The notes under the pieces were generated by a model. The model was not told where the DNA came from. It made no database searches and saw nothing but the letters and a program-made list of their open reading frames with translations. From the NCBI GenBank assembly GCA_963664395.2, contig OY761159.2, forward strand, positions 2,624,001 to 2,688,000: 64,000 nt of DNA, read 5' to 3'. The stretch comes from Candidatus Binatia bacterium. Lineage in GTDB: Bacteria; Desulfobacterota; Binatia; Bin18. Made by a program: the position numbers and the translations under genes. Of the stretch, positions 1-64,000 are shown piece by piece. The stretch's first letter is position 1. Every line of letters starts with the position of its first letter.

Positions 1-576
1 GAGAATCGAATATCCGACGGAAGCGGCCCACTCGATGGCCGCCGGCGAAGATGCCGCGGTCCACACGGGTGGATGCGGTTGTTGTAATGGTTTGGGCAGG
101 ACTTCGACATTATCAAAAGAGAAATACTTGCCCGCATAAGTCAGGCGGTCAGTGGTCCAGGCTTTGAGCACAATGTCTACGGTTTCCCGAAAGCGGGCGT
201 GGCTTTCCTCGACGGGCACCCCGAAGGCTTGAAACTCTTTCAGGTCAAAGCCGCGCCCGGCCCCCCAATTCACCCGGCCGCCCGACAGTATATCGAGCAG
301 GGCGATTTCCTCGGCCAGCCGGAGCGGGTGGTAGAAGCCGGCCAGGCACACGCCGGCCCCGATGCGGATATTCTTGGTGCGGGCCGCGGCGTACGTCCCG
401 ATGACCGGGATCGAAGGGCACACACTATAGTCGTTGAAATGGTGTTCGGTCAGCCAGACCGCATCATACCCGTTTTGGTCCATGATCTCGATGCGTTCCA
501 AACCGCGTTGATACACGGTCGCAATCTCGGTCCGACGTTCCGGCCAGCTAAAAAATTGGAGGATGCCAAATTTCAC
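1..576 (-). CDS. LLM class flavin-dependent oxidoreductase (partial, runs off window start)
   Basis: Manual translation from GTG at 576 (RBS GAGGAG upstream) gives MKFGILQFFSW...DAVWLTEHHF...HPLRLAEEIALLDILSGGRVNWGAGRG...PKPLQQPHPPVW, typical luciferase-like motifs. Confidence 0.88.
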   Translation of the reverse strand, partial: MKFGILQFFSWPERRTEIATVYQRGLERIEIMDQNGYDAVWLTEHHFNDYSVCPSIPVIGTYAAARTKNIRIGAGVCLAGFYHPLRLAEEIALLDILSGGRVNWGAGRGFDLKEFQAFGVPVEESHARFRETVDIVLKAWTTDRLTYAGKYFSFDNVEVLPKPLQQPHPPVWTAASSPAAIEWAASVGYSIL

Positions 577-688
577 GCAGTTCTCCTCAGCGTCGGTTGA
601 GTAGTCCACCGCAGTGTAGCGTGATCGGGGGATAAGTCTGCCCCCTCCTCACTGGTGGTTCCAGAGTAATTTTTCGACCGGCCTTGAT

Positions 689-708
689 TTAACTGTCCGT
701 TCGGTTAA
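689..708. promoter_or_regulatory. Imperfect palindrome, probable TetR operator
   Basis: TTAACTGTCCGTTCGGTTAA (14/20 self-complementary) lies just upstream of the tetR ATG and overlaps a TTGATT -35-like hexamer. Confidence 0.5.
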
Positions 709-720
709 TTATTGTCCCTC

Positions 721-1416
721 ATGGCTCGCCCCATCAAAACACCCTCGTCGCCGGACTACCGCGCCAGGATTGGAACGGTGGCTGAAGCGCTGTTTGCCGA
801 ACGTGGTTTTGACGGCGCCTCGATTCGGGAGATTGCCGAGCAGGCCGGCGCGACCAAGGCCCTCATCTATCACTACTACGCCAATAAAGAGGCGCTGTAT
901 CAGACCCTGCTTGAGGACGCGGTGAGCGGCGTGGTCACGCAGATTGAGGCGATTGCCGCGGACGGGAGCGAGCCCGAGACACAGATTCGGGCCGTGGTGC
1001 AGGTATTCATTGACGCCTATCATGACGCGCCGCACCGGTTTCAGATGGTACAACGCACCATTGACGACCATCACGCGATTGCCGCCGTGCTGGCCGACCG
1101 CTGGTTCTCGCGGGCGCACCGCGCCCTGCAGTCCGTTGTGGCGCGCGGCGTACGGCAGGGCAGTCTGAAGCCGCTGCCGGTCCGGATGGTGCCGTTTGCC
1201 GTCATCGGCCTCGTTATTCACACCCTGCGGGGACAGAAACTCGTGGGCCATGTGGACCCGCAACTGTCCGGCGAGCAGGTGCTGAGCGCTCTGCCGGACC
1301 TGGTCCTGGCCCTGCTCACCGCCGAGTCCGGTCAGACAAAAATCGGACGGCGGGGGGCACGCCCGTCTCGGAGACGATCTCCGAATCAAACCATACGCAC
1401 GGCCAAGAATTCATAG
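721..1416 (+). CDS. TetR/AcrR family transcriptional regulator
   Basis: N-terminal HTH: AEALFAERGFDGASIREIAEQAGATKALIYHYYANKEALY. Confidence 0.93.
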   Translation: MARPIKTPSSPDYRARIGTVAEALFAERGFDGASIREIAEQAGATKALIYHYYANKEALYQTLLEDAVSGVVTQIEAIAADGSEPETQIRAVVQVFIDAYHDAPHRFQMVQRTIDDHHAIAAVLADRWFSRAHRALQSVVARGVRQGSLKPLPVRMVPFAVIGLVIHTLRGQKLVGHVDPQLSGEQVLSALPDLVLALLTAESGQTKIGRRGARPSRRRSPNQTIRTAKNS

Positions 1417-1445
1417 CAGGCACGGCGGGCATAGAGGAACACTGC

Positions 1446-3986
1446 ATGGAGTCTATTTTTCGTTCGATCATCCGCTTTCGCTTTCTGGTCATTGCCGCGG
1501 TTTTGGGGGTAACGCTGGCCGCGGCCATGCAGCTTCAATACCTCCGCTTCGAGAGCGACGCCGAATCCATGATCCCCCCCAATGATCCGGTCCTGCACTA
1601 CAACGATGTGGTGGAAGAGCGCTTTGGGATGCTGGACCTCATTATCGTCGGTGTCCTGAACGATAACCCGCAGGAAAACGGGGTCTTCAATCCGCGCACC
1701 CTGGGCATTGTCAAAGAGTTCTCCGAGAAAATTGCGCTCCTGCCCGGTATCAAAGCCGTTCGGGATGAAGACGTGACCAGCGTGGCCACCATGGATAATA
1801 TCACCGGCACCAGCGACGGCATGTCGGTTGATCCCTTCATGGAAGAGCCGCCGCGCTCGGCCGAAGCCCTGGCCGCGTTGAAGGAAGCCCTGTTTGACAA
1901 TGCCATGTTTGTGGACTGGGTGGTATCGCGCGACGGCACCGGTCTGCTCATTATGGCCAGGATGGAATCGTCCGAGGGGACGCTTGAGGGGGTCGCCCGG
2001 CGGTCGGCAATCTACAAAACCATCCGTGACATGATCCGGGAAAAAGAGGCGGCCGGCGTGCCCGAGCAGTTCCATATTGCCGGTCGCGGGGCTATGGAGG
2101 TGACCTTCTCCGAAGACGCCCGGAGCGACATGGAACTCTTCATGCCGCTGGTCCTGTGCATTGTCCTCGGCACGCTGTATCTGACCTATCGCAGTCTGCG
2201 CGGCGTCCTCCTGCCGTTCGCCGTGGTGATCATCTCCGTCATCTGGAGCATGGGCCTGATGGCCTGGGTCGAGGTACCCATGTATTTCGTCTCGACCATG
2301 ATGCCGGTCACGCTGATGGCGATCGGGGTGGCCTACGGCATTCATATTCTCAGCCGCTACTACGACGAAATCCTCAGTCAAGCCGAACCGGACGCAAACG
2401 CAGCCGTCATGGCGGCCATGCGGGAAATGTGGAAGCCGGTGGTGTTTACGGCCCTGACGACCGCGGCCGGCTTTCTGTCCTTTCTGACCGCGGCCATGGT
2501 GCCCATCCGCTACTTCGGCGTGTTTACCTCGGTCGGGGTTCTGGCGGCAATGGTGGTCTCGCTGACGTTTTTTCCCGCGGTGCTGAGCCTGCTGTCGCCT
2601 CGGGTCGGGCGGGGCCTGCGGCGACAAATGAAGCGGGGCGGCGACCTTGCAGCCACCGGCTGGGCCGCGCGTATCCTTTCCAGTCTGGGCCGGGGTGTCG
2701 CCCGGCGGCCGTTGCTGGTGTGGAGCATAACGGTTGGCAGTATGCTCGTCTGTCTGCTCGGCCTCCAGCGCCTGTCCGTCGACTCGTCATGGATTGATGT
2801 GTTCCACCAGCAGAGCCCGATTCGTATCGGCGACGAGGTCCTGCGAGAGAAGTTTCAGGGCACGTTGCCCGTGTATGTGGCCATCGAAGGCCACGAACCC
2901 GACCTGCTCAAAGACCCGGTCCTGCTGCGTAAGCTTGACCGGCTGCAAGCCGAGATTGAGCAGGACCCCATTGTGGGTGGGTCGCTGTCGATTGCCGAGT
3001 TCATCAAACGCATGAACCGGGTCATGAACGAGGATCGAGAGGAGATGGAAGTCATCCCCGACTCGCGCGATCTGGTCGCCCAATACCTGCTGCTGTACTC
3101 ATTCTCCGGAGACCCGGACGATTTCGATGAGGTGGTCGATTATGACTATCAGCACGCCAACGTGTCGTTTTTTCTGCGCTCGGACCACAGCTCCGACATC
3201 GAGCGCGTGATCGACCGGATTCAGGACTTTGTGGTCCGGGAATTCGGACTGGCCGAGGGGAACGGCGATAAGGCGGGCGAGCACGATCCGCTGACGGTGC
3301 GGTTCGGGCGCTGGCTGGCCGGTATCTCGCCCACGGTCATTGGCTGGGAGACCAAGAGCGGCTTCTGGATCGGCTTTGCCGGGCAGGGCTATATGAGCAA
3401 CCGCTTCAGCGAGCTGGTCGTGTCCGGTCAGTTGACCAGCCTGGTCACCTCGCTGCTGGCGGTGTTTCTGCTCACTACCTGCATGTTCCGCTCCGTGGTT
3501 GCCGGTCTGATCAATATCATTCCCATCAGCGCGGTGATGGTGTTCAGCTTTGGCCTCATGGGGCTGCTCGGTATTCCCCTCGAAGTGGGAAAATCCATGA
3601 CCGCCTCCATGGTGATCGGGATCGGGATCGACTACACCATCCACTTTCTGAATAAATATCAACTGAAAACCAAAGGCGGCCTGGTCGATCCGGAGCAGAT
3701 TACCGTGGCCACGATGGCCACCTCGGGCAAAGCCATTTTCTTTAATGCGGCCGTGGTGGTCGGCGGCTTCCTGGTCTTTCTGACCTCTAACTTCAAGCCC
3801 AATTTCTATCTCGGAGCGATGATGGCGCTGAACATGGGCGCCTGCCTGCTGGCCTCAATGACGCTCCTGCCGGCCATCCTGAATACGTTCAAGCCGCGTT
3901 TTGTGTATGGCACCACGCCGTCGCCCGCTCCGCCGACGAGAACGGACTATGTAGTTTCAACTCCACACGAGAAGGAGACAGTATGA
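1446..3986 (+). CDS. MMPL/RND family transporter
   Basis: 846 aa; two repeats of TM + large loop + 5 TM; motifs AIGVAYGIH and IGIGIDYTIH. Confidence 0.92.
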   Translation: MESIFRSIIRFRFLVIAAVLGVTLAAAMQLQYLRFESDAESMIPPNDPVLHYNDVVEERFGMLDLIIVGVLNDNPQENGVFNPRTLGIVKEFSEKIALLPGIKAVRDEDVTSVATMDNITGTSDGMSVDPFMEEPPRSAEALAALKEALFDNAMFVDWVVSRDGTGLLIMARMESSEGTLEGVARRSAIYKTIRDMIREKEAAGVPEQFHIAGRGAMEVTFSEDARSDMELFMPLVLCIVLGTLYLTYRSLRGVLLPFAVVIISVIWSMGLMAWVEVPMYFVSTMMPVTLMAIGVAYGIHILSRYYDEILSQAEPDANAAVMAAMREMWKPVVFTALTTAAGFLSFLTAAMVPIRYFGVFTSVGVLAAMVVSLTFFPAVLSLLSPRVGRGLRRQMKRGGDLAATGWAARILSSLGRGVARRPLLVWSITVGSMLVCLLGLQRLSVDSSWIDVFHQQSPIRIGDEVLREKFQGTLPVYVAIEGHEPDLLKDPVLLRKLDRLQAEIEQDPIVGGSLSIAEFIKRMNRVMNEDREEMEVIPDSRDLVAQYLLLYSFSGDPDDFDEVVDYDYQHANVSFFLRSDHSSDIERVIDRIQDFVVREFGLAEGNGDKAGEHDPLTVRFGRWLAGISPTVIGWETKSGFWIGFAGQGYMSNRFSELVVSGQLTSLVTSLLAVFLLTTCMFRSVVAGLINIIPISAVMVFSFGLMGLLGIPLEVGKSMTASMVIGIGIDYTIHFLNKYQLKTKGGLVDPEQITVATMATSGKAIFFNAAVVVGGFLVFLTSNFKPNFYLGAMMALNMGACLLASMTLLPAILNTFKPRFVYGTTPSPAPPTRTDYVVSTPHEKETV

Positions 3987-4786
3987 AGACCTTATGGATA
4001 ATCGGACTGGGATGCTGGGTGCTGAGTGCGGCTCCGCTTGCCTCTGCCCAGGAAGTCCCCGGTGAGCCCACCGGACGCGAAATTGCCGTCATGGTTGACG
4101 AGCGTGAAGACGGCGACGATCAAATCTCCGAGGCCGTCTGGACGCTGACCAATAGCAAGGGCAAGACGCGCAAGCGCGATACCCTGCGCTACTGGAAAGA
4201 CTATGAGGGCCAGGAGGGGCTGTCGAGCAAAACTTTTGTCTATTTTGAGTCCCCGCCGGATGTCAAAGACACCACCTTTCTCAACTGGTCGCAGGAAGAC
4301 GCCGAGGCCGACGACGACCAGTGGATCTACCTGCCGGCCCTGCGCAAGGTGCGCCGGATTGCCTCCGGAGATAAAGAAAACTCCTTTATGGGCACCGATC
4401 TCATCTACGATGACATGGGGGACCGGGAGGTAGAGGAGGATACGCACAAGCTGCTGCGCGTCGAGCAGAACAATGGCACCAAGTTCTATATCCTGGAGTC
4501 CGTACCCACCAAGGAGAATTACATCTACAGCAAAAAGCTCCGCTGGATAAACGCCGAGAACCTGACCGAACCCAGAATTGAATTTTACGACCGCAAAGAC
4601 CGCCTGCTCAAAATCTGGACAACAGAGTGGACGCAGATTGAGGGGATTTGGAACTGGAAACGGACCGTAGTGGAAAATCAACTCACCGGCCATAAGACCG
4701 AGCTGGATATCAGCAATGTTCGATTCAATCAGGGTCTCAAGGAGTCGATTTTTACCGAACGGTCGCTACGCAAGGGCGCGCCCTAG
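3983..4786 (+). CDS. Outer membrane lipoprotein-sorting (LolA-like) periplasmic protein
   Basis: Signal peptide; motif DDQWIYLPALRKVRRIA...SFMGTDLIYDD; ATGA overlap with the RND gene. Confidence 0.88.
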   Translation: MKTLWIIGLGCWVLSAAPLASAQEVPGEPTGREIAVMVDEREDGDDQISEAVWTLTNSKGKTRKRDTLRYWKDYEGQEGLSSKTFVYFESPPDVKDTTFLNWSQEDAEADDDQWIYLPALRKVRRIASGDKENSFMGTDLIYDDMGDREVEEDTHKLLRVEQNNGTKFYILESVPTKENYIYSKKLRWINAENLTEPRIEFYDRKDRLLKIWTTEWTQIEGIWNWKRTVVENQLTGHKTELDISNVRFNQGLKESIFTERSLRKGAP

Positions 4787-4798
4787 ATTGTTCTCCTT

Positions 4799-6871
4799 AT
4801 GAGCAGCACGCCCACGAGGCTGAAGACCCAGGTCTTCAGCCTGATCGCGATCCTCTGGAAATGGGTAATCGTGCCAACATTTGCCTGTCTGTTGTGGGGC
4901 ACGTTCACCCATTCTGGAGCAGGAACAGCGCTCGCCCAATCCGCCTCTCCCTCGGTCCTGCGTCTCCACAAGGTCCATCTGACTGCCGAGGGGAGTCAGC
5001 GACAGGTGGTGCTGCAATTCTCTCAAGCGCCGAGTGCCGTTCACGCCTTTGCGCTTTCGACTCCAACCCGTCTCGTGATCGACGTCATCGGGCCGGTCCT
5101 GCCGCTCCCCTCAGCGGCCTATCCGGCCAAGGATACGCTCCTGCGCCGTGTCCGGGTGGGTACCCACCCGCAACATCTGCGCTTTGTGCTCGACCTCAAA
5201 GGCGAGAAACTGCCGGCCTTTACCGTCGAACAGCAGGGCAGTCGGGTAAGTGCGGTGCTCCGGACGCCGGACCGGCCGACCCCGGAGGTGAGGGCGCAGA
5301 TACTGTTTGAAAGTCCTGAGGTCCAGCGCCTGACCCAATCGACCCCAGCGCCGGCCGATTCCGGGTCCGAGCCCCCTCGGTCGGAGCAGCAGGTCACAGC
5401 CGCACCGGCTCCACCGCCATCATCGCTGGCACCATCGGCTCCGAAAACGGAGGCCGCGTCAGCCGCTCAGAGGAGTAGCGCGGCCAGTCGTCCGAGCCCC
5501 CCCCGCGCCACTCCGGTTGCTCGGCGGCCTGAGAGAGAGCCTCAACCCGGCTTGTTTCAGACCCTGCGGGATCGCTTGGACGTGACCGGCTTTGTCAAAA
5601 ACGAAACCGCGCTGCGGTTCCACTCGCCGCATCAGTTCTCGAAGTCTCAGAACTGGTTGCAGGCCGAGATTGAGTTTGAACTCACCGATTGGGCCGAACT
5701 CACCATCCTCGGGCGGTCGCTGTTTGACCCGGTCAATCATCTGGAAACCAATATCGATGATTTTCATACCTCCCCCATTGATCGCCTGGAGGCTGGCGAT
5801 TCGTTTCAGGCCGAGCTGCGGGAACTGTATCTCGACCTGCTCTACGATGATTTTGATATCCGTCTGGGCCGGCAACAGATCGTGTGGGGCGAGTCCATCG
5901 GCCTGCGCATCCTTGATGTGATCAACCCGCAGGACTTTCGCGAATTAATTCTGAACGACTTTATTGATGCCCGCATCCCGCTATGGAGTCTGCGGGTGGG
6001 CTACACGCTGAGCGACTGGACGTTTGAGGGCCTGTGGCTGCCCGACTTCGAGGCCAGCCGTCCGGCCGACCAGGGCAGCGAGTTTCAGTTTCGGAACGTT
6101 CCGCTTCCCGCGTTGCCCGTTCAGCCTCCCCCGCCGTTCCCCTCGGTCCAGGTGGGTTCGGTGCATCAACCTGAGGATTGGCGGCTGAGCGATTCCGAGG
6201 TTGGATTTCGGGTGACGCGCTTCATGCGTAATATGGACCTGTCGCTGAACTATTTATACTCCTGGAGCGATTTCCCCGTCCCGTTCCGGCGGGTGCTGGC
6301 CCCCAACGCATTTCGTTTTGAGCCCCGGCATGAGCGCTTCCACCTGATTGGCGGCAGTTTTAACTACGCCTTTGACGTGTTTGTGATTCGCGGTGAGGGA
6401 GGCTTGAGACTCGGGGAACACTTTGTGTCCGGCGATCCACACGACCGCGACGGTATCCGGCAGCGAGAGTTCCTGTCCTATGTCTTAGGGGTGGACTGGA
6501 CGGTGAACGATAATCTCATGGCGAATGTACAGTTCTTCCAGAATGTGATTTTCAATGCGCCCGGAGCGCTTGTTGGCGAGTCCGTTGAGAATGCGGTGTC
6601 GCTCTTCTTGCTGTCCGACTTTATAAACGAAACCCTCCACCCTCAACTGCTGGTGCTGTACGGTATCAACTTTGGCGACCTGCTCATTCGCCCCCAGGTC
6701 CGGTACGATTTCTCGGACTATGTGTCCGCCACCATCGGGGCCGATTTCTTTATCGGCTCGCGCTCCGGTCTGTTCGGCCAGTTTGCTGCTCCCGTACGCA
6801 CCCACGATCGGTACTGGACGGGACGGAACAGTAGACTCTTCCTTGAAGTGAAGCGCTCGTTTGCGCTGTAG
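4799..6871 (+). CDS. AMIN-domain + Pro-rich linker + DUF1302-like outer-membrane beta-barrel protein
   Basis: AMIN-like PTRLVIDV...RRVRVG...LRFVLDL; Pro/Ala/Ser linker; barrel motifs LRELYLD...IRLGRQQIVWG and a C-terminal EVKRSF strand. Confidence 0.75.
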   Translation: MSSTPTRLKTQVFSLIAILWKWVIVPTFACLLWGTFTHSGAGTALAQSASPSVLRLHKVHLTAEGSQRQVVLQFSQAPSAVHAFALSTPTRLVIDVIGPVLPLPSAAYPAKDTLLRRVRVGTHPQHLRFVLDLKGEKLPAFTVEQQGSRVSAVLRTPDRPTPEVRAQILFESPEVQRLTQSTPAPADSGSEPPRSEQQVTAAPAPPPSSLAPSAPKTEAASAAQRSSAASRPSPPRATPVARRPEREPQPGLFQTLRDRLDVTGFVKNETALRFHSPHQFSKSQNWLQAEIEFELTDWAELTILGRSLFDPVNHLETNIDDFHTSPIDRLEAGDSFQAELRELYLDLLYDDFDIRLGRQQIVWGESIGLRILDVINPQDFRELILNDFIDARIPLWSLRVGYTLSDWTFEGLWLPDFEASRPADQGSEFQFRNVPLPALPVQPPPPFPSVQVGSVHQPEDWRLSDSEVGFRVTRFMRNMDLSLNYLYSWSDFPVPFRRVLAPNAFRFEPRHERFHLIGGSFNYAFDVFVIRGEGGLRLGEHFVSGDPHDRDGIRQREFLSYVLGVDWTVNDNLMANVQFFQNVIFNAPGALVGESVENAVSLFLLSDFINETLHPQLLVLYGINFGDLLIRPQVRYDFSDYVSATIGADFFIGSRSGLFGQFAAPVRTHDRYWTGRNSRLFLEVKRSFAL

Positions 6872-6920
6872 GTGGTTATCCGACCGTAAGTCTTGCCATG
6901 TTTCTCTCCAAAAATAAGAA

Positions 6921-8144
6921 TTACCGATTCTCCTCGACCACTACCCCGGCCGCGCGCAGTTGTTCGACTTCTTCCACGGATCGTCCCAAATACGAAGTCA
7001 GCACCTCTTCGTTATGCTGTCCCAGCGTGGGCGCGTGGAGGGGGAGTTCGTCCGGGAACTCGGAAAACTTGAGCGGAAAACCGGGTACGTCGAGATCACC
7101 ATGGATTGGGTCGTTGATTGTTGTCACGGTGCCACGCTCTCGCAGATGCGGGTAGTCGAGCGTCTCAGCCACAGAGAGCACCGGAGCGACTGGAACGTGA
7201 AAACTCTCTAAGTGAGCAACTGCGCTCTCTACATCAGGAAACGTCTGCAGCCAGTCTTCTATCATTGTGGTGACTTCGTCTCGGCGTTTGAGCCGGGCTT
7301 GATCCGTACTGTACTGTGGATCGTCAATCAGCTCAGGCCGTTCGATTGCTTTGCAGAAATCCGGCCAGTGATGGAAAATGGCCATGATAACCAAGTAGCC
7401 ACCGTTGCCACGAAAGACACCTGAGGGGCAGGCATAAGTCATATGGCGGCCAACACGGGTTGGCTTAATGGCGCCTTCTGTGGCACGCGGGGTATGCACG
7501 TTGACCTCGTGGTAGTGGTAGTACACATCCAACAGCGCAACATCGAGATGTTGGCCCCGACCGGTATTGTCCCGGTGGCGTAAGGCCGCTAGGACGGCGA
7601 GTGCGCCATGTACCCCTGTGCTGACATCCCCCATACCGACCAGCGGGATGTAAGGTGCATCGTCCTCCTCTCCGATCATTGAGGTCACCCCGGAATATGC
7701 CTGAGCGATATAATCGTAGCCAGGCTTATGGGCTAAAGGGCCGGTCTGGCCAAGGGCAGAGATAGAGCACAGAATGATATCAGGCTTGAGCTCTTTGAGC
7801 TGCTCATAACTGAGACCCATATCTGCCATGACACCGGGCTTGAAATTCTCAACCACGATATCAACGTGCTGAATCAGCTCGGTCACAAGCGCCATGCCGC
7901 GCGGATCGCGCAGATTGACACACAGACTTTTCTTGCCTCGATTGTGCTGAACGTGGAACAAGCTGCGCTTGTTGCGAAACACGGAGAAATTCCGCCCAAG
8001 ATCGCCCTTGGGCGCAGACTCGACTTTGATGACATCGGCCCCCATCTCGGCCAGCATGCGGCTGCACGTTGGGCCGGCGAGAGCCCGGGTGAAATCGAGC
8101 ACCCGCAGTCCGCTGAGAACATGTTGTGTGCCTTGGGTCGTCAT
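6921..8144 (-). CDS. CaiB/BaiF family III CoA transferase (paralog 2)
   Basis: LRVLDFTRALAGP, GADVIKVE, NRGKKSL, VENFKPG, GYDYIAQA, GDVSTG; start at 8144 after AAGGAGG. Confidence 0.93.
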   Translation of the reverse strand: MTTQGTQHVLSGLRVLDFTRALAGPTCSRMLAEMGADVIKVESAPKGDLGRNFSVFRNKRSLFHVQHNRGKKSLCVNLRDPRGMALVTELIQHVDIVVENFKPGVMADMGLSYEQLKELKPDIILCSISALGQTGPLAHKPGYDYIAQAYSGVTSMIGEEDDAPYIPLVGMGDVSTGVHGALAVLAALRHRDNTGRGQHLDVALLDVYYHYHEVNVHTPRATEGAIKPTRVGRHMTYACPSGVFRGNGGYLVIMAIFHHWPDFCKAIERPELIDDPQYSTDQARLKRRDEVTTMIEDWLQTFPDVESAVAHLESFHVPVAPVLSVAETLDYPHLRERGTVTTINDPIHGDLDVPGFPLKFSEFPDELPLHAPTLGQHNEEVLTSYLGRSVEEVEQLRAAGVVVEENR

Positions 8145-8157
8145 AGCCACCTCCTTA

Positions 8158-9381
8158 CTACGAATTTTTCTCAAACAAGACGCCGGCGTCACGCAACTGC
8201 TGCACCTCTTCGGGCGACCGTTGCAGATACTCCGTCAGGATTTCTTTGTTGTGCTGTCCCAAGGTTGGTGCGGTGAGAGGTAAGTCGTCAGGAAAACGAG
8301 AAAAGCGGAGCGGCATGCCGGGGATATCAAACTCGCCGACAATGGGATCATTGATAGTGCGCACGGTGCCACGTTCGCGCAGGTGCGGGTGCTGCGTCGT
8401 TTCGGCCACCGACAAGACCGGCGCAACCGGGACTCCGAACTTCTCCATATGATCGACTGCGCTCTGCGCATCGGGAAAGGTTTCCTGCAACCAGTCTTCG
8501 ATAATCTTGACGACCTCATCCCGGTTTTCGAGTCGCAGCACATCGTTGCTATAGCGTTCGTGCTCGACCAACTCCGGTTTGTCCATGGCGGCGCACAGGT
8601 CCTTCCAGTGATGCAGAAAGGCCATGATGACGACCGAGCCGCTTTTGGCGCGAAAGACGCCCGCCGGACAGACATAGCTTAAATGCCGGCCAGCCCGGAT
8701 GGGACGTATTTTGCCCTCGGTGCCGCTGTACTGATGCACGTTGACCTCGTGGTAGTGGTAGTACACATCCAGCAGGCCGATATCGAGATGCTGACCCTCG
8801 CCAGTGCGATCGCGGTAGCGTAGGGCAGACACGACGGCGAGTGCGCCATGCACACCCGTGCTGACATCCCCCATCCCAACCCCGGGAAGATACGGGGCTT
8901 CGTCAGGGTCGCCGATCATGGATGTCACACCAGAGTAGGCTTGGGCAATATAGTCATAGCCCGGTTTACTGGACAGGGGGCCTTTTTGACCCAGGGCTGA
9001 AATAGAGCACAGGATAATATCCGGCTTGATTTTCTTGAGTTCCTCGTAACCCAGCCCCATTTGGGCGATCACGCCGGGCTTGAAATTCTCGACCACCACA
9101 TCCATCTGGGCCACCAGCTCCTTAATAATGGCCAGGGCTTTGGGGTCGCGGATATTCACGCATAAACTCTTCTTGCCGAGATTCTGCTGAATAAAATACA
9201 GACTCCGTTCCTTTTCAAAGACCGAGATGCCGCGCACCATATCGCCTCGGGGCGCGGACTCGACCTTAATCACATCGGCTCCCATCTCGGCCATCATCCG
9301 CGTACAACTCGGCCCGGCCAGGGCCCGGGTGAAATCCAGAACACGCAAATCGCTCAGAATATGTTCCATTCCGTGTGGCAT
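8158..9381 (-). CDS. CaiB/BaiF family III CoA transferase (paralog 1)
   Basis: Same family motifs as the downstream paralog. Confidence 0.93.
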   Translation of the reverse strand: MPHGMEHILSDLRVLDFTRALAGPSCTRMMAEMGADVIKVESAPRGDMVRGISVFEKERSLYFIQQNLGKKSLCVNIRDPKALAIIKELVAQMDVVVENFKPGVIAQMGLGYEELKKIKPDIILCSISALGQKGPLSSKPGYDYIAQAYSGVTSMIGDPDEAPYLPGVGMGDVSTGVHGALAVVSALRYRDRTGEGQHLDIGLLDVYYHYHEVNVHQYSGTEGKIRPIRAGRHLSYVCPAGVFRAKSGSVVIMAFLHHWKDLCAAMDKPELVEHERYSNDVLRLENRDEVVKIIEDWLQETFPDAQSAVDHMEKFGVPVAPVLSVAETTQHPHLRERGTVRTINDPIVGEFDIPGMPLRFSRFPDDLPLTAPTLGQHNKEILTEYLQRSPEEVQQLRDAGVLFEKNS

Positions 9382-9409
9382 TATGCTCCTCCGTTTCGTG
9401 TATTTGCTA

Positions 9410-10189
9410 TCAGTCCCACATCAGCCCGCCGTCGACGTTAAACGATTGGCCGGTGATATTGCGCGCCTCATCCGAGGCCAGGAAGACGGCCATATTAGCA
9501 ATATCATCCGGGCTATTGGAACGCTTGAGGGGAATCGAGGCATCGAGGCGGGATATCGCCTGTTCTTCGCTTATTCCCTCGCGCTCGGTGAGTTGCTTCA
9601 TAACGTTGGTGTACAAATCCGTGCGGGTGGCGCCGGGGCAGATGGCATTCACATTGATATTATGTTTGGCGAGCTGCGAGGCGCCGATACGGGTCATGGC
9701 GATAACGGCCCCCTTTGAGCCGGCATACGAGATATTCGACGTGCCCCGAAAGCCCTTGCCGGCGATGGACGCGATATTGATGATCTTGCCTTCTTTGCGT
9801 TTCGCCATCTCCCGCGCCACCGCCTGCATACAGAAAAAGACGCCCTTGGCGTTGACAGCATGAATCCAGTCCCAGTCTGCCTCGCTGACATCAAAAAACC
9901 CCAGGCTTTTTGTGACCCCGGCATTATTGACCAGAATATCAATCCGGCCAAAGGTTTCCATGGCGGTGGCGACCATAGCGTTGATGTCTTCCACCCGTCC
10001 CATATCTGTTTTGACAAACAGGCCGCGGCGGTCGTGGGCGCTCACCTCGGCCGCGGTTTGCCGGCCGGTGACCTCATTGATTTCCGCGCCAACAACGTGG
10101 GCGCCCTCTTTGGCACACCGCAGGGCAATGGCCTTGCCCATGCCGGTCCCGATCCCCGTCACGATGGCGATCTTCTCTTTGAGCAACAT
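9410..10189 (-). CDS. SDR family oxidoreductase
   Basis: TGIGTGMG, NNAG, YAGSK, NVDGG; start MLLKEK after GAAGGAGG. Confidence 0.92.
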   Translation of the reverse strand: MLLKEKIAIVTGIGTGMGKAIALRCAKEGAHVVGAEINEVTGRQTAAEVSAHDRRGLFVKTDMGRVEDINAMVATAMETFGRIDILVNNAGVTKSLGFFDVSEADWDWIHAVNAKGVFFCMQAVAREMAKRKEGKIINIASIAGKGFRGTSNISYAGSKGAVIAMTRIGASQLAKHNINVNAICPGATRTDLYTNVMKQLTEREGISEEQAISRLDASIPLKRSNSPDDIANMAVFLASDEARNITGQSFNVDGGLMWD

Positions 10190-10248
10190 ACTGTCCCTCC
10201 TTCGCTTGCAGCGGAATCTTATCCACTGTGGGTGAGGCGACCACGCCC

Positions 10249-11289
10249 CTATGGGTGAAACTCCGGCATCACTTCCTTGGCAAACAGTTCCAAGCCCTGC
10301 CGCGCGCGCTGTGGGTCGCGGCCACCGGCGTGAAAATAGAAAGCCACCTGATCGAGACCAAACTCGTCGTCCAACTCGTGCAGCCGGCGGCGGCACTCGG
10401 CCGGGGTGCCGACCACCGCGCGTTCTTCCACGTCGTCCGGCATGGAAAGAATAAATTCGAGGTAGGTACGCATGGGGTCGTGGGCCGGGACTTGACTGAG
10501 AGCCCCACGCGGCACAAATGAGGTGATTAATCCGGTATAGGCGCGGGTGGTCTCGCGCGCGTCGCGCACGGCTTCCTGATGATCGTTATTGACGAACAGA
10601 AAGAAGATACACGTCGTCCGGGTTGGCCCATGTCCGTGTTCCTGCAAGGTGGCCCGGTAGTGCTGGAGTCGGGAGACGACCTCGGGATGGGGCGCGCTCA
10701 ACCAGGGGGCGATAAACGCATTGTCTCCGACCTTACCGGCTCCGTCAAACGATTCACGACTGAGGGTGCCACGATAGATCGGCGGGTGGGGTTGCTGGAC
10801 CGGCTTGGGGCCGACCGACAACGACGGCACCTGCCAAAAGCTGCCCTGATACTCAAAGGGGTCCTCAGTCCAGGCGCGTCGGATAATCTCCAGGGCCTCT
10901 TCATAGCGGGCCCGACTCTCGGCCTGATCGACACAAAATCCCTCAAAATGCTTGGGAACAATACCGCGTCCGGCCCCAAAGTTGAGCCGGCCGTTGCTCA
11001 GGATATCGAGCATGGCAAAGTCCTCGGCCTTCCTGAGCGGATTCTCAAACGGCAGCAGACTGATCGCCGTGCCCAGCCGGATACGCGAGGTCTCGCGCGC
11101 CACGGCGGTCAGAAACATTTGCGGACTGGGACAAATGCCAAACGCATAGAAGTGTTCCTCACCCAGCCAGATCGAGTCAAAGCCGAGTTCCTCGGCCAGG
11201 ATGCAGATATCAAGCGTATCCTGAAAATACCGCACCTCGTCCTGCTTGTCGCGGAAAAAATCGAAAAGAGAAAACAGACCAAATTCCAT
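10249..11289 (-). CDS. LLM class flavin-dependent oxidoreductase (paralog B)
   Basis: MEFGLF...AEELGFDSIWLGEEHF...LDILSNGRLNFGAGRG...PKPVQQPHPP. Confidence 0.92.
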   Translation of the reverse strand: MEFGLFSLFDFFRDKQDEVRYFQDTLDICILAEELGFDSIWLGEEHFYAFGICPSPQMFLTAVARETSRIRLGTAISLLPFENPLRKAEDFAMLDILSNGRLNFGAGRGIVPKHFEGFCVDQAESRARYEEALEIIRRAWTEDPFEYQGSFWQVPSLSVGPKPVQQPHPPIYRGTLSRESFDGAGKVGDNAFIAPWLSAPHPEVVSRLQHYRATLQEHGHGPTRTTCIFFLFVNNDHQEAVRDARETTRAYTGLITSFVPRGALSQVPAHDPMRTYLEFILSMPDDVEERAVVGTPAECRRRLHELDDEFGLDQVAFYFHAGGRDPQRARQGLELFAKEVMPEFHP

Positions 11290-11336
11290 GAGAAACTCCT
11301 TATGCGGGCCGGCCGGGGTGAGCTCGCGCCTCCGGT

Positions 11337-12383
11337 CTAAAGCGATGCGCGAAATTCCGGCATGACCTCATTGGCAAATAATTCCAGTCCATAGCGCGCC
11401 CGCTGGGGGTCGCGCGCCCCGGCGTGAAAATAAAAGGCGACCTGATCGAGACCAAACTCGTCGTCCAACTCGTGCAGCCGGCGGCGGCACTCGGCCGGGG
11501 TGCCGACCACCGCGCGTGCCTCAATCTGGTCGGGCATGGACCGGGCGAAGTCGATGAACTGTCTGACCGGCTCGGCGGTGTGCATCTTGCTGAGCAGTTC
11601 CGCGGGAATCATATTCGTGAACAGACCGGTGTAAGCGCGGGTCACGGCCTGTCCCTCGCGCAGCGCCACATTATGGTCCGGGTCTACGAACAGAAAGAAG
11701 ATGCAGGTGGTCCGTTTCTGACCATGCCCGTTTTCTTCGAGCAGCGTTCGGTAACGCTGGACTCGTTTCCGAACCGTTGGATGGGGTCCGGTGAGCCAGG
11801 GCACGATGAACGCATTATCGCCCACTACCCCTGCGCCTTCAAACGATTCTCTACTGATCGTTCCGCGATAGATGGGCGGGTGGGGCCGCTGGACGGGTTT
11901 GGGTCCGAGTGACAACGACGGCACCTGCCAAAATTTGCCCTGATACGCAAAGGGGTCCTCGGTCCAGGCGCGGCGGATGATTTCCAGCGACTCTTCATAG
12001 CGCGCCCGACTCTCGTCTAACGGCACCCGAAAGCCCTCGAAGTGTTTGGCAATAATGCCGCGCCCGACCCCAAAGTTGAGCCGACCGTTGCTCAGGATAT
12101 CGAGCATGGCAAAGTCTTCGGCCTTCCGCAGCGGATTCTCAAACGGCAGCAGACTGATCGCCGTGCCCAGCCGAATGCGTGAGGTCTCACGGGCGACTGC
12201 GGTCAGGAAAATCTGCGGACTCGGACAAATCCCAAAGGAATAGAAATGCTCCTCCCCGAACCAGACCGAGTCAAAGCCCAGCTCTTCGGCCAGAATGCTC
12301 AGGTCAAGCGTATCCTGAAAATACCGCACCTCGTCCTGTCGATCCCGGAAAAAGTCGAATAACGAGAATAAGCCGAATTCCAC
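11337..12383 (-). CDS. LLM class flavin-dependent oxidoreductase (paralog A)
   Basis: Same motifs and highly similar to the neighbouring paralog. Confidence 0.92.
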   Translation of the reverse strand: MEFGLFSLFDFFRDRQDEVRYFQDTLDLSILAEELGFDSVWFGEEHFYSFGICPSPQIFLTAVARETSRIRLGTAISLLPFENPLRKAEDFAMLDILSNGRLNFGVGRGIIAKHFEGFRVPLDESRARYEESLEIIRRAWTEDPFAYQGKFWQVPSLSLGPKPVQRPHPPIYRGTISRESFEGAGVVGDNAFIVPWLTGPHPTVRKRVQRYRTLLEENGHGQKRTTCIFFLFVDPDHNVALREGQAVTRAYTGLFTNMIPAELLSKMHTAEPVRQFIDFARSMPDQIEARAVVGTPAECRRRLHELDDEFGLDQVAFYFHAGARDPQRARYGLELFANEVMPEFRASL

Positions 12384-12512
12384 GAATACCCTCCCTGAGT
12401 ACGTTTACTCTTCTTCTTTGCCCTTCACTGGCAAAGGAATGACACGTGACGCTGTACGCCTCGCACCAGCAATATACGCGGCTGCCTCATCTGCCAAGAG
12501 CAAAGCAGCGTA

Positions 12513-12573
12513 CGTCTCGGAGTTGACTTAACCGACGGGGTCCGGGATAGGCTGGGCGGCCCAAAAAGTTCTC
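12513..12573 (+). repeat. Direct repeat copy 1 (~60 bp) containing a sigma70-like promoter
   Basis: CGTCTCGGAGTTGACTTAACCGACGGGGTCCGGGATAGG... matches 13383-13442; TTGACT-N17-GATAGG. Confidence 0.85.
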
Positions 12574-12600
12574 CAGTGGAAAAGGAAGGGGTGGCGGTAT

Positions 12601-13374
12601 ATGCTTCCCAGGATGAGTCGGCAACTCAAATGGAAGCTGGCTGCGGCTGGCGCCCTGGTCTGGGCGCTCTCCCTGCCGCTGGCGCATGGGGCGGAACTCG
12701 ATACGCTGACCGACCGGATTGTCGGCGGCACCGCGCTGCTGCGCGCTCACCGGCCCAGCCTGAGCACCCGGGCGCTGCACGAGGCGGCGCTCCGCTTTCA
12801 ACAGTCTCGCCACTCCCGAACAGACAGGTTGCGCAGGCAGTATGCCGAGTTGACCGCCGCGTTCAGCAATGTCCGCGCGTCGTACGGATTTGCCCTGGAC
12901 CGTGAGGTGAAGTTCATCCTGGTCCACCTTCAACAAGATATTCGTGCGGTGGACGGAAGACTCGTGTCCACGTTTGATCCGTCTCCGTCTCCGTCTCCGT
13001 CTCCGTCTCCGTCTCCGTCTTCCTCCCAGGTGTACTCATATGGCTTCATTCGGGAGGAGACGTGTCTCGGCGGAAACGCAGCCGGTAAGCGACCCTGCCC
13101 CAATCAGACCAACGTGCTGACGTTCCGACTGCCGCGCGGCACGGCGCGTGTCACCAACTTGGTCGGAGAGTGGCGCGACTACGGACTCAAGGGGAAGCTG
13201 CTGGTCCATATCGACGGCGTCCGGGTGTGGCGGACCGACGTGAAGAAAAAATGGGACCGGGACAGAAAAATCCTCGACCACCCCGTTCCGTCCGGGGCAA
13301 CCGTCAGCCTGCGCAGCGAGAACGGCGACCCGGTCTGGATCCGTCGGTTCGAGGTCAAGTATGCCCGAGACTGA
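12601..13374 (+). CDS. Secreted hypothetical protein with (PS)7 linker
   Basis: Signal peptide ending AHG/A; helical N-domain, PS linker, beta-rich C-domain with 2 Cys. Confidence 0.75.
   Translation: MLPRMSRQLKWKLAAAGALVWALSLPLAHGAELDTLTDRIVGGTALLRAHRPSLSTRALHEAALRFQQSRHSRTDRLRRQYAELTAAFSNVRASYGFALDREVKFILVHLQQDIRAVDGRLVSTFDPSPSPSPSPSPSPSSSQVYSYGFIREETCLGGNAAGKRPCPNQTNVLTFRLPRGTARVTNLVGEWRDYGLKGKLLVHIDGVRVWRTDVKKKWDRDRKILDHPVPSGATVSLRSENGDPVWIRRFEVKYARD
12979..13020 (+). repeat. (CCGTCT)7 in-frame hexanucleotide tandem repeat
   Basis: Seven perfect copies read directly; they encode PSPSPSPSPSPSPS. Confidence 0.95.
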
Positions 13375-13382
13375 ATCGGCCG

Positions 13383-13442
13383 CGTCTCGGAGTTGACTTA
13401 ACCGCCGGCGTCCAGGATAGTCTGGGGGCTCAGAAAATTCTC
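13383..13442 (+). promoter_or_regulatory. Direct repeat copy 2; probable promoter of the GST gene
   Basis: TTGACT-N17-GATAGT, followed by CAGGAGG RBS and the GST ATG at 13460. Confidence 0.7.
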
Positions 13443-13459
13443 TACAGGAGGCGTTTGGT

Positions 13460-14104
13460 ATGAAGATGTATAGTTATCAGCTCAGTAATTTTGCCGGAAA
13501 GTGCCGGGTCGCGGCCTATGAAAAAGGGCTCAACATCGAGTTTGTTGACCCGCGCGAAAACCCAGGCCAAAAAGAGTACAAAAAAATCAATCCAACCGGA
13601 AAAGTCCCGGCCCTGGAAACCGACGACGGACAGCTCATTGCCGAGTCGGAAGTCATTAACGAGTATCTGGAAGATAAGTTTCCGGAGACTGCGCTGCTGC
13701 CGCGCGATGCGGAAGGACGCGCCGCTGTTCGTTCCATTACGCGCTATCACGATCTGTATCTTGATCCGCCGATGCGGGCGTGTTTCCCCAAGCTGTTCGG
13801 CCAAGATCTTGATGACAAGTTCATTGCAGACAAGATCGCCGAGTTGAATACCAATCTCGATCAGCTTGAAGCTTCGACTTCCGATGGGCCCTGGCTGGCC
13901 GGCGATAATTTTACCCTGGCTGATGCCGCCATCGCGCCGACTTTGTTCCTCATGGATAATCTGCTGCCGAACTTCGGCTCAAAGAAGCCGTTTGAGGGCC
14001 GGCCCAAACTGGCTGCCTGGTGGCAGCGCATCCAAGAGCGGGAGTCCACAAAGAAAGTGCTGGGCGAACAAGGGGCTGCCCTGGCAGCCATGATGAAAAA
14101 ATAG
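13460..14104 (+). CDS. Glutathione S-transferase family protein
   Basis: INPTGKVPAL, ESEVINEYLE, WLAGDNFTLAD, PKLAAWWQRI. Confidence 0.95.
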   Translation: MKMYSYQLSNFAGKCRVAAYEKGLNIEFVDPRENPGQKEYKKINPTGKVPALETDDGQLIAESEVINEYLEDKFPETALLPRDAEGRAAVRSITRYHDLYLDPPMRACFPKLFGQDLDDKFIADKIAELNTNLDQLEASTSDGPWLAGDNFTLADAAIAPTLFLMDNLLPNFGSKKPFEGRPKLAAWWQRIQERESTKKVLGEQGAALAAMMKK

Positions 14105-14149
14105 ATGAAGTCGTAAGAAGACCATCAGTCTGAGACTGAGCGGAAAAAC

Positions 14150-14179
14150 AAAAGGGCGGCGGTATGGCCGCCCTTTTTT
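14150..14179. terminator. Bidirectional intrinsic terminator
   Basis: AAAAGGGCGGC-ggtatg-GCCGCCCTTTTTT between convergent genes. Confidence 0.88.
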
Positions 14180-14185
14180 CGTGGG

Positions 14186-14839
14186 CTACGGTACTCTCTC
14201 CTTGGGCTCAGCAGGAGTCGGAGGAACAAGGCGATTGTACAGATTTTTCCAGCGCTCGACTTCTTCACTCAGGGTGTGTGTGACCTCGTCTCGGGTCTGC
14301 TGCAAGGTATCCAATAAATTTTCTACACTGTCTTCGAGTTGGCGTTTTTCTTCGGACTTCTCGGTCGTGTCCAAGGCTTTGTTCAACGTCTCTACGTGTT
14401 GGGTGAAGGTGTGGACCGCGCGTTCCATGGCCGCTAACTGCCGGCGCAGTTCCACTTCCACCTCAGACTCTGCCCCGCCGATGACACTACCCGGCGGGAG
14501 AGGGGCACTCTGAGGATCAAACACCACTAGGCGCAGCACTGGTCGAGCGGTGCCTGTTGGCTCCATTACAAAAAATGTCGCGCGTTCGCGGAGCCTGGTC
14601 CGGGCGTCTGAGACAAGTGTGATGACAATATGGGCCGGTGTCGTATGCGTATCCACCCGCACAACGTGGCCGATAGCCTGGCCCGCTTCTTCAACACGGT
14701 CTCCGGCTTGCATGCCTTTACTGGAACGGAATGCAACAATCCATGTTGGTGCTGTCGGTGCTGTTGGTGGAGTGGCCGAGACGGTCAGAAAAAGACACAG
14801 GGGGAGTCCCATACCAAGAGACCAAATGAGTGGGCGCAT
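14186..14839 (-). CDS. MlaD/MCE-like protein with C-terminal coiled coil
   Basis: N-terminal TM; FRSSKGMQAGDRVEEAGQAIGHVVRV resembles the MCE motif; helical C-terminus. Confidence 0.6.
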   Translation of the reverse strand: MRPLIWSLGMGLPLCLFLTVSATPPTAPTAPTWIVAFRSSKGMQAGDRVEEAGQAIGHVVRVDTHTTPAHIVITLVSDARTRLRERATFFVMEPTGTARPVLRLVVFDPQSAPLPPGSVIGGAESEVEVELRRQLAAMERAVHTFTQHVETLNKALDTTEKSEEKRQLEDSVENLLDTLQQTRDEVTHTLSEEVERWKNLYNRLVPPTPAEPKERVP

Positions 14840-14972
14840 CGGTGTCCTCCGTCAAAATGAGCGGACAGTAGTAGACCTGCCTGCCAGGAGAGGACAAACA
14901 CGTCCCGGAGAGTTGCACAATACTCTGGTCGAAAAAAGCCGTGTTCTCGCCCAACCGGTCAGGAAAATATGC

Positions 14973-15335
14973 CTATCCGTCTGTACATTTCGGGTCGCAC
15001 TGGGCTGCTTGCCCGGCCGCGTCTTTTTCGCACGACTCGCTCGTCGCATAGGTGTTTTTTTGGTCCAGACACTCAAGAATTTTGTTGATCTGGACAGTCA
15101 TGCAGTTCCTGAAACACTCCGGTGCGCTTTCTCCACCCGCGGCTTCCAGGGAGTCGTTTACATAGGTTAAGAGCGCCCCAAAACGAGCCAGTACGTTCGT
15201 CGCACCTGTTTCAGCCGGTTTTGATGGTGTATACCCCTCTGGATAGCCATCCGCGGCTCCGGCAGGAGAAGCGGCTAAAACAGTTCCTAAACAGAGCCCC
15301 ACACACAGGGTGAGGAGGGTCTTCTTTATTGGCAT
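14973..15335 (-). CDS. Small secreted 6-Cys protein (paralog B)
   Basis: Start MPIKK after GAAGAGG; signal peptide; Cx3Cx10Cx12Cx10Cx3C; homologous to its neighbour. Confidence 0.85.
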   Translation of the reverse strand: MPIKKTLLTLCVGLCLGTVLAASPAGAADGYPEGYTPSKPAETGATNVLARFGALLTYVNDSLEAAGGESAPECFRNCMTVQINKILECLDQKNTYATSESCEKDAAGQAAQCDPKCTDG

Positions 15336-15426
15336 ACTTTTCCTCTTCCTTCCTTTTTTTCCTTCAAACTCCATGAAAAAATCATAAAGAAGTTCTGTCG
15401 AGTAGCCGGGCGCTTTCCCCGTCCGG

Positions 15427-15798
15427 TTACGAACCTGAATCACTGCATTTCGGGTCGCAGGCCGCCATTTTTTGAGCCGCATTCTTTTCGCACGATTCGC
15501 TTGAGTCATAGGAATCATTGGCTTCGGCACAGGCCAGGACTTCATTCCACGGCGCGACCAGACAGCCTCGATAACATTCGGCTGATTTTTCTCCGCCGGC
15601 CGCATCAAGTTTATCTGTCATATAGGCGGTAACCGCAAAGACTCGGTCCAGACTCTTTCTCCGTCCACCTTCTGCCTGAGTGGATGGTGTATAGTCCTCC
15701 GGATAGCCTTCTTCGGCAAAGCCTTGAGAAGGACTCACAAGGGCCAGGCTCAAGATGATGCCGCTCACACATACTGGTCTATATAATCTTTGGTGCAT
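15427..15798 (-). CDS. Small secreted 6-Cys protein (paralog A)
   Basis: RBS AAGGAGAGG; signal peptide; GYPEDYTPS and the same Cys spacing as paralog B. Confidence 0.85.
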   Translation of the reverse strand: MHQRLYRPVCVSGIILSLALVSPSQGFAEEGYPEDYTPSTQAEGGRRKSLDRVFAVTAYMTDKLDAAGGEKSAECYRGCLVAPWNEVLACAEANDSYDSSESCEKNAAQKMAACDPKCSDSGS

Positions 15799-15917
15799 AG
15801 CCTCTCCTCCTTATTGAGGGATCGAGTATTTCATACCTTCCTGGCTACGGTTGCGCAACTCCAAAGAGCAGACTAAGGACAAGGGAATGCCTGCCGATGG
15901 CTTGCGGTGAAGAGCGT

Positions 15918-16286
15918 ATGCGTCCTGCCATTTCTGTCTGTATTATCCGGCTCTGCCCTCTCGCCTCGATCATTGTCGCGTTATGGTGGCCGGCTCTTAT
16001 CTCCGACCCTCTCTACACTCCCCGTCACACCCGCTTGACTCAGCAGGAACTTTCTCTCCCCAACGGAGCTATTCCGCAGACAGCCGATGAGCGGGCGCTG
16101 GCCATCTTTTGGATGTGGCAGCAACGGACTCTGGTTGAAGACCCGTGGCTCTTTGGGCCGTGCCAAGGGCTGCGTAATGTCACTGGACGCAATCAGACCC
16201 TTGTGGTGATTGCGTGTATCTGGCTCGTACGAGGGGGGCTCTTTCTATGGGAGCGCTCCGCTGCAAACCCTGCTCGGAACATATGA
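15918..16286 (+). CDS. Hypothetical membrane protein (uncertain)
   Basis: ORF with two hydrophobic segments filling the gap; no motif recognised. Confidence 0.3.
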   Translation: MRPAISVCIIRLCPLASIIVALWWPALISDPLYTPRHTRLTQQELSLPNGAIPQTADERALAIFWMWQQRTLVEDPWLFGPCQGLRNVTGRNQTLVVIACIWLVRGGLFLWERSAANPARNI

Positions 16287-16353
16287 AATCCGTTGTTCTT
16301 TCCTGGATTCTTCCCTCTAGTTATGGTAGAGCCTGGGAAAAGAGGGAGGTCCC

Positions 16354-18402
16354 ATGGCTCATACTGTCCAGGTCGCGTGCCCCCATGACTGTCCGGATTC
16401 ATGTCTCATGAATGTGACCGTTGATCACGATCGAGCGGTCAAGATTACAGCGAGCAAAGAACATCCATTTACGCGTGGGGCCTTGTGCGCAAAGGTCAAC
16501 AAGTTTCTGGATCGTGTCTACGCGCCGGACCGCTTGCTATACCCGGTCAAGCGGGTCGGCCCGAAAGGGCCCGGGGCGCAGTTCGTCCGGATTTCGTGGG
16601 ATGAAGCCGTCACGACCATTATAGAGAAAATGCACGCCACGATGGCAACGCACGGACCGCAGTCTATTCTGCCGTATTCATATCGGGGCAATAACGGGGT
16701 GTATCAAAGCAATGGGATCGACCGGCGCTTCTTTCATGCGCTGGGCGCATCCACCCTGGCGCGCACGATTTGCGCCGGTGGGTTGTTTGGCGCAATGGAT
16801 TACTCCGACGTGTTCTTTGGCTTTGCCCCAGAGGGCCTGGTTGAGAGTAAACTCATCATTTTCTGGGCCTCGAATCCACTGAACACGGGTTTTCACATCT
16901 GGCCATTCGTCCGTCAGGCACAGCGCCGGGGGGCGCGGCTGGTTGCCATCGACCCGTATCGTTCGCGGACCGCCCGGGCGTGCGATGAACATATTGCCGT
17001 CCGGCCAGGAACCGACGCCGCCTTGGCCTTGGCCATGATGAAAGTCATTGAAGAAGAAGGTCTGGCCGATCTCGACTATGTACAGCAGCATACCATCGGC
17101 TCCGAGCCATTTTTCAGACGCTTGCGGTCACTCTCGCTCACCGACCTGGCGCAGACGTGCGACGTTCCGGTGAACACTATTCAGGATTTCGCGCATACCT
17201 ATGCGACGACCCGGCCGGCTGCGATCCGAACCGGCGTTGGCATTCAGCGCAACGGCGGTGGCGCGGCGGCCGTCCGGGCCGTGGCCTGTCTGCCGGCGCT
17301 GACCGGTGCCTGGGGTGAGGTCGGTGGGGGCCTGTGTAACTTCGGTGGAGCCATGTTTACCGCCCAGAATATCAAACAAGTCATGCGCTTTGATCTCTCG
17401 CCGGCGGGGACACGTGAGCTCAATATGATGCGGCTGGCTGAGCATTTACTCGATCCGACTTTTGATCCGCCCATCAACGTGCTGTATGTCTATAATTGCA
17501 ATCCGGCTGCCTCGATGCCTGATCAAGCAGGGCTGAGGCGGGCGCTGCAACGGGCGGACCTGTTTACTGTCGTCCACGATCTCTTCCTGACGGATAGCGC
17601 GGACTATGCGGATATTGTCCTGCCGGCGACTTCTCCGCTTGAGCAGGACGATATTATTCTGGCGTATGGCGGTGATTTTGGAAGTTTCAGCCGTAAGGCG
17701 CTTGAACCGCTGGGCGAAGCAAAGTCGAATGCCGACGTGTTTCAGTTGTTGGCCACAGGGCTTGGCATCACTGAGCCGGCGGTGCATGCGTCGGCGGAGG
17801 AATTTGTCAGTGACACCTTACAGGACGGGCTGTCTGCCGACGAATTCCTGTCTCGTCCCTTTATGCCGACCCGCCCTGAGCCCGACCTGCTGCCCCGTGC
17901 GCAGGGCGGCTTCCTGACTCCGTCGGGAAAGTTTGAGTTCTTCTGTGAAAAAATGGAGCGGGACGGACTTGACCCGCTGCCGGCCTTTGTCCCTCCCCAC
18001 GAGACGGTGTGCGCTGGCCCGTTTCCGCTGAATTTCCTGCCGCGCAAGCATAAGGATTCGCTGAACTCCTCCTATGGTCATTTGCCGGTGATGCGTCGTC
18101 AGGAATCCACGGCCAGGACCTTGGAAATCCACCCGCACGATGCAGTCACACGCGGATTGGACACTGGCGATGAGGTGCGCGTATTCAACGACCGCGGCGC
18201 GTTCATTCTGCCGGTTGTCATTTCTGAGCAGGTCCAAGCTGGCACGGTTGCAACCTTCTGGGGCTGGTGGGACAAATTGTCCGGGGGGAAGGGCAATGTC
18301 AATAATGTGACTTCGACCCAACTGACGGACCTTGGCGGCGGTGGAACCTTTTACGACTGCCGAGTTGAGGTGGAACGCTGGGACGGGCAGGCACTCGCAT
18401 AA
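16354..18402 (+). CDS. Molybdopterin-dependent oxidoreductase (DMSO reductase superfamily, N-terminal Fe-S)
   Basis: CPHDCPDSC...LCAK, ISWDEA, RPGTDAAL, DYADIVLPA, TPSGKFEF, C-terminal IHPHDA dinucleotide-binding domain. Confidence 0.93.
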   Translation: MAHTVQVACPHDCPDSCLMNVTVDHDRAVKITASKEHPFTRGALCAKVNKFLDRVYAPDRLLYPVKRVGPKGPGAQFVRISWDEAVTTIIEKMHATMATHGPQSILPYSYRGNNGVYQSNGIDRRFFHALGASTLARTICAGGLFGAMDYSDVFFGFAPEGLVESKLIIFWASNPLNTGFHIWPFVRQAQRRGARLVAIDPYRSRTARACDEHIAVRPGTDAALALAMMKVIEEEGLADLDYVQQHTIGSEPFFRRLRSLSLTDLAQTCDVPVNTIQDFAHTYATTRPAAIRTGVGIQRNGGGAAAVRAVACLPALTGAWGEVGGGLCNFGGAMFTAQNIKQVMRFDLSPAGTRELNMMRLAEHLLDPTFDPPINVLYVYNCNPAASMPDQAGLRRALQRADLFTVVHDLFLTDSADYADIVLPATSPLEQDDIILAYGGDFGSFSRKALEPLGEAKSNADVFQLLATGLGITEPAVHASAEEFVSDTLQDGLSADEFLSRPFMPTRPEPDLLPRAQGGFLTPSGKFEFFCEKMERDGLDPLPAFVPPHETVCAGPFPLNFLPRKHKDSLNSSYGHLPVMRRQESTARTLEIHPHDAVTRGLDTGDEVRVFNDRGAFILPVVISEQVQAGTVATFWGWWDKLSGGKGNVNNVTSTQLTDLGGGGTFYDCRVEVERWDGQALA

Positions 18403-18435
18403 GACAGCAGCAGCCCGGCTGAAGAGGAATCAAGC

Positions 18436-18864
18436 ATGCCACGTATGGAGTCAGTCGATAATCTCCCTACTGCCATAATTCGAGTCCGCATGAGTGCGCA
18501 TGATGCCCACTATGGAGGAAATCTGGTTGATGGCGCAAAAATGCTACAGCTCTTCGGAGATGTTGGGACAGAGCTGAATATCCGTTTGGATGGCGATGAA
18601 GGGCTCTTTCGAGCCTATGACAATATAGAATTCCTCTCCCCCGTCTATGCCGGAGATTTCATTGAGGCGCAGGGGCGTATCACCAGGGTCGGACGCACCT
18701 CCCGCAAACTCGAATTTGAAGCCTGGAAAGTCATTGGCCCGCGGCCGGACCTCTCGGATTCGGCCGCAGACGTGCTGGAAGAGCCTGTTTTGGTCTGCAA
18801 AGCGAGTGGAACAGGGGTAACGCTGCTCGAAAGACAGCGGCGGAAACAGCGAAAAGTCCGCTAA
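18436..18864 (+). CDS. kal: 3-aminobutyryl-CoA ammonia-lyase-like hotdog protein
   Basis: [17 protein letters not shown]...FGDVGTEL...[10 protein letters not shown]...[10 protein letters not shown], characteristic of Kal. Confidence 0.82.
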
Positions 18865-18901
18865 CCCAAAATGGACAGAATGGACAGGACGCTCGCTCTA
18901 A

Positions 18902-18925
18902 AGAGGGGCGCCCGCCCGCCCCTCT
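18902..18925. terminator. GC hairpin between convergent genes
   Basis: AGAGGGGCG-cccgcc-CGCCCCTCT; no U-tract. Confidence 0.4.
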
Positions 18926-18949
18926 CCTGAAGACTCCGTGGACAGCGCA

Positions 18950-20632
18950 CTATGCGCTACGCAGCACCCGCCCGGCAAACGCCCCGGTCTGGTCGAGCCC
19001 TGCCATAAAGACTTGGCCATTGACCAGGGTATACTCGTAGCCAGAGGACTTTTGAATATAGCGTCCGCTCCCGGCGGGGAAATCGTACACAAAGGTCGGC
19101 GGCGGCAGTCGCAGGTTGTCATAATCAATGACGTTGACATCGGCGTAGGCGCCTGCGCGGAGGACACCCCGATCGTGAATGCCAAACAGTTGGGCCGGTT
19201 CCGCGGTCAGCATATGAATGGCCCGTTCGAGCCCAAAGTGCTGGCGCTCCTTGACCCAGTATTTCAGAAAATAGGTCGGCAGGCTGGAATCCATGATCTG
19301 TCCGCAATGGGCGCCTGAGTCGCCCAGGCCGATGACGACCTGCGGATGATCCAGCATGTGTTGCACCGCATCAAAGTGTGGATTGAGGAACGGATAGTTG
19401 AACAGCGTCTCACCCTTATTTTCGAGAGACAAGGTGATGAAGGCTTCGCCCGGACTCACTCCAAGACGGTCGGCCTGCGTCTGGAGACTGTCTTGGGTCC
19501 CCAGGTCATAGCGTACTTCACCCTTGGGCAGGACAAATATCTGGCTGAAATCAATCGGCGGTGGATCATCTTTCGCTTCACGTACCATCTGAGCTTGATA
19601 CTCCGGGTCACGCAGCTTGGTGACTTTGTCGGTGAGACTCAGGTTGCGCAAGGCTCTCCACGCGGGCGCCCGGTCAAACGGCGTCCGATTCACAAAGCCG
19701 AACAACACGCCTATCCCCCGGGTGGTGGACTGGGCAAAGACTTTGGCTCCGCGTGTGGCGCTTGCGCTGATCTGGTCCAACACGGACGCATACGCCGTCG
19801 GATGTCGGCGGCTTTGGGCCAGGCCAAAGGTCACGGGTCGGCCGGTGGCCAAACTGACTTCCGTCATCCAATGCACTTCGCGTTGCAGGTCTTCCTGGCT
19901 GCCACTATCGATACCCGGAGCGGCCTCCACCACACCGCGCTTCAGATCGCCCAGCGCACTGGCAATCCCCATCAGCTCGTCAAATTCGGCAAAGGTGCCG
20001 GGAACCGGTTGACCCTCCGGCGTACGGTGGAGAATCGTCCGTGAGGTGGAAAATCCGAGCGCACCGCCGGAAATGGCTTCTGCGACAATATCACGCATCT
20101 TGCCAATGGCTTCGGGGCTGGCGGGTTTGTTTTCCAGGCTTTCTTCACCCATGGCCCAATAGCGGACCGCGCAGTGGCCCACCATGCCACCGACGTTGAC
20201 ACCCTTGGGGGCTGTATCGAGCGCCTTGAGATATTCTCCGTAGGTCTCCCATTTCCAGGGCATGCCTTCGGTAATGCTCGCCGCGGGAATATCTTCAACC
20301 GATTCCATCAAGTGCGCCAGGTAATCACGATCTTCTGGACGGCACGGGGCAAACGTCACGCCGCAGTTGCCCATGACCACCGAGGTCACGCCATGCCAAC
20401 ACGAGGAGGAGACGGCGGGGTCCCACCAGACCTGGGCGTCCAGGTGGGTGTGAATGTCAACAAAACCGGGGGTGACGATCTTGCCTTCGGCATTGATGGT
20501 CCGTTTGGCCGAGCCGGTCACCGTACCGATTTCGGCAATCCGATCACCCTGGATTGCAACATCCGCCTGCCGTTGTTGATTCCCGGTTCCGTCGATGACG
20601 GTTCCGTTTTTAATGACGATATCGTAGGCCAT
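18950..20632 (-). CDS. Amidohydrolase (N-acyl-D-amino-acid deacylase family)
   Basis: YDIVIKNGTVIDGTG, PGFVDIHTH, GVTSVVMGNCG, GDSGAH, DRGVLRAGAYADV. Confidence 0.92.
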   Translation of the reverse strand: MAYDIVIKNGTVIDGTGNQQRQADVAIQGDRIAEIGTVTGSAKRTINAEGKIVTPGFVDIHTHLDAQVWWDPAVSSSCWHGVTSVVMGNCGVTFAPCRPEDRDYLAHLMESVEDIPAASITEGMPWKWETYGEYLKALDTAPKGVNVGGMVGHCAVRYWAMGEESLENKPASPEAIGKMRDIVAEAISGGALGFSTSRTILHRTPEGQPVPGTFAEFDELMGIASALGDLKRGVVEAAPGIDSGSQEDLQREVHWMTEVSLATGRPVTFGLAQSRRHPTAYASVLDQISASATRGAKVFAQSTTRGIGVLFGFVNRTPFDRAPAWRALRNLSLTDKVTKLRDPEYQAQMVREAKDDPPPIDFSQIFVLPKGEVRYDLGTQDSLQTQADRLGVSPGEAFITLSLENKGETLFNYPFLNPHFDAVQHMLDHPQVVIGLGDSGAHCGQIMDSSLPTYFLKYWVKERQHFGLERAIHMLTAEPAQLFGIHDRGVLRAGAYADVNVIDYDNLRLPPPTFVYDFPAGSGRYIQKSSGYEYTLVNGQVFMAGLDQTGAFAGRVLRSA

Positions 20633-20726
20633 ACTTCCTCCTTCGTTTACTCAGTTCGTAGCCCGTGAGCGCTTCAACGCCCCACTCTGCGCAATCCGAG
20701 ACTCTGTGTCAATTCGACTCAAAAAA

Positions 20727-20955
20727 TCCCCTCCCTGGAGGGGTGGCGCGTAGCGCCGGGGTGGGTTCCCCGGCCCATTATTGGTTTCAGTCTCCTACCG
20801 AGGTGAGTGGTCAGTTCGACGTAGAAAATCAAGATAGTGCCAAAGGACTGAACCGACTTTTTCACACTTCGCTATTCTGGGAGCGCGGCCATCTTGGCCG
20901 CGCTCCCAGGCAAAAGAAATCCACCCCGCTGCTATGTAGCACCCCTCCGGGGATG
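20727..20955. repeat. Cluster of REP-like palindromic elements
   Basis: CCCCTCC-ct-GGAGGGG plus GGCGC..GCGCC (20727-20765); perfect 15-bp stem CTGGGAGCGCGGCCA-tct-TGGCCGCGCTCCCAG (20877-20909); CCCC-tcc-GGGG near 20942. Confidence 0.65.
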
Positions 20956-21022
20956 TGATGGGGACTGGTCGCTGAGTCTTACAGCTCTGACTAAATATTA
21001 TCTTGTAGGAGAAGAGCAAGCA

Positions 21023-23326
21023 CTACCGCATCGCCACCGCCAGCACCTGTGTATAATCGGTCAAGCCCTGAATACATTTCAGAACGCCGTCCTGCATGAG
21101 CGTGATCAGACCCTGGCGGCGGGCGGCGGTGAGGAGGTCGGTGACTGGGGCGCGGGTGAGAATCAGGCTTTTGATCTCGTCTGTGACCACAAGGAGTTCG
21201 TGTAATCCGACCCGACCTTTATAGCCGGTTTGACGACACGCCTGGCAACCGGCCCCGCGGACCAACCGAAAGTCATCATCATAGGGGATATTGAGCTGAG
21301 CAAATGCCTCTTCGCCATAGGCGTGCAGCAGTGCATCGTACTCTTCTTTTGGTGGATGGTAGGGCTCTTTGCAGTTGGCACACACCGTCCGGGCGAGCCG
21401 CTGGGCCAGAATGCCAAGTAACGCATCGGCAAAATTAAAGGGGTCGAGCTGCATTTCGAGCAGCCGGGTCACCGTCTCTACGGCGCTGTTGGTATGTAAC
21501 GTGCTCAACACCAGATGGCCGGTCAAGGATGCCTGCATGCTGATACCGGCCGTCTCACGATCACGAATTTCACCGACCATGATGATGTCGGGGTCGGCGC
21601 GGAGAAAAGACCGCAGGGCCGCGGCAAAGTCAAAACCTATTTTTGGATTCACCTGGACTTGACGCAGACCCAACTGAGAGATTTCAACCGGGTCTTCCGC
21701 GGTCCAGATTTTTTTCTCCGGTGTATTCAAGTATTCGAGCGCGGCGTGCAGAGTGGTCGTCTTGCCTGAACCGGTCGGTCCGACGCACAGCAGCATGCCG
21801 TAGGGTTTACGTAAGAGCTGCTGAAACGTCTGGAGATTGTCGGGCGACATCTTGAGTTGAGCCAGAGGAATCGGCTCATGGGTGGTCAGCAGGCGGAGTA
21901 CGACATCCTCATTGCCCGCCCCCGCGGTCGGGATGGTTGCGACGCGCAGCTCAAGATCGCGATGAGTATTGCGACTATCCAGGCGAAACTTGATCTTCCC
22001 GTCCTGCGGTTTGCGCCGTTCGGCAATATCAAGCTGGGCGAGAACCTTAATGCGCGAGGTAATGGCCCGCCGGTTGCGCGAGGGAACGTGGAGGTGGGCA
22101 TAACAACTCCCGTCTTCGCGAAAGCGGATAACGGTCTCCTGTCGCTCACCCTGGGGTTCGATATGAATATCGGACGCACCCACCTTATAGGCGTCGATAA
22201 TAATCTGGTTGACCAGGCGGACAATGGCACTGTCATCCTCGTCCACTTCGGCTTCCGGGCTGGCGGCTGCATCGTCTTGGTCTTCCGCCACAAGTTGGCC
22301 CAGGATAGCGGTCCGAGAGGCATCTGAAGCCAGGTCCGTACTGACCAGCGTGACCAGTTTGCCGATGTCCTCCCGCAGGCCGACGACGTAGGCAATTTTT
22401 TTGCCGGGGAAGAGACGCCGAATGTCCTGCTGCTTCTGAAAATCACGCGGGTCGTCGGTGAGGACCTCCACTACGTCATCCGTGGCCCGTAACGGAAGCC
22501 AATAATTTGCCTGAAGATAACTCGGATTGATGCCCTGGATGAGGTCGGGCGCAATATCGAGGTGTTGGCTCGCCTCCAGAAACGGACACCGGTAGAATCC
22601 GCTCAGCGCCTGCCCGATCTCGCGTTTGGGCACCCCAAACCGCTCGATCAAAATCGACTCAGTCGGCGTTCCCGTGGTGTGAGAGGCGGCTATGGCTTCT
22701 TCAAGCTGCGGCTGGGTGACGTGCTGTGAAGCGACCAGGGAATCGAATTTGGTCTGTCGGGCTGCGAGTTGGTACTGGTTATGCAGCGCAATCCCGAGCG
22801 TTGCCGCGACTTCTTTGACCTTTTCCTGGTCTGTTGGGGTAAACCGTGCCGCCCCTTTTTTATTGATGAGCTGAATCACACCGGTCAGGGTGTCGGTCGT
22901 GTCGCAGATGGGGACGGTCAATATCTGCCTGGTGCGTATGCCCGTTTTTACATCCCAGGAGCGGTCAAAAGAGAGGTCGGGGCTCAGTTGGCGTAACTCG
23001 GCAGCATTATAGGCATCCGTAATATTCACGATTTGTTTGTGCTGCGCCACAAAGCCGGCAACGCTGCGGTTCCCAATCGGAACGCGAATCTCGTGAAGCT
23101 GGTCAATATCGAGAAATCGAGAGTAGAGTTCGGCTTTTCCCTGCTCCACGGCGTACAGGGTAAGATGTTCGGCGTCAAACAGACTCAGCATGTCGCGGCT
23201 GAGGGAGACCAGAAGTTCATCGAGATTCGAAGCGGCGTGGATGTGATTCGTGACCGCTTTGACCCGTTCGGCATAATCGACGCGTGCCCGGAGGGCAGTG
23301 AGCGTGGCGGTGTCTGGCTGTGGCAT
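21023..23326 (-). CDS. GAF-domain GspE/PilB family secretion ATPase
   Basis: N-terminal GAF (SVAGFVA...FDRSWDVKTG...QLINK); ASDIHIEP, GPTGSGKTTT, TAEDPVE, RADPDIIMVGEIRD, TGHLVLSTLHTN, CxxC..CxxC. Confidence 0.92.
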   Translation of the reverse strand: MPQPDTATLTALRARVDYAERVKAVTNHIHAASNLDELLVSLSRDMLSLFDAEHLTLYAVEQGKAELYSRFLDIDQLHEIRVPIGNRSVAGFVAQHKQIVNITDAYNAAELRQLSPDLSFDRSWDVKTGIRTRQILTVPICDTTDTLTGVIQLINKKGAARFTPTDQEKVKEVAATLGIALHNQYQLAARQTKFDSLVASQHVTQPQLEEAIAASHTTGTPTESILIERFGVPKREIGQALSGFYRCPFLEASQHLDIAPDLIQGINPSYLQANYWLPLRATDDVVEVLTDDPRDFQKQQDIRRLFPGKKIAYVVGLREDIGKLVTLVSTDLASDASRTAILGQLVAEDQDDAAASPEAEVDEDDSAIVRLVNQIIIDAYKVGASDIHIEPQGERQETVIRFREDGSCYAHLHVPSRNRRAITSRIKVLAQLDIAERRKPQDGKIKFRLDSRNTHRDLELRVATIPTAGAGNEDVVLRLLTTHEPIPLAQLKMSPDNLQTFQQLLRKPYGMLLCVGPTGSGKTTTLHAALEYLNTPEKKIWTAEDPVEISQLGLRQVQVNPKIGFDFAAALRSFLRADPDIIMVGEIRDRETAGISMQASLTGHLVLSTLHTNSAVETVTRLLEMQLDPFNFADALLGILAQRLARTVCANCKEPYHPPKEEYDALLHAYGEEAFAQLNIPYDDDFRLVRGAGCQACRQTGYKGRVGLHELLVVTDEIKSLILTRAPVTDLLTAARRQGLITLMQDGVLKCIQGLTDYTQVLAVAMR

Positions 23327-23584
23327 CCCTAGTCTTCTAGCTGATTCTTTCGCAATACTGAATATCCACGACCGCGCGCGGTGGTCCGGTCGATTGTAGC
23401 GCGGCACTGATAAGAACGTTCGTGTCGAGAACGATACGCTCAGCTTTCATCGGCCCGCGATTTTTTTCACAAGTCCATAATAACTATTATGGACTTTTTG
23501 GGCAATCAATTCCGACATTTTGAGGAGTGCAGGTTCCCTGCCTCGCTTGTTTCCAGCCGAGCGGGTGTGGTACACGGGGAATCC

Positions 23585-25162
23585 ATGAATTTGGTGCACC
23601 ATTTCTGGAACCAACTTTCTCACGACGCAGACCGCCTGCTGTTTGAATATTTAGCCCCTTCGGGAGAAGTCACGTGGCGTCAAACGCGTGGAGAATTGCT
23701 CACCGAAGCGTCCCTGTGGATGGCCGCTCTGCGCGGCGCAGGCATCCAGCCGGGGGACCGGGTTGCCCTGTCGTTGGGTAAATCAACCGGTCTTGTCACC
23801 GCCCACCTGGCTATTCTTGGTGTTGGTGCCGGCGTGGTGCCGCTCAACCCGGCCCTCTCTGCGGTCGAGACTGAAGCCGTCCTCAAGCAGGCCGAGGTCA
23901 AACTGGCGATTACGACCGCGCCAACGGTCAGTCGGGCGCCGGAGATTATCAAAGCAGTCAACGGACCGTGGTGGGTCGCCGCCCCTCATGAAGATGCGCA
24001 CCATGTGGACGCTCTTCCTCAGCATACCGTTGCATTAGCCAGCGTCTTGGCCGGACATCACACTGGCGCTGAACCCTATATCGGCGCGGATGACGATGTT
24101 GCCCTGCTGCTCTTCACGAGTGGAACAACCGGGCAACCCAAGGGCGTTGGGCTGACTCACCGGAACATCGGCTCCAACCTCCAAGCCCTGTTGGTTGATA
24201 CCTGGAGGATGAACGCCCAGGATCGTCTTTTGCACGCCCTCCCGCCGCATCATCTGCACGGTTTGGGCCTTGGCCTGTACGGGACGCTGTATGTTGGCAA
24301 CGCGGCTGTTCTCCTGGACCGCTTCGACCCCGTAGGTGTACTGACTGCGTTGGCTCGACAGCGCATTAGTGTGTTTATGGGTGTCCCGACTATGTATCAT
24401 CGCATGACCGAACGCATGCCTGAGTTGGCCGGAGACGTGTCCTATGCCTCAATGCGGCTGTTTATCTCCGGCTCTGCGCCCCTCTCGCCGGAGACCTTTC
24501 GGCGTTTCGAGGAGCAGTCGGGATTTCGTATCGTCGAGCGCTATGGCCTCACCGAGACCGCGATTAATACGTCCAACCCGTTAGATGCCGAGCGCCGCCC
24601 CGGTACGGTTGGCAGAGCCTTGCCGGGGATCGAGGTTGGTATCTTCGACCCACAAACGCAGCAGCAACTCTCGCCTGGGGAGACCGGAGAAATCTGGGTG
24701 CGTGGTCCGAACGTATTCAGCGGCTATTGGAACAATCCGGCGGCAACCGCGGCAGCCTTTCATGCCGACTGGTTCCGCACCGGAGATTTAGGCGTCTTAT
24801 CCGCAGACGACTATCTGTCCATCACTGGCCGGATGAAAGAACTGATCATTGTGGGCGGAACCAATGTCACGCCGGGGGAGGTAGAGGCGGTGTTGGAAAC
24901 GGAGGCCGGCGTACGTGAGTGCGCGGTTGCAGGGGTGCCGGATGCGGACTTGGGCGAAAAAGTCGCGGCTTTTATTGTTCCCCAGGACGGCCAGGACGCG
25001 GCCGCCCTCGAAGCCCGGCTGCGCAAACGGCTCGAACAAGACCTCGCGCCCTATAAGCGTCCACGTCTGTATCGCTTTCTGACTGAAATTCCGCGCAACG
25101 CCATGGGCAAGGTCGAACGCGCTAAGCTCAAGGACATAGGCGCCGAAGCCCAGGAGAACTGA
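23585..25162 (+). CDS. AMP-binding acyl-CoA synthetase (MatB/malonyl-CoA synthetase-like)
   Basis: FTSGTTGQPKG, ERYGLTE, WFRTGDLG, PRNAMGKV. Confidence 0.9.
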   Translation: MNLVHHFWNQLSHDADRLLFEYLAPSGEVTWRQTRGELLTEASLWMAALRGAGIQPGDRVALSLGKSTGLVTAHLAILGVGAGVVPLNPALSAVETEAVLKQAEVKLAITTAPTVSRAPEIIKAVNGPWWVAAPHEDAHHVDALPQHTVALASVLAGHHTGAEPYIGADDDVALLLFTSGTTGQPKGVGLTHRNIGSNLQALLVDTWRMNAQDRLLHALPPHHLHGLGLGLYGTLYVGNAAVLLDRFDPVGVLTALARQRISVFMGVPTMYHRMTERMPELAGDVSYASMRLFISGSAPLSPETFRRFEEQSGFRIVERYGLTETAINTSNPLDAERRPGTVGRALPGIEVGIFDPQTQQQLSPGETGEIWVRGPNVFSGYWNNPAATAAAFHADWFRTGDLGVLSADDYLSITGRMKELIIVGGTNVTPGEVEAVLETEAGVRECAVAGVPDADLGEKVAAFIVPQDGQDAAALEARLRKRLEQDLAPYKRPRLYRFLTEIPRNAMGKVERAKLKDIGAEAQEN

Positions 25163-25186
25163 AGGAAGCCTGAAGGAGCAGAGATC

Positions 25187-26050
25187 ATGCAGCTCGTCAC
25201 CTATGAACGGAACAATCAACGCAGCACAGGCGCATTGACCGCTGCCGGCGTTGTAGATTTACCGAGCGCCTCCAACGACACGATCCCCGGAGATATGCTG
25301 CGCTTGCTCCAAGGGGGAGAAGCCGGGCTCGCTCGGGCGCGGGAAGCAGTAGCCGCCGGCAGTCCTGTTCCACTGGCCGATATTCAGCTCAAAGCCCCTC
25401 TTGCGAGACCGGGTAAAATCCTCGGTATTGGATTGAACTATGCTGACCACGCCGCAGAAGGGGGCAGACAGAAACCGGACTATCCGCTGATTTTTGCGAA
25501 GACCGTGCCGGCGGCGACCGGCATCGGTGAAGCCATTCGACTCCCGCACGTGAGTCAGATGGTTGATTTCGAGGGCGAGCTGGCTGTGGTGATTGGCACC
25601 TTGGCCAAAGATATTTCAGCCCAAGACGCTCTCCATTACATTGCCGGCTATACCATTTGTAATGATGTGAGCGCGCGCGACTATCAGCGCCGGAGCGGCC
25701 ATACGCCCGGCAAGTCGTTTGAGACCTTTGCGCCGCTGGGGCCGGCCATTGTCACCCGAGATGAGATTCCCGACCCGCACCTCTTGGACATTCGGACCGT
25801 GGTGAGCGGGCAGGAAATGCAGCACTCCAACACGAAGAATCTGATTTTTCGGATTCCTTACCTGATCGAGTATCTGTCGCATATCTTTCCACTGGAACCG
25901 GGCGACGTGATCACCACCGGAACCCCCTCAGGAGTAGGCGCATATCGCGAGCCGCCCCGCTTTCTCAAGGCTGGCGATACGGTCCGGATTGAAGTGGAGG
26001 GGCTTGGCGTTTTGGAAAACCCGGTGGTAGCCGGCCAAGACGGTGCGTAG
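25187..26050 (+). CDS. Fumarylacetoacetate hydrolase family protein
   Basis: IGLNYADH, DFEGELAVVIG, NDVSARD, GKSFETF, PGDVITTGTPSGVG. Confidence 0.93.
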   Translation: MQLVTYERNNQRSTGALTAAGVVDLPSASNDTIPGDMLRLLQGGEAGLARAREAVAAGSPVPLADIQLKAPLARPGKILGIGLNYADHAAEGGRQKPDYPLIFAKTVPAATGIGEAIRLPHVSQMVDFEGELAVVIGTLAKDISAQDALHYIAGYTICNDVSARDYQRRSGHTPGKSFETFAPLGPAIVTRDEIPDPHLLDIRTVVSGQEMQHSNTKNLIFRIPYLIEYLSHIFPLEPGDVITTGTPSGVGAYREPPRFLKAGDTVRIEVEGLGVLENPVVAGQDGA

Positions 26051-26067
26051 GGTGCGCCCTGCGCACC
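26047..26067 (+). repeat. GTAG-type REP element
   Basis: GTAG-GGTGCG-ccctg-CGCACC overlapping the stop codon. Confidence 0.6.
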
Positions 26068-26089
26068 ATCCGGCTGCTATAGTAAGGGC

Positions 26090-27700
26090 GTGCCCTTGAC
26101 TGACCTGCCCGGAGACTCTTTTCGCGGTCGGCCTGACCCTTTACGGTCTCGAATCGCTCGGAAAGGCCGTCCCATTGTTATTGCGACCCTGCTGAGCCGC
26201 CCGCTGGGTTTCATCCGGGAAGCCGTCCAGGCGGCGCTGTTTGGTGCCTCTCGCCTGACGGATGCCTTTCTGGTTGCGTATAACGTCCCGGAAATGATGC
26301 AGACTCTCTTCTTTAGTGGGGCGCTGAGCAATTTTTTTGTACCGGTCATCACCCGCTACCGCGACAAGAAAGAGGAGCTGAGTACGATTTTCAGCCTGGC
26401 GCTGAATGGTGCCTTACTGGTGGCCGTGCTGCTGGCCGGCGGGTGTTATGTCTTCGCCTCCGGCCTCATGACTGTCGCCGCGCCCGGTTTGGCCGGAGAC
26501 GATCATGTCTTAGCGGTTTCCCTGTTTCGTTTCATGCTGCCCATGCTGGTCCTGCACTGCCTGCTGGCCGTGATGAAAGGCACGCTCAACAGCCTTGACC
26601 ACTACGCCATGCCGGAATACGCCGGTGTGTTTTTCAATCTTGTCATGATTGGGTGCGCGCTGGCCCTCGCGCCAACGTATGGCATTACCAGCCTGGCAAT
26701 CGGCGTTGTCGCCGGCAGCAGCCTCCAAGTGCTGGTCCAGATTCCCAGCCTGAGACGGCACGGTATCCGGTATCGACTGACCCTGGCTTTCTCCCACCCG
26801 GCCCTGCGAGAAATGGGTGGCCTCGCGCTCGGCGCATTTATTGCCACCGCGGTCGTGCCCATCAACGCCTTTGTGGCTCGGGCCATGGCTTCAACGCTGC
26901 CGGAAGGCAGTATCTCCGCCCTTGCGTATGCCTTTCGAGTATTCTTGTTGCCCGTCAGCTTGGTCGCGGTTCCGGTCTATACCGTCCTGCTGACTGAACT
27001 CTCAAGCGCGCATAACGAGGGACAGCTTGCGACCTTCAAAAAAAAAGCGGAGGCCGGACTCTCTCTGCTCTTCGCCGCTGCCCTGCCAGCCACGGCGATA
27101 CTGATTGCCCTGGCTCTGCCCATAACCCGCCTGCTGTATGAACGCGGCCAATTTACGCCAGAGGACGCACTCATGACCGGCCAGGCACTCATGGCCTACG
27201 GGATTGGCACCCTGGCCTATGGAACCAGTCAGGTTATGGTGCGCCTCTTCAACGCCACAAAAGACACCCGGACTCCCGCTTGGATTGGTGTTGGTTCGAT
27301 TGTTTTTCATGCGGCTGGCTGTTGGCTGCTGATGCAGATATGGAGCCACTGGGGCATTGCCCTGGTGACCTCGCTGGTGTCCTATCTGCATACGCTCGTC
27401 CTGTACGTCATCTTTCGGCGACGGCACGGTCCGCTTGATGAAGGAACGCTCCTTCGGAGTCTTGGAGCCCATGTCCTGTTAGCCACGATTGTGGGAGGCT
27501 GCCTGTTTTTTCTCAGTCAACCCCTGTCCGCTGCCACCGGCTCACTCATGACCCTGGAGCGGCTGCTGTACCTGGCTGGGGTCCTGGCCGCCGGCGGCGG
27601 TGTCTATCTTGTGCTCGGTCTGCTGTGCAAAGTCGAAGAGGTCTGTACGTTGGTACGGATGCTCAAGCAGGCCGCCGCATTTCGGAGAGGGCCGAAATAA
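26090..27700 (+). CDS. murJ: Lipid II flippase MurJ (MviN)
   Basis: SRPLGFIRE, DAFLVAYNVP, GALSNFFVPV, LYERGQF, DTRTP; ~14 TM. Confidence 0.92.
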   Translation: MPLTDLPGDSFRGRPDPLRSRIARKGRPIVIATLLSRPLGFIREAVQAALFGASRLTDAFLVAYNVPEMMQTLFFSGALSNFFVPVITRYRDKKEELSTIFSLALNGALLVAVLLAGGCYVFASGLMTVAAPGLAGDDHVLAVSLFRFMLPMLVLHCLLAVMKGTLNSLDHYAMPEYAGVFFNLVMIGCALALAPTYGITSLAIGVVAGSSLQVLVQIPSLRRHGIRYRLTLAFSHPALREMGGLALGAFIATAVVPINAFVARAMASTLPEGSISALAYAFRVFLLPVSLVAVPVYTVLLTELSSAHNEGQLATFKKKAEAGLSLLFAAALPATAILIALALPITRLLYERGQFTPEDALMTGQALMAYGIGTLAYGTSQVMVRLFNATKDTRTPAWIGVGSIVFHAAGCWLLMQIWSHWGIALVTSLVSYLHTLVLYVIFRRRHGPLDEGTLLRSLGAHVLLATIVGGCLFFLSQPLSAATGSLMTLERLLYLAGVLAAGGGVYLVLGLLCKVEEVCTLVRMLKQAAAFRRGPK

Positions 27701-27714
27701 AATCTGCCCTAGTG

Positions 27715-29604
27715 TTAGTGCGGTATGGCTTCAAGCACTTCCCAGCGTTCGTACGATTGGGCTAATTCTCGTTCGATGTCTTGTAAGCGCTGCTGCACTG
27801 TCACGATCTCCTCTCCGCCCCGGCGATAGAGTGCGGGATTGGCAAGTTGCGTGTGTATCTCTGCCTGCTCGCGCTCAAGCGATTCAATGTGTTGCGGCAG
27901 TGTTTCGAGCTCACGCTGTTCCTTGTAGCTGCGCTTGCGCTGGCGTTCCCGTTGTGGGGGTACCGCTTTCGACTCGAGTTGCTGCGGTGCGGTTTTCGCA
28001 GCCTCAACAGGACGGCGCTGGCGCAGCCAGTCATCATAGCCACCAACATATTCGTTTACTTGTCCGTCACCTTCAAAGACGAGCGTGCTGGTGACAACAT
28101 TATTGAGAAACGTGCGGTCATGGCTGACGAGAAGAATCGTCCCCGAGTATTCGAGCAGGAGTTCTTCGAGCAGTTCCAGGGTCTCAGCGTCGAGATCATT
28201 CGTTGGCTCGTCCAAGACCAGGACATTCGAGGGCAGGGTAAACAGGCGGGCGAGTAACAAGCGGTTCCGTTCTCCTCCGGACAACACGCTGACCGAACTC
28301 CGGGCTCGATCCGGAGAAAAGAGAAAGTCTTGCAGGTAGCCTATAATATGGCGGTCTTTGCCATTGAAGGTGACATAATCGTTCCCCCGTCCAACAATCT
28401 CTTGGACTGTTTTGTCTTCATCAAGGGGGCTGCGGAGTTGGTCAAAATACGAGACCGCTAATTTGGTGCCGTGGTGAACATCTCCCTTCTGAGGCGAAAG
28501 CGCGCCCAGCAAAAGTTGAAGAAGCGTAGTCTTCCCCACCCCATTCGGGCCAATAATACCAATCTTATCGCCTCGCATAATCGTGCCAGAAAAATCATTG
28601 ACAACGGGCAGGTCTCCATACGCATAGCTGACATCCTGTGCGCGAAGAACAAGTTTTCCGGATCGTTCGGCTTCTTGAACTTGTAGCCGTACCGTGCCCG
28701 GTTGCTCTCGGCGGTTCCTCCGGGTTTGCCGTAGTTCCTGAAGGGCATGCACGCGGCCTTCATTCCGAGTCCGCCGGGCTTTAATGCCTTGACGAATCCA
28801 GGCCTCTTCCTGGGCTAACTTTTTATCGAACTGGGCCCGGTGTTGGGCCTCGGTCTCAAGCGCTGCGTGCTTACGTTCCAAGTATGTCTGATAGTCACAC
28901 GACCAACTCGTTAAACGTCCCCGGTCAAGTTCCACAATGCGCGTGGCGAGCTTTTTGAGCAGCAGGCGATCGTGGGTGACAAATAAGAGGGTCTTGGCCT
29001 GTTGCAGCAAGAACTCTTCGAGCCAGGTGATAGACTCTACGTCGAGATGGTTGGTTGGTTCGTCGAGCAGCAAAATATCGGGATCACTCACCAACGCCTC
29101 GGCAAGTAAGACGCGGCGTTTCAGCCCGCCGGAAAGCGTGTCAAACACGGCGCGCTCGTCGAGTTTCAGATGGGTCAGGGTTCGTTCGACCTGCTGATGC
29201 ACCAGCCACCCCCCGTTGCCATCCAGCGCCTGTTGGAGAGTATTTAATCGCCGGAGCAATTTTGGGTCACTCTTTTGACTCACCTGGGCACTGACGGTGT
29301 GATAGTCAGTCAGGGTTTCGCCCAGCCTGCCTAAGCCTTGGGTCACGCGCTGCAACACAGTCCCAGGGAGAGACGGCGGAATTTCCTGCGGAAGAAAGCT
29401 GGTGCGCATATCCTTTGCGCACACGACCTGACCGGCATCGGGGCGGACCTCACCCTGAATCACCTTCATCAGGGTAGACTTTCCCGTCCCGTTGCGACCC
29501 AGGATGCCAACCCGCTCGCCCGCTTCGAGTTGCAAACTTACGCCGTCCAGCAACGGCGGGTCGCCAAAGCTGACCTGGAGGTCTTGAAGGCTCAGTAATG
29601 CCAT
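27715..29604 (-). CDS. uup: ABC-F family ATPase Uup
   Basis: Two ABC domains; WIRQGIKARRTRNEGRV linker; C-terminal coiled coil ending RWEVLE. Confidence 0.93.
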   Translation of the reverse strand: MALLSLQDLQVSFGDPPLLDGVSLQLEAGERVGILGRNGTGKSTLMKVIQGEVRPDAGQVVCAKDMRTSFLPQEIPPSLPGTVLQRVTQGLGRLGETLTDYHTVSAQVSQKSDPKLLRRLNTLQQALDGNGGWLVHQQVERTLTHLKLDERAVFDTLSGGLKRRVLLAEALVSDPDILLLDEPTNHLDVESITWLEEFLLQQAKTLLFVTHDRLLLKKLATRIVELDRGRLTSWSCDYQTYLERKHAALETEAQHRAQFDKKLAQEEAWIRQGIKARRTRNEGRVHALQELRQTRRNRREQPGTVRLQVQEAERSGKLVLRAQDVSYAYGDLPVVNDFSGTIMRGDKIGIIGPNGVGKTTLLQLLLGALSPQKGDVHHGTKLAVSYFDQLRSPLDEDKTVQEIVGRGNDYVTFNGKDRHIIGYLQDFLFSPDRARSSVSVLSGGERNRLLLARLFTLPSNVLVLDEPTNDLDAETLELLEELLLEYSGTILLVSHDRTFLNNVVTSTLVFEGDGQVNEYVGGYDDWLRQRRPVEAAKTAPQQLESKAVPPQRERQRKRSYKEQRELETLPQHIESLEREQAEIHTQLANPALYRRGGEEIVTVQQRLQDIERELAQSYERWEVLEAIPH

Positions 29605-29780
29605 GTCAGGAGGTTTTTCATATTCGAGGGCGGAAGGCTATTGCGGTCATGCGCTATGGATGCTCGTACCAGTGTTGTAAAATATCCACTTCGACACAAT
29701 GATAATAGCCTCAAGTCAACCGCTTTATCTCTGGAGTGTTTTCGAGTAAACAAAGCGGGCATCGTGGAAGGAAGGCTATT

Positions 29781-30575
29781 ATGGGACAACTGGAAAACAA
29801 AGTCGCTCTTATTACCGGCTCCGGGCGGGGTCAGGGCTTGGTGGCCGCCCGCCTCTTTGCCGCAGAAGGTGCAAAAGTCGTTATCAACGACCTGGACGCG
29901 CAGTCGGTTGATGCCGCAGTTACCTCCATCAAGAAGGCTGGTGGCGAAGCCGTTGGAGCAGTGGGTGATGTGTCGAAAGCCGCGGACGTGCAAGCTGTTC
30001 TGCAAACCGCCCAGGACGCCTTTGGCGGGTTTGACATCCTGTATAACAACGCCGGGATCGGCTACTCGGCGACACGACGCTTCGGCATTGCCATGAGCGA
30101 TGTGGTCAACTGCACCGAGGACGACTGGCACCGCATTATGGACATCAACGTGGGTGGGATCTTTCTGTTCTGCAAATACGGGATTCCCAAGCTGATTGAA
30201 CGTGGCGGCGGGGTCATTATCAACACGGCCTCCATTGCCGCTCTGCGCGGGGCCCAAGACGCCCATGCGTATACGGCCAGCAAAGGCGCGATTCTTGCCC
30301 TCACCCGCGCGCTGGCCGTTACCTATGGCCCCAAAGGCATCCGCGCCAACACCCTCTGCCCCGGTGTGATCGACACCGAAATGATCCACGACACCTTGAT
30401 TGACAAGTCTGAGGTCAGCGCGCTGCTCGCCCGCAACACGCCGCTGCAACGCAACGGCACGCCCGAGGATGTTGCCGCGGTTGCCTTATTTCTGGCGAGT
30501 GAGCAGTCACGCTTTGTGACCGGTGAAACCTTCGCCGTAGACGGCGGCATTATTCAACATCTCGGTCTGGCCTGA
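29781..30575 (+). CDS. SDR family oxidoreductase
   Basis: TGSGRGQG, NNAG, YTASK, VDGG. Confidence 0.92.
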   Translation: MGQLENKVALITGSGRGQGLVAARLFAAEGAKVVINDLDAQSVDAAVTSIKKAGGEAVGAVGDVSKAADVQAVLQTAQDAFGGFDILYNNAGIGYSATRRFGIAMSDVVNCTEDDWHRIMDINVGGIFLFCKYGIPKLIERGGGVIINTASIAALRGAQDAHAYTASKGAILALTRALAVTYGPKGIRANTLCPGVIDTEMIHDTLIDKSEVSALLARNTPLQRNGTPEDVAAVALFLASEQSRFVTGETFAVDGGIIQHLGLA

Positions 30576-30601
30576 GCGGTCGGCTGAAAAAAGGGAAGCC
30601 T

Positions 30602-31552
30602 ATGGATCAGGAACAACTCGTCACAGTGTTCAAGACCGCGGTGCTGGCGCGGCGCTTTGAGGCCAGGATCGTGGCACTCGCCATGGCCGGCGAACTCCCA
30701 CCGTCGCTGCATGTCGGGGCCGGCCAGGAAGTGGCGCAGATTGCCGCCATCGCAGCGCTCCGTCCTGACGACTATATTCTGTACGGCCACCGTGGCCTTG
30801 CGTATATGGTCGCCCGTGGCGTGCGCCTGGCCGACATGCTGTCCGATTTAGCCGGCAAAGAAGGTGCGACCAGTCGCGGTAAGGGCGGCGTGATGCATGT
30901 CGTGGACGTACAAAAAGGTATTTTGGGTGAGAGTGGGACGTTGGGGGGCAGCTTTGTCGTCTCGGTTGGCGTGGGCATGGCGCTCAAGCGCAAGCAGCCG
31001 GACAAAGTTGTGGCCTACTTCTTTGGTGATGGCACCTCGAATCGCGGTACGTTCCATGAGTCGCTCAACTGGGCCGCGGTCCAAAAACTGCCCTGCATCT
31101 ATTTCTGTGAGAATAACGGCTTTGCGATTTCCATGCCGACCAGTCGCTCGACCGCGGTCGAGAATATCGCGGACCGGGCCGCGGGCTATAACATCCCCGG
31201 CGTGGTGGTTGACGGGAGTGATCCGGTGGCGGTGTACGAAGTCATGGAGCAGGCCGTGGCGCGGGCGCGGGCTGGCCAAGGTCCGACCCTGATTGAAGCA
31301 AAAGTGACGCGGCTGCAGGGGCATTACATCGCCGATCAACAAGAATACCGGACCGATCTCGACAAGGTGGCCGCAAAAGATCCCCTACCAAAACTGCAAC
31401 AGATGCTCCTTGATCGAGACATTCTCACGCAGCCGGCTGTGGATGCCATCGAGGCCGACGCAGACCAGCAGGTTGAAGCAGCTGTAGAAGCAATGCGAGC
31501 GGCTCCGCTGTTGGCCCCGGAAGTCGCTCTTCAAGACGTGTATGCGGAGTGA
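30602..31552 (+). CDS. TPP-dependent 2-oxoacid/acetoin dehydrogenase E1 alpha subunit
   Basis: GQE, HRG, GKGGVMH; TPP motif FGDG...CENN; GPTLIEA..RLQGH. Confidence 0.92.
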   Translation: MDQEQLVTVFKTAVLARRFEARIVALAMAGELPPSLHVGAGQEVAQIAAIAALRPDDYILYGHRGLAYMVARGVRLADMLSDLAGKEGATSRGKGGVMHVVDVQKGILGESGTLGGSFVVSVGVGMALKRKQPDKVVAYFFGDGTSNRGTFHESLNWAAVQKLPCIYFCENNGFAISMPTSRSTAVENIADRAAGYNIPGVVVDGSDPVAVYEVMEQAVARARAGQGPTLIEAKVTRLQGHYIADQQEYRTDLDKVAAKDPLPKLQQMLLDRDILTQPAVDAIEADADQQVEAAVEAMRAAPLLAPEVALQDVYAE

Positions 31553-31575
31553 GCAGCAAAGCGGAGTACACAACC

Positions 31576-32547
31576 ATGCAAACAATGACCTATAGTCAGG
31601 CGATCAATCAGGCCCTGGCCGAAGAGATGCAACGCGATGTGGACGTTATCCTCTATGGCCAGGATGTTGCGGTCTGGGGTGGTATTTTTAACGTCACAGA
31701 CGGGCTGCTTGAAAAATTTGGTCCGGACCGCGTGTTTGATACTCCCATCTCCGAAAGTGTTATGGTCGGCGCCGGAGTTGGGGCGGCTTCGATGGGCCTG
31801 CGCCCGGTGGTGGAACTCCAGTTTGCTGATTTTGTTATCACAGCAGGTGATGAAATTTTCTTTAAGGCCGGCATGTGGCGCTATATGCACGGTGGGGCGC
31901 ATACCATTCCGCTGGTTGTTCGCGCCCCTTCGGGTGGCGCGGGCTTTGGGCCCGAGCACTCTGCCTGTCCCGAAGCCTTTATCATGCACGCGCCCGGCCT
32001 GCTGTGCGCCGTGCCCTCCACGCCGGAAGATGCCAAGGGGCTGCTGAAGCAAGCCATTCGACTGAATAACCCGGTCATCTATTTTGAGCATAAACTGCTG
32101 TACCAAATGCGGGGTGAGGTGCCGGACGGAGAGGTGCTGACGCCTTTTGGGAAAGCGGTAGTCCGGCGCGAGGGCGAAGCGGTGACGATTGTAGCCTGGC
32201 AGGACATGCTGCGGCGTACGCTCACCGCCGCGGAGCGACTGAGCCGGGAAGGGATCGAAGTCGAGATCGTTGACCCGCGCACCTTGAACCCTTTTGATCG
32301 CGAAACTATTGTCGAGTCGGTCAAAAAGACCGGGGCCTGTATTGTAGTAGAAGAAGCCTATCGCACCCTCGGGGTCGGCGCGGAGATTGGGGCCATGCTC
32401 CTGGAGGACGCGCTACCGTATATGGACAAGCCCTTCAAACGCCTGGCTATTCCCGATGTCCCGATTCCCACCAGCCAGCATCTTGTTGATGCCATCGTGC
32501 CCGGTGTGGATGATATTTACCAGGCTGTAAAAGAAATCACTGCCTGA
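31576..32547 (+). CDS. 2-oxoacid/acetoin dehydrogenase E1 beta subunit
   Basis: GQDV, DTPISE, RPVVELQFADF, PEHS, FEHK, DPRTLNP. Confidence 0.92.
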   Translation: MQTMTYSQAINQALAEEMQRDVDVILYGQDVAVWGGIFNVTDGLLEKFGPDRVFDTPISESVMVGAGVGAASMGLRPVVELQFADFVITAGDEIFFKAGMWRYMHGGAHTIPLVVRAPSGGAGFGPEHSACPEAFIMHAPGLLCAVPSTPEDAKGLLKQAIRLNNPVIYFEHKLLYQMRGEVPDGEVLTPFGKAVVRREGEAVTIVAWQDMLRRTLTAAERLSREGIEVEIVDPRTLNPFDRETIVESVKKTGACIVVEEAYRTLGVGAEIGAMLLEDALPYMDKPFKRLAIPDVPIPTSQHLVDAIVPGVDDIYQAVKEITA

Positions 32548-32554
32548 GGTCGGC

Positions 32555-34144
32555 GTGCAAAATATCAAAGTGCTGATGCCCAAACTCGGCCAGGCCATGA
32601 CCGAGGGCACGGTCGTGGCCTGGCACCGTGCCGCGGGCGAACGGATTGAAGCCGGTGAACTGCTCGTGACCGTGGAGACCGACAAGGCCACCTACGACTT
32701 GGAGGCTGCCGCCGGCGGTACGGTCCATATTCTTGTGCAGGCAGGTGAAGAGGTTCCGATTCATACAGTCATCGGTGAAATCGGTGAGGTGCCGGTGCAA
32801 ACAGCGGCGTCAGCGCCTCCCCTACTCACCATCCCGAACGCTCCACCGCAGAAGGGGCCGGGACGAGTGCTCGCCTCACCAAAAGCCAAACGGCTGGCGG
32901 CTGAACATGGAATTGACCTTTCCACACTTATCCCGTCTTCCTCGGATGGCATGATCTCGGCATCTGATGTGGAGCGCGCGGTTGCCAATCAGCAGCCAGC
33001 CGTGTCCGCCTTACCTTCTTCCGCACGGACTGAGCGCGAACGCCGCCCTCTGACCGGCATTCGGAAGGCCTCCGCCCGCCGGGTCCAAGCAGCCTGGCAG
33101 ACCATTCCGCATATTGTCCAGATGATTGATGTCGATGCGAGTGCACTCCGAACAGTGCGTGATAAACTTAAAACAGAAGTCTCAGGGCTGACGCTCAACG
33201 ACTTGATTTTATACGCAGTTGCGCGGGTGCTGGCCGGACTGCCCGATCTCAACGGCACGATCGAGAACGAGGAACTTGTCCTGTATGACGGCGTGGATAT
33301 CGGCTTTGCCGTTGATTCGCCGCGCGGTCTGCTGGTGCCGGTCATCCGTGGGGCGGACTCCCTCTCCATAGCACAACTTGTTACGGAAAGTCAGCGACTC
33401 GTTGAAGCCGCTCGGGCGGGTCAGCTTGGGCCGGACGATATGGGCCATGCCAGTCTGACCGTCTCGAACCTCGGCATGTTCGGCATTCGGGCCGGCACAC
33501 CGGTCATTAATCTTGGTGAGCCGCTTCTTGTCTTTGTGGGCGCGGTTGAAGAGCGGCCGGTCGTGCGGAATGGGCAGATTATCGCCCGTCCCATGCTGAC
33601 GCTCAGCATTGCGTATGACCATAGAGTTGCGGACGGGGTCGCGGCATCTCGTTTGAGTCAGGGTCTCAAAGAGGCGCTGGAGAATCTGGAGTCAGAGCCC
33701 TTCTTGGAAGCCCCCAACCCCCAAGAAGCCCTGGACAAACGGGAAGTCCGTTCGGTGTCTACCGGCGATCGGTATGCCGTTCAGGTGCGTAGTGACGGCC
33801 ATGTCTGGAGCCTTGATGAGCCGGCGAGCGACGGCGGAGAAGATACCGGCCCAGACCCGGTGACTGCCTTTCTCGGAGCGCTCCTGTCGTGCCTGACCAT
33901 TGCCTTCAAAGCCGCTGCTCGTCGTCGCAAGGTTAAAATTGGACGGATTGAAGGGCATGTCAAGGCGACGCCGAAGGGCCATGTGAAAGCAATATCCTTA
34001 ACGCTGGAAGTGTGGAGTTCGGCTTTAGAGCAAGACTTGCAAATCCTCCTCGAACGGGCCACGCGCGGTTGCTATGTTAGTGGGGTGTTGAAGCCGGATA
34101 TCGATTTTGTGGTGGAGTTGGTCAGGCACCCGCCGGCCGCTTAG
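32555..34144 (+). CDS. Dihydrolipoamide acyltransferase E2 fused to a C-terminal OsmC-like domain
   Basis: Lipoyl ETDKA; E3/E1-binding ASPKAKRLAAEHGIDL; catalytic DHRVADG; then DEP..GG.DTGPDP...ALLSC...GCYVS (OsmC fold). Confidence 0.88.
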   Translation: MQNIKVLMPKLGQAMTEGTVVAWHRAAGERIEAGELLVTVETDKATYDLEAAAGGTVHILVQAGEEVPIHTVIGEIGEVPVQTAASAPPLLTIPNAPPQKGPGRVLASPKAKRLAAEHGIDLSTLIPSSSDGMISASDVERAVANQQPAVSALPSSARTERERRPLTGIRKASARRVQAAWQTIPHIVQMIDVDASALRTVRDKLKTEVSGLTLNDLILYAVARVLAGLPDLNGTIENEELVLYDGVDIGFAVDSPRGLLVPVIRGADSLSIAQLVTESQRLVEAARAGQLGPDDMGHASLTVSNLGMFGIRAGTPVINLGEPLLVFVGAVEERPVVRNGQIIARPMLTLSIAYDHRVADGVAASRLSQGLKEALENLESEPFLEAPNPQEALDKREVRSVSTGDRYAVQVRSDGHVWSLDEPASDGGEDTGPDPVTAFLGALLSCLTIAFKAAARRRKVKIGRIEGHVKATPKGHVKAISLTLEVWSSALEQDLQILLERATRGCYVSGVLKPDIDFVVELVRHPPAA

Positions 34145-34150
34145 GGACCT

Positions 34151-34180
34151 GTCGGGTTACGCTGCGCTAACCCGACCTAC
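34151..34180 (-). repeat. GTAG-type REP element
   Basis: Minus strand GTAG-GTCGGGTTA-GCGCAGCG-TAACCCGAC between convergent genes. Confidence 0.7.
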
Positions 34181-34204
34181 GGGCTTATTCCCGGCTATTC
34201 CCGG

Positions 34205-35140
34205 TTATGTTTGCAGTGCGGTTCTCAGCGCTGCCGCGGCTTTTTGTAATGCCTGACCCGCCGGCTCAATGACCTTGGCCATGCCCATAAAGCCGTGGAT
34301 GAGCCCTTCGAAACAGATGTATTCAACCGCGACTCCCGCCTCACTCAGCTTGGTCGCATACGCGGCCCCCTCGTCCCGCAAGGGATCGTATTCCGCGGTG
34401 GCAATAAAGGCCGGTGGCAGGCCGCGGCATTGGTCGGTCGATGCCCGCAGTGGGGAGGCCAGCGGATTTTGTCCATCTGCCTCACTCGCGAGGTAGTGAT
34501 CCCAGAACCACGCCATCATCTCAGTCGTAAGAAAATAGCCTTGCGCATTTTCTGTGTGCGACGGCATGGCAAATGCGTGGCCCGTGACCGGATACATGAG
34601 GAGTTGATACGCGAGAGAAGGCAGGCCACTCTCTTGCGCTTTTAAGGTCACCGCCGCGGCCAGGTTGGCACCGGCACTTTCACCGCCCACCGCAAGCCGA
34701 GCGGCATCTCCGTTCAAGGCCGCGGCGTTTAACGCTACCCAGCGGGCCGCGGCGTAGCAGTCATCGACCGCTGCCGGAAATTTATCTTCCGGCGCGAGTC
34801 GGTAGTCGGCCGAGACAACCATACAGTCAGCAAGATTGGTCAATGCCCGGCAGGACGCATCCACGGTATTAATACTGCCAACCACCCAGCCGCCCCCGTG
34901 AAAATAGACCAGTATGGGAAACGGTCCGTCTCCCTCGGGTGTGTAAATACGGATAGGCTGTTTGCCCGCAACTCCGGGTATCAGCCGGTCTTCGACCGTG
35001 CCGACCTTCTCAGGGTCATCCGTCGCGCCCCGCGCGGCTTCCATAGCCGCGCGCGCTGCTTGGGGCGAAAGATGATGTAAGGGCGGGCCGGCAGCGGCCA
35101 TTTGTTCGAGCGCTTTTGCGACCTGGGGATGGAGCGGCAT
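34205..35140 (-). CDS. HSL-family alpha/beta hydrolase (esterase/lipase)
   Basis: HGGGW, YRLAPE, GESAG, EYDPLRDEG, HGF. Confidence 0.93.
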   Translation of the reverse strand: MPLHPQVAKALEQMAAAGPPLHHLSPQAARAAMEAARGATDDPEKVGTVEDRLIPGVAGKQPIRIYTPEGDGPFPILVYFHGGGWVVGSINTVDASCRALTNLADCMVVSADYRLAPEDKFPAAVDDCYAAARWVALNAAALNGDAARLAVGGESAGANLAAAVTLKAQESGLPSLAYQLLMYPVTGHAFAMPSHTENAQGYFLTTEMMAWFWDHYLASEADGQNPLASPLRASTDQCRGLPPAFIATAEYDPLRDEGAAYATKLSEAGVAVEYICFEGLIHGFMGMAKVIEPAGQALQKAAAALRTALQT

Positions 35141-35167
35141 GGAGTGTTCCTTTCAGTTAAGTTCAAA

Positions 35168-35950
35168 TTATGTCAGAAAGTTTCGCACGAGTTGGACAAA
35201 TTCGGTCGGCTTTTCTAACGGCGGGCAATTCCCGCATTGAGGGATAATTTCTACGCGAGCGTTGGAAAGAGCCTGCTGATACAAAGCGCTGCATTCCAGC
35301 GGAACGATCTGATCCTCCTGCCCCCAGATAATGAGGGTTGGAATAGTAACCCGGCCTAACAGCCCGGGCAGGCTGGGGCTGAACATATACGGCTTCCAGC
35401 AGTAGCGCACCACGGTTTCCTGGTTGCGCGTCTGTATAGCGCGCTCTTCTTTGGAAGGCTTGCGTTGAAACAGTTCTGCATACTCGGAAACCTGCTGTGG
35501 GTCGAAATACGCCAGCTGTCTGGTGCCCTCCTGTCCGTGCAGAAAGATATCAGAGATTTCTCCGTCCCGCGGTTGGATACCGGCCGCATCAATCAGAATG
35601 AGACGCTCAAGCGTGCTCGGCGACATGGCCGCCATTTCGGCTGCCAGCCAGCCGCCGATAAAATGGCCGGCCAAAGTAACCTGGGTGAGACCTAATCCGT
35701 CCAACAGCCATAAGCTGAATCGCGCCAAATCCGTAAAGGTTTCCAACCAGGGCGGACGTTCCGACTGTCCAAAGCCCGGACAGGTTGGCGCATAGACGGT
35801 GAAGTGCTCGGCTAACTGTTCGTGATACTGGCGCCAACCAAGATTGCCCTCAACGCCGTGCAGCATGACCAGCGGCTTTCCCCGACCGCCTTTCAGATAG
35901 TGAATCCTGGCTCCCCCAACTTCGATATACTGTTCTTCATGTCCTGCCAT
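35168..35950 (-). CDS. Alpha/beta hydrolase fold protein lacking catalytic Ser and His
   Basis: LHG, PGFGQS, GHFIGG (in place of GHSxGG), IWGQEDQIVP, CGNCPPLEKP (in place of GH). Confidence 0.85.
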   Translation of the reverse strand: MAGHEEQYIEVGGARIHYLKGGRGKPLVMLHGVEGNLGWRQYHEQLAEHFTVYAPTCPGFGQSERPPWLETFTDLARFSLWLLDGLGLTQVTLAGHFIGGWLAAEMAAMSPSTLERLILIDAAGIQPRDGEISDIFLHGQEGTRQLAYFDPQQVSEYAELFQRKPSKEERAIQTRNQETVVRYCWKPYMFSPSLPGLLGRVTIPTLIIWGQEDQIVPLECSALYQQALSNARVEIIPQCGNCPPLEKPTEFVQLVRNFLT

Positions 35951-35969
35951 TGTCGTATCTCTCTGTGTC

Positions 35970-37190
35970 CTATGGCGTGTGTTCAAAGGGTCCGGGCAGC
36001 CCCAGTTCTTTTCCCATTTCCCGTACTGCCGGGAGCACATCATGTTCCATGAGGGCTAAACAGCGCATCGTGTCCTCATGCCCGATGGTGCCGTCATTTG
36101 TCCAGACGCCAAGAATCCCGGGGCGGACAACGCTGAGTACTTCCCGTAATTTCCTGACTACGGTGTCCGGATTGCCAACAATAACCCGGTTGCTTTCCAC
36201 AACCTTTTCCCAGCCCGCGGAATCAACTCCACCGTAGAGGGGATCAGGCCGGAGTGAATAGCGCCGGTACTGGTCTACAATGCGCTTGGCGCCTTCACGT
36301 GAGTTATAGCCCGGAGGAGCCATGAAGTCTCCCGGGAGCGGCACGCGGCCTACACCGGCATTGCCAATCAGAAAGCCTTTCCCAACGTCGTAGGCTTTTT
36401 CATCCGTGTCCTGGACGTGGACGCGGACGAGATAGCCGAAGTTTTGTGGTCCGGGCTCATAGCCGACTTGTTTCGCGGCTTCGGTATAAATTGTGGTCAG
36501 GTCCAAAGTGACCTGTGGGTCGGTTTCCAGGTAAATATAGGGATAGTGGTGGTGGGCACACCAGATAAGCGTCTCCGGACTGCCAATGCCCGGAATCCAA
36601 ATGGGCGGATGTGGCTGCTGAAGCGGACGTTCAAATGGATTGACCACCCGAAACTGATAATGTTTGCCTTCCCAGCGCCACGGCCCTGGTGTTGTCCAGG
36701 TTTTGATAATCAGGTCGTGTGCCTCTTCAAAGCGCTCGCGGTTATACACCGGGTTGGTGTTCGTAGCCCAGCTCTCAATGCCCGTCCCACGCACAAAGCC
36801 GGACACCAGTCGCCCCCGAGAGATCATATCGATTTCTGCCAGCTCCTCGGCCAGACGAAGAGGATTATCGAAAATCGGGAGTGGATTGCCGAGTAGAACG
36901 ATCTTCGCCCGCTTGGTGGTTCGGGCCAGAATCGCGGCTTCGAGATTCATGGCCGCGCCCATGCACGTCGGGGTATTGTGATGCTCATTCAGCATCAGGC
37001 CGTCGAAGCCAACCGCTTCAGCATACTCGTACTCGTCGAGATAGGTATTATACAGGTCCGCACCCAGGGTGGGATTGAAATGTGAATTTGGAAACGTCAG
37101 GCGAACCGCGCTCCGAAAGCTCTGGCGCACGTCCTCTTCCGAGTAATCCACATAGGCCCGTTCAGTAAAACGCATGAGAAACATACCCAT
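35970..37190 (-). CDS. LLM class flavin-dependent oxidoreductase
   Basis: GFDGLMLNEHH, PLRLAEELAEIDMISRGRL, PLQQPHPPIW. Confidence 0.92.
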   Translation of the reverse strand: MGMFLMRFTERAYVDYSEEDVRQSFRSAVRLTFPNSHFNPTLGADLYNTYLDEYEYAEAVGFDGLMLNEHHNTPTCMGAAMNLEAAILARTTKRAKIVLLGNPLPIFDNPLRLAEELAEIDMISRGRLVSGFVRGTGIESWATNTNPVYNRERFEEAHDLIIKTWTTPGPWRWEGKHYQFRVVNPFERPLQQPHPPIWIPGIGSPETLIWCAHHHYPYIYLETDPQVTLDLTTIYTEAAKQVGYEPGPQNFGYLVRVHVQDTDEKAYDVGKGFLIGNAGVGRVPLPGDFMAPPGYNSREGAKRIVDQYRRYSLRPDPLYGGVDSAGWEKVVESNRVIVGNPDTVVRKLREVLSVVRPGILGVWTNDGTIGHEDTMRCLALMEHDVLPAVREMGKELGLPGPFEHTP

Positions 37191-37311
37191 GCCCCCCCTT
37201 TCTTCACCCGGACACTATCGTGTCTTGTATAACAGGATCAAGAGAAAGAGAGGAGACAGCTTGACTCTTGTCGGCAAGCCGCGTACGGGTAGCCACAGAG
37301 GAGGGCTGACT

Positions 37312-37728
37312 ATGGCAAAGATGTACGCCAAGAATACGATTTCTTATGAGTCCGCAGCAAAAATGGTCGCCGCCGCCATCGCCAAAGCAGAAGAGCTGGG
37401 CTGCAAACAGAACGTCGCAGTGGTGGATGACGGCGGTAACCTTAAAGCTTTTGGCCGCATGGACGGTGCCGCACTTCTTGGTGTGGAAGGCTGTCAACGC
37501 AAGGCGTTTACCGCGTTGTTTGGGGTGGGGACAAAAGACCTCTACAACGCGATCAAAGACGACCAGTCCTTAGTTGTCGGTTTGTCCCATTTTTCTCGGG
37601 CCACCATGGTCGGTGGTGGGCTGCCGATTATATCCGACGGGGAGATCCTCGGTGGGATCGGCGTTGGCGGCGGAACGGTCGATGAAGACGTCGCCTGCTC
37701 ACAAGCCGGGCTGGACGCGCTCACCTAG
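37312..37728 (+). CDS. GlcG/HbpS family heme-binding protein
   Basis: VAVVDDGGNL..F.RMDGA, KAFTA, GGGLPI..GEILGGIGVGGGT..ED; RBS GAGGAGG. Confidence 0.9.
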   Translation: MAKMYAKNTISYESAAKMVAAAIAKAEELGCKQNVAVVDDGGNLKAFGRMDGAALLGVEGCQRKAFTALFGVGTKDLYNAIKDDQSLVVGLSHFSRATMVGGGLPIISDGEILGGIGVGGGTVDEDVACSQAGLDALT

Positions 37729-38120
37729 ATCGGGCGCGGCACCCGTGGGACGGGGCGTTGTGACCCACCCGGCGGCTGGGTCTTTTGGGAAGTCTCTTCC
37801 CCATCGCCCGCCCGGAGTTGGTCCCGGCTACAGAGCCCCTTTTCGATCAAGACCTTTTCAAACGAGGCCAGCCAGTGTTCGTAATAGCCGGGCAAGGAGG
37901 CGTCGGGAGCGTCCGCCCGAGCTTGATCGGTAGCCCCGATTTCCGTAATCAAGTGGTCGCGAAATTCGTCCCACTGAAAGTGGCCCTGTTCACATAGGGC
38001 CACGGCCAAGGCAAAGGCGCGCCTTTCCCAGGCGGCGTGGAAGACCAGCTCGCCACTTTTCCGCGGAAGGGCAGAGTCCCCTTCCATATTTGAGATCTTT
38101 CGATTTGGCGTATGTTTCAT
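37725..38120 (-). CDS. Nitrile hydratase accessory/activator protein (P14K/NhhG-like)
   Basis: [25 protein letters not shown]...W..F...[11 protein letters not shown]; directly downstream of the alpha subunit. Confidence 0.85.
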
Positions 38121-38779
38121 GCTGCTGGGGGTTGGACCTTGGCTACGCCGATCATGGAGTCGCGGCTGACCAGCACGGTGAGTTCCTCTTCACTCATGCC
38201 CTCGGTTCCGGCGGGACGTTCGGGCAAGACCATATAGCGGATTTCCGCGCTACTATCCCAGACCTTCACCGCAGTTGACTCGTCAAGTTCAAGACCAAAA
38301 TCACGCAGTACGCCGCGTGGGTCCACAACGGAACGGGAACGATACGCCGCGTCCTTAAACCAGGCGGGTGGGAGTCCGAGAACCGGCCACGGATAGCAGG
38401 AGCACAAAGTACACACGACCATATGGTGGATGTCGGGTGTGTTCTCAACCACCACCATGTGCTCGCCTTGGAGGCCGCTAAAACCGAGTTCACCAATGGC
38501 TGCGGTGGCGTCTTTGAGTAAGCGCTTTTTATACGCAGGATCGACCCAGGCCCGGGCCACAACTCTGGCCCCATTCGTCGGCCCGAGGTCATTTTCATAG
38601 GTCTCGACCAATTTATCGAGAGTTTCTGAAGAGACCAGACCCTTGGCAACCAGTAAGGACTCTAACGCCTGCACCCGTTTCTCCAGGGCTGCGGTCTGCT
38701 CCGGGGTGGCGTGTTTTTCCAAGTACGGATTGGGCGGTGCATCGTGTGCGCTATGACCATGAGAATGATCGTTGCTCAT
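38117..38779 (-). CDS. nthA: Cobalt-type nitrile hydratase alpha subunit
   Basis: [10 protein letters not shown] metal motif (Thr/Tyr indicate Co-type); [12 protein letters not shown]. Confidence 0.96.
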
Positions 38780-38790
38780 GACTCCTCTCC

Positions 38791-39450
38791 TTACGCTGGG
38801 TCGAGATAATCTTCCCACAGGTCGATATACAGATTGTCTGTCGTGGCCGTGTCCGGGCCCCAGAGTTCCTGGGCGCTAAAGCAGACCGAATACAGTGGCT
38901 GTGGCTGTTCACCCCGGCCGTGGGCATTGGTATCCGGGTAGACAAAGGTGCCGTGGACTTGATCGATGACCCCGTTTTTTCCGCGGACATAACGCGGCAG
39001 CCGTGTGTGCCCGGTTGGATTGAGGTTGCGCGCCTGGACTTTGTCGCCAACTGAGAAACGAGGGGTCAGGCGGCCTTCTGCCCGATTGCACGGAGCCCCT
39101 CCTTTCACAACCGCCGGGACTGCTTCGGGTGGAAGCGGACCTTCTGCCCGCTTGCTTGTTTCTGTGGCAACCCCTGTTGCCAGTTCTTCCGGGGTGAGGA
39201 CACCTTTTTCCACGGCGAGAGTTTCCAGTGCGGCCAGCCAGTGCTCATAATAGGTTGAGGAGAGATAATGGGCGGGGTCCATGCGTTCGATTGCATGTCG
39301 AAAGCCATCGAGCGTATCGAGTTGGCCCATGCCGAGCATGGTCATCGCAAACACTCGCTTTTCCCACTCGGCGTGGAAAATCGGCTCATTTTCTTCCGGC
39401 TTGACCGGACCATAACAGGTCATGCCACCCATGTCATGCACGCCATTCAT
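38791..39450 (-). CDS. nthB: Nitrile hydratase beta subunit
   Basis: [43 protein letters not shown]. Confidence 0.96.
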
Positions 39451-39535
39451 AGATCTTTCTCCTCAGGCTGAACGCTTGGCCAGAACTCTAACACTCGCTC
39501 TGGCGAGGGTCAATAAATTGAGCGGCCTGAGTGCT

Positions 39536-40366
39536 CTAGGCTTTACTCCGCGACATCTGCATCCACGTTTGAGCGACTTCGAGATGGGTCGCAAACCAGA
39601 CCCCTTCGTGTTTGAGCATGTGTTGAATGAGCCGTTCCAGCATCGCCATGCGCGAGCGCCGGCCGATAATTTGCGGATGCATGACAATGCCGAGAAAGCC
39701 GCCGTCCGCATAGGCGCCGTCAAACTCAGCCTGCCAGATTTCATACACCTTATTCTGGCTCGACATGCCAGTGATGTAGGGAGAGAAAGTAAACAGAAAA
39801 TGCGGCGCATCGTCCATTTCCCAACTATAGGGAATTTCCAAGAGTCGGCGGCTCGTCTGTGGTGTCGTCAGCCAGTAGGGGTTATCGTCGCCCACGAGGC
39901 TGCTGTCATACACAAAATCATGGTCGAGTAATAAATCGAAGGTATGCGGCCCGGTATTTCCGGCTGGAGAGCGGTAGCCCCTTGGCGCTTGGCCGGTAAT
40001 CCGTTTCAGGCTCTCCGTTCCTTTCAATAACACTTCAAGCTCAACCTCACGGCCCTTGTTACCAACAAACTCATGTTCATAGCCGTGATGTCCAATTTCA
40101 TGCCCGTCAGCGCACATCTGTTCAATCAAATGCGGGTATTTGTCAGCCGACCAGCCCGGCACAAAGAAGGTCGCCCTCAGCCCATACTTTTTGAGGAGAT
40201 TGAGAATACGCGGCACCCCAGCCCGCGCGCCATACTCACCGCGCGACATCTGGCCCGGAAAGGGCTGGCGCATAGTCCGAAACCACAAGGTTTCGGCATC
40301 AAAGTCAAAACTCAGTCCAACTGCACAGCGTGTATTGTCCGGCCACATTGGATGCTCCTCTGTCAC
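39536..40366 (-). CDS. Polysaccharide deacetylase (CE4, PuuE/PgdA-like) family protein
   Basis: SFDFDAE, YGARAGVPRIL, ATFFVPG, HEIGHHGYEHE, GYRSP, YDSS, MHPQIIG. Confidence 0.9.
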   Translation of the reverse strand: MTEEHPMWPDNTRCAVGLSFDFDAETLWFRTMRQPFPGQMSRGEYGARAGVPRILNLLKKYGLRATFFVPGWSADKYPHLIEQMCADGHEIGHHGYEHEFVGNKGREVELEVLLKGTESLKRITGQAPRGYRSPAGNTGPHTFDLLLDHDFVYDSSLVGDDNPYWLTTPQTSRRLLEIPYSWEMDDAPHFLFTFSPYITGMSSQNKVYEIWQAEFDGAYADGGFLGIVMHPQIIGRRSRMAMLERLIQHMLKHEGVWFATHLEVAQTWMQMSRSKA

Positions 40367-40498
40367 AACTCAGGTCAGTGTTTCGTCCGACTGTAAAAGA
40401 GTGGGTCGATATTCTCAACGGATACTGCACGGAATATCCGCCCGCCGTTGAAAAACAGCAGGTGACGTTCTAGGCTGAAAAAACCACGGAGAAAAAAG

Positions 40499-41116
40499 AT
40501 GTCTCAAGCAAATAAGCCAAGCTGGCCAAGCTGGGCGGAGTATTCCATACCGGTGAAAATCAATGTGCAGGCAGTCCAACTGACAGATGAACAGTTCGTG
40601 CTGCTGTGCCAAGAGAATCCAGAGCTACGGCTTGAGCTGACTGCGCAGCACGAGTTGGTGATTATGCCTCCAACAGGGTCAAAGACAGGCTGGCGGAATA
40701 GTAAACTCACACAACGTTTAGCAAACTGGGCCGAAACGGATGGGACCGGTCTGGTATTCGATTCTTCAACCGGATTCATACTGCCGAATGGAGCAAAACG
40801 TTCGCCAGATGGTTCCTGGGTGAGACGGGCACGCTGGGAGGCTTTGACCGAAGTACAGCAGAACGGCTTTGCCCCGCTGTGTCCCGATTTTGTGGTTGAG
40901 CTTCGCTCGCAACAAGACAGACTCGCCGTCCTGCAAGAGAAAATGCAGGAATACCTTGCAACTGGTGCGCAGCTCGGGTGGCTGATTGATCCGCTTGAAA
41001 AGCGTGTCCATATCTACCGCCCAAAGCAGGCGGTTGAGATTCGTGATGATCCGGCTTCACTCGCTGGTGAGTCCGTCCTGCCAGGATTCGTCTTACACGT
41101 TCAGGAGTTGTGGTAG
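40499..41116 (+). CDS. Uma2 (DUF820) family endonuclease-like protein
   Basis: MPPTG, FDSSTGF.LPNGAKRSPD, CPDFVVELRS, GWLIDP, VLPGF. Confidence 0.93.
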   Translation: MSQANKPSWPSWAEYSIPVKINVQAVQLTDEQFVLLCQENPELRLELTAQHELVIMPPTGSKTGWRNSKLTQRLANWAETDGTGLVFDSSTGFILPNGAKRSPDGSWVRRARWEALTEVQQNGFAPLCPDFVVELRSQQDRLAVLQEKMQEYLATGAQLGWLIDPLEKRVHIYRPKQAVEIRDDPASLAGESVLPGFVLHVQELW

Positions 41117-41157
41117 GAAAAAGCCGAAGCAAGCGACAACTTATTGAGAGGACGTCA

Positions 41158-41373
41158 ATGCGGAACGAATTTACCGCGCTGATCGAGCGGGACAACGACT
41201 GGTATATTGCCTACTGTCCCGAAATTCCCGGAGCAAACGGCCAAGGCCGCACTCCAGCCGAAGCGCGCGCAAGCGTAGCCGAGGCTATTGCGTTGATTCT
41301 TGAGGATCGCCGGGAGGACGCACTCCGTGGGCTGCCAGCCGACGCCATCAGGGAAACGGTGATTGTCGAGTGA
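41158..41373 (+). CDS. hicB: HicB family antitoxin (short form)
   Basis: YIAYCPEIPGANGQGRT..EA..EAI. Confidence 0.88.
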   Translation: MRNEFTALIERDNDWYIAYCPEIPGANGQGRTPAEARASVAEAIALILEDRREDALRGLPADAIRETVIVE

Positions 41374-41558
41374 AGCGGAGTGCTCTCCTGCGGCACTTAC
41401 GTCGGTATGGCTGCTATCTCAAGCGTGAAGGACGGGGACATTCCTTATGGTGTAATCCTACGACTGGTGCTGTAGAGACAGTACCGCGCCATACTGAGAT
41501 CCCCAACGGACTGGCGCGGAAGATTTGCCGTAACCTGTCAGTTCCTGAAATCGGCTGA
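41370..41558 (+). CDS. hicA: HicA family mRNA interferase toxin
   Basis: LRRYGC..KREGRGHSLW...VPRHTEI...ARKIC; GTGA overlap with hicB. Confidence 0.88.
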   Translation: MKRSALLRHLRRYGCYLKREGRGHSLWCNPTTGAVETVPRHTEIPNGLARKICRNLSVPEIG

Positions 41559-41744
41559 CGAAGTAGGGACTCCACAGCCTTCGCTGGAAGTGTTGACTCC
41601 CCTTGGACTCGTCGAAGCAGAAGAGCGGGAGCTACCTCGCCAGCGTAAATGTCCAGTGAGTACCTTTGATCAGCTGGATATAGAAGTATATTTGTAGTCT
41701 CGTATGTCGATGTTTTTTGTCAGCCCATTCGATGGAGGTTGTCA

Positions 41745-44672
41745 GTGAGTACGTCCTATCATGCGAAATATTTTGCTCATCAGCTAACAAGAAAGTGTTC
41801 TGCTCATGAGATCGAAAAACTGAATCAGTCGATATTCAATGCCACTGTCGATCTCAATCCGCATCAGATTGATGCCGCCCTTTTTGCCTTCCGTTCCCCA
41901 CTCTCACGTGGGGCTATCCTTGCCGACGAAGTGGGATTGGGGAAGACGATTGAGGCAGGGCTGATCCTTAGCCAACTCTGGGCTGAGCGAAAGCGGAAGG
42001 TTCTGTGCATTGTTCCGGCTGCTCTGCGGAAACAATGGAATAGAGAGCTGATCGAGAAATTTTTCATCGACTCTGTCATCTTGGAATCAAAAAGCTATAA
42101 CCACTTGGTTAAACAGGAAATATCGAATCCCTTTGAGCAGGATGACAAGGTCATTTTGTGCTCGCACCATTTCGCACGGAGTAAAGAGCACGATATCCGA
42201 CAAATACCCTGGGACCTCGTCATTATCGATGAGGCCCATCGACTCAGAAATGTTTATAAAAAGAGCAATAAGATAGCCCGTTCTATCCGGGATTCTATTG
42301 GAAGTAGGCCCAAGGTCCTTCTCACTGCCACTCCGTTCCAAAACTCGCTCATGGAGTTATACGGCCTCATGAGCTTTGTTGACGATCATTTGTTTGGGAA
42401 CGAAAGCTCTTTTCGGGAACAGTTTGCCCGAAATGCAGTCGAAATTGGAGAAGACGGGTTTAGCGACCTTCGTTCTCGGATGCGTCCAGTCTGCCAGCGG
42501 ACACTACGGCGGCAGGTATCGGAATACGTCCGCTACACAAATCGTATTTCGATTACCCAGGACTTTACACCGACTGATGACGAGGTGGATCTATACAATG
42601 GGGTCTCTGAGTATCTGCAACGTCCCGACTCATTTGCGCTTCCTTCTGGTCAACGTTCGCTAATGACTCTGATTCTCAGGAAAATACTTGCCTCTTCTTC
42701 CTTTGCAATTGCAGCTACTCTTGGATCGCTTATTGACCGCCTCGAAGGAGAGATCTCGGAAATAGATGATTCGCCCGAAGCGGAAGAGGAACTCTTTGAG
42801 TCTATCAATGCGGACGTTGAGACCGTTGCCGAAACACAGGAAGAGTGGAGCGAGAAAGGAGACGAAGAGTCAGTCAGCATAGGGGAGAGCGGAGGGTTAA
42901 GCGACGACGAAGAGAAGGTGCTCCTGCTTCAATCTATTCGCCAAGAAGTCAGCGACCTCCAAAGCTACCGCGAGTTAGCCCAATCCATCACACAAAATGC
43001 GAAAGGCCAGGCGTTGTTGGTGGCTTTAAGGACAGGCTTCCAGAAAGCTGCGGATTTAGGGGCGACTCGTAAGGCCCTCGTATTTACTGAATCACGCCGG
43101 ACCCAGCAATATCTTGTTGAGCTTTTAGAAACGAGCGGGTACCGAGATCAGATTGTCACTTTGAACGGAACAAACAATGATCCACACTCTAAAATAGTTT
43201 ACAAGGCCTGGCTCCAGCGTCACGCAGGGCAGGATGAGATAACAGGCTCCCCAACCGCTGACATGCGTTCGGCACTCGTAGAAGAGTTCCGCGAACGTGC
43301 GTCAATTATGATTGCTACGGAATCTGGAGCCGAAGGGTTAAACCTCCAATTTTGCAGTCTCATCGTAAACTATGATCTTCCCTGGAATCCTCAACGTATT
43401 GAGCAGCGGATTGGGCGCTGTCATCGGTACGGCCAACAACATGACGTGGTAGTGGTCAATTTTCTTAATCGGAGGAACGCCGCCGATCAGCGTGTCTTTG
43501 AGTTGTTGTCAGCAAAACTGCAACTATTTGATGGCGTCTTTGGGACATCGGATGAAGTGCTGGGTGTGATGGAGTCTGGGGTCGATTTTGAGAAACGAAT
43601 CAACGAGATCTATCAATCCTGCCGGTCTCCTGAAGATATTAACGAGGCGTTCGATCAGCTTCAACTTGAGCTGGATGATCAGATCCGTGCACGTATGGAG
43701 GATACTCGGACAAAGCTTCTTGAGCACTTCGATGAAGATGTTCATCAGCGGTTAAAACTTACCCACGACGATACTGAGCAGCAGATTAATCGTTTTCAAG
43801 AATGGTTATGGAATCTTACTCAGTATGAGTTAGCCGACTGCGCTCAATTCGTTCCGGACGAGTATGTATTTGAGCTAACCCGTATTCCTGAAGGTATAGA
43901 TACGGAAGAAATAGCACTTGGGCATTACCGTCTTATTACTCAGAAGAATGGGACTGCCGATCACCACTTTCGCCTTGGTCACCCCCTTGCTGCGCGTTTA
44001 CTAGCACGGGCTAAGGAACGGCCACTTCCTGCGCGTGAAGTCATCTTTGAGTACGCCCAGCATCCTAAAAGGATTAGTATTGTTGAACAGCTACAAGGGA
44101 AGTCTGGTTGGCTTCGCCTCTCCCTAGTGTCTATCGAAGCCTTAGAGCAAGAGGACCACCTCATTCTCACCGGGATTTCTGATGATGGGACTGCGCTTGA
44201 TTCCGAGATATGCGAGCGATTGTTTTCCATAACTGGCACCAGCGGGGATGAGGTAGCTCTGCCGGACGCAGTCTCTGCCCGATTAGAACAAGACTTTGAA
44301 GAGGCCAAGAATCGCACGGTGACTGAGACGACTGGGCGTAATCAGGCGTATTTTGAAGTAGAAATGGATAAGCTCGAAAAATGGGCAGATGACTTGAAGG
44401 CCAACCTCGAACAAGAACTGAAGGCTCTCGATAAGGAAATTAAATCGACCAAGAAAGAGGCGCGACAAGTCGCAGACCTTGATGCCAAAGTTGAACTGCA
44501 TAAGCAGGCGAGAACGCTGGAACGGAGACGCAGCGAAAAACGTCGAAGCCTGTTTGACGCTCAAGACGAAGTGGACAATCGCAAAGAAAGATTGATTGAA
44601 GAAATAGAATCTCGACTCAAACAGAATCTCACTCAAATAACTGTATTTACTGTTCGGTGGACGGTTATATGA
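41745..44672 (+). CDS. SNF2-family helicase with C-terminal coiled coil
   Basis: LADEVGLGKT, IIDEAH, LTATP, GLNLQ, YDLPWNP, QRIGRCHRYGQ; GTG start after GGAGG. Confidence 0.92.
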   Translation: MSTSYHAKYFAHQLTRKCSAHEIEKLNQSIFNATVDLNPHQIDAALFAFRSPLSRGAILADEVGLGKTIEAGLILSQLWAERKRKVLCIVPAALRKQWNRELIEKFFIDSVILESKSYNHLVKQEISNPFEQDDKVILCSHHFARSKEHDIRQIPWDLVIIDEAHRLRNVYKKSNKIARSIRDSIGSRPKVLLTATPFQNSLMELYGLMSFVDDHLFGNESSFREQFARNAVEIGEDGFSDLRSRMRPVCQRTLRRQVSEYVRYTNRISITQDFTPTDDEVDLYNGVSEYLQRPDSFALPSGQRSLMTLILRKILASSSFAIAATLGSLIDRLEGEISEIDDSPEAEEELFESINADVETVAETQEEWSEKGDEESVSIGESGGLSDDEEKVLLLQSIRQEVSDLQSYRELAQSITQNAKGQALLVALRTGFQKAADLGATRKALVFTESRRTQQYLVELLETSGYRDQIVTLNGTNNDPHSKIVYKAWLQRHAGQDEITGSPTADMRSALVEEFRERASIMIATESGAEGLNLQFCSLIVNYDLPWNPQRIEQRIGRCHRYGQQHDVVVVNFLNRRNAADQRVFELLSAKLQLFDGVFGTSDEVLGVMESGVDFEKRINEIYQSCRSPEDINEAFDQLQLELDDQIRARMEDTRTKLLEHFDEDVHQRLKLTHDDTEQQINRFQEWLWNLTQYELADCAQFVPDEYVFELTRIPEGIDTEEIALGHYRLITQKNGTADHHFRLGHPLAARLLARAKERPLPAREVIFEYAQHPKRISIVEQLQGKSGWLRLSLVSIEALEQEDHLILTGISDDGTALDSEICERLFSITGTSGDEVALPDAVSARLEQDFEEAKNRTVTETTGRNQAYFEVEMDKLEKWADDLKANLEQELKALDKEIKSTKKEARQVADLDAKVELHKQARTLERRRSEKRRSLFDAQDEVDNRKERLIEEIESRLKQNLTQITVFTVRWTVI

Positions 44673-44866
44673 AAATAGCTCCTGACCAGATTGTGGCAGA
44701 GAAAATAGTTGCAGAGTTGCGGCAGAAACAGCTTACCGCCCAAGAGAGCGTGAAAGAGTTAGGGGAGAAACTCTCTGCCGGTAATCTCTCTGCTGAAGAC
44801 TGGCGCTTAATTGCTGAACTCGCACTCGCGAGGGCCGGAAAGTTACAGAATGGCAAAACGGATTGA
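44669..44866 (+). CDS. Small hypothetical helical protein (65 aa)
   Basis: ATGA-coupled to the SNF2 gene and overlapping the start of the ATPase gene. Confidence 0.7.
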   Translation: MKIAPDQIVAEKIVAELRQKQLTAQESVKELGEKLSAGNLSAEDWRLIAELALARAGKLQNGKTD

Positions 44867-47192
44867 AAAGTTAGCTCTAGCAGGCTTTCGTGGCGCTACG
44901 TGTCCGGTCGAGATAGAGTTCGATATCAGTAAGCCTGCTGTTATGATCTTTGGAGAGAATGGAACGGGTAAATCCACCATAGTCGACGCTATAGACTTCG
45001 TTTGTAACGAAAAATATGGCTCGTTGACTGAGCGAAGTTCGACAAGACCAAAGACGCACCTCCGCGCACTTGGCTCAACTGTGGCCACGCTCGGGGTATC
45101 GCTCACCTTTGATTCTCAAACTTGGTCGGCAAGTCTGGGGAGAAATGGGCCGGTAAGCTCCGGGCCGGATGGTCGCCCCGCTGCTCGAATTCTCAGACGA
45201 AGTCAACTCCTCCAAATCGTTAATGACCAGCCGAGAGCCCGCTATGAGGCTTTACAAGATTTTATTGCAGTGCCAGGGGTCCAGAAAAGTGAGCAGAGCT
45301 TACGGGAGGCAGTTAAAGCTGTCAAAGGAGAGCTGAATGATGCGGTTGTCGCCAGGCAACAAGCCGAAGAAACCCTTGAAAAGCTGTGGAGCGTAGAAGG
45401 ACAGCTTGGCAAGGGCTATCTCGAATGGGCAAAGGAAAAAGTTCAAGCAAAACCTGTTGACCTTGAAGCTATTGTTTCCTCGGCCGATCAGATTCTATCG
45501 GCGCTGAATGATGCTACTGGTGCCCGGGATCATTTCGAGGCCGACAAAGTCAAACAATCCAATGACGAGACGGAACTACAGAAAGCGCAAAAAGCTCTGA
45601 AAGAAGCAGAGGAAGAAGCAGTAGCGCAGGACCGGACGCTGATTACTGTATTACAACATGCAAAGAATTTTCTTGGAGAACACAGCTCCACCTCCATGTG
45701 TCCAGTATGCGAGAGAGAAATAGACGCTAAGAATCTGAGGGCAAGGATTACCGACCGTTTATCAGAAATGCAGGAGATAGTCTCTCTAAAAAAGAAAGTA
45801 GACTCTGCCAAGGATAAGGCTGAAAGAGCGATTGGTAGAGTGGAGCAGACCAGCCAAAGGCTAGTAAATTCGGTCGTAAGTTTGGCACCTCTTGTTCAGA
45901 AAAACACGTTCGACGAGATTAGCTCTTTAGCGGTCAACTGGGAGCTTTATCCAAATCTGGTTGATGAGAAACCTGAGACAAAACTCTCAGCAGTAATTGA
46001 AGAGGCAAGGGCTCTCTTAGAGATCATTACGGCTTGTCGTATACCCCTAGCCTCGCGAAGGGATAACGCTCAGAAGGCTCTCAACCAACTGTCTGCGATC
46101 CAGACACACGTTGAGACTATTCAGGAAAAGACAATAGATACCGGGAGGTTAAACCAACTCTCCACGAGACTTATAGCCATCCTGGAAATTGTAGAAAGAC
46201 AGCGAAAAACCTATGTGGAAGAAGTGTTAGCCTCTATCTCTCAATCAGTTGAATATCTATATGCGCAGATTCATCCGGGTGAACCAATAGGTGGAATTCG
46301 GCTGTACCTGAAGCCTAATACTATCGGTTCCTTAGAGTTTGACAGTAGATTTGAGACAGAAACAGGAATCCCCCCTCAAGCGTATTACAGTGATTCACAT
46401 CTCGACACCCTTGGAGTATGCGTCTTCCTGGCTCTGGCAAAATACTTTAAGGATACCAATACTATTGTCGTGCTGGATGATGTCGTTACGTCCGCCGACC
46501 AAGCTCACATGGAACGATTCATTCGGGTCCTGCACGATGAAGCGAAGAGTTTCAATCAACTTGTCATTACGACACATTATCGTCCCTGGCGAGATAAGTA
46601 TCTCTTTGCTCGTGGCCCAGCCGCTAATATCCAGTTGATAGAGCTTCTCTCTTGGTCTCTTCCGAGAGGTATTCGACACAGCAAGACGAAGCTCACTGTG
46701 GAAGAACTCAATGATTACAGAAGAACCGAACCAATGGACCGCCAAATCGTGGCCTCAAAGTCGGGAATTCTTTTTGAGAGTTTGCTTGACCATATTACTC
46801 TTCTTTACCGTTGCAAACTTCCTCGACAGACAGAGCTGAATTACACACTTGGAGAACTGCTGGATAGTCTTAGTAAGAAACTCAAGGAAGCAATGAAAAT
46901 CGCACATGTTGCGGATGACGGATCGGTGAGTTCAGAACTTGCCCTGGAATCAATCCTCAATAAGCTCGCTGGAATGACATGGATACGCAATCAAGTTGGC
47001 TGCCACTGGAATGTTGCGGGAATGAGCGTGTCGGATGACAACGTAACCTTATTTGCGGATTGCATAATTGAGCTCGCCAACATCTTAGTCTGTAGCAGTT
47101 GCGGTGAGTTGCCTCGTCGGGATAGCTCTGGAATATACCGGGCGTGCCGATGTGGGGGAAAGAGGTTATACCCTCTTACCGCTCCTGCCTGA
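44850..47192 (+). CDS. Rad50/RloC-like ABC ATPase with zinc hook, HEPN-like motif and C-terminal Zn ribbon
   Basis: GENGTGKST; coiled coil with CPVC; YSDSH signature; VVLDD; ITTH; RNQVGCH; CSSC...CRCG. Confidence 0.8.
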   Translation: MAKRIEKLALAGFRGATCPVEIEFDISKPAVMIFGENGTGKSTIVDAIDFVCNEKYGSLTERSSTRPKTHLRALGSTVATLGVSLTFDSQTWSASLGRNGPVSSGPDGRPAARILRRSQLLQIVNDQPRARYEALQDFIAVPGVQKSEQSLREAVKAVKGELNDAVVARQQAEETLEKLWSVEGQLGKGYLEWAKEKVQAKPVDLEAIVSSADQILSALNDATGARDHFEADKVKQSNDETELQKAQKALKEAEEEAVAQDRTLITVLQHAKNFLGEHSSTSMCPVCEREIDAKNLRARITDRLSEMQEIVSLKKKVDSAKDKAERAIGRVEQTSQRLVNSVVSLAPLVQKNTFDEISSLAVNWELYPNLVDEKPETKLSAVIEEARALLEIITACRIPLASRRDNAQKALNQLSAIQTHVETIQEKTIDTGRLNQLSTRLIAILEIVERQRKTYVEEVLASISQSVEYLYAQIHPGEPIGGIRLYLKPNTIGSLEFDSRFETETGIPPQAYYSDSHLDTLGVCVFLALAKYFKDTNTIVVLDDVVTSADQAHMERFIRVLHDEAKSFNQLVITTHYRPWRDKYLFARGPAANIQLIELLSWSLPRGIRHSKTKLTVEELNDYRRTEPMDRQIVASKSGILFESLLDHITLLYRCKLPRQTELNYTLGELLDSLSKKLKEAMKIAHVADDGSVSSELALESILNKLAGMTWIRNQVGCHWNVAGMSVSDDNVTLFADCIIELANILVCSSCGELPRRDSSGIYRACRCGGKRLYPLTAPA

Positions 47193-47211
47193 ATATGAAG
47201 GACTATGAATC

Positions 47212-48921
47212 TTGGCAAAGCGGGGAAAACTTGAACTAACCTGGGTTGGAAAAGAAGACCGTCCACACCTAGAACCACGTATTCTCGTGGAAGACCCCAC
47301 AAAATCCTATGGCGACCCAGGTGCCGAAAACATGTTGATATTCGGCAACAACCTGCTTGCCCTTAAAGCCTTAGAGCGAGATTTTGCGGGCAAGATCAAG
47401 TGCATTTATATTGACCCTCCATATAACACTGGACAGGCATTTGCGAACTATGATGATGGCGTCGAGCACTCATTGTGGCTCTCCCTTATGAGAGATCGCC
47501 TGGAACTCCTGAGAAAGCTGCTGACAGATGACGGGGCTATATTTGTCCAATTGAACGACGAAGAGCAGGCATACTGCAAAGTGCTTTTGGACGAAGTGTT
47601 TGGACGGCGAAATTTTATCAACCAGATCGCTGTAAAGACAAAGAATATAGCTGGGGCAAGCGGCGGCGGTGAAGATAAGCGACTCAAGAAAAACATCGAA
47701 TTTGTCCTGGTATATGTGAAGGATAATGACTCTGATACGGGATTTCGCAAGTTTAACGAGGTTTTTGAGGAAACTAACCTTTTTGAACTTATTGAGGATA
47801 TGCGGTTGCAAGGCAAGAGTTGGAAATACACAAGTATTCTCTTGGACAAGGGACAGTTTATAGAAGAGCGTACTGTACGAGACGGTAGCGGTGATTCTAT
47901 AAGAGTGCGAAAATACAAAGGAATAAAGCGTGCCACTGTGCGCGGAATGGTACGATGTGGATTAGAAGAAGAAGCAGTTTATGTGAACCATTTTCACGCT
48001 ATCTTCTCGGACACGAATGCCCAAACAAGTATTCGTACAAGGATTATCGACGAATTCAAAACGCTGGCAGATGATGAGGTTCTGGCTGCGGAATATACCC
48101 CACGATCAGGTCGAGATAAGGGGAAAATCGTTGAGCACTTGTACATAAGTCCAACCATCCGACGGGTCATATGGTTAAAGGATACGACGCACAAAAGAGG
48201 AAGACAGCTTATCAAACTAGACAAGCTCGGGACATTTTGGTCGGGATACAACTGGAATAACGTCAGCAAGGAAGGAGATGTTATATTTCCATCTGGCAAA
48301 AAGCCCGAGGCTCTCATAAAGACAATCGTCGAGCTCAGTACCAAACCTGGCGACTGGGTCCTTGACTCTTTTGCTGGTTCGGGGACAACCGGTACAGTTG
48401 CTCACAAGATGGGCCGGCGATGGATCATGGTTGAGATGGGCGAGCACTGCCATACGCATATAGTGCCCCGTCTTCAACGAGTCATTGACGGTAAGGATCA
48501 GGGCGGTATCTCGGAAATAGCCAACTGGCAGGGAGGAGGTGGATTCAAATACTACCGACTGGCCGAGTCGCTGCTGGTACAGGACAAGGACCTTTCGACT
48601 AAAGATGCCCCTGTTTATGTCATTAACCCGCGCTATGACGAGACCATGTTGGTCCAGGCCATCTGTAAAATTGAGAACTTTAACTGTCGCAACGATGGCC
48701 GTTTGCACGGAATCAGCAGTGAGAGTCGCTTCTTGCACGTTACCACCAATTTGGTGACCCAAGCTTATATCGACTCACTCGTTGAGGATATTAGCCTCGA
48801 CCAGTCTTTACTTGTTTACTGCACTCGTCGGCGGAGGAATCTTGATCTTCCTGAGAATGTCGAGATTAAGAATATCCCTCGTGACTTGCTCAATAAGTGC
48901 GATTTTAACGAGGCGACATAG
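47212..48921 (+). CDS. mod: Type III restriction-modification methyltransferase (Mod)
   Basis: KLELTWVGK, GNNLLAL, IYIDPPY (N6-adenine), KKPEAL, DSFAGSGTT; beta-class motif order. Confidence 0.92.
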   Translation: MAKRGKLELTWVGKEDRPHLEPRILVEDPTKSYGDPGAENMLIFGNNLLALKALERDFAGKIKCIYIDPPYNTGQAFANYDDGVEHSLWLSLMRDRLELLRKLLTDDGAIFVQLNDEEQAYCKVLLDEVFGRRNFINQIAVKTKNIAGASGGGEDKRLKKNIEFVLVYVKDNDSDTGFRKFNEVFEETNLFELIEDMRLQGKSWKYTSILLDKGQFIEERTVRDGSGDSIRVRKYKGIKRATVRGMVRCGLEEEAVYVNHFHAIFSDTNAQTSIRTRIIDEFKTLADDEVLAAEYTPRSGRDKGKIVEHLYISPTIRRVIWLKDTTHKRGRQLIKLDKLGTFWSGYNWNNVSKEGDVIFPSGKKPEALIKTIVELSTKPGDWVLDSFAGSGTTGTVAHKMGRRWIMVEMGEHCHTHIVPRLQRVIDGKDQGGISEIANWQGGGGFKYYRLAESLLVQDKDLSTKDAPVYVINPRYDETMLVQAICKIENFNCRNDGRLHGISSESRFLHVTTNLVTQAYIDSLVEDISLDQSLLVYCTRRRRNLDLPENVEIKNIPRDLLNKCDFNEAT

Positions 48922-51522
48922 ATGGGCCTCCCCGAACAGATCAGCCGATACATGAGTCTGCGTGAACCGCAGCGTGCCTCAGTGGAGGTGCTCGACGAAA
49001 TTAGCACTGCCGTAGACTATCAGACTGCTTCTCTGGATTCCGTAACTACCGTTGTCAGTGAAAAAAGTCGCTCAGCCAACCCGGTCCAGTTTGATACCGA
49101 GTTCCCCTCCCTCTGCTTTGCGTTGGCTACTGGTGTCGGCAAGACGCGTCTCATGGGCGCGTGCATGTATTACTTGTGGAAACAAAAGGGATACCGGAAC
49201 TTCTTTATCCTGGCGCCAAACATCACGATTTATGACAAGCTACGGGCTGAACTGAGTCCGTCTCATCCAAAATATGTTTTCCTCGGTTTGTCTGAATTCC
49301 CTCAGCCCGAGGTGTACGATGGTGATAACTATCTGCGTTTTAACCCGCAACAAGCGGGTATATTCGACCAAGCATGTGTCTTTGTCTTTAATATTGGCAA
49401 AATCTTTGCCCGCACGGATACGGAGTTCAAATTTCATCGTTTCAACGAGATCCTAGGGAATGCTTTTTCCTCCATCTTACAAGGTATGGATGACCTCGTT
49501 GTTCTTATGGATGAGAGCCATCGCTATAGAGCCCCGAAATCTCTTGCGGCAATTAACCACCTTAAGCCGGCTCTCGGCTTGGAATTTACGGCAACGCCAA
49601 AAACGAAGAAGAACGTCATTTACTCGTTTGGGTTGGCCCAGTCCATTGGGCGTTTTGTGAAAACGCCAACCGTTGTCACGCGAACGAATCTCACTACCTC
49701 TGATGCAGAGGAAATCGAAAAACTCAAGCTGCTCGACGGAATGGCGCGCCATGAGCATAAGAAAGGACGCCTTGCGGAATATTATGAGGCCAACGGCTTG
49801 CCTGTTACCAAACCGTTTGTCTTAATCTCCACTAGAGACACGAAGCATGCGGCTGAGGTACGGAGTCTTATTGAGTCAGACGGATTTTACGACGGACACT
49901 ATAAAGGAAAGGTAATCGAAATCCACTCTGGTAAAACTGGAGCCGAGAGTGACCTGAATGTTCAACGGCTTCTGACTGTCGAGCAGCCGACCAGCACTGT
50001 AGAAATTGTTATCCACGTTAATATGCTGAAAGAGGGCTGGGATGTCAGGAATCTGTATACCATCATCCCTCTACGGGCCTCTATCAGCGAGATATTAACA
50101 GAACAAACTATTGGGCGAGGGTTGCGGCTTCCATTTGGAGAACCGACCCTCGACCCAGACTTAGACTCTCTTGAAATCATTTCCCATGATCAATATGCCC
50201 GACTCATCCAGGAAGCCAGAGATAGTTCTCTGTTCACGTTCAAAGAGATTGACGAAGCAGACCTGCGGCCTATGAAGGTTGAGCGAGTCGAACATGCATT
50301 TGTCGATCTGGACAAAGTCCTCGATCGAATTGCTGAACGTCGGGACATCCTTTTCACAGATGAACTGACTGATGAGCAACGTCTCAACGACGTTGTGAAA
50401 TCTTTAGTGGCCGAGCAAGCGGCGTTATATGAACGAAAACAGGCGCAAGCCTCCAAAGATTCTTCTGGGAAAGAGGAGACGGTTGAGACATCTGCCCAAG
50501 CGCAGAATCTGCTATTTTCCATTGATAATCAAGAAACAGAAGCAACGCCTTTCGACCCTATTGCGCTGGAGGCGAGCTGGAAAGAACGTCTGCGCCGCTT
50601 CGCCCATGCCAATATCTCCGTTCCTAAAATTGTGACGGATACTTTTTCTAATAAACAACTGGAACCATTTGAGCTCACAGTGAACTACGGTCCTTTCGAA
50701 CTGGTAGATCAGCGCGTACTCTCGCATGAGCTTGATTCTGGTCAGGAACGTATGGGTGAGCGTCTGGAAGCGCTGGAGGTTGAAAACCCTCGTGCTTTTT
50801 TGGCTGGCCGGCTGATTGATGCTATCGACGAGTTGGATGTGGCTAACGATAAAGAGACTGCTTTGAGCCTGGTGGACGCATATATAGCTCGGATCAATAA
50901 GCCGCACGAAGAGTTGAAGAAAATAGTCCACTTATACCGAGATGTCATCATCAACGACCTCAAGAATCAGATCGAGTCGCACATCCATGATAATACGACA
51001 GTCGATGTTTCTGTCCGGAGTGGTTTTGTCAAGTTTCGATCTTACTCAAAAGCAGTCCTGGCAAGAGATGGTCTTGTTCCCTACACCCAGCCGGTGCCCC
51101 GATCAGAGATCAGGCGCTATTTATTCGATGGATTCGAGAAATCTTTCTATCCCCAGGTTCCTTTCGATTCGACTCCAGAGAAAGATTTTGCCGCTATATT
51201 AGAGCGTGACTCTCTCAAATGGATTCGTCCGCCCGACGGTAATGTTCCCATTAATTATCGTGGCCGCTCTTATAATCCTGATTTTATCGCTGAAACCGAA
51301 GAAGCAAAGTATATTGTAGAGGTGAAGGCACGAAGGGAACTCGAACCTGAAATGGATCATGAAGTACGAGAGAAAGCCTTGGCTGCAATCCGTTGGTGTC
51401 AGGTAGCCTCAAATATCGCAGGATCAAAGCTCTGGGAATATAAATTGATTCCTGATGACGTTATCGAATCTACAAGGGATCTTAGGTTTGTTTTTAGCCA
51501 CGCGGTGAGTCTATCGGCATGA
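48922..51522 (+). CDS. res: Type III restriction enzyme Res subunit
   Basis: ATGVGKT, MDESH, FTATP, LKEGWDV, EQTIGRGLRL, C-terminal PDFI...VEVK nuclease motif. Confidence 0.92.
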   Translation: MGLPEQISRYMSLREPQRASVEVLDEISTAVDYQTASLDSVTTVVSEKSRSANPVQFDTEFPSLCFALATGVGKTRLMGACMYYLWKQKGYRNFFILAPNITIYDKLRAELSPSHPKYVFLGLSEFPQPEVYDGDNYLRFNPQQAGIFDQACVFVFNIGKIFARTDTEFKFHRFNEILGNAFSSILQGMDDLVVLMDESHRYRAPKSLAAINHLKPALGLEFTATPKTKKNVIYSFGLAQSIGRFVKTPTVVTRTNLTTSDAEEIEKLKLLDGMARHEHKKGRLAEYYEANGLPVTKPFVLISTRDTKHAAEVRSLIESDGFYDGHYKGKVIEIHSGKTGAESDLNVQRLLTVEQPTSTVEIVIHVNMLKEGWDVRNLYTIIPLRASISEILTEQTIGRGLRLPFGEPTLDPDLDSLEIISHDQYARLIQEARDSSLFTFKEIDEADLRPMKVERVEHAFVDLDKVLDRIAERRDILFTDELTDEQRLNDVVKSLVAEQAALYERKQAQASKDSSGKEETVETSAQAQNLLFSIDNQETEATPFDPIALEASWKERLRRFAHANISVPKIVTDTFSNKQLEPFELTVNYGPFELVDQRVLSHELDSGQERMGERLEALEVENPRAFLAGRLIDAIDELDVANDKETALSLVDAYIARINKPHEELKKIVHLYRDVIINDLKNQIESHIHDNTTVDVSVRSGFVKFRSYSKAVLARDGLVPYTQPVPRSEIRRYLFDGFEKSFYPQVPFDSTPEKDFAAILERDSLKWIRPPDGNVPINYRGRSYNPDFIAETEEAKYIVEVKARRELEPEMDHEVREKALAAIRWCQVASNIAGSKLWEYKLIPDDVIESTRDLRFVFSHAVSLSA

Positions 51523-51564
51523 GGTATTCATCAGAGAGAAGCAGATAACAAGCCCAGAGGAAGC

Positions 51565-52359
51565 ATGACAACATTTTTCACCGGACCAAAACCCAGACTC
51601 TTTGCACACCGGGGCGCCAGCGGGGAAGCGCCGGAGAATACCATGGCTGCGTTTCAGCGGGCTGTGGATTTGGGCATTGAGTATATTGAGCTGGATGTGC
51701 ATGCGTCTGAGGATGGGCAGATAATGGTCATCCATGATGCGACTATCGAGCGGACGACGAATGGACTGGGTGCGGTGAATAACTACTCCTTGGCTGCCCT
51801 GCGACAGCTCGATGCGGGCTATCGCTTTTCGCCGGATGGTGGAAAGACGTTGCCCTTTCGCGCGTCGGGTGTGGTTATTCCCTCGCTCGAAGAAGTGCTC
51901 AGCAACCTTTCGAATGTGAAGTTTACGGTTGAGATCAAACAGTCAGACCCGCCTATTGAAGAGCAGGTGATTACGCTTGTCACAGACTGCGGCAAGGCGG
52001 ATGACGTTATCATTGCGTCAGAACATGATGCAGTTCTGGCTCGTTCTCGAAAACTGGCGCCAGATATCCCGACCAATTTTGGCTATAGCGAAGTTGCTGA
52101 TTTTATTCAGCGCGTTGCAACCAATCAACTTGAAGGTTATCAGCCCCCTGGGCAGGCACTTCAAATTCCTCCCACGTATCAAGGCATCCCTCTGGTGACA
52201 GCACACACGGTTGCTGCGGCGCATCAACTCGGCTTAGAGATTCATGTGTGGACGATTACTGATCCGCACGAGATGAACAGCCTGCTTGATCTTGGGGTGG
52301 ATGGGGTGATGTCGGACTTCCCGGCGCGGTTGTTGGAAGTGGCAGGGGGGAGAGGGTAA
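51565..52359 (+). CDS. Glycerophosphodiester phosphodiesterase
   Basis: AHRGASGEAPENT, ELDVH, HDATIERTT, VEIK, VWTI, GVDGVMSDFP. Confidence 0.94.
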   Translation: MTTFFTGPKPRLFAHRGASGEAPENTMAAFQRAVDLGIEYIELDVHASEDGQIMVIHDATIERTTNGLGAVNNYSLAALRQLDAGYRFSPDGGKTLPFRASGVVIPSLEEVLSNLSNVKFTVEIKQSDPPIEEQVITLVTDCGKADDVIIASEHDAVLARSRKLAPDIPTNFGYSEVADFIQRVATNQLEGYQPPGQALQIPPTYQGIPLVTAHTVAAAHQLGLEIHVWTITDPHEMNSLLDLGVDGVMSDFPARLLEVAGGRG

Positions 52360-52364
52360 AAAAT

Positions 52365-52407
52365 TCACCCTCAGCCTGCCCTTCTCCCTCAAGGGAGATG
52401 CCCCTAC
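52365..52407. repeat. CACCC..CTCCC-N-GGGAG palindromic intergenic repeat
   Basis: TCACCCTCAGCCTGCCCTTCTCCCTCAAGGGAGA; related to 55806-55842 on the opposite strand. Confidence 0.55.
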
Positions 52408-52410
52408 AAG

Positions 52411-53247
52411 TCAGTTAATCTTCGGCATAACCTCGGCGGCAAAGCGCTCTATACCACTTCGGAACGTCGCTGCATCAGCGTAGCGCCCCAGCCCCAGAAC
52501 ATAATGATTTGCCCCGGCTTCTTTCATGGCCGATATGCGGTCGATCATGGGTTCGGGGCTGCCTTCGCGGATCATGCCGCCGACGATGAGGTCTGGCATG
52601 GATCGTCCGTGCTTTTCGGACTCCTCCTTTAAGTGCGCGGCAACCTGGGCTAACTCTCCGGACTGTAGCCCAATTGGATAATAGCCGTCGCCATACTTGA
52701 TGGTCCGTTCAATGGCCTTGGGACCTGCCCCTCCAACCCAGATCGGAGGGCGAGCCGGACGCGGAGCAAAGACGAATTCGGGGAATTTGATGTGCTTTCC
52801 ATCGTACGAATTTATATCGTTATCAAACAATTTATGCACAACTTCGAGGGTTTCGTTGGTAATGGCGCCGCGCTTGCGCGGGTCTACCCCCAGCGCTTCG
52901 AACTCCGGCCGCATCCAGCCTACCCCGGCGCCCAGAATAATCCGTTCATCTGAGAGTTCCTGGAGCGTGGCCACTTGTTTTGCCATGTAGACGGCAGGAC
53001 GATAAGGAAAGACCAGGACGGAAATGCCGAGCTGAATTTTCTGGGTCAGTGCCGCAAAATAGGCCAGCGTTGTCAGCGGCTCAAAATAGCGCCCGCCTGA
53101 GCCTTCGGTTTGATCCGGCGGAATCGCAAGATGATCGACCACAAACGCGGCATCAAAGCCGGCTTCTTCCACGGCCTTGGCACATGCGCCGAGTGTTTCC
53201 CGGGTTGCGGCCGGGCCCATATTACGGATAACAACACCAAATTTCAT
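52411..53247 (-). CDS. LLM class (probable F420/FMN-dependent) oxidoreductase
   Basis: MKFGV, AGFDAAFVVDHLAIP, EPLTTLA, GVGW..EF, PPIWVGG. Confidence 0.9.
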   Translation of the reverse strand: MKFGVVIRNMGPAATRETLGACAKAVEEAGFDAAFVVDHLAIPPDQTEGSGGRYFEPLTTLAYFAALTQKIQLGISVLVFPYRPAVYMAKQVATLQELSDERIILGAGVGWMRPEFEALGVDPRKRGAITNETLEVVHKLFDNDINSYDGKHIKFPEFVFAPRPARPPIWVGGAGPKAIERTIKYGDGYYPIGLQSGELAQVAAHLKEESEKHGRSMPDLIVGGMIREGSPEPMIDRISAMKEAGANHYVLGLGRYADAATFRSGIERFAAEVMPKIN

Positions 53248-53549
53248 TTGTCTTCTCCTTCACCGTCTTGAAACAAACGTTCCGCCAACTCCTCGGCCAA
53301 AGCAGAGCGCTCGTCCTCATCTTCCCGAAGCAGGTCAAAAGATAAATTCATGAGCATCTTCCCCAGGACTTCGCGTTGGATCAAGTTGAGGCGGACAGCT
53401 TGCGGCTGCTCTTCTTCGAGTTGAGCCAGGAGCGTTTCCATAGAACGTACGCCCGTGTCATTCTCCTGCCGTGCTAATCGATCGCCAGCCATGCCGGCGG
53501 CTTGATGCAGCAAAGCCGATTCCTGGGCGGTAAGCGGATAGGAGGACAT
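53244..53549 (-). CDS. Hypothetical protein
   Basis: 101-aa acidic helical ORF between leuD and the LLM gene, with ATGA overlap. Confidence 0.7.
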   Translation of the reverse strand: MSSYPLTAQESALLHQAAGMAGDRLARQENDTGVRSMETLLAQLEEEQPQAVRLNLIQREVLGKMLMNLSFDLLREDEDERSALAEELAERLFQDGEGEDK

Positions 53550-53570
53550 ATGCGAGGACGGCTGATTTGA

Positions 53571-54191
53571 TTACTGCAAATCCGGAAACAGCCACGGCGC
53601 TTCGTTCTTCCGGCGCTGTTCATACGCCGTGATCTCCGCGTCGTTTTGCAAGGTGAGCTCGATTTCATCCAAGCCGTTTAACAGACAGTTTTTCCGAAAC
53701 GGATCAACATCAAAATGAAAACGTGTTCCCCCGGGTGTGGTGACCGTTTGGGCGGCGAGATCAACGCTGAGTTGATAGCCGGGCTGGGCCTCGACCTCTT
53801 TGAAGATTTGATCGACTTCGTCATTTTTCAAGACCACGGGCAGCATGCTGTTTTTGAAGCAATTATTAAAAAAGATGTCAGCATAACTGGGGGCGACAAC
53901 GCACCGAAAGCCATAGTCAAATAAGGCCCAGGGGGCATGCTCACGGGACGAACCACAACCGAAGTTGGCGCGCGCCAGGAGAATGCTCGCCCCGTCGTAA
54001 CGCGGCTGATTTAAGACAAAGCCGTCCTGGGGATTGCCATCGCTGGCATAGCGCCAGTCCGAGAACAACCCTTCCCGCAGGCCGGTACGCTTAATGGTTT
54101 TGAGATATTGCTTGGGGATAATTTGATCGGTATCAACATTCACTCGGTCGAGCGGGGCAACGATACCTGTGAGAGTCGTAAAAGCGTCCAT
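53571..54191 (-). CDS. leuD: 3-isopropylmalate dehydratase small subunit
   Basis: [34 protein letters not shown]. Confidence 0.97.
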
Positions 54192-54210
54192 AGCGTGTTC
54201 CTTTCTGACC

Positions 54211-55614
54211 CTAGCTCCAGTTTCTGATATCGACGAAGCGGCCTTCGATCGCAGCAGCAGTCGCCATAGCCGGGGAAACGAGATGCGTTCGTCCACCCTT
54301 GCCCTGGCGGCCTTCAAAGTTGCGATTGCTGGTTGAAGCGCAGCGCTCGCCGGGTTGAAGCGTGTCAGCGTTCATGGCCAGACACATTGAACAGCCGGCT
54401 TCGCGCCACTCGAACCCGGCCTCCTTAAAAATGCTATCGAGCCCTTCATCCTCGGCCTGCTTTTTGATCAGGCCGGAGCCCGGAACGACCATGGCGCTGA
54501 CGGTTGAGGCGACCTTTTTGCCTTTGGCGTACCGGGCGGCAATACGCAGGTCTTCAATCCGGGAATTGGTGCAGGAGCCAATAAAGACCCGGTCTATCGG
54601 GATATCCGTAATCGGCGTTCCCGCTTTGAGGTCCATATAGGCCAGGGCTCGTTGTGTTGCTTCCTGCGTTTCCGGCGAAGGCATGTCGGCCGGGTCGGGC
54701 ACAGCCCCGGTCACATCGGTGACCATGCCAGGATTCGTGCCCCAGGTGACTTGAGGGGCAATGTCTTCCGCTTTCAGCTCTAGGGTCTTATCAAAGCTGG
54801 CATCCGGGTCTGAGGGCAGTTGCTGCCAGGCCGCCACCGCCCGCTCGAACAGCTCGTCTTTGGGCGCAAACGGCCTGCCTTTGATATAGGCAAACGTCTT
54901 GTCATCCGGGGCGACCATACCCGCCCGCGCGCCGCCTTCAATGGACATATTGCACAGCGTCATGCGGCCTTCCATTGATAATGCCCGGATGGCCGCGCCA
55001 GTGTATTCAATGACATGCCCGGTTCCGCCGGCAGTCCCGATTTTTCCAATAATGGCCAGGATAATATCCTTGGCAGAACACCGCTCGGGCAACACGCCCT
55101 CCACCCGGATCTGCATGGTCTTGGCTTTCTTTTGGAGCAGACATTGTGAGGCCAACACGTGCTCGACCTCGCTGGTGCCAATGCCAAAGGCCAGCGCGCC
55201 AAACGCCCCATGCGTGGCGGTATGGGAATCCCCACACACAATGATCATGCCCGGCAGCGTCAGTCCTTGCTCTGGTCCGATCACATGGACGATACCCTGG
55301 CGGATATCGTCTATGTCGAAAATTTGGATGCCGGTTGTCCGACAGTTCTCTTGGAGTGCCTCGATCTGCCTGGCGGCCACGGCATCTTCAATGGGTTTGT
55401 CCCGGTCTGTTGTTGGCACGTTATGGTCGGGCACGGCTATCGTCGCTGGGGTGCGGCGCACGTTCCGGCCGGCCAGTTGCAGACCCTCAAACGCTTGTGG
55501 AGAAGTCACCTCATGGGTGAGGTGGCGATCAACATATAAGAGTGTCGTGCCGTCTTCTTCGGTCCGCACGACATGCGATTCCCATATTTTTTCAAACATT
55601 GTCTTGCGCGCCAT
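54211..55614 (-). CDS. leuC: 3-isopropylmalate dehydratase large subunit
   Basis: [49 protein letters not shown]. Confidence 0.98.
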
Positions 55615-55805
55615 TATTTACCCCTTTATGCTCCGTCTCGCTTTCTTTTGGGCCGTGGCTCCTGAAAGAGCTATACCTTTCTCAGATTTGGTAGGGGCTG
55701 GCAAGATGGAAGGAGCGGAGACGGTATGGTAGGATGACCCTCCTGACTCCGAAGAGTCGAAATCCAGAAAAAGGTTGGAAAGTTAGGGAGAGGGAGAAAC
55801 TCGGT

Positions 55806-55842
55806 TCCCTCGCCCCTTGGGGGAGAGGGCTAGGGTGAGGGG
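55806..55842. repeat. Palindromic intergenic repeat (CCCTCGCCCC-TTG-GGGAGAGGG-TAGGGTGAGGG)
   Basis: Hairpin plus GGGTGAGGG tail; related to 52365-52407. Confidence 0.6.
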
Positions 55843-55866
55843 TATTCAACTTTTAGGGAGAATTTC

Positions 55867-56727
55867 ATGGGCGAATGGACCGTTGATGTTAATGAAAAAG
55901 ACTTTGAGCAGGACGTACTTGAACGCTCGTACAGCGTCCCGGTTGTTCTGGATTTTTGGGCTCCCTGGTGCGGTCCGTGTCGTGCTATCGGCCCGGTGCT
56001 GGAAAAGCTGGCAGACGAACAAGCAGGCAAGTTTGTTTTGGCGAAGGTGAATGTTGATGAAAATCCTGCCCTGGCCCAATCCTTTCAGATCAGCAGCATT
56101 CCGGCAGTGAAGGCAGTCAAGGAAGGCGCGATTGCCAATGAGTTTCTGGGGGCTCTGCCCGAGCCGGCTATTCGCGAATTTGTTGAAGGCTTGATCCCGT
56201 CTGAGGCCGACTCTCTGGCCCAACAAGGCCAAGACCTGCAAGAACAGGGAAAAGATCAGGGAGCCGAGAGTTTATATCGCGCCGCCCTGTCAAAGGATGA
56301 GCGCCAACCGAAAGCACTGCTTGGGCTGGCCCGTCTCCTGGCGGGCAAGGAAGAGCACGCGGATGCCCTTGCCTTACTTGGTCGTATTCCGCCGAATGCT
56401 CGGGAACATGATGCAGCCCAGCAGTTGGCTGCTCAGATACGAGTGAAACAGACTGGAGCCAATGCCGGTGAAGAGGCCGCCTATCGCGAGAAGATTGAGG
56501 CCGACCCGAATGACCTGGATGCCCGATTTGAACTAGCCCAAATTCTGGCTGCCTCGACACGCTACGAAGAAGCGCTCACCGAATACTTGGAGATTGTAAA
56601 GAAAGACCGCGCCTTCCGGGACGACGGAGCGCGGAAGGCCATGCTCGAAATTTTTGAGGTGATCGGTGCTCGGAGTGAATTGGCTGACCGGTTCCGGTCG
56701 GAACTGGCGAAGGTGTTGTTCAGTTAG
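55867..56727 (+). CDS. ybbN: Thioredoxin-TPR co-chaperone (YbbN/CnoX)
   Basis: DFWAPWCGPC thioredoxin domain plus C-terminal TPRs ending R..LAKVLF. Confidence 0.9.
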   Translation: MGEWTVDVNEKDFEQDVLERSYSVPVVLDFWAPWCGPCRAIGPVLEKLADEQAGKFVLAKVNVDENPALAQSFQISSIPAVKAVKEGAIANEFLGALPEPAIREFVEGLIPSEADSLAQQGQDLQEQGKDQGAESLYRAALSKDERQPKALLGLARLLAGKEEHADALALLGRIPPNAREHDAAQQLAAQIRVKQTGANAGEEAAYREKIEADPNDLDARFELAQILAASTRYEEALTEYLEIVKKDRAFRDDGARKAMLEIFEVIGARSELADRFRSELAKVLFS

Positions 56728-56763
56728 GCCGGACTGCCGCAACCATCCGCGACATTTCAGCCC

Positions 56764-57054
56764 TTACTCTTGATTCGGTCTCCGCTCCTCCAGGAGTTGT
56801 CTCAGCGCTTGGGTTTGTATTTCCAATGTTGCGGTGTGGTCTCGCAGCGTCTCGGCCACGCCCTGTAAAACGTCGGTAGTGGTCTTCATGACATCGGCAT
56901 TGGCTTTCCGTTCCGTGTTGCTTTGAGATATCAGCCAGATGCCCCAGGCAATAAGACCAGTTTGCTAATGGCTGGACATTTTCCAAAAGAGAACTGCGAT
57001 ACTGACAAGCAGAATTGAAGCTCCGGTCAACCCAATCCATTCATACATCGTCAT
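56764..57054 (-). pseudogene. Small TM + coiled-coil protein gene with internal TAG
   Basis: AAGGAG RBS; MTMYEWIGLTGASILLVSIAVLFWKMSSH*QTGLIAWGIWLI...LRQLLEERRPNQE*; stop at 56965-56967. Confidence 0.4.
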
Positions 57055-57320
57055 GGCGGGGACTCCTTGATTCGACAATTAGCTTTCTGATCACTGTATG
57101 CTGTCTCCACACCCCAACAATCAGAGCGAGGCTAACAATGATGCCCAACGACATCAAGACGAGACGGACGGTTGTGAGGAGACATCAAGACGAGACGGAC
57201 GGTTGTTCGCTCTCCTAAGAGGAGTCCGAGGGCGCTTCCTCCAACCGCAAGAATAAAGAGCGCCATGAGCTTGAGAAGCTCCGTTTCGTACTTGATCTGT
57301 TCCACGTTTTTGTCAGTCAT
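57041..57320 (-). pseudogene. Small 2-TM membrane protein frameshifted by a 31-bp duplication
   Basis: Removing one repeat unit restores an 82-aa ORF ending ...VRLVLMSLGIIVSLALIVGVWRQH...DDV*. Confidence 0.6.
57150..57206. repeat. 26-bp perfect direct repeat with 5-bp spacer
   Basis: GACATCAAGACGAGACGGACGGTTGT at 57150-57175 and 57181-57206. Confidence 0.95.
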
Positions 57321-57389
57321 GGATCAATATTGAAGGCGACTTTCCTCGCAGGCACGCTTGCGACGAGCGAAGTGTCACCCGACGATTCT

Positions 57390-58259
57390 CTACGCCAACG
57401 CCCACTCCTCACCTTCGTTTTTCGCCACGCCTTCTTTTTCCAGCTTAATTAGGTGGGACTGCACGGAGTTCCCGGCCGCAGCGTGCAGGAACTCGGGCAC
57501 GTCAACATAAATACGTTTCACCATGTCTGGAATTTTGGTCAGTCCGGTGCCAAGTGCGTCCAGCACCTGCTGCTCGCGCAACTCGCGGTGGGCGATGTAG
57601 TCGTTCAGTTTTTTGTACGGCGCGCGAATGGCGGGGCCGTGGGCGGGATAGATGACCGACAAATCGAGGGCAAGCAGCTTCCGTAGCGACGCCATATAGT
57701 CAATCAAGCCGCCGCCTTCTTCCGGTACTACCGTCGTGCCGGCACCCAGCACCAGGTCTCCGGTAAAGAGCGCTTTTTCCTCTTCGAGGTAGTAACACAA
57801 GTGGTCTTTGGCATGGCCCGGCGTGTGGATCGCCCTTAGGGTTGCCCCATCGGTCTCGATGCTGGCTCCATCTTCGATATAGGTCAGTGGAAAATCATAG
57901 GCCGCGTCTTTTTCCGGCCAGATGTGTTTTGAGACGGTCAACTCGCCAAAGCGTTTCTTCACATTGGGCACCCCGCCGATGTGGTCTTGGTGCACATGGG
58001 TGAGGACGATCTCTTGGAGTTCGTTGGCGCCCTTGGTCTCGGACAGGCCCTTTTCCAATAATGGATCGTAGACCTCCAGGCCGATCCCCGTGTCGAGCAG
58101 GATAGGTCGTTTGCTCGTGCCAACCAGATAAGTATTAGTTCCGGGTCCGGTGAACGGCCCAGGGTTTTGACCAAGCACAGTCGCAACGCGGTCGCTCCAG
58201 GTGTCGAAGTCGGGCAGTTGCAGCCCGGCCATGGTGTCCGTAACAACACGTTGGGTCAT
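57390..58259 (-). CDS. Metallo-beta-lactamase fold hydrolase (LACTB2-like)
   Basis: NPGPFTGPGTNTY, THVHQDH, TPGHAKDH, TGD, PAHG, C-terminal winged helix. Confidence 0.92.
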   Translation of the reverse strand: MTQRVVTDTMAGLQLPDFDTWSDRVATVLGQNPGPFTGPGTNTYLVGTSKRPILLDTGIGLEVYDPLLEKGLSETKGANELQEIVLTHVHQDHIGGVPNVKKRFGELTVSKHIWPEKDAAYDFPLTYIEDGASIETDGATLRAIHTPGHAKDHLCYYLEEEKALFTGDLVLGAGTTVVPEEGGGLIDYMASLRKLLALDLSVIYPAHGPAIRAPYKKLNDYIAHRELREQQVLDALGTGLTKIPDMVKRIYVDVPEFLHAAAGNSVQSHLIKLEKEGVAKNEGEEWALA

Positions 58260-58261
58260 TC

Positions 58262-59422
58262 TCAGCTCCTCAGCAGGTTTGCGGCAATGGTTTTGAGTTG
58301 CATATTCGAGGTGCCCTCATAGATTTTGCCGATCTTGGCGTCCCGGTAGAACTTCTCGGCTGGATAATCTTTGGTAAAGCCCACCCCACCGAAAATCTCC
58401 AGGGAGCGGGAGGCGACCCGTTCACCGACTTGCGAGCAAAAGAATTTCGTCATGGCGGCCGAATTGGCAAACGGCTGTCCACTCTCTTTCAGGCGGGCCG
58501 TGTTATACACCATCAGCCGCGCGGCTTCGATTTCGGTTGCCAGCTCGGCCAACTCAAACTGGATGGCCTGAAAATCCGCAACCGCCCGCCCAAACTGTGA
58601 GCGCCCCTTGGCATAGCCAAGGGCACAGTCGAAGGCTCCCTGGGCCAGGCCGGTCATTTGCGCCCCAATCCCAATCCGGCCTTCGTTCAGCGTCTCAATA
58701 GCGACTTTATAGCCCTGGCCGACCTCTCCCACGACCTGACTGCGCGGCACCCGGACGTCTTCGAGAATCAGCTCGCAGGTCGAGCTGGCGCGAATGCCCA
58801 GTTTGTCTTCTTTTTTCCCGACACTGAAACCCGGCATATCGCGTTCGACCATGAAGGCGGTTACGCCCTTATAGCCCTTGTCCGGGTCGGCATTGGCAAA
58901 GAGCAAATACACCCCGGCTTCTGCGCCATTGGTGGTCCACATCTTCTGGCCGTTCAACACAAATGTGTCACCGTCCAGCCGCGCACGGGTCTGCATGGCA
59001 AAGGCGTCGCTCCCGGAACCGGACTCAGACAGGGAATAGGCCCCGACCGTGTCTGTGGCCAAACGAGGAAAAAACCGGGCTTTTTGGTCAGGATTGAGCC
59101 ACCGGACGAGGGCATTGTTGACCAGGGTATTCTGGACATCAACACAGGTGGCGACCGCCGGATCAATACGCGCCAACTCTTCAATGGCCAGAATCGACAT
59201 GAAGAAACTGGCCTCCGCGCCCCCATAGACGGCCGGGATTTCGATGCCCATAACCCCCAGGTCAAAAAGTTGGGCGATCAGCTCAGGCGGGATTTTGGCC
59301 GCGCGGTCCATGTCCATGACGTGGGGTTTGATCTGTTCCTCGGCGAACTCCCGCACCATCGTCCGAAACAATTCCTCTTCCTCACTCAGCGTCACCAGAG
59401 GTAGATGCAGTGCTTGATCCAT
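58262..59422 (-). CDS. Acyl-CoA dehydrogenase (short/branched-chain-like)
   Basis: LSESGSGSDA, NGQKMWTTN, KLGIRAS, LNEGRIGI, FGGVGF, YEGTSN. Confidence 0.94.
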   Translation of the reverse strand: MDQALHLPLVTLSEEEELFRTMVREFAEEQIKPHVMDMDRAAKIPPELIAQLFDLGVMGIEIPAVYGGAEASFFMSILAIEELARIDPAVATCVDVQNTLVNNALVRWLNPDQKARFFPRLATDTVGAYSLSESGSGSDAFAMQTRARLDGDTFVLNGQKMWTTNGAEAGVYLLFANADPDKGYKGVTAFMVERDMPGFSVGKKEDKLGIRASSTCELILEDVRVPRSQVVGEVGQGYKVAIETLNEGRIGIGAQMTGLAQGAFDCALGYAKGRSQFGRAVADFQAIQFELAELATEIEAARLMVYNTARLKESGQPFANSAAMTKFFCSQVGERVASRSLEIFGGVGFTKDYPAEKFYRDAKIGKIYEGTSNMQLKTIAANLLRS

Positions 59423-59550
59423 ATGGATATTTCCCCCCCCCCCGTCTGGTTGGATAGCGTCATTGTTGGCACGTTGCTTCCCGGATGTCCAGCCGGTATA
59501 TCTCCAACATATCATCAAGAGGAAAACGCTCCCGGAAAGCTCCTATTGCC

Positions 59551-60121
59551 ATGAAAATCGGACTCATTGCTGACTCGCATATCCCTGAAGCCATGCCCGA
59601 ACTCCCGAGCCAAGTGCGGACGGTATTCGCCGGTGTTGACCTGATTGTCCACGCCGGTGATCTGCACTGCCTTGAAGTGCTGGACTGGCTCGAAGCGCTC
59701 GCGCCGGTGGTGGCGTGTCGGGGTAATGGCGACGAAGGCTCAGGTGGACGCGCCAGTCGTCCCGGACGATCCCCGGCTGCACGAGACCGTCGTGACGCAG
59801 TGCGCCGGCTACACGTTGGGGCTGGTGCACGATGTGCTTGATCCGAACGAATATCCGCATTGGCCTATTGAGCGGACGATGGAGCGGGCTTTTGGCCGTC
59901 GGACTGATATTATTGTCTGCGGCCATACCCATATCGAGCGTATCCAACGCTACGCTGATGTCTTGGTCATTAATCCCGGCAGTCCGACCTATCCGCACAA
60001 TTATTCGGCTCAGCCAGGTACGGTTGGCATGCTGACCCTGGAAGAGGGTGGTGGCGGCACGGTTGAGATCATAGATCTCAAGACGCTTGCCGTGTTGCCG
60101 GAATTTTCGACGGTTTTTTGA
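59551..60121 (+). pseudogene. YfcE-like metallophosphoesterase with a +1 frameshift near 59752
   Basis: Frame 1: MKIGLIADSH..HAGD..RGNGD; second frame: LVHD..CGHTH..INPGSP. One extra base joins them. Confidence 0.8.
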
Positions 60122-60153
60122 CCTGGAGGGCGTGTCCCAGGCACCATGACCTT

Positions 60154-61167
60154 TTACCCACCCAAACTAATCATCTCGATTTTTTTATGCTCTTTGGGGT
60201 CGTAGCCGGCGCCCGAACGCAGGGCGGTCAGACGTTCTTCCGAGTAGCGGTCCGTCCGTTGGAGCCAGACCTTTTGCAGTACGCCGAGCAGCGTGTCATC
60301 GCTGGCCCCACCGCGTAGCAGGACCTTGAGATTATGGCCGGTGTTGGCAAAGAGACAGGTCACGAGTCGGCCGTCTGCGGTCAGCCGCGCGCGCGTACAA
60401 GACGAACAGAACGGCTCCGTGACCGAGGCGATCACCCCAATATCACCGCTGCCATCGACGCATTGATAATCCACCGAGGGGGCGCTGCCGCCCTTGCGGC
60501 CTATTTCCCGCAGGGGAAAGCGCGTGTTGATAATGTCCAGGATTTCTTGCTTGGGCACGATGGTGTCCGACTGCCAGTGATTGACATTGCCCACATCCAT
60601 GAACTCAATGAAACGGATGGCAAAGCCATGCTCAAGCGAGAAGGTTACCAGATCGATAATCTCGTCGTCATTCACCCCGCGTTCGATCACCGCATTGAGC
60701 TTAATCGGCGAGAACCCGTGTTCCTTGGCTACAAACAGGCCGTGCAAAACTTTCTGCAAGTCGCCACGCTTGGTGATGCGTCGAAAACGCTCGGGTTTGA
60801 GGCTGTCGAGGCTGACGTTGATGCGACGCAGGCCGGCCGCTTTGAGTAATTGAGCTTTTTCAGCCAGGGTTGAGGCATTGGTCGTCAGGCAAATGTCGCG
60901 TAGACCGTCGATGGCGGACAGGCTGGCGACAAGTTGCTCAAGGTCCCGCCGCGCCAGGGGTTCGCCCCCGGTCAAACGAATCTTTTCGACTCCAAGCTGA
61001 ACAAATAAGCGGGCCAGCCGCGTAATTTCTTCAAACGTCAGCACTTCGCTTTTGGCGAGCCAGTCATAGTCGTCCAGCGGCATGCAATAGGTGCAGCGGA
61101 AGTTGCACCGGTCGGTGACGGAAATACGCAGGTCCTTGACCGGGCGTTGCAGTGTGTCGAGCAGCAT
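60154..61167 (-). CDS. moaA: GTP 3',8-cyclase MoaA
   Basis: LRISVTDRCNFRCTYCMP, RLTGGEP, FCSSCTRARLTADG..C, terminal SLGG. Confidence 0.97.
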   Translation of the reverse strand: MLLDTLQRPVKDLRISVTDRCNFRCTYCMPLDDYDWLAKSEVLTFEEITRLARLFVQLGVEKIRLTGGEPLARRDLEQLVASLSAIDGLRDICLTTNASTLAEKAQLLKAAGLRRINVSLDSLKPERFRRITKRGDLQKVLHGLFVAKEHGFSPIKLNAVIERGVNDDEIIDLVTFSLEHGFAIRFIEFMDVGNVNHWQSDTIVPKQEILDIINTRFPLREIGRKGGSAPSVDYQCVDGSGDIGVIASVTEPFCSSCTRARLTADGRLVTCLFANTGHNLKVLLRGGASDDTLLGVLQKVWLQRTDRYSEERLTALRSGAGYDPKEHKKIEMISLGG

Positions 61168-61241
61168 GCAATCTCCTTAGGGCTGCCTATTATAATGATT
61201 TTGTGGGCTGAGCCAAGGTGATCCGAGTGAGAAAATTTTGT

Positions 61242-61270
61242 TTGACATATTGATGTCTGGTTCATATGTG
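61242..61270 (+). promoter_or_regulatory. Probable vapBC promoter with overlapping operator palindrome
   Basis: TTGACA-N17-TATGTG ends 7 nt before the ATG (leaderless-like); GACAT-attg-ATGTC palindrome overlaps the -35. Confidence 0.5.
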
Positions 61271-61277
61271 TTGATGC

Positions 61278-61529
61278 ATGCGGACAACTATCCGACTCGA
61301 TGATGAACTGCTGGCCTCAACCAAGCAACTCGCCCTCCAAACGGGGCGCACTCTGACCGCAGTCATCGAAGATGCGCTGCGGGAAGTGTTGGCTCGACAT
61401 AAAAACCAGCAGAAAAAAACACGGGTCCGCCTCACAACCGTCAAGGGGAAAGGGCTGTTGCCGGGCGTTGACCTTGATGCTGCTGCCTCGCTGGCCGACC
61501 TGATGGAGCAGGAAGATGCTACTCCCTGA
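61278..61529 (+). CDS. vapB: VapB-like RHH antitoxin
   Basis: MRTTIRLDDELL...GRTLTAVIEDALR; overlaps the PIN gene. Confidence 0.88.
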   Translation: MRTTIRLDDELLASTKQLALQTGRTLTAVIEDALREVLARHKNQQKKTRVRLTTVKGKGLLPGVDLDAAASLADLMEQEDATP

Positions 61530-61944
61530 TGTGAATGTGCTGGTATACGCCCACCGGGAAGACGCGCCCGACTATACACAATATCGGGCCTGGCTCGAAG
61601 ACCCCCTCAATAGTGACCAGGCCTATGGGATGGCGGAGCTTGTCCTGAGTGGTTTCCTGAGGATAGTCACCCCCTCTCGCATTTTTAATCCACCCAGCCC
61701 GCTGGCCTCGGCGCTCCGATTCGTGGAGGAGGTCAGACGGCCGGCGCACTGTGTCATCGTGCGCCCCGGTCCGCGGCATTGGGGGATTTTTACCCGGCTG
61801 TGCCGGACCGTAAATGCGAAAGGGAATCTCATTCCTGATGCCTATTTCGCTGCCCTCGCCCTTGAGTCGGGTAGTGAATGGATCACAACCGATCGGGACT
61901 TCAGCCGCTTCCCCCAGCTTCGGTGGCGGCACCCGTTTGACTAG
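61516..61944 (+). CDS. vapC: VapC PIN-domain toxin
   Basis: PDVNVLVYA, GNLIPDAYFAALA, TTDRDF. Confidence 0.92.
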   Translation: MLLPDVNVLVYAHREDAPDYTQYRAWLEDPLNSDQAYGMAELVLSGFLRIVTPSRIFNPPSPLASALRFVEEVRRPAHCVIVRPGPRHWGIFTRLCRTVNAKGNLIPDAYFAALALESGSEWITTDRDFSRFPQLRWRHPFD

Positions 61945-62031
61945 CCACCAGGCATACCCGTAAGCGGACGCGTTGCCGGTATCCATAGCTGTCGGCTAAG
62001 ATGACCCGGCTTTTCAGAGGAGGACGAACGC

Positions 62032-62793
62032 ATGCGTATCAAAGACAAAGTTGCGCTGGTGACCGGCGGTAGTCGAGGCATAGGTCGGGCGATTTGCTTG
62101 CGCCTGGCTGAGGAGGGCGCGAAAGTCGCCATCGCCGATATCCTGGAAGACGAAGCCCGGAAAACGGCCGGCGATATCCTGGCCACAGGCGGGCAGGCAC
62201 AAGTGGTGAAGACCGATGTGACCCAACTCGATCAGGTCCGGGCCTGCGTCAGACAGGTGACGGATACGTGGGGAGCGATTGACGTGCTGGTGAATAATGC
62301 CGGTTGGGACAAGATAGAGCCCTTTCTCCAAAGCGAGCCCGAGACCTGGGATAAGGTGATCGCGATTAATCTGCGCGGTCCGATTAATTTTTGCCATACG
62401 GTGGCAGCCCAAATGGCTGAGCGCGGCCAGGGTAAGATCATCTCGATCAGCTCGGATGCCGGCCGGGTCGGCTCGACCGGAGAAGCGGTCTATTCCGCCT
62501 GTAAAGCCGGGATTATCGGCTTTTCCAAAACGCTGGCGCGTGAGCTGGCTCGTTCTCAGGTCAATGTCAACGTCGTGTGTCCCGGTCCCACGGATACGGC
62601 GTTGCTACAGCAGGTTTCGTTAGGGGAAAAGGGAGCCAAGATTATCAACGCCATGACCCGCGCGGTCCCGTTTCGTCGTTTGGGCCAACCCGAAGAAATT
62701 GCAAACGCAGTCGCGTTTTTTGCCTCGCCGGATGCGGATTTTGTGACAGGCCAGGTCTTGTCTGTCAGCGGTGGGCTGACCATGGCAGGCTAG
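62032..62793 (+). CDS. SDR oxidoreductase (BadH/2-hydroxycyclohexanecarboxyl-CoA dehydrogenase-like)
   Basis: TGGSRGIG, NNAGWD, SSDAGRVGSTGEAVYSACK, CPGPTDT, SVSGGLTM. Confidence 0.88.
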   Translation: MRIKDKVALVTGGSRGIGRAICLRLAEEGAKVAIADILEDEARKTAGDILATGGQAQVVKTDVTQLDQVRACVRQVTDTWGAIDVLVNNAGWDKIEPFLQSEPETWDKVIAINLRGPINFCHTVAAQMAERGQGKIISISSDAGRVGSTGEAVYSACKAGIIGFSKTLARELARSQVNVNVVCPGPTDTALLQQVSLGEKGAKIINAMTRAVPFRRLGQPEEIANAVAFFASPDADFVTGQVLSVSGGLTMAG

Positions 62794-62812
62794 AGCCGAA
62801 GGGAATACACGC

Positions 62813-63598
62813 GTGCGTTTTGCAAACAAAGTGGCTCTTATCACCGGTTCTTCGCGGGGCATAGGCCGGGCGATTGCCCTGCGACTGGCGTCTGAAGGGG
62901 CAAGGATTGTTGTGAATTACCGCCGGAATAGGGCCGAAGCGGAAGCGGTTGCCGACGAGATCAAAAAGCGTGGTTCTGAGGCGCTGCCGGTTCAGGCTGA
63001 CCTGAGTGACGGCGAGACGGTGCGGGCGATGTTTCAGCAGGTGAAAGAGACGTTCGGCTGTCTGGATATTTTGGTCGCCAATGCTGCGGCCACCGCCTTT
63101 CGGCCGCTGTTGCGCCAGGGCGAACACAATGTGACCCGGACCTTTGATCTCACCATTACCGGCACCCTGGTTGCCGTGCAGGAAGCGGTGCCCTTGATGG
63201 CCGGTCGCCAGGGAAAAATCGTCACCATATCCGGCATCGATTCCTTACGTATGCTGGCCGGCCACGGCTTGCTGGGTGCGGCCAAAGCCGCCTTGGAAAA
63301 CCTGACGATGTATCTGGCGCACGAACTCGGCCCGCGCGGGATTGCCGTCAACGGCATTAACCCCGGCCTGATTCAGACCGACTCGGCCAAAATGTACGCG
63401 GGCGGGCAGGCTGCCTATGCGCAGTATGAACGCGATGTCATTCCCCAGACACCGGCCGGGCGGACGGGCCGGCCGGAAGATATTGCCGCGGTGGCCGCCT
63501 TTCTGTGCTCCGAGGATGCCGATTTTATTCGCGGCCAGACCCTGCTCGTGGACGGTGGGTTGTTGTCCTCGTCTATTGCGAGTCGGGAGCGTGAATAG
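62813..63598 (+). CDS. SDR oxidoreductase (FabL-like enoyl reductase)
   Basis: TGSSRGIG, VANAAATAFRP, GAAKAALE, RGQTLLVDGG. Confidence 0.85.
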   Translation: MRFANKVALITGSSRGIGRAIALRLASEGARIVVNYRRNRAEAEAVADEIKKRGSEALPVQADLSDGETVRAMFQQVKETFGCLDILVANAAATAFRPLLRQGEHNVTRTFDLTITGTLVAVQEAVPLMAGRQGKIVTISGIDSLRMLAGHGLLGAAKAALENLTMYLAHELGPRGIAVNGINPGLIQTDSAKMYAGGQAAYAQYERDVIPQTPAGRTGRPEDIAAVAAFLCSEDADFIRGQTLLVDGGLLSSSIASRERE

Positions 63599-63658
63599 TA
63601 AGGAGAGATATCAAACTTCGCCCGAGTGATATGACTGGGAAAAGAGGAGGGCCGTCCT

Positions 63659-64000
63659 ATGGCTGAACACATCAAGGTCAAAATCAAACCACTCACCGCC
63701 GAAGCATTTGCGCCGTACGGTACAGTCCTGGAACGGAAAAAGCTGGTCTATCCCGAGGTCGAAGAAGGCAAGGTGGCCATGGAAATGCTGTCGTTTCAGT
63801 ATCGACCCAACGCCAGAATCATGGATCAAATGGCCATCCATTTTTCCTACAACCAGACCTTTATTCCCGTACAGGGTTCTCTGATTCTGGTCGTCGCCCC
63901 GCCCCCCGGCAGCCGTGAGGGAGGCCCTGAGGAATATACGCTTGATTATGACAACGTGGCAGCTTTTAATGTCGATCCCGGTCAGGCTGCCTTTATCTAT
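63659..64000 (+). CDS. Ureidoglycolate lyase-like cupin (partial, runs off window end)
   Basis: RBS GAGGAGG; MAEHIKVKIKPLTAEAFAPYG...H..YNQTFIP...LVVAPP...AF.VDPGQ. Confidence 0.75.
   Translation, partial: MAEHIKVKIKPLTAEAFAPYGTVLERKKLVYPEVEEGKVAMEMLSFQYRPNARIMDQMAIHFSYNQTFIPVQGSLILVVAPPPGSREGGPEEYTLDYDNVAAFNVDPGQAAFIY

Follow-up and report, generated by a model that had tools for sequence, protein, structure and literature searches.

The predicted operon at positions 29781–34144 on the forward strand of the window (the whole 64,000-nt stretch that was analysed, from an uncultured Binatia bacterium) encodes an E2 protein that continues in frame into an OsmC-fold domain with two cysteines. 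We consider it somewhat better than an even bet that this protein is a normal lipoylated E2 of the pyruvate dehydrogenase (PDH)/acetoin type carrying a hinge-tethered, YhfA/'Ohr-like' two-Cys tail that is reduced by the lipoyl arm and supplements the dihydrolipoyl dehydrogenase E3 (Lpd). The tail is best read as a thiol redox module that depends on the lipoyl arm, the reductant to which it is tethered; it most likely works as a hydroperoxide reductase or as a relay, and the fusion probably allows the arm to pass electrons on for the reduction of peroxides or disulfides instead of substituting for E3. We found no published description of an E2–OsmC fusion in the literature.

A sequence-only reading of this DNA had described a tightly coupled SDR–E1alpha–E1beta–E2 operon that lacks lpd and is followed by a convergent gene; the gene calls confirmed this tightly packed order (Table 1), with spacings of 26, −4 (23 if E1beta starts at ATG 31576) and 7 nt, and neither the open reading frames nor the Pfam matches of the operon include lpd. 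The SDR start agrees with the N-terminal alignment of its relatives; the protein belongs to PF13561 (8.7e-65), scores above the cut-off of the NCBIfam glucose-1-dehydrogenase subfamily NF005559 (239.7 versus 215 bits) and below that of the BudC model (221.9 versus 270 bits), and its synteny is kept across four related loci. E1alpha scores under the cut-offs of both PDH E1alpha models (TIGR03182, 260.8 bits; TIGR03181, 251.4 bits), and among solved structures it is closest to human and Geobacillus PDH E1alpha and a Thermus 2-oxoacid dehydrogenase. E1beta, which passes the PDH E1beta subfamily model NF006667 (325.1 bits, cut-off 321), has a GTG start that overlaps E1alpha by 4 nt; ATG 31576 may be its real start, because relatives align only from aa 5–10. 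Assignment of the E2 to the AcoC type was rejected, with NF011457 matching only the N-terminal part at 68 (cut-off 307). The operon contains neither a regulator of the OhrR/OxyR type nor any other gene linked to peroxide. The REP element placed at the operon's end is a REP-like palindrome, though of a small family: it occurs once in the window versus never in shuffles, and four times in the 5.04-Mb genome (at most one mismatch) versus never for a reversed control. Beyond it, the convergent block of esterase, alpha/beta hydrolase and luciferase-like monooxygenase genes (PF07859, PF00561, PF00296) extends to 37190 and is syntenic in related loci L012–L017 and L030. At locus L015 the SDR, E1 and the N-terminal half of E2 are deleted, and the tail carries a frameshift and a stop codon.

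Table 1. Features of the E2–OsmC locus (window positions)
Feature	Position	Strand	Basis or remark
SDR-family oxidoreductase	29781–30575	+	gene 1 of the operon; ATG 29781
E1alpha, thiamine-diphosphate subunit, short 316-aa form	30602–31552	+	PF00676, 5.3e-73
E1beta	31549–32547	+	PF02779 and PF02780
E2–OsmC fusion gene, 529 aa	32555–34144	+	four Pfam domains
Lipoyl domain, aa 6–76	32570–32782	+	PF00364, 1.6e-13
Lipoyl Lys44 in ETDKA	32684–32686	+	translation
Peripheral-subunit (E3/E1) binding domain, aa 105–140	32867–32974	+	PF02817, 1.7e-9
E2 catalytic acyltransferase core, aa 160–379	33032–33691	+	PF00198, 7.2e-67
Catalytic His356 in DHRVADG	33620–33622	+	translation
Flexible hinge EAPN between E2 core and OsmC-like tail, aa 385–388	33707–33718	+	pLDDT <50
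OsmC-fold two-Cys domain, YhfA/'Ohr-like' type, aa 389–529	33719–34141	+	PF02566
Val436 (Ohr Glu51 position) in GPDPVT, aa 432–437	33860–33862	+	alignment to XfOhr
Cys446 (ALLSC)	33890–33892	+	translation
Cys506 (RGCYVS)	34070–34072	+	translation
REP-like palindromic hairpin, 9-bp stem and 8-nt loop	34151–34176	.	directly 3' of the E2–OsmC stop
Abhydrolase_3 esterase/lipase, convergent, bounding the operon's end	34205–35140	-	PF07859, 5.6e-78

The fused protein has the architecture that the sequence-only reading proposed: PF00364, PF02817, PF00198 and PF02566 were all found, and the motifs it quoted (ETDKA, DHRVADG, GPDPVT, ALLSC, RGCYVS) are all present in the translation. The E3/E1-binding domain passes its cut-off (38.2 versus 23.7 bits), the OsmC match spans aa 428–519 (1.9e-13; 51.1 bits, cut-off 27.5), and the DHR motif is invariant in the E2 alignment. 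A model of aa 150–529 has a mean pLDDT of 90.3, with EAPN as the sole segment below 50; its pTM is only 0.61, and the orientation of core and tail is therefore undefined. Solved E2 chains end 5–8 residues past query residue 377/378, and the spacing between DHR and the tail in relatives ranges from 17 to 72 aa (leaving out relative P0158 with its artefactual −41).

The AlphaFold2 model of aa 385–529 (mean pLDDT 96.5) confirmed the predicted OsmC fold of the tail, all top Foldseek matches in the PDB being OsmC-family structures (2onf, 1lql, 1vla, 2egt, 1ml8; E ~1e-9 to 1e-8, TM 0.68–0.84). Judged by alignment, the tail lacks the catalytic Arg–Glu pair of Ohr/OsmC. The missing Glu had been reported correctly in substance; the residue equivalent to Glu51 of Xylella Ohr (1zb8) is Val436, not Thr437, which lies one residue further on. 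Of 115 relatives, 113 have Val here and two have Leu, and the Arg19 position is variable (Gly 51, Arg 36, Gln 17, others 11). Both XfOhr R19A and E51A kept residual activity only, according to excerpts of PMC5962072. The tail scores far below the NCBIfam Ohr cut-off (21 versus 88.85 bits), the NCBIfam OsmC peroxiredoxin model gave no match to it, and it is assigned to the poorly characterised YhfA/'Ohr-like' branch. A review (PMC8945050) says of YhfA proteins that their properties 'remain to be investigated', and the activity of the Arg/Glu-less OsmC class is at best disputed, TvOsmC having been inactive in one laboratory (PMC5384416). Divergent fused representatives share clade-specific tail residues: Arg396 (17/20), Asp421 (20/20), Glu422 (18/20) and Arg504 (16/20). 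The tail is predicted to form a homodimer (ipSAE 0.93 versus 0.00 for the best control; 20 of 30 solved homo-pairs attain this mark, as does 1 of 23 solved single chains), a result that may mirror its likeness to already solved OsmC dimers. Three runs share at least 97% of contacts (pLDDT 91), and the predicted interface takes in residues 48–62 and 122–124 of the tail model, both cysteines among them.

Judged from sequence, the fusion is real and conserved, and the suggestion that two neighbouring genes were wrongly joined in assembly or annotation has a negligible probability: we found no evidence for it, the frame is continuous across the window, and the fusion recurs in 115 full-length relatives, on many contigs and in haloarchaeal isolate genomes. 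Relatives with a tail region number 176; among the matches listed, PF00198 and PF02566 occur together in 120/120, and the E3/E1-binding domain is annotated (precomputed Pfam) in 114 of the 115 fused relatives of full length. Every one of the 115 has the lipoyl Lys motif as well as DHR, Cys446 and Cys506, and both cysteines recur in 20/20 divergent fused representatives from Binatia and haloarchaea; the fusion and its cysteines thus held up in the homologue survey. Fused forms outside Binatia come from haloarchaea (Halolamina, Halorubrum sp. 48-1-W, Halovalidus and Haloarcula ordinaria). Most of the tail's closest relatives are either fused to an E2 or small and stand-alone; two clades hold 25 of the 27 fused tails, and short proteins that combine a lipoyl-like domain with OsmC were found too (P0161, P0170). 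Distribution is patchy: among 301 genomes sampled from the phylum, three have a tail match (E ≤ 1e-8), the window's genome included, and only there is it fused.

Because the fusion is conserved, cooperation between lipoyl arm and two-Cys tail is a sensible inference. In the scheme that we propose, the tail would dimerise like all OsmC proteins, which would bring Cys446 and Cys506 to the interface between the subunits, and an oxidant, most likely an organic hydroperoxide, though perhaps a different thiol peroxidase in its disulfide form, would convert their dithiol into a disulfide. A dihydrolipoyl arm within the same E2 assembly would then return this disulfide to the dithiol, and the arm could itself be recharged either through E1-driven substrate oxidation or from NADH by Lpd running backwards, with Lpd supplied from a gene at another locus and bound to the E3/E1-binding domain that the E2 keeps. 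That electrons pass from the lipoyl arm to the tail, which oxidant takes part and which way the flux runs are our inferences; the fusion would then be a hard-wired version of the known chain of Lpd, lipoyl-E2 and Ohr/OsmC peroxidase, supplementing E3, with occasional bypass of E3 by the tail as something that may occur. Excerpts of PMC8945050 and PMC5384416 describe the disulfides of Ohr and OsmC as reduced by lipoylated proteins and Lpd, and a part of bioRxiv 10.64898/2026.10.01.755906 proposes a GcvH-like lipoyl protein as donor for Hyphomicrobium OsmC. Counted for the proposed scheme is locus L015, as a natural knockout (n = 1); counted against it are the missing catalytic pair, the lack of peroxide genes in the operon and the patchy distribution.

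The sequence-only reading had instead let the tail act in place of E3, re-oxidising dihydrolipoyl so that the complex would turn over without NAD+ and electrons from the substrate would end on a peroxide or disulfide. We now regard this as quite unlikely, although lpd is absent from the operon and, within ~9 kb, from all seven related Binatia loci, and a tail disulfide could chemically be able to oxidise dihydrolipoyl, judging from the Ohr chemistry in excerpts of PMC5384416. The E3/E1-binding domain is kept almost throughout, and the three E2 genes of the window's genome are served by one genuine lpd (566 bits), which sits next to another E2; the remaining non-fused E2 has no lpd in its vicinity either, so that lack of E3 in an operon is ordinary here and carries no signal. 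On a Haloarcula ordinaria plasmid, the only non-Binatia fused locus with a readable neighbourhood (n = 1), the gene order is OsmC, E2–OsmC, lpdA, the opposite of what had been predicted, with no E1 gene within 8 kb; this arrangement points to a flow from NADH through Lpd and lipoyl to OsmC. E3 replacement would, moreover, consume one peroxide or disulfide per substrate turnover, which seems implausible for catabolic flux.

An unlikely but more serious contender is that the tail is no peroxidase but an AhpD-like dithiol–disulfide shuttle, which hands lipoyl electrons to stand-alone thiol peroxidases or to some other substrate with a disulfide or persulfide. Such a role is consistent with cysteines that stay invariant though the catalytic Glu and Arg of Ohr are missing, with the separate OsmC directly upstream in Haloarcula, whose Glu ten residues before the first Cys reproduces the Glu51/Cys61 spacing of XfOhr, with three further OsmC-family genes in the window's genome, with a stand-alone tail paralogue downstream of a DsbD_TM–thioredoxin fusion, a thiol–disulfide exchange context, and with the regeneration of C. 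glutamicum OsmC via AhpD, a lipoyl-dependent relay, as given in part of PMC8945050. The conserved Arg396, Asp421, Glu422 and Arg504 could, however, make an alternative catalytic site, and the Binatia operon has no partner peroxidase gene. OsmC-fold proteins are not known to serve as pure relays, which also speaks against this role. A structural or regulatory part, in which the dimerising tail would cap or cross-link E2 trimers at two-fold interfaces and, with little catalysis of its own, fix the size of the core or act as a redox sensor, is very unlikely. Trimer–trimer contacts are reportedly mediated through E2 C-termini (Izard in 1999 and Bruch in 2021 are said to have described this), the tail begins no more than ~5–10 residues from the canonical E2 C-terminus, and its dimer is predicted, OsmC dimers having already been solved; a scaffold, however, would need neither of the two cysteines that are invariant in 135/135 fused E2 sequences, linker variation of ~50 residues argues against a fixed geometry, and the same clade includes stand-alone members.

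The lipoyl-fed tail that we favour has its closest functional counterpart in Xylella fastidiosa Ohr, an OsmC-fold homodimer with two Cys ~60 residues apart that takes E2-bound dihydrolipoyl as reductant, recharged by Lpd and NADH, with Ohr, Lpd and lipoylated SucB/PDHB as the components (Cussiol et al. 2010, as relayed in excerpts of PMC8945050 and PMC5384416). Unlike that system, the present OsmC-fold domain is covalently fused to E2, has no equivalents of Arg19 and Glu51, and falls far under the NCBIfam cut-offs for Ohr and OsmC. Its best structural matches belong to the third OsmC subfamily, YhfA/'Ohr-like' (Ta0195 2onf, MPN625 1lql, TM0919 1vla and AQ1549 2egt, together with YhfA 1ml8 and Psyc_0566 2pn2), which shares the two conserved Cys and the lack of an Arg/Glu pair, as far as excerpts of PMC5384416 and PMC8945050 describe it; those proteins are stand-alone, ~130–150 aa long and of at best disputed function, whereas members of the tail's clade are as a rule fused to E2 and share the distinctive conserved residues Arg396, Asp421–Glu422 and Arg504. 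Trichomonas vaginalis OsmC (Nyvltova et al. 2016, as cited by later papers) is likewise Arg/Glu-less, with proposed reduction by a lipoyl carrier and dihydrolipoyl dehydrogenase (H-protein and L-protein), but these are separate proteins and the carrier is GcvH rather than E2; according to part of PMC5384416, its activity was not reproduced.

With PDH and acetoin-dehydrogenase-type complexes that have a heterotetrameric E1 (acoABCL, pdhABCD), the operon shares E1alpha, E1beta and an E2 of lipoyl, peripheral-subunit binding and catalytic domains, and, as in PDH/acetoin-type systems, an upstream SDR of the butanediol/glucose dehydrogenase type; it differs in having no E3 and an extra C-terminal domain on E2. 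Alpha/beta-hydrolase–OsmC fusions (P0188; PDB 9wo1, 400 aa) also place a related OsmC-like domain at the C-terminus of an enzyme, but the partner is a hydrolase and there is no lipoyl arm. Finally, the Mycobacterium tuberculosis antioxidant chain of Lpd, DlaT (E2), AhpD and AhpC, reportedly described by Bryk et al. in 2002, resembles our proposal in that the lipoyl arm of a metabolic E2 reportedly feeds peroxide defence through a dithiol protein; AhpD is a separate protein of the CMD family fold, whereas the acceptor proposed here is an OsmC-fold domain within the E2 chain itself.

The window carries an operon of four closely spaced genes encoding an SDR, E1alpha, E1beta and a 529-aa E2, here termed E2-OsmC. 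Pfam places four domains in this single ORF, bearing out the sequence-only reading that the E2 continues into an OsmC-type domain, and the motifs quoted in that reading (ETDKA, DHRVADG, GPDPVT, ALLSC with Cys446 and RGCYVS with Cys506) all occur in the translation. The protein possesses the lipoyl-lysine motif, the E3/E1-binding domain (PSBD) and the DHRxxDG active-site histidine of an E2; E1alpha and E1beta are encoded directly upstream, and lpd, the E3 gene, lies elsewhere in the genome. The E2 stop codon is followed by a palindrome with a 9-bp stem and a convergent esterase gene, as the REP-type element and convergent gene noted earlier had implied. The palindrome family is small, with four genome copies at no more than one mismatch, in both loop orientations, and none for the reversed control. 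The start of E1beta is ambiguous (31549–31576): GTG 31549 overlaps the E1alpha stop codon, and relatives align only from residue 5–10 onward, so the gene may in fact begin at ATG 31576.

Features of the operon, of E2-OsmC and of related loci (window positions unless a protein or locus is named)
Feature	Coordinates	Strand	Remarks
SDR–E1alpha–E1beta–E2 operon	29781–34144	+	four genes
Palindrome	34151–34176		after E2 stop codon
Lipoyl domain	aa 6–76 of E2-OsmC		PF00364, 1.6e-13; ETDKA, Lys44
E3/E1-binding domain	aa 105–140 of E2-OsmC		PF02817, 38.2 bits (cut-off 23.7)
Catalytic core	aa 160–379 of E2-OsmC		PF00198, 7.2e-67; DHRVADG, His356
OsmC-like domain	aa 428–519 of E2-OsmC		PF02566, 51.1 bits (cut-off 27.5)
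Abhydrolase_3 esterase, Abhydrolase_1 hydrolase, luciferase-like monooxygenase	34205–37190	-	convergent block
HbpS-like protein gene, then nitrile hydratase cluster	37174–39450	+, then -	
131-aa ORF	37725–38120	-	beside nitrile hydratase genes
Nitrile hydratase alpha	38117–38818	-	
Nitrile hydratase beta	38791–39450	-	
Stand-alone tail paralogue	G000 (the window's genome), C1:603952–604308 = L022:1483–1911	-	142 aa, 39% identity, both Cys, PDPVT
Decayed remnant	L015:8433–9414 (Ca. Binatia OZ252051.1)		half-core + OsmC tail
OsmC / E2-OsmC / lpdA cluster	L023:7471–11267		Haloarcula ordinaria; compact, in a row

A search seeded with the OsmC-like C-terminal domain (the tail) and limited to E2-sized proteins returned 176 relatives, of which 120 were listed; PF00198 and PF02566 are both present in 120/120 of those listed, and all four domains in 114. 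Excluding the short fragments P0021, P0064, P0087, P0088 and P0095 leaves 115 full-length relatives of at least 480 aa, every one of which retains the lipoyl-lysine motif, DHR, Cys446 and Cys506. Searched exhaustively and without a profile, the tail by itself yielded 555 matches at E ≤ 1e-3. Among the best 150 of these, 21 proteins reach 480 aa or more and bear the domain at the C-terminus: 20 E2s, all with both cysteines, and one alpha/beta-hydrolase–OsmC fusion (P0188). Cys446 and Cys506 are invariant in three alignments of the tail or of fused relatives (A1, A3 and A6, the last of which also has an invariant DHR motif) and in 135/135 fused E2 sequences. The named carriers of the fusion are Ca. 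Binatia MAGs and the haloarchaea Halolamina, Halorubrum sp. 48-1-W, Halovalidus salilacus and Haloarcula ordinaria. Judged from these sequences, the E2-OsmC fusion is old, occurs in Bacteria and Archaea alike, and does not stem from an assembly error.

Every relative of the window protein itself is a Ca. Binatia record, although one carries an Enterobacteriaceae label. A locus titled 'uncultured Enterobacteriaceae bacterium' (CAZBUD010000031.1) contains the whole Binatia-type arrangement at 73–93% protein identity, and its bin is probably mislabelled or mis-binned. Spread is patchy: of 301 genomes sampled from the phylum, only 3 match the tail at E ≤ 1e-8, namely G000 and two that hold short non-fused paralogues. 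A metagenome scan with a three-row alignment of close tails gave only seven loci. Of these, L030 (69% identity) retains the tail together with the convergent esterase and hydrolase genes. In L032–L034 no E2 match precedes the tail, and L033 is a stand-alone 162-aa ORF with an uninformative 20-kb context; L031, L035 and L036 are short fragments. A quick tree of 110 tails served solely to show how the fused rows group together; its 13 fusion/fission changes were discarded, because the 'alone' label took in Met-starting E2 fragments (P0129, P0154). Tail-only tblastn against plasmids gave no fused gene beyond that of Haloarcula ordinaria. A Natrinema caseinilyticum plasmid match (H2) covering 98% of a haloarchaeal fusion query was dropped, having no OsmC domain by Pfam. 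Databases name the fused proteins plainly '2-oxo acid dehydrogenase subunit E2', and a search of the main text of papers found no description of an E2-OsmC fusion.

Turning to the type of OsmC domain, the tail clears the PF02566 cut-off and its AlphaFold2 model (aa 385–529) reaches a pLDDT of 96.5. The best PDB matches of this model by Foldseek are all OsmC-family proteins (Ta0195, MPN625, TM0919, AQ1549 and YhfA), with Ohr and OsmC proper matching less well (TM ~0.57–0.69). Cys446 and Cys506 lie 60 residues apart, consistent with the superfamily hallmark of two conserved cysteines spaced by about 60 residues (PMC5384416). Glu51 of Xylella fastidiosa Ohr (XfOhr), ten residues before the peroxidatic cysteine, aligns with Val436, so the earlier caveat that the catalytic glutamate is missing was well placed; of the 115 full-length relatives, 113 have valine here and 2 leucine. 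XfOhr Arg19, in the beta1–beta2 loop, aligns with Arg406 of E2-OsmC, and across the same 115 proteins the site holds Gly in 51 cases, Arg in 36 cases and Gln in 17, so that the Ohr arginine is not a fixed feature of the group. Nor was the OsmC-type conserved arginine found in the beta3–alpha1 loop, which reads DEPxxxGGxDxGPxP. With the NCBIfam Ohr model TIGR03561 the tail scores 17–21 bits, short of the 88.85 required, and it has no match at E ≤ 0.01 to TIGR03562, the model for OsmC peroxiredoxins. Proteins with both cysteines and no Arg/Glu pair are described as a third OsmC class, YhfA/'Ohr-like' (PMC5384416, PMC8945050); by this literature definition the tail belongs to that class, a loose grouping rather than a curated family. 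The XfOhr variants R19A and E51A retain residual activity only (PMC5962072). With the catalytic Arg/Glu missing, the classical high-rate Ohr mechanism is thus not to be assumed for the tail.

Solved E2 chains end 5–8 residues past the position matching residue 377/378 of E2-OsmC. Residues 150–529 were modelled with 54 of 136 fused sequences, hand-picked for spread, and both domains were predicted confidently (mean pLDDT 90.3). Residues 385–388 fall below a pLDDT of 50 and the pTM of the model is only 0.61, pointing to a hinge without fixed domain orientation. DHR and the tail are spaced by 28 residues in E2-OsmC and 17–72 (median 34.5) in relatives, disregarding a value of -41 for P0158 that arises from a second DHR in this row. 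Prediction of the tail as a homodimer gave ipSAE values of 0.93, 0.93 and 0.92 in three runs, against 0.00 for the best control; the ipSAE mark was reached by 20/30 solved homo-pairs and 1/23 solved single chains. The runs share at least 97% of contacts (pLDDT 91) and place both cysteines in the interface. OsmC proteins work as homodimers with an interfacial active site. The tail is predicted to form the intertwined OsmC dimer, with a score that likeness to solved OsmC dimers may explain. Within the fused clade, conserved polar residues are Arg396 (17/20), Asp421 (20/20), Glu422 (18/20) and Arg504 (16/20). Arg396 lies in the N-terminal segment, which the predicted dimer sets against the partner's Cys446 helix, and it is a candidate catalytic substitute. 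In E2 cores the C-termini of neighbouring trimers come together at two-fold contacts; tail dimers could thus form between such trimers. A domain predicted to dimerise, attached to the E2 C-terminus that governs core assembly, also makes the protein of interest to structural work on these complexes.

The substrate of the complex can be placed only broadly. E1beta and the SDR each pass a generic subfamily model (PDH-E1beta for the former), and a specific assignment was rejected, as the E1alpha, E2, AcoC and BudC models all score below their cut-offs. With the AcoC-type E2 model NF011457, E2-OsmC scores 68 bits where 307 are required, and the match is confined to aa 4–143. E1alpha is a short 316-aa form without the N-terminal 30–45 residues of solved PDH/BCKDH alpha chains. 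As far as these data go, the complex is 'PDH/acetoin-type'.

The sequence-only reading had the tail re-oxidise the lipoyl arm in place of E3. The evidence speaks against this, at any rate as a rule: the PSBD is kept in E2-OsmC and in 114/115 full-length relatives, the single lpd of G000 is shared, and lpdA adjoins the fused gene of Haloarcula ordinaria. In G000 a single gene qualifies as a true lpd, at 566 bits (cut-off 408.8); it adjoins another E2 gene, and the two next-best matches are a glutathione reductase and a PRK06370-type flavoprotein. No lpd-family match lies within 100 kb of the fused E2 or of the E2 at 1.69 Mb; with one lpd for three E2 genes, sharing one E3 is the normal arrangement in this organism. 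Nor was lpd found within ~9 kb in any of seven related Binatia loci, an absence of little weight given the sharing in G000.

The only non-Binatia fused locus with a readable neighbourhood is on Haloarcula ordinaria plasmid NZ_CP119790.1. Its cluster encodes a 141-aa OsmC, a 583-aa E2-OsmC with all four domains, lipoyl lysine, DHR and both cysteines, and LpdA. No E1 lies within 8 kb of the fused gene, and the nearest E1alpha is ~30 kb away. From its gene content, this one locus looks like a candidate for a dedicated NADH-to-Lpd-to-lipoyl-to-OsmC chain in a cultured archaeon, the reverse of an E3-less design.

Several other OsmC fusions and neighbouring genes were observed. P0161 (247 aa, Ca. 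Binataceae) and P0170 (258 aa) join a lipoyl-like domain directly to an OsmC-like one, without PSBD or catalytic core, and the lipoyl-lysine position appears to be replaced in such short proteins (ETGEA in P0161). The N-terminus of P0188 (586 aa), which has a C-terminal OsmC-like domain, resembles an alpha/beta hydrolase by eye. The best PDB sequence match of the tail is 9wo1 (E 4.6e-5), whose chain A (400 aa) has a related OsmC-like domain at 275–334. The esterase/hydrolase/monooxygenase block is syntenic with the operon in all sufficiently long related loci, and the luciferase-like monooxygenase is 93–98% identical across them, far above E2 conservation. Beyond this block, the 131-aa ORF is one that we take to be a nitrile hydratase accessory (activator) protein.

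We propose that Cys446 and Cys506 would alternate between dithiol and disulfide. Within one E2 assembly, the dihydrolipoyl arm would return the disulfide to its reduced state, and either E1 turnover or Lpd with NADH would recharge the arm. An organic hydroperoxide would be the most likely oxidant, and we regard this scheme as moderately likely. The decayed Ca. Binatia remnant fits a functional coupling of tail and complex, as a weak natural experiment with a single case: the SDR, E1alpha, E1beta and E2 residues 1–199 are deleted, a frameshift separates half-core and tail, and the tail itself contains an in-frame stop. Against the proposed scheme stand the missing canonical catalytic residues, the absence of a peroxide regulator near the operon and the patchy spread (3/301 sampled genomes of the phylum). 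The main alternative is a tail that passes electrons on, as a relay, to separate thiol peroxidases or disulfides. In its favour are the missing Arg/Glu pair, the extra OsmC gene beside the Haloarcula fused gene and the stand-alone paralogue of G000, encoded in a thiol-disulfide context downstream of a glyoxalase/VOC gene and a DsbD_TM–TlpA-like thioredoxin fusion; we consider such a relay unlikely. More speculatively, tails paired across the E2 two-fold axes might constitute a built-in dihydrolipoyl oxidase, so that under peroxide or disulfide stress the complex would oxidise its substrate and form acyl-CoA without E3 or NAD+. We hold this to be quite improbable; if true, carbon catabolism would be coupled directly to peroxide removal, and the fusion would also show what reduces the Arg/Glu-less YhfA/'Ohr-like' OsmC proteins as a class and what they do, both long unknown.

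According to a 2022 review, the biochemistry and physiological roles of this third branch remain to be investigated (PMC8945050). The fusion extends the lipoyl link to this Arg/Glu-less branch of the OsmC proteins, and its presence in cultured Haloarcula ordinaria, Halorubrum sp. 48-1-W and Halovalidus salilacus renders the idea directly testable. To our knowledge, lipoyl-dependent reduction of Ohr/OsmC proteins is known solely from separate proteins in vitro. A conserved covalent fusion in Bacteria and Archaea provides independent 'Rosetta-stone' evidence for E2 lipoyl arms as physiological partners, and E2-OsmC can be read as a lipoyl-dependent OsmC/Ohr system made covalent.
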